Source of the DNA: a virus | Lineage: Duplodnaviria > Heunggongvirae > Uroviricota > Caudoviricetes | Strand: one strand, 5' to 3' | Virus record (IMG/VR): IMGVR_UViG_2698536535_000003 | Length of the DNA: 10,462 bases | In this document: piece after piece, positions 1 to 10,462 of the stretch | Layout of the letters: each line of letters begins with the position of its first letter | How positions within the stretch are numbered: position 1 is the first letter of the stretch | The notes under the pieces: generated by a model | The model's input: only the letters and a program-made list of their open reading frames with translations | Told to the model about the DNA's origin: nothing | Databases searched by the model: none | Translations under genes and position numbers: made by a program

Positions 1-261
1 GGATTTCCGGGGCGGTTCAAACAGTTCCAGCGTGTTTTCTATTGTGCTGTTTACAGGGGCAACACTCTCCCGTAAGCAATGGTATTCATCTGCAATCTGA
101 TCACGCTTTCGACGTGCCACACGAAGATTACTTGTGTGTAGACTTCTGACAAACGTCCTTTTTCCTTCAAAAAAGGGCTGCATATACACAGGCAGCGTGA
201 TCCTTAAATAGTAGTTACCGTAAGAATCACAGATTAAGTATTGGTTAGGCTTGTATCTCAT
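1..261 (-). CDS. Partial CDS (N-terminal 87 codons, continues past window start); N-terminus resembles the arm-binding domain of tyrosine integrases
   Basis: Hand translation of the minus strand from ATG at 261..259 is open for 87 codons to position 1 (MRYKPNQYLICDSYGNYYLRITLPVYMQPFFEGKRTFVRSLHTSNLRVARRKRDQIADEYHCLRESVAPVNSTIENTLELFEPPRKS). GGAG lies 5 nt upstream of the ATG. The pattern TLP...GKR.F..SL.T.....A parallels the N-terminus of the adjacent integrase ([25 protein letters not shown]). Not in the supplied ORF track. Confidence 0.45.
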   Translation of the reverse strand, partial: MRYKPNQYLICDSYGNYYLRITLPVYMQPFFEGKRTFVRSLHTSNLRVARRKRDQIADEYHCLRESVAPVNSTIENTLELFEPPRKS

Positions 262-403
262 AAAATCTCCGGCTAAAGTGTCGGAGCGTTTGTAATGTGA
301 AAATTGATTGTGACGCATAGAAAATGATGATTTTTCTATAAGATTCAATCAATTAGTAATGGTCGTAGGTGATGGCATTAACACGAGATTAATCGAGTGT
401 TTT

Positions 404-422
404 ACTCCTATTATCGGCACCA
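404..422 (+). other. Putative att core: 19-bp segment matching a tRNA 3' end (acceptor/T-arm ending in CCA), located just beyond the 3' end of int
   Basis: ACTCCTATTATCGGCACCA at 404..422 matches what I recall as the 3' end of tRNA-Thr (thrW), the known P22 attachment target. A second 10-mer GGTCGTAGGT at 361..370 matches the adjacent upstream tRNA segment but is separated by 33 bp of unrelated sequence. No complete tRNA is present in 330..422. Confidence 0.45.
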
Positions 423-436
423 TTTAAATCAATAAG

Positions 437-1600
437 TTACACATCATTAGTACCTTCCTTATTTTTTGACTGGGACAAATTTGGGACCGATGGGTTCAGG
501 ATCGAGTCTATTTGCCGTGCGTGTTCGGTAAGGTGATTAGGTGCAAGGTGAGCATATCGACGAACCATTTCGATAGACTCCCAGCCTCCCATTTCCTGTA
601 ACACTGACAACGGGACTCCGGCTTGAACCAGCCAACTTGCCCAGGTGTGTCTCAAGTCGTGAAATCTGAAATCATCAATACCAGCCCGTCTCAGAGCCGC
701 TTTCCAGGCTGTGTTTGCGTCATACCGCATCTTCCTTACTGTTGGCGCTTTCGTTCCGTCTGGTTTGGTACAGCTTTCCTTGTACACAAATACCCAACGG
801 TGATGATTACCGATTTGTTTTTTCAATACGCGACATGCAGTATCATTCAGCGCAACGCCAATTGCGCGGTTTGATTTACTCTCTTCCGGGTTTATCCATG
901 CCACCCGGCGCTGCATATCTATTTGTTGCCATTCAAGGTTGATGATGTTCGAGCGTCTTAAGCCTGTTGCCAGTGCAAATTCAACAACAGACTTTAATGG
1001 CTCCGGACATTCATCAATCAGCCTTTGTGCTTCATGGGGCTCCAGCCAGCGGATCCGTTTATTCTTTGGTTGAGGCACTTTAATAATTGGTGCCTTATCG
1101 AGCATTTTCCATTCACGCTCTGCGGCTCTTAGCAGGGCCTTTATAAATGAAAGATGCGTAGCCTTCGTTGCAACGGACGCTGGTTTTGGCGTGTATTCTG
1201 GAACAGGTTTCCCTTTTTTTCTGCATGCTTCTGCCCTGAGTTTCCAGTTTTCCTCATGACGCCGGTTCGTCATTTTCTGCATTGCTGAATAAATTTTTGA
1301 TTCAGTAATGTCTCTTAGTTGCATTCCTGCGAAATGTTGAAGCCAGAATCCGATCCGGCTTTTGTCATCGTCCAGTGATTTCTTATGTGCTTTCTCTTCG
1401 AGCCACCTGACACACGCTTCCTCAAACGTCATATCAGGTATTTCACCAAGTTTGCTGACCCGCCATGCTTCAGCCTTTAGCTTGTCATGGAGCTCTGTCG
1501 CCTGCCTTTTGTCCTTTGTTCCAAGAGACTGTTTAAATCTTTTACCGTTCGGCAATGTGAAACTGGCGTACCATATTTCACTTCTGCGGAAGAGTGACAT
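437..1600 (-). CDS. int: Tyrosine-type site-specific integrase (P22 Int-like, 387 aa)
   Basis: ORF-track protein with C-terminal catalytic-region motifs ([10 protein letters not shown]..., [33 protein letters not shown]). From memory it is near-identical over its length to phage P22 Int. ATG at 1600 with AGAGGAAAG upstream; TAA stop at 437..439. Confidence 0.95.
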
Positions 1601-1827
1601 TTTCTTTCCTCTGTTATGCCATCACCCGCGCTCACCTTGATAGTATGCAGCGGAGACTGAAGCGCCGCAATGCAGGCTTGTCGCGTTGTGAGGTAAGGAG
1701 ATTTTGGTTTAGTGGGGTCTTTGCGTGTTGCCTGTAGGCGGCCTGTTCGTATCCAGTTGGTGGCGGTTGGTCTGGATATCTTAAGAAACTGACAGGCCTC
1801 ATCGAGTGTGAGGCTGTATGATTCCAT
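1477..1827 (-). CDS. xis: Excisionase (P22 Xis-like, 116 aa), overlapping the int 5' end
   Basis: Internal ATG at 1827..1825 ([32 protein letters not shown]...) preceded by GAGG with a 5-nt spacer. The track start at 1857 is a GTG with no RBS. The 124-nt overlap with int and the 116-aa length match my memory of P22 xis. Confidence 0.8.
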
Positions 1828-2077
1828 GGTTACCTCTGCTTTTTGAACGCATGTCACGTAACTTCTTAATGTGTTCTGCCGTTTCGATCTCTTCTGCTAT
1901 CCGATCTGCATCAGCTTTATTCACAGGTTCAAAGTCATGATTAAAGCGGAACATGCTGGCGATACATGTTCTGCCTTTTCGGATGTAGTGAACTTTGTTG
2001 TGGGTAGAACGCAGGATTTTGCAGGGAGTGCCGTGGTGGTCGACGTACCAGGTGTTAGGAAAAATGATTCTGAACAT
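1799..2077 (-). CDS. Hypothetical protein (92 aa), early-left accessory gene
   Basis: ATG at 2077..2075 with GAGGTG upstream; co-oriented and tightly packed with flanking genes; overlaps the xis start by 29 nt. No recognisable family. Confidence 0.5.
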   Translation of the reverse strand: MFRIIFPNTWYVDHHGTPCKILRSTHNKVHYIRKGRTCIASMFRFNHDFEPVNKADADRIAEEIETAEHIKKLRDMRSKSRGNHGIIQPHTR

Positions 2078-2124
2078 TTTTACACCTCAGTTGGACGATG
2101 TTGAAATTTGCTGCTTTGAGGCCA

Positions 2125-2343
2125 TCACAGTCCCCATTGTTTGTTCTTAAGTTCGATCTCCTCCTGGCAACTTGCACAAGTCCGACAACCCTGAACAGCC
2201 AGGCGTCTTCGCTCATCTATCGGATCGCCACACTCACAACAATGAGTTGCGGATACAGTCTGGTAGTTCAGACGACGCATTTTTATTGCTGTATTGCGCT
2301 GTAATTCTTCGATTTCTGATGCTGAATCAATGATGTCTGCCAT
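2125..2343 (-). CDS. TraR/DksA-family C4 zinc-finger protein (72 aa)
   Basis: Paired cysteine motifs CCECGDPI and CRTCASC in a roughly 70-aa protein, the size and Cys spacing of TraR-like proteins found in the early-left region of lambdoid phages. ATG at 2343. Confidence 0.7.
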   Translation of the reverse strand: MADIIDSASEIEELQRNTAIKMRRLNYQTVSATHCCECGDPIDERRRLAVQGCRTCASCQEEIELKNKQWGL

Positions 2344-2395
2344 CTTCCATTAATCCCTGAATTGTTGGTTAATACGCTTGAGGATGAATGCGAAC

Positions 2396-2419
2396 AATAA
2401 AAAAGGAGCCTGTAGCTCC
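2396..2419 (-). terminator. Candidate intrinsic terminator (minus strand)
   Basis: Stem GGAGC (2405..2409) / GCTCC (2415..2419) with a 5-nt loop; on the minus-strand RNA it is followed by UUUUUUAUU (plus-strand A-run 2396..2404). Lies between the 2442..2723 gene and the TraR-like gene. Confidence 0.4.
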
Positions 2420-2441
2420 CTGATGATTTTGCTTTTCATGT

Positions 2442-2723
2442 TCACCGTTCCTTAAAGACGCCGTTTAACATGCCGATCGCCAGGCTTAAATGAGTCGGTG
2501 TGAATCCCATCAGCGTTACCGTTTCGCGGTGCTTCTTTAGTACGCTACGGCAAATGTCATCGACGTTTTTATCCGGAAACTGCTGTCTGGCTTTTTTGAT
2601 TTCAGAATTAGCCTGACGGGCAATGCTGCGAAGGGCGTTTTCCTGCTGAGGTGTCATTGAACAAGTCCCATGTCGGCAAGCATAAGCACACAGAATATGA
2701 AGCCCGCTGCCAGAAAAATGCAT
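2442..2723 (-). CDS. Hypothetical protein (start uncertain: TTG 2756, ATG 2723 or ATG 2657)
   Basis: ORF-track frame 2442..2756 begins with TTG (plus-strand caa at 2754..2756). In-frame ATGs at 2723 and 2657, neither with a strong SD. Co-oriented in the early-left operon. Confidence 0.4.
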   Translation of the reverse strand: MHFSGSGLHILCAYACRHGTCSMTPQQENALRSIARQANSEIKKARQQFPDKNVDDICRSVLKKHRETVTLMGFTPTHLSLAIGMLNGVFKER

Positions 2724-2733
2724 TCCGTGGTTG

Positions 2734-3291
2734 TCATGCAGCCTCCCGACGGGCAAGAATCCTTGAGCCGAACGCCATCAACTCTCCACGATCAACGGTC
2801 GTAAAGTGGCAGTGTGTACGGGGGTATGGGTGCCAGATAATGAGCATCGAGCCTTTATTATTTCCACTGACGGGTTTCTCAGTGAGTGGGTTAATAAATG
2901 CCAGTCGTCCTGCCGTGATGAATCTGACCTCACTGGCGGTTTGTATCGCTTCATGAAACCATCCGACAGATGTGTCAGCAGGCAATAACATTACACATCC
3001 CACACTACTGAATTTGTTTTCAGTGGCTGCCTTTTTCACAAAAGGGGAAATATTGCTGTATGGTGGATTCAACCAGACATAACCAGAGGCATATCCCATT
3101 GCTTCAGGCCATGAAGTGGTTAATGTGTTCTGCTCCTGTGAGATAAAAAGCCGACATAGTCGGTTTTTTTCGCTGGCGGCAGCATCAAGTTGAAAAACGA
3201 ACTCTGCATTAAGCGCAGCAAAAATCTCTGGTGGTGTGCGCCAGCTGTCGCGATGTTCGGCAGGAGTATTGCTTCCGGTGAAATCAGTCAT
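2734..3291 (-). CDS. Phage-type DNA N6-adenine methyltransferase (orphan, no cognate restriction enzyme in window)
   Basis: 185-aa product with NPPY catalytic motif (WLNPPYSN) and an N-terminal region (RDSWRTPPEIFAALNAEFVFQLDAAA) typical of small phage Dam-like amino-methyltransferases. ATG at 3291. Confidence 0.8.
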   Translation of the reverse strand: MTDFTGSNTPAEHRDSWRTPPEIFAALNAEFVFQLDAAASEKNRLCRLFISQEQNTLTTSWPEAMGYASGYVWLNPPYSNISPFVKKAATENKFSSVGCVMLLPADTSVGWFHEAIQTASEVRFITAGRLAFINPLTEKPVSGNNKGSMLIIWHPYPRTHCHFTTVDRGELMAFGSRILARREAA

Positions 3292-3445
3292 ACAGCCCCC
3301 GTTTATTATTTATCGCCTCAGCCAGCCGCTGTGCTTTCAGTGGATTTCTGATAACAGAAAGGCCGGGAAATACCCAGCCTCGCTTTGTAACGGAGTAGAT
3401 GAAAGTGATCGCGCCTACCCGGATATTATCGTGAGGATGCGTCAT
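3284..3445 (-). CDS. Small hypothetical protein (53 aa), translationally coupled between exo and the methyltransferase
   Basis: Hand translation from ATG 3445..3443 gives [53 protein letters not shown], stop TGA at 3286..3284. Its ATG overlaps the exo stop (ATGA), and GGGGAG lies 8 nt upstream. Below the length cut-off of the ORF track. Position is analogous to the small orf immediately downstream of exo in lambda. Confidence 0.5.
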
Positions 3446-4122
3446 CGCCATTGCTCCCCAAATACAAAACCAATTTCAGCCAGTGCCACGTCCATTTTTT
3501 CGATGAACTCCGGCACCATCTCGTCAAAATTCGCCATGTACTTTTCATCCCGCTCAACCACGACATAATGCAGGCCTTCACGCTTCATACGCGGGTCATA
3601 GTTGGCAAAGTACCAGGCATCTTTTCGCGTCACCCACATGCTGTACTGCACCTGGGCCATGTAAGCCGACTTTATGGCCTCGAAACCACCGAGCCGGAAC
3701 TTCATGAAATCCCGGGAGGTAAACGGGCATTTCAGTTCAAGGCCATTGCCGTCACTGCATAAACCATCGGGAGAGCAGGCGGTGCGCATACTTTCGTCGC
3801 GATAGATGATCGGGGATTCAATAACATTTACGCCGGAAGTGAACTCAAACAGGGTTCTGGCGTCGTTCTCGTACTGTTTTCCCCAGGCCAGTGCTTTAGC
3901 GTTAACTTCCGGAGCCACACCGGTGCAAACCTCGGCAAGCAGGGTGTGGAAGTAGGACATTTTCATGTCAGGCCACTTCTTTCCTGAGCGGGGCTTTGCT
4001 ATCACGTTGTGAACTTCTGAAGCGGTGATGACGCCGAGCCGTAATTTGTGCCACGCATCATCCCCCTGTTCGACAGCTCTCACGTCGATCCCGGTACGCT
4101 GCAGGATAATGTCCGGTGTCAT
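3442..4122 (-). CDS. exo: Lambda-type 5'-3' exonuclease (Red alpha, 226 aa)
   Basis: Protein begins [40 protein letters not shown] and ends GFVFGEQWR; from memory near-identical to lambda Exo at the same length. ATG at 4122 overlaps the bet stop (ATGA). Confidence 0.97.
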
Positions 4123-4904
4123 GCTGCCACCTTCTGCTCAGTGGCTTTTTGTTTCAGGAATCCAAGAGCTTTCACTGCTTCGGCCTGTGTCAGTTCTGAC
4201 GATGCACGAATGTCGCGGCGAAATATCTGGGAACAGAGCGGCAATAAGTCGTCATCCCATGTTTTATCCAGGGCGATCAGCAGAGTGTTAATCTCCTGCA
4301 TGGTTTCATCGTTAACCGGAGTGATGTCGCGTTCCGGCTGACGTTCTGCAGTGTATGCGGTATTTTCGACAATGCGCTCGGCTTCATCCTTGTCATAGAT
4401 ACCCGCAAATCCGAAGGCCAGACGGGCACACTGAATCATGGCTTTATGCCGTAACATCCGTTTGGGATGCGACTGCCACGGCCCCGTAAATTCTCTGCCT
4501 TCGCGGGTTTTGAATGGTTCGCGGCGGCATTCATCCATCCACTCGGTAACGCAGATCGGATGATTGCGGTCCTTGCGGTAAATCCGGCATGTACAGGATT
4601 CATTGTCCTGCTCAAAGTCCATGCCATCAAACTGCTGGTTTTCATTGATGATGCGGGACCAGCCATCAACGCCCACCACCGGAACGATGCCATTCTGCTT
4701 ATCAGGAAAGGCGTAAATTTCTTTCGTCCATGGATTAAGGCCGTACTGGTTGGCAACGATCAGTAATGCGATGAACTGCGCATCGCTGGCATCACCTTTA
4801 AATGCTGTCTGGCGAAGAGTGGTGATCAGTTCCTGTGGGTCGACAGAATCCATGCCGACACGTTCAGCCTGCTTCCCAGCCAGCGTTGCGAGTGCTGTAC
4901 TCAT
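4119..4904 (-). CDS. bet: Lambda-type single-strand annealing protein (Red beta, 261 aa)
   Basis: Protein begins [11 protein letters not shown] and ends [11 protein letters not shown]; from memory near-identical to lambda Bet at the same length. ATG at 4904. Confidence 0.97.
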
Positions 4905-4909
4905 CCGTT

Positions 4910-5206
4910 TTATACCTCTGAATCAATATCAACCTGATGGTGAGCAATGGTTTCAACCATGTACAGGATGTGTTCTGCCATGCGCTCCTGAAACTCAACA
5001 TCGTCATCAAACGCACGGGTAATGGCTTTTTTGCTGGCCCCGTGGCGTTGCAAATGATCGATGCATAGCGATTCAAACAGGTGCTGGGGCAGGCCTTTTT
5101 CCATGTCGTCTGCCAGTTCTGCCTCTTTCTCTTCACGGGCGATCTGCTGGTAGTGACGCGCCCAGCTCTGAGCCTCAAGACGATCCTGAATGTAATAAGC
5201 GTTCAT
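4910..5206 (-). CDS. gam: Gam, host RecBCD inhibitor, short form only (98 aa)
   Basis: [21 protein letters not shown]...[10 protein letters not shown] matches lambda GamS from memory. ATG at 5206 is preceded by AGGAGG with a 6-nt spacer. The reading frame upstream is closed by an in-frame TAA at 5261..5263 with no intervening start codon, so the longer lambda-style ORF cannot be made here. Confidence 0.95.
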
Positions 5207-5281
5207 GGCTGACCTCCTGAAAATGGCTGTGAAAATATCGCCCGCGAAATGCCAGGCTGATTAGGAAAACAGGAAAGGGGA

Positions 5282-5692
5282 TTAGTGATTTAGGCCGTTG
5301 CCGCGTCCGTCGAGAAAAACTTCCACGAGCAAATCACGGGTATAAGTGCGCTCGATGCCGCGATGCAGATATAGCCGTCCGCGTAAATTAGCTGATGCAG
5401 TCCAGGTACCATCTTTGTGTTTGACCAGCATTCCTGGCATGACCGCACCGCGATTAACGGTCTGCGTTCCGTAATGTTGATGAACCATAAAAACTCCTGC
5501 CCGTAAGCTGGGCTGCTGAACATATATAGACTTCTGCGCGTATTCAGGCGGTGGATGGCCGCCGGTTGTCATAACTAAGCCGCCTCGTTGAAGCGACTGA
5601 GGTATGAAGTGTTGAGTTGATTTCAGCTGGTCACACCGACGTTCACGCGTCCGCTTCACCCCTCGCACTCCCCGGAGCCTGCTGAAATTCAA
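5282..5692 (-). CDS. Hypothetical protein in the first position of the pL operon (N slot); arginine-rich N-terminus; start codon uncertain
   Basis: ORF-track frame starts at a TTG (5692); candidate GTG starts at codons 8 and 11 and an ATG at 5572. N-terminal segment [15 protein letters not shown] is arginine-rich, loosely like ARM motifs of N antiterminators. No family recognised. An alternative-frame ORF (5290..5523) overlaps it. Confidence 0.35.
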
Positions 5693-5710
5693 GCTGCGGA
5701 TCTAAGCGGT

Positions 5711-5760
5711 CATCGCAACGGTGAATCAGGTGGTTGCCGTATCGTTGTGTTGTTGCGATG
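5711..5760. repeat. 9-bp perfect inverted repeat (CATCGCAAC ... GTTGCGATG) with 32-nt spacer in the pL leader region
   Basis: CATCGCAAC at 5711..5719 and its exact reverse complement GTTGCGATG at 5752..5760. Lies between the putative pL and the first early-left ORF. Confidence 0.5.
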
Positions 5761-5766
5761 AATTTA

Positions 5767-5830
5767 TTTAAAACTATAGTTGTTTTATCGTCAACAACAA
5801 AAGTTGTTTTACTGGTTGTTTTAGATATAA
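5767..5830 (-). promoter_or_regulatory. Putative pL promoter with overlapping oL operator half-sites
   Basis: On the minus strand TTGACG (5794..5789), 17-nt spacer, TTAAAT (5772..5767). The region carries repeated GTTGTT/AACAAC half-sites (AGTTGTTttatcgtcAACAAC, AGTTGTTtt, ACTGGTTGTT x2) that match the arms of the oR palindrome at 8424..8448. Confidence 0.4.
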
Positions 5831-5928
5831 CTGGTTGTATTTAGGATGGATTTATTTTGTGACTTGCATCGCATAGCGATAACTGAAGGGATGTCGTGGT
5901 GGTTATTTGAACGGTTTGTGTGATGAGG

Positions 5929-5961
5929 GGAGGCAAAAGAAAACCCGGCACGGTGGCCGGG
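5929..5961 (-). terminator. Intrinsic (rho-independent) terminator closing the repressor-moron operon
   Basis: GC stem CCCGGC (5944..5949) / GCCGGG (5956..5961) with a 6-nt loop; on the minus-strand RNA it is followed by UUUUCUUUUG (plus-strand 5929..5943 is A-rich). Lies 36 nt downstream of the DUF3037-like gene stop. Confidence 0.75.
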
Positions 5962-5996
5962 TTATTAATAAGGAATATCACATACAAAAATAAATT

Positions 5997-6824
5997 TTAA
6001 ACTTGGGGAAGTATTTTTTTTGCAAAATCAATAGTTTCTTTGTGGTTGGATGCAGGTATATGATTTATTTTCTTAGCATCCATAGTTCTCTTTATGATGT
6101 CAATAACTTTGCTTTGGCCTGAGTTTGGTGATTCAGGAGTTTCAATTGTGAATAAAATGTCATCAAGTGAAAGCAGGTTTTCTTCTGCTGCTCGAGTTAT
6201 TCTCATCACCCAAGTATCACTATGCTCCATCATTTTTCCTGGTTCAGCTTGAGTGAATGCCAGAGGTTTGATGGCACATTGGATCCTGTCATGCTTCTTG
6301 GCGACCAATGGCATTGAGAACTTTGCGAAATACCCATCAATGGTTGCTTGTTTGAAGACGTTCTTCAATCCATCTATTCTATCGATACTTCGTTTTAGCT
6401 CTCTGGCTAGAACATCTTCACGGCGCTCTTTTGTGTAGTCAGAGTGGTTTACATATTTATTGTAAATGCGGGCCAGCTCTTCTTTTGGGTTTTCGCTGAG
6501 AATCACTCTCGTAGAACTGAACTGAAAAATTGATTCTTTTTTGTTTGTAAAATATCTGAAGAATTGTGCAAGTTGTTGATGTCCAACAATCTGGGTCGCA
6601 TGCATTTTTGCGAATTGTAGTTCTCTTTGTATTGAGTCTTTTGCTACAGGGAAAATACAATCATCATGGAAAAAATTCTTTACACGAGAGTCATTTCGCT
6701 TTGTGAGCTGGAAATCAAAGTAATTTTCTTTTGGCGCGCACAGAAGTACGCCTATGTTTGCGAACTCTTCAGTCTCCGCATAAGGCGCATAGCGAACGAT
6801 GCTATATAGGCATGGAGTTGTCAT
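5997..6824 (-). CDS. DUF3037-like protein (275 aa), second gene of a two-gene moron
   Basis: Track ORF starts at a TTG (6839); ATG at 6824..6822 overlaps the stop of the upstream gene (ATGA). The N-terminus MTTPCLYSIVRYAPYAETEEFANIGVLL resembles the conserved N-terminal signature I recall for DUF3037-family proteins. GC content is about 33% in sampled 60-nt windows versus about 55% in bet. Confidence 0.7.
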   Translation of the reverse strand: MTTPCLYSIVRYAPYAETEEFANIGVLLCAPKENYFDFQLTKRNDSRVKNFFHDDCIFPVAKDSIQRELQFAKMHATQIVGHQQLAQFFRYFTNKKESIFQFSSTRVILSENPKEELARIYNKYVNHSDYTKERREDVLARELKRSIDRIDGLKNVFKQATIDGYFAKFSMPLVAKKHDRIQCAIKPLAFTQAEPGKMMEHSDTWVMRITRAAEENLLSLDDILFTIETPESPNSGQSKVIDIIKRTMDAKKINHIPASNHKETIDFAKKILPQV

Positions 6825-7570
6825 TCTATTGCGCTCCAAAATTCATCACAATCACCTTTGTCTAGCGTAGTGCAGACAAAAGGTAAAAACTCCTCATCTA
6901 CTATCCACTCTTCTGGAATTTCGTCAAGGATAGCAGGAAGCTTGTGTAAACTGTTAACGACCCTCTGGCGGTACTCTACGCGATCCACTAAATCATATTG
7001 CCATTTGCGGTTACCAGGGCCGTACACGTGCACAGAAAAATCTTCAGGTCCAGCATTCTGATCAAATGAGAGATTATGGTCAATCAGATAATACTTATCG
7101 TTACTGATGTCATAAAGGATGTTAACGTTTCCACCTTTGTCAGTAAGCGTTCTGTCTGCATTTAATATCCATTTATCAAAAACATAGATTAATTTTTGCT
7201 GTTCGACTGGGATGATCGTTTCGTTTCTTGACTGCGTAAACGTTAACGCTATTGCACCGTCAATGAACAATGAAGCAAAGGCATATCCTGTACAAATTTG
7301 TTGCTGCAGATCAGGTGAGTACTCTATAAGTTCCTCTGGCACAAATACGATTTTAAAGTCAGGTAAAGGAAGGCCGATATCATTAGCCAAACATGCCGAA
7401 ATGAACTCAGCTAAGAGATTTTTCGGGGGCATTGATGGTTTTGACTTCAAAACATACAACTGCCCATCATCACATTTGCAAAGAAATGGCTGAGTGGAAC
7501 CTTCATTGATGCGACGTATTACCTCAACGACATTAGGTATTGCACTATTGCTGCTCGCTACGCACTCCAT
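6821..7570 (-). CDS. Atypical protein kinase-fold protein (HipA/PI3-4K-like motifs, 249 aa), first gene of a two-gene moron
   Basis: Track start is a GTG at 7573; the second codon is ATG (7570..7568) with AAGGG 6 nt upstream. Motifs: a nucleotide-binding-like N-terminal segment (INEGSTQPFLCKCDDGQLYVLKSK, with Lys in YVLK), a catalytic-loop-like FDKWILNADRTLTDKGGN, and a downstream LIDHN metal-binding-like segment. Stop TGA at 6823..6821 overlaps the next start. Confidence 0.65.
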   Translation of the reverse strand: MECVASSNSAIPNVVEVIRRINEGSTQPFLCKCDDGQLYVLKSKPSMPPKNLLAEFISACLANDIGLPLPDFKIVFVPEELIEYSPDLQQQICTGYAFASLFIDGAIALTFTQSRNETIIPVEQQKLIYVFDKWILNADRTLTDKGGNVNILYDISNDKYYLIDHNLSFDQNAGPEDFSVHVYGPGNRKWQYDLVDRVEYRQRVVNSLHKLPAILDEIPEEWIVDEEFLPFVCTTLDKGDCDEFWSAIE

Positions 7571-7692
7571 CACTAACCCTTATGTGATTCAAGTCTTCCA
7601 TCTCATTACTCCGCATCTCAAAGAGCGGTTTAACACTGCGTGTTTAAAGAAAAACAACAGGCCTATTGCTGTAACTGTTTTTTAGCCTCACT

Positions 7693-8382
7693 TTAACCAT
7701 GCTTCCTATATGTTTGCGGCATGCTCCCAATAACCTTACCGAAGATGAACACCCGGTTCATCTCGTCTTTCTCGATCGGGTCCCACGGTGAGTAGCTCTT
7801 GTTATCAGAAATAACCAGCAGCTTATCCTTCATCATTTGCAGGCGCTTTACATGGGCGGTGTCGTCATACAGAAACGCATAGATACCATCACCGTCGAAA
7901 GATTTAACCGTGATATCAACGAACAGCAGATCACCTGGTTCGATCGTTCCTGACATGCTGTCACCACGCACGTTAATGATGCGGATATTTTCTGCCTTCC
8001 TACCATCGAACATGTGACGAGCATCGTCAAACGAGTACTCAACCGAGCGTAGAACTTCTACAAACTCACGGTTGATGACTCCCGGCCCGGCACTCACTTC
8101 TATATCAAGAACGTCAATCTTAAAGTATTTGGAATGGCTGACAGTTGATTGTATTGGTTGCACTGTACTGTCTGACATATTTCCAACGCCAGAAGATAAC
8201 CATTCTGCGCGCACACCCAAAGCGTTCGCGATCTCCACGATTTTAGTTGTTTGGTTAGCTTTCCCTGTTTCGATTTTCTGAATAGCAGCTTGGCTAACCC
8301 CGACCAAATCCCCAAGCGCCTTTTGTGTAAGGCCTCGCGCTAATCTGGCTTCTTTAAGTCTTTCTGAGAGTGTTGTTTTCAT
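7693..8382 (-). CDS. cI-type prophage repressor: N-terminal HTH-XRE DNA-binding domain plus C-terminal S24 (LexA-like) autopeptidase domain
   Basis: From ATG at 8382..8380: MKTTLSERLKEARLARGLTQKALGDLVGVSQAAIQKIETGKANQT (HTH), then VRGDSMSGTIEPGDLLFVD (Ser nucleophile) and AHVKRLQMM (catalytic Lys). The track start at 8448 adds 22 N-terminal residues with no support. No SD before the ATG. Confidence 0.85.
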   Translation of the reverse strand: MKTTLSERLKEARLARGLTQKALGDLVGVSQAAIQKIETGKANQTTKIVEIANALGVRAEWLSSGVGNMSDSTVQPIQSTVSHSKYFKIDVLDIEVSAGPGVINREFVEVLRSVEYSFDDARHMFDGRKAENIRIINVRGDSMSGTIEPGDLLFVDITVKSFDGDGIYAFLYDDTAHVKRLQMMKDKLLVISDNKSYSPWDPIEKDEMNRVFIFGKVIGSMPQTYRKHG

Positions 8383-8486
8383 AGACCAAATGTACAACCA
8401 AGGTTTTATTACATCAAACGAAAATGGTTGTTGACTAAAAACAACCATGGTTTTAATCTTGATTCAGATTAACCACGGAGGTTGTT
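8383..8486. promoter_or_regulatory. Divergent immunity control region (oR operators with pRM-like and pR-like promoters)
   Basis: Perfect palindrome ATGGTTGTT-N7-AACAACCAT at 8424..8448 overlaps a plus-strand TTGACT (8431..8436) with a 17-nt spacer to TAATCT (8454..8459), then GGAGG (8477..8481) and the cro ATG at 8487. On the minus strand TTGATG (8417..8412), 17 nt, TACATT (8394..8389) ends 6 nt before the repressor ATG. An additional half-site-like ACAACCAaGGTT sits at 8394..8405. Confidence 0.55.
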
Positions 8487-8717
8487 ATGAACCCAGCAAT
8501 CAAAACAGCGATCAATATCGTTGGTTCACAAAAGAAACTGGGCGATGCCTGCGAAGTTTCACAGCAGGCCGTCTATAAGTGGCTTCACAACAAAGCAAAG
8601 GTATCCCCTGAACATGTCGGCAGCATTGTTACGGCTACTGGTGGAGTTGTGAAGGCATACCAGATTCGCCCGGACCTTCCGAAGTTGTTTCCACACACCG
8701 AAAAGAACGCAGCTTAA
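8487..8717 (+). CDS. Cro-like HTH regulator (YdaS-family-like, 76 aa)
   Basis: Small protein divergent from the repressor and immediately after the operator region; LGDACEVSQQAVYKWL is HTH-like; the C-terminal ATGGVVKAYQIRPDLP resembles YdaS-type Cro proteins as I recall them. Strong RBS. Confidence 0.8.
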   Translation: MNPAIKTAINIVGSQKKLGDACEVSQQAVYKWLHNKAKVSPEHVGSIVTATGGVVKAYQIRPDLPKLFPHTEKNAA

Positions 8718-8729
8718 ATTTCCATTTCA

Positions 8730-8775
8730 CGCTCTTTAACAATAAGCAATCAACTTAACAGACTGATTAACAGTC
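8730..8775 (+). promoter_or_regulatory. Putative nutR-like site: boxA-like CGCTCTTTA plus boxB-like hairpin
   Basis: CGCTCTTTA at 8730..8738 (lambda boxA consensus CGCTCTTA). Perfect hairpin GACTG-ATTAA-CAGTC at 8761..8775 (5-bp stem, 5-nt loop, no U-run after it), in the cro-cII intergenic position where lambda carries nutR. Confidence 0.3.
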
Positions 8776-8798
8776 AATTCAAACTAAAGGAATTAATT

Positions 8799-9338
8799 AT
8801 GCAACCAATTACATACCAACAGACTAGCGGAATTACCCCGGCTGCGCTGATAAATCGTTCTCAAACAAAACAGGCGACAGGCCACGAAAAAATCCGTGAT
8901 GCCGTTCGCGCCTGGTCGGCTGCAGATAATCAGGATGTTGTTGCCGCACTCATTGTGAATGAGTATCGGGAGCAGGGCGGCGGCACCATCGATTTCCCTG
9001 ATGATGTCAGTCGTGCACGCCAGAAGCTGTTCCGCTTCCTCGATAACAAATTCGATTCTGAAAAATACCGAAATAACGTGCATGAACTGACCCCGGCAAT
9101 TCTGGCGGTACTACCGCTGGAATATCGCAGCCACCTGGCTGAGCAGGATAGCTTCATGGCCCGGTTGGCTGAAATGGAAAAGGAACTCAGTGAGGCAAAG
9201 CAGGCGGTCATTCTCAACGCACCACGCCACCAGAAACTGAAGGAAATGAGTGAAGGTATTGTGTCGATGTTTCGTGTGGACCCGGATCTGGCTGGTCCAT
9301 TAATGGCGATGGTTACCACCATGCTGGGGGCAATATGA
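8799..9338 (+). CDS. YdaT-family-like protein occupying the cII position (179 aa)
   Basis: ATG at 8799 with AAGGA upstream. Segments EYREQGGGTIDFP and LTPAILAVLPLEYRSHL resemble YdaT-type proteins as I recall them; follows a YdaS-like cro. No resemblance to lambda CII. Confidence 0.55.
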   Translation: MQPITYQQTSGITPAALINRSQTKQATGHEKIRDAVRAWSAADNQDVVAALIVNEYREQGGGTIDFPDDVSRARQKLFRFLDNKFDSEKYRNNVHELTPAILAVLPLEYRSHLAEQDSFMARLAEMEKELSEAKQAVILNAPRHQKLKEMSEGIVSMFRVDPDLAGPLMAMVTTMLGAI

Positions 9339-9424
9339 CAGATTCAGAAATGGCGAAAGTCGGTCTGCGGGAACAGAACCGACTTTCAGGTGCAAATCGT
9401 AACGCACTCATTGCGGGAGGAATT

Positions 9425-10354
9425 ATGGCAAACACTGCTGAGATATTCAATTTTCCAGTGCCGGATGTGGCACAAAAGGAGCCGCGCGTGGCAGATCTCG
9501 ATGATGGTTATACGCGCATTGCAAATGAGTTGCTGGAAGCTGTAATGCTGGCCGGATTAACACAGCACCAGCTTCTGGTCTTCCTGGCTGTCATGCGCAA
9601 AACATATGGCTTTAATAAAAAACTGGATTGGGTGAGCAACGAGCAACTTTCCGAGTTGACCGGGATATTGCCGCACAAGTGTTCTGCTGCAAAAAGTGTT
9701 CTGGTAAAGCGTGGGATTTTTATTCAGAGCGGGCGGAATATCGGCATTAATAATGTGGTCAGTGAATGGTCAAAATTACCCGAATCAGGTAAGAAAAATA
9801 AAGTTTACCTGAAAGAGGTAAATTTACCTGAATCAGGTAAGAAAAGTTTACCCAAATCAGGTAAAGGCACTTACCCGAATCAGGTAAACACAAAAGACAA
9901 ACTAACAAAAGACAATATAAAACCTTATTCGTCCGAGAATTCTGGCGAATCCTCTGACCTGCCAGAAAACGACCTTCCTGTGGTGAAAGCGGATGCTGCG
10001 ATTCAGAGCGGCAGCAAGTGGGGGACAGCAGAAGACCTGACCGCCGCAGAGTGGATGTTTGACATGGTGAAGACCATCGCGCCATCAGCCAGAAAACCGA
10101 ATTTTGCAGGGTGGGCTAACGATATCCGTCTGATGCGTGAACGTGATGGACGTAACCACCGCGACATGTGTGTACTGTTCCGCTGGGCCTGCCAGGACAA
10201 CTTCTGGTCCGGTAACGTGCTGAGTCCGGCCAAACTCCGCGACAAGTGGACCCAGCTCGAAATCAACCGGAACAAGCAACAGGCTGGCGTGACAGTCGGC
10301 AAACCAAAACTCGACCTGACAAACACTGACTGGATTTACGGGGTGGATCTATGA
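9425..10354 (+). CDS. O: Replication initiator, lambda O-like (origin-binding protein)
   Basis: From ATG 9425 (GGGAGG 4 nt upstream): MANTAEIFNFPV...RVADLDDGYTRIANELLEA...LVFLAVMRKTYGFNKKLDWVSNEQLSELTGILPHKC parallels the lambda O N-terminal domain. The gene contains the iteron array and its stop overlaps the P start (ATGA). The track start at 9335 is probably a 5' over-extension. Confidence 0.88.
   Translation: MANTAEIFNFPVPDVAQKEPRVADLDDGYTRIANELLEAVMLAGLTQHQLLVFLAVMRKTYGFNKKLDWVSNEQLSELTGILPHKCSAAKSVLVKRGIFIQSGRNIGINNVVSEWSKLPESGKKNKVYLKEVNLPESGKKSLPKSGKGTYPNQVNTKDKLTKDNIKPYSSENSGESSDLPENDLPVVKADAAIQSGSKWGTAEDLTAAEWMFDMVKTIAPSARKPNFAGWANDIRLMRERDGRNHRDMCVLFRWACQDNFWSGNVLSPAKLRDKWTQLEINRNKQQAGVTVGKPKLDLTNTDWIYGVDL
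9776..9887. repeat. Replication origin iterons (ori-lambda-like), five 17-bp palindromic repeats followed by an AT-rich segment
   Basis: TTACCCGAATCAGGTAA (9776..9792), degenerate TTACCTGAAAGAGGTAA (9805..9821), TTACCTGAATCAGGTAA (9824..9840), TTACCCAAATCAGGTAA (9848..9864), TTACCCGAATCAGGTAA (9871..9887). Each contains the palindrome TACCNGA-A-TCAGGTA. A-rich tract 9888..9925 follows. All lie in frame within the O-like gene. Confidence 0.85.
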
Positions 10355-10462
10355 AAAACATCGCCGCACAGATGGTTAACTTTGACCGTGAGCAGATGCG
10401 TCGGATCGCCAACAACATGCCGGAACAGTACGACGAAAAGCCACTGAACCGCCCCGGGTTTC
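10351..10462 (+). CDS. P: Replication protein P-like (DnaB helicase loader), 5' partial, continues past window end
   Basis: ATG at 10351 overlapping the O stop; translation MKNIAAQMVNFDREQMRRIANNMPEQYDEKPLNRPG matches the lambda P N-terminus from memory. Confidence 0.9.
   Translation, partial: MKNIAAQMVNFDREQMRRIANNMPEQYDEKPLNRPGF

Follow-up and report, generated by a model that had tools for sequence, protein, structure and literature searches.

The tRNA-Thr gene thrW is a recognised integration hotspot (PMC7545054), and tandem prophages at this gene have been reported for E. coli O157:H7 (PMC9997748). The closest described counterpart of the locus analysed here is the Sp1/Sp2 array of E. 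coli O157:H7 Sakai (the CP-933H/I region in EDL933), which occupies the same site, between proA-thrW and yagP, and has an internal thrW 3' core between its two elements; its map reads thrW, Sp1 (a defective lambdoid prophage with a P22-type int pseudogene converging on the core), core, Sp2 (P4-like), yagP. In E. coli K-12, the thrW-inserted element CP4-6 (intF/ptwF) carries its integrase gene at the far end, with yagP/paoD beyond; intF is encoded on the minus strand, opposite to the tRNA, and is transcribed away from a distal partial thrW copy. The ptwF-intF arrangement has been assigned the 'opposite-divergent' shape, for which autoregulation was predicted since the promoter overlaps the att arm (Panis et al. 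2010, PMC2951348). The third system of relevance is the SfII/P22 integration module, in which int is overlapped by xis and, in single lysogens, is located directly beside thrW.

The stretch of DNA analysed here, 10,462 nucleotides in its full length and referred to as the window, is with a probability of roughly 0.87 a contig with IS1203/IS629-type copies at both ends that spans the internal junction of a tandem integrative-element array located at the tRNA-Thr gene thrW in an E. coli/Shigella-type chromosome. The part left of the att core is the right end of an AT-rich phage-derived island of about 12 kb, whose integrase gene, int_A, is transcribed away from the core; the part on the right is a lambdoid prophage with an SfII/P22-type int that converges on the core. 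At the left edge, the reading frame makes up the beginning of a second integrase gene, which comes from a small phage-like island that adjoins the SfII/P22-type prophage. As tandem elements at thrW have already been documented, the arrangement as such is an ordinary one and belongs to a thoroughly documented class. The features of the window are the following.

1-19, minus strand: left end of an IS (outermost 19 nt of IRL), IS1203/IS629-type, IS3 family; IS body beyond the edge, transposase on the window minus strand
20-261, minus strand: 5' fragment of int_A, codons 1-80 plus 2 nt, encoding a DUF6538 N-terminal, putative arm-binding, domain
262-403, no strand assigned: right arm of the island (attR arm) and, for int_A, the 5' leader with the presumed promoter region
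404-440, plus strand: att core of 37 bp, common to thrW/attB, the island junctions and the phage junction
437-1600, minus strand: SfII/P22-type integrase gene (387 aa; PF00589, 163.5 bits), its stop codon inside the core
1477-1827, minus strand: gene for an Xis-like HTH protein (116 aa; Pfam HTH_17), overlapping the int 5' end
10445-10462, plus strand: right end of an IS of the same type (outermost 18 nt of IRR), within a lambda-P-like gene

The core was delimited by an exact-match scan and an alignment (A1) of six junctions, and it was set to 404-440 because the comparison of these junctions shows identity over that span. Its left part (404-422) represents the last 19 nt of thrW (ACTCCTATTATCGGCACCA), and 423-440 adds 18 nt of downstream identity (TTTAAATCAATAAGTTAC). 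Thus delimited, the core is the stretch shared by both kinds of neighbour: thrW-adjacent prophages match the window from base 404, and identity to the island/host junction of strain EC195 stops at base 440. Two integrase genes in the same orientation on either side of one att core had been described in an earlier note on this DNA, and indeed both are encoded on the minus strand, around 404-440 with the thrW 3' end. The note had taken this layout to mean that a second integrative element abuts the prophage at one and the same tRNA site. This proposal is borne out by the junction in the window, which is an exact hybrid of two single-element junctions:

thrW/lambdoid prophage junction (strain AR_452): thrW...ACCA TTTAAATCAATAAGTTAC, then the phage arm
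island/host junction (EC195): island arm...ACCA TTTAAATCAATAAGTTAC, then host yagP-side sequence
island/phage junction (window): left arm as in EC195, continued by the right arm of AR_452

Both arms were thus recovered from strains lacking one of the two elements, the comparison that the earlier note had recommended. In island-only EC195, the integrase gene, an identical arm and the core border immediately on host yagP'/paoD, and prophage-only AR_452 has proA-thrW-int and a complete lambdoid prophage that is about 98% identical to window 404-10442. An identical SfII-type Int was encountered in 10 further contexts, all next to proA and all of them thrW-adjacent single lysogens only; in every context seen, the right-hand int adjoins the thrW core. 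The hybrid junction itself, searched with a junction-specific query (262-620), is present in 6 of 5,426 complete E. coli genomes, and across strains the island and the prophage vary in their presence independently of each other.

Presence/absence polymorphism bounded by core repeats refutes the notion that window 1-403 is conserved host chromosome beside a secondary attachment site and not a second mobile element. The fixed position of this segment upstream of yagP/paoD in many strains would suit a chromosomal origin, but we consider such an origin scarcely credible: the segment 1-403 is absent where thrW directly abuts the phage int, the K-12 site holds a different element (CP4-6, with an IntF that is 24% identical over 162 aa), and the region is AT-rich, two core copies enclosing phage-like genes and an integrase gene.

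It is likewise highly improbable that the two integrase genes belong to one composite element moving as a unit, instead of reflecting two independent acquisitions. The same island-int junction does recur in the six genomes, and in at least eight more the same int is preceded by a related island that encodes an integrase of 407 aa and is annotated with a major capsid protein, as might be expected of a composite element; yet each half is also found alone, with the boundary precise at the core, and the prophage behind int varies, being degraded in L002 (OZ261667), of 42 kb with a myovirus-type tail in L138 (NZ_CP195467) and lambda-like in the window. In L002, where the junction is the same, full thrW and another core copy are located about 12.4 kb to the left. 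Beyond the prophage, both L138 and L002 contain a third core and then a P4-like element; in L002, this third core has one mismatch and lies ahead of the IS3-disrupted integrase gene of the P4-like element. In 22AR0322, such a triple array has the order island, core, 42-kb prophage, core and P4-like element with Drt3. The P4-like satellites (psu, ogr) in third position, at L138:1-6500 and L002:29600-35800, differ in their cargo: one strain has the antiviral reverse transcriptases Drt3a/Drt3b, the other an RNA-directed DNA polymerase.

The partner island was read in L002 (NZ_OZ261667, positions 8000-20400, about 12.4 kb), where its GC content of 34-47% contrasts with 52-57% in the flanks. Its genes encode a replication-initiator-like HTH protein, a weakly capsid-like protein of 343 aa, a tape-measure-like protein of 613 aa and a Dit-like tail protein, and about 3 kb of the island is ORF-poor; a terminase or portal was not recognised among the ten annotated proteins scanned. 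A related island is located at L136:1-8900 (NZ_CP021722). The left-hand element is a small phage-derived integrative element, a satellite or a remnant, and the thrW-proximal island may represent an uncharacterised satellite family. We regard it as unlikely that the island goes further in defining a new family of AT-rich, thrW-specific phage satellites of about 12 kb with a DUF6538-type integrase, whose adjacency to lambdoid prophages with SfII/P22-type int would then reflect a helper-satellite relation and not just the use of a common hotspot. The island is unlikely to be identical to GI-thrW of the ST131 strain EC958, a possibility that was also considered, as GI-thrW is set apart by its description as a 10.8-kb type I restriction-modification island (PMC3203889).

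The assignment of the edge ORF to the 5' end of a tyrosine-recombinase gene is based on orthology, on a DUF6538 match and on the domains and catalytic motifs of full-length orthologues. The start site given in the earlier note is well placed, with GGAG (the reverse complement of 267-270) 5 nt ahead of the minus-strand ATG at 261; RefSeq uses the same ATG, window position 261 corresponding to L001:12242 in the orthologous integrase CDS of EC195. Window 20-436 is at least 99% identical to genes annotated as 'tyrosine-type recombinase/integrase' in complete E. coli genomes, and at least 80% of window 1-436 is covered in 441 of the 5,426. In the 87-aa translation of the edge frame, residues 15-60 match PF20172 (DUF6538) with 39 bits (Pfam cutoff 27; E 6e-10), and this domain is presumably the one that contacts arm sites. 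Residues 1-80 are identical to those of the full-length orthologues, including the one in L002. Two such orthologues, WP_001269633 and WP_023155333 (both 425 aa, DNA identity at least 99%), comprise DUF6538, Phage_int_SAM_5 and Phage_integrase (PF00589, 63.5 bits) domains and contain the catalytic-type motifs TGMRINE, GKTKAAAR, HSLRHG, LLGHT and FRTYS, which make up a plausible R..K..HxxR..H..Y set. Among 50,697 deposited phage genomes, known relatives of int_A above 29% identity were not found. Orthology to K-12 IntF was also considered and rejected, the limited identity mentioned above being confined to the catalytic domain.

The similarity argument that had motivated the second-integrase call is weak. 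The earlier note had recognised an N-terminal pattern common to both integrases; in a BLASTP comparison the two were not significantly similar (E = 2.8), and the alignment fell on a different stretch. Likewise, the neighbouring P22-type Int scored below threshold against DUF6538 (19.9 bits versus a cutoff of 27; Pfam). At most, the two N-termini share the generic, profile-level likeness of integrase N-domains. The note had furthermore let the ORF run open to the window edge, which is correct insofar as no stop codon occurs down to base 1; the frame, however, stays open because it reads into the IS, and bases 1-19 are IS sequence and not integrase sequence. What survives of the original observation is therefore the ORF with its start and ribosome-binding site and the pair of same-strand integrase genes around the core, to the exclusion of bases 1-19 as integrase and of the N-terminal resemblance.

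The island arm between int_A and the core (262-403) is identical to EC195 L001:12243-12384 and contains an imperfect inverted repeat at 302-354. Two further elements were noticed in this arm, a degenerate thrW-like patch at 353-370 (TTAGTAATG GTCGTAGGT; compare thrW TTCGTAATGCGAAGGTCGTAGGT) and an imperfect 22-bp palindrome at 380-401 (AACACGAGATTAATCGAGTGTT) immediately left of the core; the former could be what is left of a longer tRNA copy, the latter a candidate site for recombinase binding. ARAGORN found no complete tRNA in the window, and Rfam gave a single chance-level match over the window, outside 262-403. A consensus scan of 262-403 yielded no sigma-70 consensus promoter. The int_A promoter would nonetheless have to lie within this att arm, and an int/att layout of this type has been associated with integrase autoregulation (Panis et al. 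2010, PMC2951348).

Both edges of the window are formed by IS terminal inverted repeats starting TGAACCGCCCCGG, placed where target homology breaks. The reverse complement of bases 1-19 is TGAACCGCCCCGGAAATCC and matches L003:2339-2357 at 19 of 19 positions, the start of a complete 1,310-bp IS that includes orfA (108 aa), orfB (296 aa) and, at its right end, the matching repeat; RefSeq names it 'IS3-like element IS1203 family transposase', and it occurs at up to 53 places per genome. IS1203 and IS629 are here taken to be near-identical isoforms. Every E. coli match to the int_A region begins at window base 20, which puts the homology break at 19/20. At the other end, homology to related prophages ends at about 10442-10444 and the IS begins at 10445: TGAACCGCCCCGGGTTTC is the reverse complement of L003:3631-3648 and matches the IRR at 18 of 18 positions, in the same orientation as the left-edge IS. 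Multi-copy IS elements are a typical cause of contig breaks, and more than 120 viral contigs contain the 19-mer TGAACCGCCCCGGAAATCC, very frequently at their ends.

The left-edge IS interrupts int_A after nt 242, inside codon 81, and the one on the right breaks the lambda-P-like gene that starts at 10351, behind its nt 94. Since bases 1-19 are an IS terminal repeat, the int_A copy in the window is an interrupted one, an IS-disrupted pseudogene, and the catalytic domain is not demonstrable in this genome. Assuming the IS sequence of L003, the frame is predicted to end 16 codons into the IS, giving a 96-aa stub with the N-terminal domain only. A product devoid of the catalytic domain, which the earlier note had regarded as speaking against a second integrase, would be expected from this particular copy. 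As a weaker possibility, the 96-aa N-domain stub might still bind arm sites. The predicted fusion protein had no exact match in the protein collection, and the 87-aa fragment matched only other truncated or partial versions there, none of them continuing into the IS. The same collection holds many differently truncated versions of the int_A N-terminus (P0001-P0011, 47-130 aa), some with unrelated fused tails, which suggests that the gene is often disrupted in E. coli populations, some of the truncated proteins being partial calls at contig ends.

The exact IS/int_A junction had no match in viral contigs, species-representative genomes or metagenome contigs. As this junction is without a database match and the sequence left of base 1 lies outside the window, it is from relatives that we infer thrW, the remainder of the island and the int_A 3' part in the source genome; IS-mediated deletion or rearrangement could have removed or displaced them. 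With both int_A and P disrupted by IS copies, the prophage is probably replication-defective, the island can probably not excise unaided, and the array of this genome is therefore probably immobile and decaying.

The 10.4-kb segment is bracketed by IS copies in direct orientation, and this raises the question whether the array was made or imported by homologous recombination (by core or flank exchange after transduction or conjugation, or as a pre-formed array) or by IS-mediated rearrangement, instead of by integration in situ. One study on O157 reports that a second prophage was inserted by homologous recombination with a resident one, at yehV and not at thrW (PMC9997748). For the locus analysed here we nevertheless consider such an origin very unlikely. 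The junction coincides with the att core and either arm is preserved down to the last base, as is characteristic of exchange by an integrase, and the IS insertions are located 140 bp and 10 kb from the core and not at it. According to the preferred reading, successive integration in situ, each element would have entered by tyrosine-recombinase-catalysed site-specific recombination with the thrW 3'-end core, the core being duplicated each time. The phage would most likely have landed at the distal core copy of the island, because the distal junction retains all 37 bp of the match to the phage attachment site, while at the thrW-proximal one the match is limited to the 19 nt of the tRNA and then gives way to diverged sequence that includes a 3-nt indel (in L002, full thrW and then the island-specific arm, ACCA TCAAGAAAATCAATAACTTAG); the reverse order of arrival would lead to the same structure. 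Later, one IS would have entered int_A and another the phage P gene, both insertions being visible in the window at the positions given above.

On the prophage side, the right-hand Int is 100% identical to that of Shigella phage SfII and 89.9% identical to P22 Int. A RefSeq CDS is found at the position equivalent to the Xis-like gene in L123 and L002, and the SfII and P22 records annotate xis there. Further into the prophage, window 5997-7573 (minus strand) contains a two-gene cassette, located beside a cI-like repressor gene (7693-8448), whose products are a HipA_2-type kinase (250 aa; PF20613 at 258 bits) and a 280-aa DUF3037 protein. The pair matches PDC-M66 A/B, one of the candidate defence systems in PADLOC (E 6e-15 and 4e-16). 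A YdaT-toxin-domain protein (179 aa, PF06254) is encoded at 8799-9338, in the cII position between the cro-like and the O-like replication genes.

The main value of these findings lies in annotation, as they place the contig at the island/prophage junction of a thrW array; neither the island nor the prophage in the window should be counted as intact or mobile. They also point to displaced att cores at the ends of resident islands as landing sites, by which multi-element arrays would accumulate at tRNA hotspots.

Seen against the known systems, the terminal repeats at both edges agree exactly with those of IS629/IS1203 (IS3 family), of which 19 and 18 nt are visible in the window, the transposase genes and the target-site duplications, expected to be of 3-4 bp, lying beyond. 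With the SfII/P22 integration module, the window shares the same Int and the overlapping xis; here, however, the partner in recombination would have been a displaced, secondary copy of the attB core, situated where another element ends, and not thrW itself, and the remaining prophage is lambda-like (exo/bet/gam, cI, O, P) instead of SfII- or P22-like. CP4-6 of K-12 has the same topology as the island; its IntF comprises 466 aa and is not an int_A orthologue, and where CP4-6 has a 49-nt exact copy of the thrW 3' part, in the arm of this island the 19-nt core is preceded by no more than a degenerate patch. The array of O157:H7 Sakai, finally, differs in the order and nature of its partners: the lambdoid element is thrW-proximal and the P4-like satellite distal in Sakai, whereas in the window the lambdoid prophage takes the distal position and the proximal one is held by an unrelated 12-kb island with a DUF6538-type integrase.

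Follow-up and report, generated by a model that had tools for sequence, protein, structure and literature searches.

In the Islander/TIGER framework, integrative elements at a tRNA gene are recognised by an intact tDNA plus displaced fragments, and tandem arrays of such elements are possible (PMC4383910). Some island ends carry damaged tDNA fragments, with a single-base deletion 3 bp before the discriminator (PMC4383910). The tRNA-Thr gene thrW is known as a hot spot of integration (PMC7545054), and the core that phage SfI uses there was defined as a 46-bp block by PCR of attP, attB, attL and attR (PMC3636060).

We analysed a stretch of 10,462 nucleotides from a Caudoviricetes record (IMGVR_UViG_2698536535_000003), referred to below as the window, in which a split match to a tRNA lies beside an integrase gene at 330-436. 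It is highly probable that this feature marks a joint inside a series of integrative elements arranged in tandem at thrW. From left to right, the chromosome would carry an intact thrW (about 12 kb to the left, outside the window), an island of about 12 kb, the joint, and an SfI/P22-type lambdoid prophage whose int end faces the joint. Both the intact thrW and the right end of the prophage lie outside the window and were seen in related genomes only. On every point tested, the structure agrees with a tandem island array at a tDNA, and the joint is an ordinary, already known and understood kind of structure.

With the Islander/TIGER arrays (PMC4383910) the locus shares an intact tDNA at one end, the proximal one, as found in genomes with the identical junction; co-oriented distal 3' fragments, which are 404-422 for the island and the 46-bp right end for the prophage (in 22AR0322 and AR_452); and one integrase per element, at 1-261 for the island (partial) and at 437-1600 for the phage. 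Both crossover sublocations are also present: the 46-bp block of the phage lies on the anticodon side, the block of the island in the T-loop/acceptor part. Nothing essential sets the locus apart from these arrays; its sole extra is the decayed remainder of a tRNA further upstream, within the island arm. The right end of CP4-6 in E. coli K-12 (the intF side) occupies the same chromosomal position, before yagP/paoD, and is similar in that its integrase gene points away from a 3' fragment of thrW and the host DNA beyond it is the same. However, its thrW fragment is contiguous over 49 nt (nt 28-76), IntF has only about 24% local identity, and the arms are without significant similarity. Among islands with damaged fragments, a CP4-like island in B20127 matches the described type exactly (TATCG-CACCA) and adjoins the same P22-type int, whereas the fragment in the window is undamaged and its damage-like feature is a 33-bp interruption further upstream.

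The tRNA fragment and the phage side of the joint

The 19-mer ACTCCTATTATCGGCACCA occupies positions 404-422 on the + strand. It is the sole match in the window even at three mismatches, no match arose in 200 shuffles (0/200), and it is exactly nt 58-76 of E. coli thrW, from the T-loop to CCA. As reference we used the tRNA-Thr(CGU) gene as annotated in complete E. coli genomes, GCCGATATAGCTCAGTTGGTAGAGCAGCGCATTCGTAATGCGAAGGTCGTAGGTTCGACTCCTATTATCGGCACCA. An earlier note, made from the letters of the window, had described the 19-mer as resembling a tRNA 3' end finishing in CCA and had put forward the 10-mer GGTCGTAGGT at 361-370 as matching an upstream segment of tRNA-Thr; both points were confirmed, the 10-mer being exactly thrW nt 45-54. 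In intact thrW, TCG alone lies between the two segments, whereas the window has 33 bases there (371-403, 36% G+C). The order in the window is ...CAATCAATTAGTAATGGTCGTAGGT GATGGCATTAACACGAGATTAATCGAGTGTTTT ACTCCTATTATCGGCACCA TTTAAATCAATAAGTTAC ACATCATTAG.... ARAGORN found zero tRNAs in the window, and the DNA left of 404 is an integrase N-terminus rather than a tRNA 5' half, in agreement with the note's remark that neither an intact tRNA nor a 5' half is present to the left. The two outcomes that the note had named as contrary to its reading, the lack of any host tRNA match and a complete tRNA directly left of 404, were not seen.

Directly after CCA, TTTAAATCAATAAGTTAC (423-440, + strand) is the 18-bp sequence that natively follows thrW in E. 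coli, and it also forms the int side of an SfI-type attP. Matches to phages (SfI, phi458, SfII, SfIV, SfV and P22; 99% for SfI and 81% for P22) all start exactly at 404 while host homology extends to 440, giving a 37-bp overlap at 404-440. A 387-aa ORF on the - strand at 437-1600 encodes an SfI/P22-type integrase (Pfam Phage_integrase, 5e-48) that is identical to SfI Int at 386/387 residues (99.7%) and to P22 Int at 348/387 (90%); its stop codon (437-439) falls inside the shared 18 bp. The excisionase gene xis (1477-1827, - strand), placed by transfer of the SfI annotation (record L003, 2574-2924, offset 1097), overlaps the int start, and an HTH_17 domain was found on the ORF at 1477-1857. The window therefore holds a P22/SfI-type int-xis module, with an orthologous Int and xis upstream of it. 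An SfI-like lambdoid early-left, immunity and replication region follows (441-10442), with exo, bet, gam, genes for a DUF3037 protein and a HipA-family kinase, an S24 repressor and a replication gene, and the whole of 404-10442 is 98.2% identical to a prophage that adjoins thrW in AR_452.

The interval that separates the repressor from the recombination genes includes two overlapping ORFs (5997-7573, - strand) that match the DUF3037 protein and the HipA-family kinase of the 98%-identical AR_452 prophage. This pair may be toxin or defence cargo in the immunity region.

Both SfI attP and P22 attP contain a contiguous 46-bp block, ATTCGTAATGCGAAGGTCGTAGGTTCGACTCCTATTATCGGCACCA, and SfI attP continues into TTAAAATCAATAAGTTAC, one mismatch from the host 18-mer. 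At the joint the last 19 bp of this block are contiguous with int, and the other 27 bp are replaced by the island arm. In AR_452 the same phage lineage stands directly beside intact thrW and is identical to the window from ACTCC onward; the right end of that prophage consists of an SfI-like arm plus the 46-bp block. The canonical attL of SfI/SfII/SfV/P22-type prophages at thrW is thus like the joint in its integrase, in its xis-int-core order and in a sequence identical from ACTCC through int, but it has the whole tRNA to its left, whereas the tRNA identity of the joint stops at nt 58 behind the island arm and 27 of the 46 core bases are missing, including the P22 core centre.

These comparisons bear on the idea that the joint is the attP of a free phage, a canonical attL beside the tRNA, or an att region that a 33-bp insertion rearranged upon arrival of the prophage. 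Such a reading would account for the nearby int and for the presence of a CCA-ending core, but we give it next to no probability. A free-phage attP has a phage P arm left of the core; here phage homology stops at 404 and the left side is chromosomal in 3405 genomes, consisting of island DNA with another integrase. A canonical attL has a complete foldable tRNA ending at CCA; here the sequence left of 404 is not thrW and holds no tRNA. The true attP and attL of the window's phage lineage were both seen, and both differ from the joint. Finally, prophage-free genomes have the identical split sequence through 440, which also contradicts the rearranged att region that the earlier note had offered as one possibility. 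The note's main proposal, an attP-like or internal junction copy of the core rather than the tRNA-proximal attL, is upheld for the internal junction and for the exclusion of attL, thrW lying 12.4 kb to the left in genomes with this junction. Its attP-like half fails: SfI attP, P22 attP and the right end of the lineage all have the contiguous 46-bp block behind a phage arm that is unlike 262-351.

GenBank records of P22 annotate a 23-bp attP core, ATGCGAAGGTCGTAGGTTCGACT (ATGCGAAG-GTCGTAG-GTTCGACT), composed of two imperfectly inverted 8-mers around GTCGTAG. We placed the strand-exchange region of P22-type integrases by this GenBank feature, so that exact cleavage sites are inferred; papers citing Smith-Mungo 1994 yielded no P22 Int cleavage coordinates. 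The joint keeps the last 3 bp of the 23-bp core and lacks 20/23, and with just these 3 bp it is probably not a working P22-type attL. The upstream GTCGTAG was also considered as a secondary insertion point of P22-type phages and was rejected, since none of 5426 genomes matched a synthetic spacer-less junction in a single piece.

Hosts and phages differ from one another in the 18 bp after CCA, which read TTTAAATCAATAAGTTAC in the window and in EC195, TTAAAATCAAAGAGTTAC in K-12 (record L006, 3756-3773), TTAAAATCAATAAGTTAC in SfI and GTTAAATCAAATACTTAC in P22. The T at position 425, which is A in SfI, was discarded as a crossover marker because the window's phage lineage has T at a canonical attL as well.

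The island and the thrW array in related genomes

In genomes with the identical junction (GENOMIC23-002, 22AR0322 and an ST131 strain), tRNA-Thr is found 12.4 kb to the left, after proA (7924-7999 in record L001, 9058-9133 in record L016). There, thrW is directly followed by TCAAGAAAATCAATAACTTAGC..., the other end of the island of about 12 kb, whose last gene encodes a 425-aa integrase. The 19-mer is present both at thrW and at the joint. The sequence common to attL and attR of the island is ACTCCTATTATCGGCACCAT and nothing more, and because the two ends share this alone, the 19-mer can be taken as the thrW 3' fragment displaced by the island. Together with one further T, this fragment (404-423, + strand) forms a 20-bp direct repeat with the left end of the island. 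To judge from the repeat, the 20-bp block is where the island integrase must exchange strands, and it represents a putative attR. The empty site, thrW plus TTTAAATCAATAAGTTAC plus CCCATATTT, was found in 955 of the 5426 genomes, so the 18 bases after CCA are native host sequence. The island's other end carries AAATCAATAACTTAG, which is similar to these 18 bp.

The left edge of the window holds the N-terminal 87 codons of the island's tyrosine integrase (1-261, - strand), which runs off the edge. In full-length relatives it measures 425 aa and is annotated as a tyrosine-type recombinase (records L001, L002 and L011), and Pfam finds Phage_integrase, DUF6538 and SAM_5 in a full-length copy. Its local identity to K-12 IntF and to P22-type Int is merely 24-28% (about 28% to the phage int of the window). 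A PHROGs scan of the island returned phage-tail-like and replication-like fragments only. Complete E. coli genomes commonly carry segment 20-440, split included (3405 of 5426, 63%), and most of those that do have host DNA, CCCATATTTAAATACACC..., after 440 and then yagP'/paoD.

Positions 1-19 of the window align to no E. coli genome that holds 20-440, and at the edge the island int frame reads ...ENTLELFEPPRKS where the relatives have ...ENTLELLRSKAKYAK. The outermost bases of the window seem to mark a breakpoint or a mosaic joint, and since bases 1-19 diverge from all relatives, the island copy may be truncated or mosaic.

The right arm of the island (262-403), which combines the P arm of the island attP with the 5' leader and upstream region of its int, travels with the island. 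A hairpin lies in the int leader at 267-286 (- strand; from a terminator-like scan), CUCCGAC...GCCGGAG, whose 3' arm includes a likely Shine-Dalgarno GGAG 6 nt before the ATG. RNA folds of the leader gave z of about -2.6 in both variants of the island (the second is described below), and the stems differ between the variants at the same place, CUCCG/CGGAG in the window and CCCCU/GGGG in the sister island. The hairpin may serve translational control of the island integrase. A sigma-70 promoter scan of 200-520 found zero sites.

Arrays of several kinds occur at this locus. In 22AR0322 the far end of the prophage is the full 46-bp block, behind which follows a third element, a P4-like satellite with DRT3, and the array reads thrW, island, 19-mer joint, prophage, 46-mer joint, satellite. 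Both array orders were found, with the phage proximal in 25 genomes and the island proximal in 6. Two other island types, the AR_0128 type and a CP4-like type with a damaged fragment, likewise meet the same int at such a joint.

The next elements of the thrW arrays (record L011, 1-6460, from 22AR0322; record L001, 29791-35797) are P4-like satellites with integrase, psu and ogr/delta. One of them carries the antiviral reverse transcriptases Drt3a/Drt3b, and the other an RNA-directed DNA polymerase and an integrase disrupted by IS3. In the ST131 strain NZ_CP103710.1 (record L016, 20108-20251), the 19-mer of the island is followed only by a 144-nt remnant of an int pseudogene and then by yagU. 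The pao operon is absent, and an IS1 lies in the island. This locus shows in-place decay of the distal prophage and of flanking host genes. In B20127 (record L010, 2490-2545), a damaged thrW fragment, TCCTATTATCG-CACCA, links the same P22-type int to the end of the CP4-like island on its cbtA/yeeU side.

Origin of the split tRNA match

The split tRNA match belongs to the island and not to an event in the prophage: it is found in prophage-free genomes and in a sister island, which makes it an island property. The sister island (AR_0128 type) encodes a 407-aa integrase that is 52% identical to that of the window's island and has the same Pfam architecture, and its layout is TGCGAAGGTCGTAG, then 35 bases, then ACTCCTATTATCGGCACCA. 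The two arms have 75% mean column identity, GGTCGTAG is invariant between them, and the distance from GGTCGTAG to ACTCC is 35 bp in both. The earlier note had called the interrupted homology unusual. This impression did not last, given that 20-440 is present in 3405 of 5426 genomes and that the split is inherited in the sister island of other genera.

A scan for GGTCGTAG-N20-50-19-mer, with one genome per species, gave four matches. The sister arm was near-identical in Enterobacter, Citrobacter and Kosakonia, each time with different DNA directly after ...CACCAT, and the window-type arm was found in another Escherichia species. With AR_0128 included, the sister island is known from four genera with differing right flanks. 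Because the flanks differ after CACCAT, the arm and the split move with the mobile island, and exchange would take place inside the 19-20-bp block.

Is the upstream 10-mer itself derived from a tRNA, or did it arise by chance, with the 19-mer as the only tRNA-derived piece? By itself the 10-mer is a match of only moderate improbability: among 5000 shuffles of 262-403, 59 do equally well or better against the 5' part of the tRNA, and with one mismatch allowed it is expected 0.24 times in the whole window. Its context makes a chance origin very improbable. The 10-mer is collinear with the 19-mer and on the same strand, and it extends into a gapped alignment over 352-370, ATTAGTAAT-----GGTCGTAGGT against ATTCGTAATGCGAAGGTCGTAGGT, that was reached by 13 of 3000 shuffles. 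At the equivalent position the sister arm matches thrW at 14/14 positions, TGCGAAGGTCGTAG, a score reached by 1 of 3000 shuffles, and it extends the tRNA identity on the other side. From these two shuffle results we regard the 352-370 match as genuine tRNA-derived sequence. The feature at 352-370 (+ strand), ATTAGTAAT plus GGTCGTAGGT, is accordingly described as a decayed tRNA-Thr relic that corresponds to thrW nt 31-54 with a 5-nt gap and holds the 10-mer.

The tRNA identity reaches beyond the shared part on one side in the window (GTAATG...GGTCGTAGGT) and on the other in the sister island (TGCGAAGGTCGTAG), as expected if a longer tRNA-identical stretch had been present in an ancestor and had decayed. 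The island attP arm once had such a longer block, split by about 33 bp before the two known variants diverged. The 10-mer is a decaying relic of it that lies outside the joint and is carried wherever the island goes. Since the block that is exchanged lies to the right of the interruption, the regenerated tRNA never contains it, and it has no cost. The conserved split relic in the island arm is the only small curiosity of an otherwise ordinary structure.

The spacer between relic and 19-mer (371-403, 33 bp) is island sequence and bears no relation to the tRNA. In neither variant does it resemble the 5' part of thrW, and the MAFFT hint of a second decayed tRNA copy was dropped since the scores of both variants are at or below the shuffle mean. 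By manual count, about 24/35 positions are common to the spacers of the two variants. The spacer includes an imperfect 20-bp palindrome just left of the 19-mer (381-400; ACACGAGATT/AATCGAGTGT), whose outer ACAC...GTGT is conserved in the sister island (ACACAAGATTTATCGCGTGT) and which may be bound by a protein as part of the island attP arm. Left of the relic, the arm (262-351) gave no score above shuffles against the SfI, P22 and CP4-6 arms, and it was accordingly rejected both as a remnant of a P22/SfI-type P arm and as a homologue of the CP4-6 arm.

We also considered that the relic GGTCGTAG, which holds the annotated P22-type core centre, is a half-site bound by the island integrase or by a co-resident P22/SfI-type Int rather than neutral debris, an improbable reading. 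If true, insertion of the island between thrW and a P22-type prophage would split attL and lock the prophage in, and excision of the two elements would be coupled, a satellite-like interference with the integration module of a helper.

Order of arrival at thrW and its consequences

The most likely history has the phage first and the island last. The phage would have integrated canonically into thrW, and the island would then have entered, by its own T-loop-to-CCA block, the thrW copy regenerated at the left end of the prophage. This would have split the phage attL, with the core left at thrW and the P' arm at the joint. An island that inserted last is the newest element and adjoins the tRNA. 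That it probably did so is suggested by the joint lacking 20/23 bp of the P22 attP core. A complete primary thrW site is always present in the island-proximal genomes, the phage-proximal order is four times commoner (25 vs 6), and the island family is mobile. The CP4-like joint of B20127, with only about 23 identical bases and a damaged fragment, also counts for phage-first. Against this explanation, both histories predict identical sequence at both prophage ends, and there is no discriminating polymorphism; for the same reason the right end of the prophage was rejected as a marker of arrival order.

In the opposite order, the island was resident and an SfI-like phage entered the displaced fragment, either through Int at a secondary site in 404-440 or through RecA-dependent recombination over the 37 bp. 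We see this as possible although rather unlikely. The island, present in 3405 of 5426 genomes, is largely fixed, while a phage stands behind it in only 6. Presence in 63% of genomes implies mostly vertical inheritance, which with faster prophage turnover favours a phage that came after the island. Several island types have a P22-type int at the distal position, and remnants in ST131 and in other strains point to repeated occupancy and decay there. The island fragment does offer 37 bp of perfect identity for phage entry, but that block is without 20/23 annotated P22 core bp, central GTCGTAG included, and the same genomes provide a complete primary site in intact thrW. The prevalence of phage-proximal arrays, 25 against 6, likewise speaks against it, and in the CP4-like case the identity of about 23 bases is very short for RecA. 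Entry of the phage first and of the island last therefore remains the favoured history.

For annotation, a CCA-ending tRNA fragment beside an integrase without a nearby tRNA need not denote an att site of rearranged or exotic form. A lone fragment of this kind at a hot spot like thrW usually marks where two stacked elements meet, and the intact tRNA then lies one element further away. When an island that uses the T-loop-to-CCA part of the gene inserts beside a prophage that needs the variable-loop/T-stem part, the phage core is parted from its arm sites and the prophage should be immobilised; with its core separated from the P' arm, it should be unable to excise alone until the island leaves. 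At least four of the six island-proximal genomes hold prophage remnants only, which would fit such immobilisation of the prophage by the island without proving it.

Follow-up and report, generated by a model that had tools for sequence, protein, structure and literature searches.

Kil as the probable first gene of the pL operon in a common N-less lambdoid prophage, and the leader that precedes it

Introduction

In phage lambda, the N gene and the nutL site lie directly after the early-left promoter pL, and the N protein contains the string TRRRERR. In the N-less lambdoid phages HK022 and HK639, a non-coding element, the put RNA, is instead found at or near the pL start. In phage phi80, the kil gene, a homologue of the one described below, is preceded by nutL, a distinct N gene, terminators and two small ORFs. 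How early transcription is managed in N-less lambdoid phages was left open in a study of phage LLS (Genome Research 2025, PMC12315714). For the kil gene, an experimentally studied relative is kilR of the Rac prophage, which is controlled by transcription termination and comes on once NusG-dependent termination is reduced (PMC5793797); the kilR 5'UTR also gives rise to a small RNA, KilS (PMC8175672). For isrK-orf45-anrP of Gifsy-1, a small upstream ORF has been described in a structured leader by which translation of the following gene is controlled (PMC4825925).

We examined 10,462 nt of DNA from a member of the Caudoviricetes (IMG/VR record IMGVR_UViG_2698536535_000003), which is the early region of a lambdoid prophage and is referred to below, at its full length, as the window. 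In addition to int, the - strand carries exo, bet and gam, followed by a 136-codon ORF (5282..5692) that a mechanical ORF call opens at a TTG codon. Beyond this ORF lie a terminator, a DUF3037 protein, a HipA_2 kinase and cI, and the genes on the + strand include cro, a YdaT-type cII and O. An earlier note on this DNA had placed the 136-codon ORF in the N position, and had raised the possibility that its arginine-rich N-terminus marks a divergent antiterminator with an unusual nut structure. The position was correctly described, since the ORF is the first after pL; the arginine-rich N-terminus did not withstand comparison of natural variants, as shown below. Of 5426 complete E. coli genomes, 2239 (about 40%) contain the locus, and this very common E. 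coli prophage type has Q and is without N, nutL or put.

Results and Discussion

Organization of the early-left operon

The coordinates of the features discussed in this study are collected in Table 1. The pL promoter is flanked and overlapped by palindromic operators matching those at pR, the operator at 5768-5786 being the same 19-bp palindrome as the one found at 8438-8456 at pR. Downstream of pL the genes follow in the order kil, gam, bet and exo, and this order is identical in phi80, KO-TP1 and CobraSix. Phage PhiR5_1, which was recovered on an E. coli C host, has the same region; Q is annotated in its genome and N is not.

Table 1. Features of the window, with the basis on which each was assigned.
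Feature	Position	Strand	Details and basis
int	437-1600	-	
gam	4910-5206	-	
kil (68 aa, Kil/KilR family)	5282..5488	-	profiles, BLASTP, PGAP CDS, codon-position polymorphism
Overlapping 77-aa ORF in another frame; spurious	5290..5523	-	no family match; polymorphisms follow the kil frame
Shine-Dalgarno AGGAG, 5 nt before ATG 5488	5494..5498	-	sequence reading
Small hairpin GCCC-AGCUUAC-GGGC adjoining the kil Shine-Dalgarno; last part of the module	5499..5513	-	MFE and centroid folds
Conserved block GCGCAGAAGUCU	5528..5539	-	common to HK639, KO-TP1, ENT1 and many IMG/VR loci
Hairpin 2, GGCGG-CCAUCCA-CCGCC	5547..5563	-	occurrence in relatives
Mini-ORF AUG (MTTGGHPPP...)	5570..5572	-	runs in frame into kil here
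Hairpin 1, 16-pair interrupted stem; base sequesters AUG 5572-5570	5569..5607	-	covariation
G-rich leader core read as 'arginine-rich' codons; untranslated	5640..5692	-	composition, indels, codon-position statistics
Leader cassette 'X', 5' part of the pL transcript	5609..5760	-	lineage-specific; composition, searches
10-bp inverted repeat, arms 5752-5761 and 5710-5719	5710..5761	-	exact, TCATCGCAAC/GTTGCGATGA
pL promoter	5766..5794	-	-35 TTGACG 5794-5789, 17-nt spacer, -10 TTAAAT 5771-5766

The conserved product of the first ORF is a Kil protein

Profile searches located the conserved part of the ORF product in its second half. PHROG 294 ('Kil protein for bacterial septation inhibition') matched residues 1-68 of Kil with E=1.3e-37, and NCBIfam model NF008465 ('FtsZ inhibitor protein'), which represents the Rac KilR family, matched with E=1.8e-17 over profile positions 1-70 of 73; a Pfam search of ORF 5282..5692 returned no family match. 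Position 1 of NF008465 falls on the ATG at 5488, which is residue 69 of the 136-residue conceptual protein, and BLASTP aligned the product with Rac KilR from residue 1 to residue 1 (36% identity, E=9e-13). The conserved protein thus begins at this ATG, and not at the non-ATG codon that the earlier note had taken as the start. Since the NF008465 score of 63 bits lies under the curated cut-off of 92, the product is a relative of Rac KilR from a separate subfamily and not its equivalog. Identity to phi80 Kil was 41% (E=5e-16). The gene resembles both of these counterparts in length (68 aa here, against 73 for Rac KilR and 69 for phi80 Kil), in aligning from the first residue, and in its early-left operon site upstream of gam, bet and exo; a Kil of 68-69 aa is also found in HK225, mEp237 and KO-TP1. 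It differs from the phi80 arrangement in that no gene comes between pL and kil here. The RefSeq/PGAP annotation of a 99.8%-identical prophage contains a 207-nt CDS for this gene (WP_000233576.1, 'phage encoded cell division inhibitor protein').

From these data we conclude, with a probability of roughly 0.85, that kil is the actual first gene of the pL operon and that it comprises only the last 68 codons of the 136-codon ORF; we hold the ORF as a whole, with equal confidence, to be a known gene with a frame-extension artefact. The other option of the earlier note, an unrelated early gene, kil-like or other, is the one borne out by the PHROG 294 and NF008465 matches. By homology, the product is predicted to be an inhibitor of FtsZ and cell division, and the 68-residue Kil would block FtsZ-dependent division after induction. 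Public annotations of the same gene conflict, giving 68 aa in RefSeq, 96 aa in PhiR5_1 and 139 aa in Perceval. The value of the finding is thus a corrective one, as the long annotated forms invent an arginine-rich protein that can be mistaken for an N-like factor.

The arginine-rich extension is untranslated leader

We compared natural variants of the region at 83 loci, which comprised 62 distinct sequences. Between the TTG at 5692 and the ATG at 5572, these carried insertions of 1 nt and of 5 nt, the latter in 4 sequence types, as well as a 1-nt deletion; the +1 and -1 indels lie inside the G-rich core and the +5 indel just downstream of it, at 5621. The 28 variable sites of the extension were distributed 12/8/8 over codon positions 1/2/3, with no excess at the third position. 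In kil, 20 of the 21 variable sites were at codon position 3, a figure to which the sampling contributes in part, since identity of the Kil protein was the basis on which the loci were selected. In one variant a mosaic junction falls inside the extension, no more than about 50 nt ahead of ATG 5488. Residues 1-68 of the 136-residue ORF gave no Pfam, NCBIfam or PHROG match, and reading of the sequence revealed no Shine-Dalgarno before the TTG or GTG candidate starts. The core contains 13-17 G per 30 nt, and its richness in G accounts for the Arg and Gly codons of the conceptual protein. The arginine-rich N-terminus is the pL 5' leader read accidentally in the kil frame, and the extension is non-coding. 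An overlapping alternative frame had also been pointed out, and the 77-aa ORF in question does exist, though it is spurious (Table 1).

These observations bear directly on the proposal that the 136-residue ORF is a divergent N-type antiterminator, the arginine-rich N-terminus of which would bind an unusual nut hairpin formed by the inverted repeat in the leader. The string KRTRERR is superficially like TRRRERR of lambda N and the ORF lies in the N position, but natural variants carry frameshifting indels in the extension, which lacks both a coding signature and a Shine-Dalgarno before its TTG and GTG codons. The C-terminal half of the ORF is Kil and the whole has no homology to any N; when the arginine-rich 40 residues were compared by tblastn with 50,697 phage records at E<=10, only near-identical loci were returned and no N protein. 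A consensus boxA, CGCTCTTTAACAA, located after cro (window 8730-8742), also speaks for the proposal. This boxA was the sole one found, in PhiR5_1 as well, and none was found in the leader when the pL strand was scanned with as many as 3 mismatches tolerated, which agrees with the observation in the earlier note that no clear boxA or boxB is present there. Furthermore, the boxB-like hairpin after cro is a window-specific 12-nt duplication that is missing in 22 of 27 boxA-bearing relatives. Because a profile search of the ORF product revealed clear homology to a non-antiterminator family (Kil/KilR), we consider the N-type reading refuted and assign it practically no weight. The likeness to lambda N/nutL extends to the map position directly after pL and to an arginine-rich string in a conceptual translation, and to nothing more; a translated arginine-rich peptide, N homology and a leader boxA/boxB are all lacking here.

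Further candidates were rejected. The nut site after cro was set aside on account of the duplication just described, and the tblastn search gave no N that would have marked the extension as a fossil N gene. Two short blocks (15 nt and 13 nt) common to the pL leader and the post-cro region were dropped because, by our estimate, they are at about chance level in 4.2 kb.

An inverted repeat at the 5' end of the pL transcript

A 9-bp inverted repeat, CATCGCAAC at 5711-5719 with its exact reverse complement at 5752-5760, had been reported in the leader. We confirmed this repeat and found that it is actually 10 bp in length, its arms being separated by 32 nt. It is one of three perfect separated-arm repeats (at least 9 bp, within 60 nt) in the window; we estimate the chance expectation at about 2 repeats of 9 bp per 10.4 kb and about 0.04 per 200-nt leader. 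The predicted pL +1, at about 5759, coincides with the left arm, and the immunity types are homologous from the predicted transcript start onward. For two of these types the RNA is predicted to open with AUCGCAAC..., the left arm of the repeat, so that in the pL transcript the repeat would form a 5'-terminal stem-loop. In the divergent L212 lineage both arms are retained, and the loop between them carries substitutions and an insertion of 8 nt; type c, the third immunity type, is without the left arm.

The repeat is real, and it is most likely a 5'-terminal hairpin of the mRNA. Transcription from pL would begin at about 5759 on the - strand, and the first ~270 nt would be an untranslated leader, followed by kil from ATG 5488 to its stop at 5282. 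It is a reasonable inference that the 10-bp hairpin, lying at the very 5' end, would protect the mRNA from that end.

N, nut and put are absent

We constructed a covariance model of put RNA from HK022 putL and putR and from HK639 putL, for which 27 put-like stretches were collected and aligned. All controls (HK022 putL, putR, HK639 putL and three others) were recovered, with scores of 48-105 bits. The best score in the window was 6.4 bits (E=0.73), on the wrong strand, and the model found nothing in PhiR5_1 (50 kb searched), Perceval or prophage L089. A put RNA in the leader was rejected on the basis that the model matched neither in the window nor in the related phages. The locus is like HK022 and HK639 in having a non-coding element at or near the pL start of an N-less lambdoid phage, but the two-stem put consensus, a thermodynamic signal and a second copy are all missing here.

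Intrinsic terminators were also surveyed. None was detected between pL and kil, and from kil to the end of exo only weak terminator-like sites were present; the cro-Q interval of PhiR5_1 contained no convincing intrinsic terminator. A strong intrinsic terminator is located at 2421-2395, inside the pL operon and before xis and int, and read-through of this terminator is needed if int and xis are expressed from pL.

N, nut and put are thus absent from the region and from this phage type. The simplest reading is that the lineage lost N together with tL1, and that kil and the recombination genes are read directly from pL. In relatives, the conserved leader module described below usually follows directly on the tL1-type terminator with which N, or another first gene, is closed; with N and that terminator absent here, kil-gam-bet-exo would be read straight from pL, and no antitermination step would be needed for these genes.

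A lineage-specific cassette in the upstream part of the leader

A cassette of ~150 nt, specific to the lineage and devoid of nut or put features, would form the second part of the leader. Its ends are rich in C and poor in G and enclose a G-rich core; per 30 nt, the tract at 5760-5722 has 11 C and 4 G and that at 5630-5591 has 11 C and 2 G. A blastn search of phages with the first 160 nt of the leader, run with 'distant' settings, returned near-identical relatives only, and an 18-mer scan for the leader in 185,579 species genomes returned only chance matches, in high-GC organisms. The cassette was found only in closely related E. coli phages and prophages. Its one divergent lineage, L212, is a single sequence type.

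A small chance, in our estimate, attaches to the idea that the cassette (5760-5609) is a new cis-acting RNA that makes RNA polymerase resistant to termination or Rho, as an analogue of nutL plus N or of putL. The idea stays alive because of the slot that the cassette occupies: from the conserved 5' end of the transcript (CAUCG...) up to the AAUCAA...CAUACC junction, phi80 has nutL-N-tL1, and three relatives (L103, L104 and L206) have putL directly before the shared module. This phage type is moreover without N and without put, and has a strong terminator further down its pL operon. Within the cassette, the sub-block 5646-5620 is free of polymorphism and 5719-5694 has singletons only; such sub-blocks are a hint of function. 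The structural data do not point the same way, however. The fold-energy z-score of the cassette was -0.22, which is no better than shuffled sequence, and RNAalifold analysis of 47 cassette variants found one-sided changes only, with no double-sided compensatory changes. Similarity to put was apparent neither by covariance model nor by eye, and no second copy that could serve the pR operon was found in the PhiR5_1 genome. The need for an antitermination element is itself weak because no terminator was found from pL through kil-gam-bet-exo or from cro to Q in PhiR5_1, and homologues of the cassette are limited to one closely related E. coli lineage. It is similarly doubtful that the cassette, possibly together with the module at 5607-5499, represents a third kind of cis-acting RNA controlling early-left transcription. 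If it did, its anti-termination or anti-Rho activity would replace N/nut or put in a prophage family of ~40% of complete E. coli genomes.

A covarying RNA module precedes kil

The leader sequence at 5607-5499 is common to phi80, HK225, HK639, KO-TP1, ENT1, CobraSix, S9-5 and more than 100 IMG/VR contigs. Module sequences were collected by exact matching, so the set reflects this ascertainment. Among 35 distinct sequences of hairpin 1, 96.8% of cells were paired and 7 pairs changed on both sides. The covariation score was 0.45 as compared to 0.16 in shuffles, none of 500 of which reached 0.45, and a control with slid partners gave covariation of at most 0.068. Within the hairpin 5598-5590 pairs with 5586-5578, and at its base CAUA pairs with UAUG, thereby burying the AUG at 5572. 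Hairpin 2 occurs in phi80, HK225, HK639, KO-TP1, ENT1 and CobraSix, and S9-5 has a G-U pair in it. The small-hairpin block at the end of the module precedes different downstream genes in other phages.

Conservation of the module resides at the RNA (or DNA) level, because the peptide and frame of the mini-ORF vary while the motif is kept. Beyond its first 9 codons, the mini-ORF differs between phages in length, sequence and frame. The spacer in CobraSix is 1 nt shorter, so that the first codons and frame of the mini-ORF are changed and the RNA motif is kept. Similarly, the block GCGCAGAAGUCU must be conserved as nucleotides and not as peptide, since it is read by the mini-ORF in any of three frames, depending on the locus. 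With respect to kil, the mini-ORF is out of frame in L125-type variants, whose kil is unchanged; in L212 it ends after 10 codons, and in HK225, phi80 and KO-TP1 it ends before kil.

With respect to its surroundings, the upstream neighbour of the module in 128 distinct contexts was an intrinsic terminator in 89, cassette 'X' in 32 and a putL RNA in 3. An Rfam scan of the whole window and of 5470-5800 returned nothing relevant and no family for the module, and a literature search found no match to its core sequence. On balance, we favor the view that lambdoid early-left operons contain, in the covarying module by itself, a cis-regulatory RNA motif that has not been described before. Hairpin 1 of this ~110-nt module, which many lambdoid phages share, would bury the upstream AUG together with a GAGG, and the module would tune translation and/or Rho access before the first delayed-early gene. 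As a side result, the study has yielded a strongly covarying leader RNA module that usually sits right behind a tL1-type terminator and is absent from Rfam. Gifsy-1 isrK-orf45-anrP offers a likeness in that conserved nucleotides are combined with a variable peptide in a structured leader (PMC4825925). IsrK was rejected as an actual relative, as it belongs to a different locus (near the late antiterminator) and has no sequence relation to the module; the analogy is conceptual only.

The same AUG raises the question of a longer Kil. The frame is open from ATG 5572 (MTTGGHPPP...) into kil with a GAGG 10 nt upstream, and a 291-nt CDS is annotated in PV340545 and PP925829, giving the 96-aa form that is annotated in PhiR5_1. 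We nevertheless consider it improbable that this 96-aa isoform is real or co-produced in the lineage, as both the AUG and the GAGG are paired in the covarying hairpin 1 and the frame relation to kil is lost in the L125-type variants, L212, HK225, phi80 and KO-TP1. A tblastn similarity to HK225 does reach upstream to residue 29, but it is a nucleotide-level similarity and contains stop codons. Moreover, the 6 variable sites in 5572-5489 fall 2/2/2 over codon positions, and the alignments with the KilR profile and with Rac KilR both begin at residue 69 of the 136-residue ORF.

Rho-dependent attenuation as a possible role of the leader

With kil as the first gene, its untranslated and partly C-rich leader may be considered as an attenuator, in which Rho loading would limit expression of the toxic kil in the way that Rho and NusG silence Rac kilR, and in which the structured module and mini-ORF would set the level of read-through or translation. 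This proposal is compatible with the identification of kil and concerns the role of the leader only. We hold it tentatively and think it rather unlikely, though it has more in its favor than the antiterminator RNA or the 96-aa isoform. The two C-rich/G-poor tracts (5760-5722 and 5630-5591) are consistent with it, but a rut site is not provable by sequence. In phi80, a rho-dependent tL1B is annotated about 110-140 nt downstream of the homologous block. The activation of Rac kilR upon lowered NusG-dependent termination (PMC5793797) and the origin of KilS in the kilR 5'UTR (PMC8175672) provide a precedent, yet the Rac kilR leader is not homologous to the leader here. A further objection is that, for a phage without N, shutting off its recombination genes once it is induced would bring no benefit.

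Homology to the Rac kilR leader or KilS was rejected as a candidate explanation, as local alignment of our leader with the K-12 kilS/kilR leader scored 20, near the shuffled mean of 18.2 (sd 2.5). While there is no sequence similarity between the two leaders, they are alike in that each forms a long untranslated region before a toxic kil gene (PMC5793797; PMC8175672).

Structured RNA in the kil leader

The long untranslated pL leader that precedes kil contains a structured RNA module that is common to phi80, HK225, HK639, KO-TP1, ENT1, CobraSix, S9-5 and more than 100 IMG/VR contigs, and strong covariation was found in its first hairpin (5569-5607). Rfam holds no entry for this module, and its core sequence was absent from the papers covered by our literature search. 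Across lambdoid phages a tL1-type intrinsic terminator usually lies directly 5' of it. HK639-type put-like antiterminator RNAs are frequent among the IMG/VR lambdoid contigs that share the module (L103, L104, L206 and about 40 other loci), and in three contexts putL directly adjoins the module without an intervening gene.

In the K-12 annotation, the 5'UTR of kilR in the Rac prophage (locus L246) carries a 98-nt small RNA, KilS (2906-3003, minus strand), whose sequence is unrelated to that of the kil leader in the window; long non-coding leaders therefore differ between kil genes.

Antitermination signals and terminators

A perfect consensus boxA is found 13 nt 3' of the stop codon of cro; an N gene, a boxB and a pL-leader boxA are all missing from this phage type. 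This boxA may be a relic, or it may counteract Rho on its own, as boxA does in rrn operons. The window shares with a few relatives a 12-nt imperfect duplication that most relatives lack. The boxB-like hairpin that it generates, GACTGATTAACAGTC, could be misread as part of a nutR site. Within the leftward operon, a strong intrinsic terminator is located 5' of the TraR-like gene, xis and int, and no recognisable antitermination system was found in the phage that carries it.

Features of the early region (window coordinates)
Feature	Position	Strand	Remark
Intrinsic terminator, strong	2395-2421	-	AGGGAGCTACAGGCTCCTT then TTTTAT; inside leftward operon
Structured leader module	5499-5607	-	
Terminator of HipA_2/DUF3037 pair	5963-5942		end of gene pair
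DUF3037 protein	5997-6839	-	between cI and pL
HipA_2-family kinase	6821-7573	-	between cI and pL
cI, mechanical ORF	7693-8448	-	251 aa
boxA	8730-8742	+	CGCTCTTTAACAA
Imperfect duplication	about 8769-8780	+	ACTGATTAACAG
Iteron-like inverted and direct repeat cluster	9804-9888	+	TTTACCTGAATCAGGTAA and variants; within O gene

Other features of the early region

The HipA_2 kinase and DUF3037 genes occupy the same position as lambda rexAB. They are annotated as a HipA toxin and HipD antitoxin in PhiR5_1, a phage with the same region; a Panacea-domain gene pair fills their slot in a 99.8%-identical prophage. The PhiR5_1 annotation of cI is the same as the mechanical ORF; in NZ_CP063511 the homologue is given 229 aa by PGAP, for which the start would be MKTTLSERL. 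Like the 136-codon frame that ends in kil, the 251-aa ORF has probably been extended too far upstream. The repeats inside O match the expectation for a lambda-type replication origin.

Follow-up and report, generated by a model that had tools for sequence, protein, structure and literature searches.

The HipA_2 kinase and DUF3037 gene pair behind the cI repressor of a lambdoid Escherichia coli prophage: identity with the HipAD (DS-6) anti-phage proteins

The locus considered here raises a simple question: what is encoded by the two genes that lie directly behind a cI-type repressor gene, in the position that rexA and rexB hold in lambda? The genes lie in a window of 10,462 nt (the whole stretch of DNA that was analyzed; IMG/VR record IMGVR_UViG_2698536535_000003), which covers the early-left genes and the immunity region of a lambdoid E. 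coli prophage. A sequence-only reading had proposed that the pair is a kinase-based defence module, and identical proteins are indeed reported to defend against phage Bas1 in a manner that depends on residue D139 of the kinase. We consider it very probable (about 0.93) that the pair is the HipAD anti-phage system (DS-6; PDC-M66), carried as an accessory "moron" cassette after cI in the rexAB position, and we refer to the genes as hipA and hipD throughout. HipAD is already known, having been published as DS-6 / HipAD in 2025-2026; no new system is added here because these exact proteins have already been cloned, tested, and named.

Layout of the early-left and immunity region

The features of the window are collected in table 1. 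Two co-oriented minus-strand genes had been placed directly after the cI-type repressor gene, and their ORF coordinates were confirmed, although the ORF listed mechanically for hipA begins one codon earlier, at GTG 7573 (250 aa). The ATGA overlap between the genes, already taken as a sign of translational coupling, can be read in the sequence, and the identical 4-nt overlap is present in 10 of 10 homologous loci (L005-L014). This arrangement is predicted to couple hipA and hipD translationally.

The gap between cI and hipA was scanned on the minus strand for terminators and promoters, and neither a terminator nor a good match to the sigma-70 consensus was found; its predicted RNA folds no better than shuffled sequences (z = +1.27). 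Since these 122 nt lack a terminator, it is plausible, judging from the sequence, that in the lysogen transcripts started at the cI promoters read through into hipA and hipD, which would then be co-transcribed with cI. The published DS-6 clone functioned from its own upstream region (PMC13092281).

At the other end of the unit, the intrinsic terminator that the sequence-only reading had described is real, its folding being better than that of 199 of 200 shuffles (z = -3.05). It begins 33 nt past the hipD stop codon, however, and not 36 nt, and its limits are those of table 1 rather than 5944-5961. A similar division applies to base composition. The pair is low in GC (hipD 39.0%, hipA 40.9%) and the flanking Red genes are high, with 50-53% in exo/bet/gam/kil, as had been stated, whereas the repressor gene has 45.1% GC and not the 50-55% attributed to it.

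The repressor matches Pfam HTH_3 (E 6.5e-13) and Peptidase_S24 (E 1.5e-18) and is annotated as cI in Escherichia phage PhiR5_1. Its ORF as listed, and also as annotated in PhiR5_1 (251 aa), carries a 22-aa N-terminal extension that overlaps oR-like repeats ACAACCAnGGTTTTA at 8394-8408 and 8441-8455. The true start is probably ATG 8382 (MKTTLSERL...). In strain GPEC1354, the RefSeq repressor gene is shorter, at 693 nt. Placing a pL/oL-like region past the terminator also proved reasonable: operator-like repeats AACnAnAGTTGTTTTA start at about 5770-5860, and the direct repeats AACTATAGTTGTTTTA and AACAAAAGTTGTTTTA there are related to the ACAACCAnGGTTTTA repeats at oR.

Table 1. Features of the 10,462-nt window
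Feature	Coordinates	Strand	Description
Integrase	437-1600		
exo, bet, gam	3442-5206		
kil	5282-5572		
oL/pL-like operator repeats	about 5770..5860		left edge of immunity region
Intrinsic terminator	5942..5963	minus	8-bp stem, 6 G-C pairs, U-run; closes cI-hipA-hipD unit
hipD	5997..6824	minus	ATG start, 275 aa; DS-6B, PDC-M66B
ATGA stop/start overlap hipA/hipD	6821..6824	minus	minus strand reads AATAGAATGACAACTC
hipA	6821..7570	minus	ATG start, 249 aa; HipA_2-family atypical kinase; DS-6A, PDC-M66A
cI-hipA gap	7571..7692	minus	122 nt; no terminator-like structure
cI-type repressor	7693..8448	minus	HTH_3 + Peptidase_S24; directly upstream of hipA-hipD, same strand
cro, cII, replication gene O		plus	

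Two further features of the early-left region are recorded here. Between the pL/oL-like region and kil (window positions 5573-5770) there is no N-like ORF, although related prophages have N there. Positions 5710-5719 and 5752-5761 of this leader form a perfect inverted repeat of 10 bp (TCATCGCAAC/GTTGCGATGA); the overall RNA fold of the leader is unexceptional (z = -1.28), and an Rfam scan of the whole window gave zero matches. It is possible that the leader acts by RNA-based antitermination of the HK022 put type. The second feature is a minus-strand ORF of 185 aa at 2734-3291, the positional counterpart of a PhiR30_1 gene annotated "DNA N-6-adenine methyltransferase." It could have an anti-restriction function, and no link to HipAD is implied. 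An N6-adenine methyltransferase of phage Bas51 has been reported to trigger a retron (retron study, PMC12548924).

The two proteins and their relationship to published systems

Several observations identify the pair. First, HipA and HipD are exact string matches to the DS-6A (WP_000389051.1) and DS-6B (WP_000210934.1) sequences in the supplement of the DefensePredictor study (Science 2026, PMC13092281). HipAD/DS-6 and the locus in this window therefore have the same proteins (100%), gene order, overlap, and prophage position, and there is no difference at the protein level. Second, over its 1764 nt the region shares 99.8% identity with the corresponding DNA of PhiR5_1 (PV340545.1), in which a "HipA toxin" and a "HipD antitoxin" are annotated between kil and cI; 4 synonymous changes in the DNA leave both proteins unaltered. 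Third, both proteins match the profiles of PDC-M66, a two-gene phage-defence candidate in PADLOC (HipA to PDC-M66A, E 5.8e-15; HipD to PDC-M66B, E 4e-16, over almost the whole protein). The locus thus combines a HipA_2 kinase gene, a DUF3037 gene immediately downstream in the same orientation, and identity to proteins that have been tested.

In the DefensePredictor work, DS-6 on a low-copy plasmid lowered the plating of Bas1 about 10^5-fold; the -log10 EOP was 3.9 in the screen and, on retesting, 5.18 for the wild type versus 0.88 for the D139A mutant (PMC13092281). D139 is the aspartate of the NADR motif (aa 137-140), is present here, and is invariant in 43 homologues. The sequence-only reading had singled out this same aspartate for mutation, and the published substitution does lose most of the protection. 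The authors propose a toxin-antitoxin-like abortive mechanism, and their AlphaFold3 models give an A-B interface ipTM of 0.76-0.79 with a weaker contact to DNA (PMC13092281). The same paper equates DS-6 with the HipAD system of Brenes & Laub 2025 (Cell Host Microbe 33:1004) and states that this system emerged independently from a screen for defence functions encoded by prophages (PMC13092281).

A second published pair bears on the locus. A HipA-like/DUF3037 pair beside Retron-Sda1, classed as PDC-M66, provides stand-alone defence against Bas51; deletion of its kinase gene abolishes defence and deletion of its DUF3037 gene is toxic (PMC12548924). It resembles the pair described here in its two domains and its PDC-M66 class, and it differs in being embedded in a retron operon and in the phage that was tested, Bas51. 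The statement that HipA-like/DUF3037 pairs have no characterized function consequently does not hold, given the publication of DS-6 / HipAD and the testing of the homologous pair in the retron study.

The assignment of the first protein to an atypical HipA/PI3-4K-like kinase family had been made from its motifs, and that of the second to DUF3037 from its N-terminus; both are borne out by profile searches, with E values far beyond chance. HipA matches the Pfam family HipA_2 (PF20613, "HipA-like kinase") with E 9.9e-77, over aa 15-248 of the 250-aa ORF and 1-239 of the 240 profile positions, and HipD matches DUF3037 (PF11236) with E 8e-24 at its N-terminus (aa 7-125). All the kinase residues that had been named are invariant in the 43 homologues, namely K42 (YVLK), D132/N137/D139/R140 (DKWILNADR), N148/N150, and I163-D164-H165-N166 (LIDHN), the key residues being K42, D139 (catalytic), N148, and D164. 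HipA also has the HipA/PI3-4-kinase-like catalytic fold. Its fold matches include PI4K type II alpha and Helicobacter pylori CtkA (13.6 each), the HipA_C-domain kinase 7wcf (12.8), Shewanella HipA (12.4), HipT (11.8), and E. coli HipA (11.2). By eye, VFDKWILNAD139...N148...YYLID164 aligns with VFQWLIGATD309...N314...TPFYD332 of E. coli HipA. An hhalign profile comparison with E. coli HipA was not significant, with a probability of 18% over 24 columns in the alpha-C helix region only. The catalytic residues were therefore mapped from the fold match, the by-eye motif comparison, and the published D139A result. Because fold and motifs match and the profile-to-sequence comparison is not significant, we describe the protein as a minimal HipA-fold kinase and not as a canonical HipA. 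Searches by sequence found no relative of HipA or HipD among solved structures, and no NCBIfam model matches either protein.

The fold matches leave room for a different substrate. HipA might phosphorylate a lipid, a nucleotide, another small molecule, or a nucleic acid, rather than a protein, to block the phage, and the fact that PI4K2A, which is a lipid kinase, ties for the best fold match speaks for such an activity. The authors of the DS-6 study describe DS-6A as a HipA-related Ser/Thr kinase (PMC13092281). We regard a non-protein substrate as unlikely.

Two better known systems can be set aside. Canonical E. coli HipA is a protein of 440 aa with N-terminal domains, whereas HipA here has 249 aa and lacks them; in Pfam, the domains of full-length HipA (N-terminal and HipA_C) were not found, and only HipA_2 matches. 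Canonical HipBA has a small HTH protein, HipB, encoded upstream, whereas the partner here is a DUF3037 protein encoded downstream; no upstream HTH antitoxin of HipB type was found, the upstream HTH gene being that of the phage repressor with its S24 peptidase domain. On these grounds (no HipA N-terminal domains, no HipB, a downstream partner), we reject a canonical HipBA type II toxin-antitoxin system; the differences listed also separate the pair from HipBST of E. coli. Glutamyl-tRNA synthetase is the known substrate of canonical HipA. Lambda RexAB, for its part, shares with HipAD the arrangement of two same-strand genes directly after cI with a terminator before oL/pL, as well as the property of prophage-encoded anti-phage defence. 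We nonetheless reject homology: Pfam and PADLOC gave no Rex-family match for either protein, and the equivalence is one of position only. RexAB is described as a sensor and a membrane ion channel, unlike the kinase system here.

The remaining half of HipD deserves closer attention. From about aa 132 to 271, it comprises an alpha/beta domain with a helix-strand-strand-strand-helix-strand core, and across 55 homologues E136, P172, A184-I185-K186-P187, F190, Q192, H201, and W205 are kept. On the basis of this predicted core, the C-terminal half may adopt a restriction-endonuclease-like fold that lacks the catalytic acids: the positions of the PD...(D/E)xK acids, as set by the order of secondary-structure elements rather than by structural superposition, correspond to 173 (L/F) and 184 (A), which are acidic in none of the 55 homologues. 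Because these positions are never acidic, the nuclease-like domain would be non-catalytic. A Foldseek search of HipD against the PDB gave no match reaching significance. DS-6B has been described as DUF3037 plus DUF1829, with an HHpred probability of 0.78 for DUF1829 (PMC13092281). We do not adopt this label because Pfam DUF1829 is absent at E <= 1 in 55 of 55 homologues.

Distribution of the pair and the slot after cI

Of 5426 complete E. coli genomes, 284 contain both genes in full at no less than 99% identity, in every case on the chromosome. The order S24 repressor, HipA_2, DUF3037 (with the 4-nt overlap), and then N or kil recurs across prophages, with HipD identities of 49% in E. coli/P22-like, 84% in Klebsiella, and 48% in Proteus prophages. 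Homologues thus lie next to prophage repressors in E. coli, Klebsiella, and Proteus, but not in Pseudomonas and Sphingomonas, in which the HipA_2/DUF3037 pair does not adjoin a repressor.

The sequence-only reading had also described the slot, in the rexAB position, as a classic site for superinfection-exclusion morons, and other two-gene cassettes do occupy it in sibling phages. The part of the window from 5929 to about 5969, which holds the terminator, matches on its own a further 123 E. coli genomes as well as PhiR68_2 and PhiR30_1, all of which lack hipAD. The terminator is apparently a backbone element of the phage, lying where the cargo slot ends on its left side, and not a part of the hipAD cassette. 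In PhiR68_2 and PhiR30_1, the same terminator bounds other two-gene cassettes. Since its contents differ between phages that share the terminator, the slot after cI behaves as an exchangeable defence-cargo site.

The contents of the slot in these phages were recorded individually. In PhiR68_2 (PV340576.1; L002:5035-6490), the cassette encodes proteins of 341 aa and 149 aa from genes overlapping by 20 nt, and neither protein matches Pfam or PADLOC; it may be an undescribed defence candidate. In PhiR30_1 (PV340558.1; L003:5042-6396), the slot holds a DUF6932 protein and a 310-aa protein, which match PADLOC PDC-M63A/B with E 8e-36 and 4e-42. In Proteus prophages, variable cargo lies just past N, downstream of the HipA_2/DUF3037 pair, and comprises a RelA_SpoT-domain protein in one case (L012:7571-8698) and a ClpP-like protease in the other (L011:7710-8249).

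A model for HipAD action

We propose the following model for how HipAD may act. HipA would be a small atypical kinase that serves as a growth-arresting effector, and HipD, translated from the overlapping downstream gene, would hold it in check, presumably by direct binding. In the lysogen, transcription reading through from the cI promoters would supply both. When a susceptible phage infects, HipD would cease to inhibit HipA, and the freed kinase would then phosphorylate a target such that phage production is blocked, probably through abortive infection. The assignment of the toxin role to the kinase fits the genetic data, because removing the DUF3037 gene proves toxic in the homologous pair, whereas defence disappears when the kinase is deleted. 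This mechanism is less secure than the identification of the system, which nothing contradicts.

The way in which infection might be sensed can be suggested more tentatively. The C-terminal domain of HipD may be nuclease-like, would have lost nuclease activity together with its two metal-binding acids, and retains an invariant E136...P172...A-I-K186-P core; conceivably it is the infection sensor and releases the kinase on binding phage DNA, or on binding a DNA-mimicking or DNA-acting protein of the phage. We attach limited confidence to this proposal. If it is true, HipAD would be a toxin-antitoxin system whose kinase toxin is controlled by an inactive nuclease, and it would be co-transcribed with cI in the prophage.

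The HipAD model can be compared with two further explanations, which address the role of the module and the division of labor between its proteins. The pair could instead be an addiction or stabilization toxin-antitoxin module that keeps the prophage in place, with protection against phages being a side effect or an artefact of plasmid-based expression. Its toxin-antitoxin-like organization and the toxicity that follows deletion of the DUF3037 gene in the homologous system (PMC12548924) are compatible with addiction, and the reported defence data all come from plasmid clones in MG1655, none from a lysogen (PMC13092281). Against it, the protection is about 10^5-fold, is phage-specific, and needs the catalytic residue of the kinase; moreover, the slot carries other defence candidates in sibling phages, such as PDC-M63 in PhiR30_1, and HipAD was, according to the citing paper (PMC13092281), found independently in a prophage-defence screen. 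We consider simple addiction to be very improbable. Still less probable, by a little, is a reversal of roles in which HipD, as a nuclease, is the effector and the kinase is either its regulator or a sensor of infection, since none of the 55 homologues has an acidic residue at position 173 or 184, Foldseek gives HipD no significant match, and it is removal of the DUF3037 gene that is toxic, whereas deletion or inactivation of the kinase abolishes defence. All three alternatives, including the non-protein substrate considered above, are less likely than the toxin-antitoxin-like model of HipAD.

The interest that remains in HipAD itself lies in the target of the kinase, in the trigger, and in the roles of the DUF3037 and nuclease-like domains of HipD. 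The cassette that occupies the slot in PhiR68_2 may be the more novel lead. More generally, defence cassettes can be found reliably by inspecting what lambdoid prophages carry in the slot after cI.

Follow-up and report, generated by a model that had tools for sequence, protein, structure and literature searches.

The 104-bp intergenic region at 8383..8486 of the DNA analysed here (10,462 nucleotides, hereafter the window) is, with a probability of roughly 80%, the right operator (oR) of a lambda-type cI/Cro switch, in which the repressor would read 14-bp sites in the style of phage 434, three at oR and two at the left operator (oL). The likely recognition sequence, to which binding is predicted, is A[C/A]AAC-N4-GTT[G/T]T, 14 bp long with half-sites reading inward. 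The features that place a locus among the lambdoid cI/Cro switches were found here, namely divergent genes, a repressor with a helix-turn-helix (HTH) and an S24 domain, and multiple oR and oL operators located at predicted promoters. The region lies between a cI-type repressor gene (7693..8382, minus strand, 229 aa), with a 434-like HTH N-terminal domain and an S24 (LexA-like) peptidase C-terminal domain, and cro (8487..8717, plus strand, 76 aa), a P22-Cro/YdaS-like HTH gene that diverges from cI at a distance of 104 bp. The same divergent layout is annotated in the PhiR5_1 record and in E. coli RefSeq genomes.

A preliminary description of this DNA had pointed to a perfect inverted repeat at oR as the probable operator, and the repeat is present as described. 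ATGGTTGTT at 8424-8432 and AACAACCAT at 8440-8448 form 9-bp arms around a 7-nt spacer (GACTAAA, 8433-8439), and the resulting palindrome (8424..8448) encloses the TTGACT hexamer at 8431-8436, the -35 of the rightward promoter pR. A perfect 9-bp inverted repeat was present in just 2.6% of shuffles of the 104-bp intergenic region. Over the whole window, perfect 9-bp inverted repeats with a loop of at most 20 nt numbered 1.03 per dinucleotide shuffle, and 55% of the shuffles contained at least one. Since about one such repeat is expected window-wide by chance, the palindrome alone is weak evidence, and the significant part of the observation is the clustering of half-sites. AACAAC/GTTGTT occurs at the leftward promoter at 5749-5754, 5779-5784, 5793-5798, 5803-5808 and 5815-5820, which is 5 copies in 72 bp against about 0.055 expected (Poisson P ~4e-9); the whole window held 16 copies against 8.0 expected. 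The clustering had been put earlier at four or more copies within 5781..5830, where we counted three fully inside and one across the left edge. The half-sites said to match at oL are likewise there, but the same palindrome is not: GTTGTT-N7-AACAAC occurred a single time in the window, at 8427-8445, and pattern search at oL gave no match even with two mismatches. The outward-facing pair at the leftward promoter pL (5779-5784 and 5793-5798) has an 8-nt spacer, compared with N7 at oR.

The unit that recurs is instead the 14-mer. In an unbiased enumeration of all 5-mer palindromes with a spacer of 0-12 nt, ACAAC-N4-GTTGT ranked top, with 5 matches in oL plus oR and 0 in the remaining 10.3 kb. The pattern AMAAC-N4-GTTKT had 4 exact matches in the window, all of them in oL or oR, compared with 0.09 expected, and none of 200 shuffles reached 4. 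Among 37 oR regions associated with the same recognition helix, inward ACAAC-N-GTTGT was found 27 times at N=4 and never at N=3 or N=5, and outward GTTGT-N-ACAAC was found 12 times at N=9 (equal to the N7 of the palindrome as first described), 3 times at N=10 and twice at N=8, counts which overstate the number of independent events because the comparison loci are partly kin (11 are from Pectobacterium). The N4 unit was invariant across about 40 prophages from many Enterobacterales genera. A weight-matrix search, which had been suggested earlier, recovered sites at both oR and oL. The matrix trained on oR sites together with the oL sites of the window detected oL1/oL2 pairs 24 bp apart in Klebsiella, Salmonella and Erwinia phages, and a matrix built from the five sites of the window alone detected such pairs in 18 of 35 genome loci; with the five-site matrix, all but one of the matches scoring at least 14 bits fell on oR, oL or the cro ribosome-binding site. 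Base 1 of the half-site was A in 22 of 22 and position 5 was C in 20 of 22. Because it is the 14-mer that is repeated across the window, oL included, and in relatives of many genera, and because its geometry is that of the 434 repressor, we consider it, and not ATGGTTGTT-N7-AACAACCAT, to be the likely recognition sequence. The preliminary description was thus correct in that the half-site contains ACAAC/GTTGT, but not in taking the 25-bp palindrome for the operator. A 17-bp register, AAAAC-N7-GTTTT with centres at 8446, 8423 and 8399, was also considered and rejected, as the strict half-site gave 1 occurrence at N=7 compared with 27 at N=4; this register is unfit for oL2 and oR2 and arises from the A-rich flank of ACAAC.

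Two of the three oR sites match the pattern exactly, oR3 (8394..8407, ACAAC-CAAG-GTTTT) and oR1 (8441..8454, ACAAC-CATG-GTTTT), and oR3 is a direct repeat of oR1 at a distance of 47 bp. oR1 fills the spacer of pR, between the -35 on the plus strand (8431..8436, TTGACT) and a predicted -10 on the same strand (8454..8459, TAATCT) 17 bp further on, such that the last T of oR1 is the first base of the -10. Between these two sites lies oR2 (8418..8431, ACGAA-AATG-GTTGT), with a weak left half that agrees with the consensus at three of five positions and a consensus right half that ends on the first T of the pR -35. The centres of oR3 and oR2 are 24 bp apart and those of oR2 and oR1 are 23 bp apart, while oL1 and oL2 are separated by 24 bp, a distance at which a repeat was also registered there. 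The palindrome is most likely formed by two adjacent 14-mers placed back to back and facing apart, as it runs from the centre of oR2 through the right half of that site, across the 9-bp gap between the operators with the pR -35, and through the left half of oR1 to its centre.

These elements are retained in relatives to different degrees. oR3 was found in 37 related loci at the same distance from the cI start, mostly as perfect ACAAC-N4-GTTGT, and oR1 is kept with a variable 4-bp centre, in which 8449 G>A is the only common within-group polymorphism of that site. The pR -35 reads TTGACT, TTGCAA or TTGAGT in relatives and the -10, which has three of six consensus positions here, reads TATTCT, TATATT or TATAAT. 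Within the group, 19 haplotypes obtained from 80 contigs varied mainly at 8385/8386, 8410-8412, 8449 and 8466/8467, and this polymorphism does not discriminate between registers because it avoids both the arms of the 14-mers and those of the palindrome. In two single contigs (L226 and L249) the A-run between oR2 and oR1 was shortened or lengthened by 1 bp, which could be due to sequencing errors.

A leftward promoter for cI maintenance, pRM, is also predicted, with a -10 (8389..8394, minus strand, TACATT) whose first T pairs with base 1 of oR3 and a -35 (8412..8417, minus strand, TTGATG) that directly abuts oR2; oR3 lies within the spacer, and the centre of oR2 is at approximately -42.5 relative to the predicted start at 8382. 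The TTG of this -35 (CAA at 8415-8417) was invariant in an alignment of 6 oR sequences, and relatives have TTGCCG, TTGACC or TTGAAT at that position, while a TAnnTT hexamer (TACATT, TAAATT, TATGTT or TATCTT) and its distance to the ATG are kept upstream of their cI genes. The predicted -10 ends 6 nt before the cI ATG, implying a leaderless cI mRNA, and no Shine-Dalgarno sequence was seen ahead of that ATG. The cI message of lambda is leaderless as well. A promoter scan with consensus models reported none of pR, pL and pRM, whose hexamers are weak. The cI/Cro-type control architecture proposed earlier is supported in kind, since the sites overlap predicted pR and pL and abut a plausible pRM, although the operator register given with it does not.

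According to the proposed working of the switch, a repressor dimer, and by inference also Cro, would occupy each 14-mer. Repressor bound to oR1 in the pR spacer and to oR2 on the pR -35 would silence cro, and occupation of oL1 and oL2 would shut off pL likewise. Since oR2 abuts the -35 of pRM, which would start at or beside the cI ATG, oR2-bound repressor could activate this promoter in the manner of lambda, and at high repressor level oR3, which lies in the pRM spacer, could mediate its repression. The distance between the outward-facing half-sites would be set by the -35/-10 geometry of pR. If the 14-mer is the unit of recognition, isolated ACAACAAAAGTTGT should bind at nanomolar affinity and isolated GTTGTTGACTAAAAACAAC should offer at most two weak half-sites.

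The weak point of a three-site oR is oR2, which scored 14.4 with the 7+7 matrix and 11.2 bits with the 5+5 matrix and is by itself near background, compared with 12.3 bits for a doubtful site over the cro ribosome-binding site. A rival reading is an arrangement simpler than that of lambda, in which oR3 and oR1, 47 bp apart, are the only true operators and GTTGT at 8427-8431 is an auxiliary half-site or -35 context. The poor left half of oR2 (ACGAA, replaced in some relatives by CGGAT, AAGAT, ACCGT or ATCAC) is what such an arrangement would predict, and several relatives (L032, L036, L046 and L049) have just two strong sites, 47-48 bp apart. We nonetheless judge it quite unlikely, because ACGAA is conserved across genera while the adjoining gap between oR3 and oR2 is not, five loci of the Salmonella/Pantoea type have a perfect ACAAC as the left half, phages with an SQPAIQK recognition helix have three clean 14-mers at the same positions, and the 24/23-bp spacing is lambda-like. 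In the Salmonella/Pantoea lineage the strong and weak halves of oR2 are swapped (ACAAC-N4-GTGTT) and the recognition helix is the same.

At oL, the two sites are clear. oL1 (5770..5783, AAAAC-TATA-GTTGT, or ACAACTATAGTTTT in the direction of pL) is an exact match in the pL spacer, beside the -10, and oL2 (5794..5807, ACAAC-AAAA-GTTGT) is a perfect palindrome with 5-bp arms, the first base of which is the first T of the minus-strand pL -35 (5789..5794, TTGACG). For the -10 of pL (5765..5771, minus strand), either TTAAAT at 5771-5766 with a 17-bp spacer or TAAATA at 5770-5765 with an 18-bp spacer is suitable, and the predicted start is at about 5759. At the -35, GTCAAC was invariant in the oL alignment, and pL and pR can be aligned across about 40 bp. 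oL1 has a counterpart at the corresponding place in phages of Klebsiella, Salmonella and Erwinia outside the training set and in about 30 genome loci, and the difference in spacing between oR (23 bp) and oL (24 bp) was repeated in Klebsiella and Salmonella relatives and in 12 genome loci. Upstream of oL2 (5814..5843, plus strand) there are two further copies of GGTTGT(T/A)TTTA, with GTTGT at 5815-5819 and 5834-5838 lacking an inverted partner, and similar GGTTGTTTT(T)A copies are present upstream of oL2 in the Klebsiella, Salmonella and Erwinia relatives. A search for a third oL operator upstream of oL2 yielded these unpaired GTTGT half-sites and no 14-mer above threshold.

With both operators laid out, the palindrome can be weighed as an operator in its own right, that is, as ATGGTTGTT-N7-AACAACCAT centred on the pR -35 and bound by one dimer (or a tetramer) through outward half-sites. 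Besides being perfect over 9+9 bp and rare in shuffles of its own intergenic region, the repeat has 5-bp cores that are fully complementary (5/5) in 17 of 21 relatives and the N7 spacer in 18 of 21, and no arm substitution was seen in the 19 population haplotypes, two of which have a 1-bp indel in the spacer. Conservation of the outward pair is attributed here to promoter geometry, although a real outward unit would look alike. Other observations make a 25-bp operator very unlikely: about one such repeat is expected per window by chance; its counterpart at oL is missing within 2 mismatches and has spacer N8 there; and it does not account for oR3 or for the right-hand half of oR1 and the distal halves of both oL sites, all of which are conserved. 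In the 21 relatives, the spacer varies from N6 to N8 and the complementarity of the arms from 4 to 9 of 9 positions, being perfect in only 2, with the three outer bases varying without compensation. In the Salmonella/Pantoea lineage, with its identical helix, the palindrome is broken and the 14-mer is intact, since oR2 keeps its left half. Judging from homology, outward half-sites would also turn the dimer interface of each 434-type monomer to the wrong side.

That the palindrome works by folding into a nucleic-acid hairpin, such as an intrinsic terminator or an attenuator of transcription through oR, is scarcely credible, for although a terminator scan flags it on both strands (9-bp stem, 7-nt loop, then a T-rich run) and the stem forms in RNA folding (-11.8 kcal/mol in a 66-nt context), the stem has just 3 G-C pairs, its z-score is -1.87 with 10 of 200 shuffles folding equally well, pairing in relatives ranges from 4 to 9 of 9 with no compensatory change, a terminator would stop leftward establishment transcripts short of cI, and transcripts from pR would lack the palindrome because it lies upstream of their predicted start at about 8466.

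The repressor sequence is in keeping with the 14-mer reading. Pfam matches to HTH_3 (residues 9-62, 5.4e-13) and Peptidase_S24 (residues 95-218, 1.2e-18) were obtained, with UmuD-like matches over residues 136-218, and with its S24 domain the protein may undergo RecA-stimulated self-cleavage. In RefSeq, four E. coli genomes carry the gene annotated at 690 nt. The PhiR5_1 record has a 251-aa form beginning at the ATG at 8448; this start would fall inside oR1, and the ATG is missing in relatives. Residues 5-68 align without gaps to residues 2-65 of the 434 repressor (phmmer E 4.5e-9, 39% identity), with SQAAIQK (Q31...K36) as the recognition helix. Q31, the equivalent of Gln28 of 434, was invariant among 7 aligned N-terminal domains. 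Across immunity groups the three 14-mers are always in the same place, and position 2 of the half-site tracks the type of recognition helix: Q-A-A helices occur with ACAAC, the SQPAIQK group with ATAAC-N4-GTTAT, and the AQPTIWR group with ATACG-N4-CGTAT. This offers a natural series for how 434-type helices read DNA, in which one scaffold is combined with ACAAC, ATAAC or ATACG depending on the helix.

Structures of the phage 434 repressor with its operator are available (1PER, 1RPE and 2OR1). The 434 operators in the annotated record OL657226 are 14-mers of the form ACAA-N6-TTGT, with OR spacings of 23 and 22 bp. The similarity to 434 includes the full-length, ungapped homology of the N-terminal domain, inward 14-bp operators whose outer four bases are ACAA in most half-sites here, an oL2 (ACAACAAAAGTTGT) that fits ACAA-N6-TTGT exactly, three oR sites 22-24 bp apart, and conservation of the Gln that contacts base 1. 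In comparison, two of the three base-contacting residues are changed (Q29 to A32 and Q33 to K36), as is R43 (to T46), position 5 of the half-site is predominantly C here and variable in 434, and AAAAC half-sites are tolerated here. The site in the pR spacer is oR1 here, as in lambda, and OR2 in 434; two clear oL sites contrast with three in 434; and the cro gene is not 434-Cro-like. From these sequence comparisons, the immunity specificity differs from that of 434, although the repressor would work like that of 434.

The similarity to lambda lies in the layout, with divergent cI and cro, three operators whose centres are 23-24 bp apart (23 and 24 bp in lambda OR), OR2 overlapping the pR -35 and OR1 the -10, a cI with an S24 domain, and OR3 beginning 10 nt from the cI ATG, compared with 11 nt for oR3 here. 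The lambda operators, however, are 17 bp long and unrelated in sequence, and the N-terminal domain of lambda cI is of another type that bears an N-terminal arm. Lambda also has three OL sites and the N gene after pL; here, the PhiR5_1 annotation places no N-like gene in the interval from pL to kil, and nothing N-like came to light when the kil-frame ORF was extended upstream. The pL leader of about 270 nt, considered as a possible carrier of a put-RNA or N-like function, gave an RNA fold z-score of -0.70, and no Rfam family matched anywhere in the window.

Among the repressors described, that of Stx phage 933W, which also has a 434-like N-terminal domain, is comparable in several respects (PMC3317979). 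It has five natural operators, three at OR and two at OL, with A-C invariant at half-site positions 4-5, and its K46, the helix equivalent of Lys36 here, makes contact with G in the C:G pair that is invariant at position 5 (PMC3317979). The 933W site differs in being 15 bp long around a central base pair and in having G at position 2 (PMC3317979). Its repressor was reported to bind adjacent sites without cooperativity (PMC3317979).

A closely related N-terminal domain (72-75% identity, with an identical VSQAAIQK helix) is found in a cI homologue of Pectobacterium, which has ACAAC-N4-GTTGT beside its start codon and a Mor-family gene downstream. The promoter of the Mor-family gene, TTGACA-CAAAA-ACAACTATAGTTTT-AAAT, resembles pL/oL1 here in its layout and its 14-mer. 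These loci differ in that the homologue is a chromosomal regulator without an adjacent cro and with only one site upstream of the repressor gene. From their gene content we infer that they are rdgA/rdgB, the RdgA/RdgB DNA-damage circuit of Pectobacterium (Liu et al. 1994, as cited in PMC13566846 and PMC7843439). An rdgA/Mor-type circuit would then be linked to a phage switch by what is apparently the same 14-mer.

A candidate fourth operator-like 14-mer is located over the ribosome-binding site of cro (8472..8485, ACCAC-GGAG-GTTGT), a match with one mismatch that has the cro Shine-Dalgarno sequence in its centre and corresponds to approximately +6 to +19 of the predicted pR transcript. That it is a further site for repressor or Cro is possible, though we consider it doubtful. 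In 23 unique relatives, the left half was ACAAC in 9, AAAAC in 3 and one mismatch off in 7, and the right half was GTTGT in 11 and GTTTT in 7. The left half also follows the immunity group, being ATAAC in some SQPAIQK phages and ATACC in the AQPTIWR group. On the other hand, the left half shows no conservation at its position 3, oR1 lies anywhere from 27 to 32 bp away, and lambda, despite its unrelated operators, reads ACTAAGGAGGTTGTATG at its cro start, so part of the likeness comes from shared ribosome-binding-site context. If true, this site would give cro a further level of control, through a roadblock or an operator close to the promoter, that had not been described before and would be shared by a large family of 434-like switches.

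Phages of a different immunity cease to be homologous at about 5759, the predicted pL start, and inside cI at about 8144. With homology beginning at about 5758/5759, the immunity-specific DNA ends at the predicted start of pL, and the two boundaries imply that oL, oR, cro and the part of cI encoding the N-terminal domain are exchanged together. The flanks are shared by phages in which the cI N-terminal domain is another one and oR carries different 14-mers. We found no published description of the operators of this immunity type; searches with the exact operator strings retrieved only unrelated mouse papers, and those with PhiR phage names and gene names gave nothing useful. The operator definition, if correct, would provide the right fragments and point mutations for binding and reporter work and would make superinfection immunity and cross-immunity predictable among these prophages. 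General knowledge of such switches is unchanged. In all likelihood this is the ordinary kind of lambda/434-style switch, carried by an E. coli prophage that is very common. The immunity type was present in 1521 of 5426 complete E. coli genomes, with the prophage located at the emrE/ybcK (DLP12-type) locus in at least some cases, and it also occurs in recently isolated temperate phages.

The 10.5 kb of the window form the early region of an E. coli prophage of the lambdoid type, with the gene order exo-bet-gam-kil, pL, a HipA-like kinase/DUF3037 pair, cI, cro, a YdaT-like cII and replication gene O, and Escherichia phage PhiR5_1 is 98.7% identical to it over 5600-8800. The cI repressor (7693..8382, minus strand, 229 aa) has HTH_3 and Peptidase_S24 domains, and cro (8487..8717, rightward) encodes a P22-Cro/YdaS-like protein of 76 aa. 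The 229-aa repressor, starting at the ATG at 8382, is the form annotated by RefSeq in four E. coli genomes; in the GenBank record of PhiR5_1, cI begins instead with the ATG at 8446-8448 (251 aa), a codon that falls in the centre of the candidate operator oR1 and is absent from relatives. Of 5426 complete E. coli genomes, 1520 carry a 261-bp segment around the cI/cro intergenic region (oR) with 95-99% identity, and a single further genome has it at 80-90%; emrE and ybcK follow the prophage in two of the E. coli genomes examined. Judged from its sequence, the region appears to be an ordinary lambda/434-type switch, whose immunity specificity is very common but apparently undescribed.

The preliminary description had proposed as repressor operator a perfect palindrome in oR, ATGGTTGTT (8424-8432) and AACAACCAT (8440-8448) separated by 7 nt, with matching half-sites at the leftward promoter (oL). 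The palindrome was placed exactly, the pR -35 hexamer (TTGACT, 8431-8436) falls inside it, and the half-site hexamer does cluster at the left promoter (5749, 5779, 5793, 5803 and 5815), with five copies in 72 bp versus 0.055 expected. The palindrome by itself is not strong evidence: perfect 9-bp inverted repeats with loops of at most 20 nt occurred on average 1.03 times per shuffled window, although when the intergenic region (104 bp) alone was shuffled, just 2.6% of shuffles contained one. At oL the half-sites are present, but the N7 palindrome is absent even at two mismatches, and the outward pair at pL (5779-5784 and 5793-5798) has a spacer of 8 nt. The system and the half-site were recognized correctly, while the binding unit was most likely not, an inward-reading 14-mer giving the better fit.

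This 14-mer, A[C/A]AAC-N4-GTT[G/T]T, is most likely the binding unit of the repressor. A repeat finder returned direct repeats 47 bp apart, ACAACCAAGGTTTTA (8394) and ACAACCATGGTTTTA (8441), and two related 22-mers 24 bp apart at oL, all left unused by the palindrome model. Candidate operators were assigned at oR3 (8394-8407, ACAACCAAGGTTTT), oR1 (8441-8454, ACAACCATGGTTTT), oL1 (5770-5783, AAAACTATAGTTGT) and oL2 (5794-5807, ACAACAAAAGTTGT), with a weaker member, oR2 (8418-8431, ACGAAAATGGTTGT), exactly between oR3 and oR1. Exact matches to the 14-mer in the window numbered four, at oR3, oR1, oL1 and oL2, against 0.09 expected, a number reached in 0 of 200 shuffles. In an enumeration of all 5-mer palindromes (spacer 0-12 nt), made with no prior assumption, ACAAC-N4-GTTGT ranked first, with five matches in the 190 bp of oL and oR and none in the other 10.3 kb. 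The oR centres are spaced 24 and 23 bp, the two oL centres 24 bp; in the lambda record the OR spacings are 23 and 24 bp. No third 14-mer was found at oL upstream of oL2 (5814-5843). Unpaired GGTTGTTTTA repeats occur upstream of oL2 here and in relatives; 5814-5843 holds two unpaired GGTTGT(T/A)TTTA repeats, with similar copies in Klebsiella, Salmonella and Erwinia relatives.

Related phages were collected by tblastn (54-74% identity to the N-terminal domain). Three 14-mers are retained at oR in Klebsiella, Salmonella and Erwinia phages, with divergence in the flanks and the 4-bp centres, and a matrix trained without the oL sites of these phages recovered the oL pair, 24 bp apart, in all three. 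A scan of Enterobacterales genomes, one for each species, gave 44 loci, with the recognition helix VSQAAIQK exact in 34 and VTQAAIQK in three more. A matrix built from the window's five sites only recovered the oL pair 24 bp apart in 18 of 35 genome loci, and in these loci it gave only one strong match outside oR, oL and the cro ribosome-binding site. Over 37 oR regions, inward ACAAC-N-GTTGT was seen 27 times with N=4 and not once with N=3 or N=5, and the outward arrangement 12 times at N7, 3 times one base longer and twice one base shorter, though such comparison counts are not independent events, because many loci are closely related. Other immunity groups have three 14-mers at the same positions on the same scaffold, with half-sites that track the helix: ATAAC-N4-GTTAT with SQPAIQK, ATACG-N4-CGTAT with AQPTIWR, and similar AT-type sites with other Q-P helices.

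Since the left half of oR2 is weak, an oR of two operators and an auxiliary half-site is a live alternative. Some probability also belongs to the reading in which the outward 25-bp palindrome is itself the binding unit; its main support is that, among 21 three-site loci, N7 is kept in 18 and the 5-bp cores in 17. oR2 overlaps the pR -35 by one base, and oR1 fills the 17-bp spacer and overlaps the -10 by one base, so that promoter geometry would set how far the right half of oR2 lies from the left half of oR1. Both are consensus halves, and geometry and consensus together would explain the kept spacing and cores with no separate binding unit needed. The arms in these 21 loci have 4-9 of 9 bases complementary (perfect in only two) and spacers of N6, N7 or N8, and their three outer bases, which are the oR2 and oR1 centres, change without compensation. 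In the Salmonella/Pantoea lineage, oR2 reads ACAAC-N4-GTGTT, with strong and weak halves exchanged, which leaves the 14-mer intact and breaks the outward palindrome. An outward dimer would also need subunit contacts on the face opposite to that of 434, which seems hard to square with an ungapped homologous domain. Population variation within the immunity type avoids the positions of both models and does not discriminate between them; two single contigs, in which the A-run of the gap has lost or gained one base, may contain sequencing errors.

An ungapped alignment pairs repressor residues 5-68 with residues 2-65 of the 434 repressor (E 4.5e-9). The annotated 434 genome has six 14-bp operators, ACAA-N6-TTGT, the OR centres being spaced 23 and 22 bp; their length and inward orientation are those of the 14-mers here, and the outer four bases, ACAA, are common to most half-sites here. 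In the 434 repressor a Gln contacts operator base 1; its equivalent, Q31, is invariant in seven aligned N-terminal domains, and base 1 is A in 22 of 22 tabulated half-sites. Lys36 is the equivalent of 434 Gln33, and position 5 is C in 20 of the 22. A Lys at this helix position in the 434-like 933W repressor reads the G of the invariant C:G at half-site position 5 (PMC3317979). By homology, Q31 would contact base 1 and Lys36 position 5. oL2 (ACAACAAAAGTTGT) is an exact fit to the 434 consensus and might be open to partial cross-recognition by the 434 repressor.

All promoters are predictions, and a consensus promoter scan of the window reported none of pR, pRM and pL. The putative pR -10 (TAATCT, 8454-8459) matches consensus at only 3 of 6 positions, relatives having TATTCT, TATATT or TATAAT; the start would lie near 8466, ahead of the cro Shine-Dalgarno GGAGG (8477-8481). 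On the minus strand, the predicted pRM has -35 TTGATG (8417-8412) and -10 TACATT (8394-8389). Because this -10 is six bases from the cI ATG, no Shine-Dalgarno precedes that ATG, and relatives conserve both a TAnnTT hexamer here and its separation from the ATG, the cI message is predicted to be leaderless, as in lambda. oR3 would lie within the pRM spacer, and the oR2 centre about 42.5 bp upstream of the predicted pRM start, abutting the -35; lambda repressor activates pRM from that position. The predicted pL (minus) has -35 TTGACG (5794-5789) and a -10 register ambiguous by one base, so placed that oL1 would lie within the spacer and oL2 touch the -35.

An operator-like 14-mer, ACCAC-GGAG-GTTGT (8472-8485), encloses the cro Shine-Dalgarno. 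Its counterpart is closer to consensus in many relatives (among 23 unique ones, left half ACAAC or AAAAC in 12, right half GTTGT or GTTTT in 18), and in other immunity groups the left half changes along with the half-site of the group. A cro leader much like this one is also present in lambda, however, with ACTAAGGAGGTTGT at this position.

Sequence shared with phages of other immunity runs up to about 5759, where pL is predicted to start, and begins again within cI at about 8144; the S24 domain is common to them, and exchange has affected oL, oR, cro and the DNA-binding domain. These breaks define one exchangeable module of operators, DNA-binding domain and cro. Between cI and pL, the lambda rexAB position, lie a HipA_2 kinase (E 9.9e-77) and a DUF3037 protein (5997-7573, minus), annotated in PhiR5_1 as HipA toxin and HipD antitoxin; in other phages of this immunity the cargo differs, for example GevT/GevA, a lipoprotein or nothing. 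The stretch between pL and kil (5490-5760, minus) has no annotated N-like antiterminator gene, and this pL leader of about 270 nt gave no Rfam match and folds in no unusual way (z-score -0.70); phi80 and HK225 share with the window a 60-nt piece at about 5547-5608. At the start of gene O lies a perfect 10-bp-arm inverted repeat (9355-9387, GAAAGTCGGT, 13-nt spacer), and within the gene AAAACCTTATTCGT (9919-9932) has an operator-matrix score of 13.2; the latter also occurs in a phage of different immunity (L009) and is therefore not immunity-related.

In Pectobacterium chromosomes (comparison loci L017-L027, e.g. L022 3486-5087), a cI homologue with an identical recognition helix has a Mor-family activator gene downstream of it. 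The pair is probably the rdgA/rdgB circuit, and likely a domesticated version of the cI-pL module; the promoter of the Mor-family gene, TTGACA-CAAAA-ACAACTATAGTTTT-AAAT, has the same -35/14-mer/-10 layout as pL.
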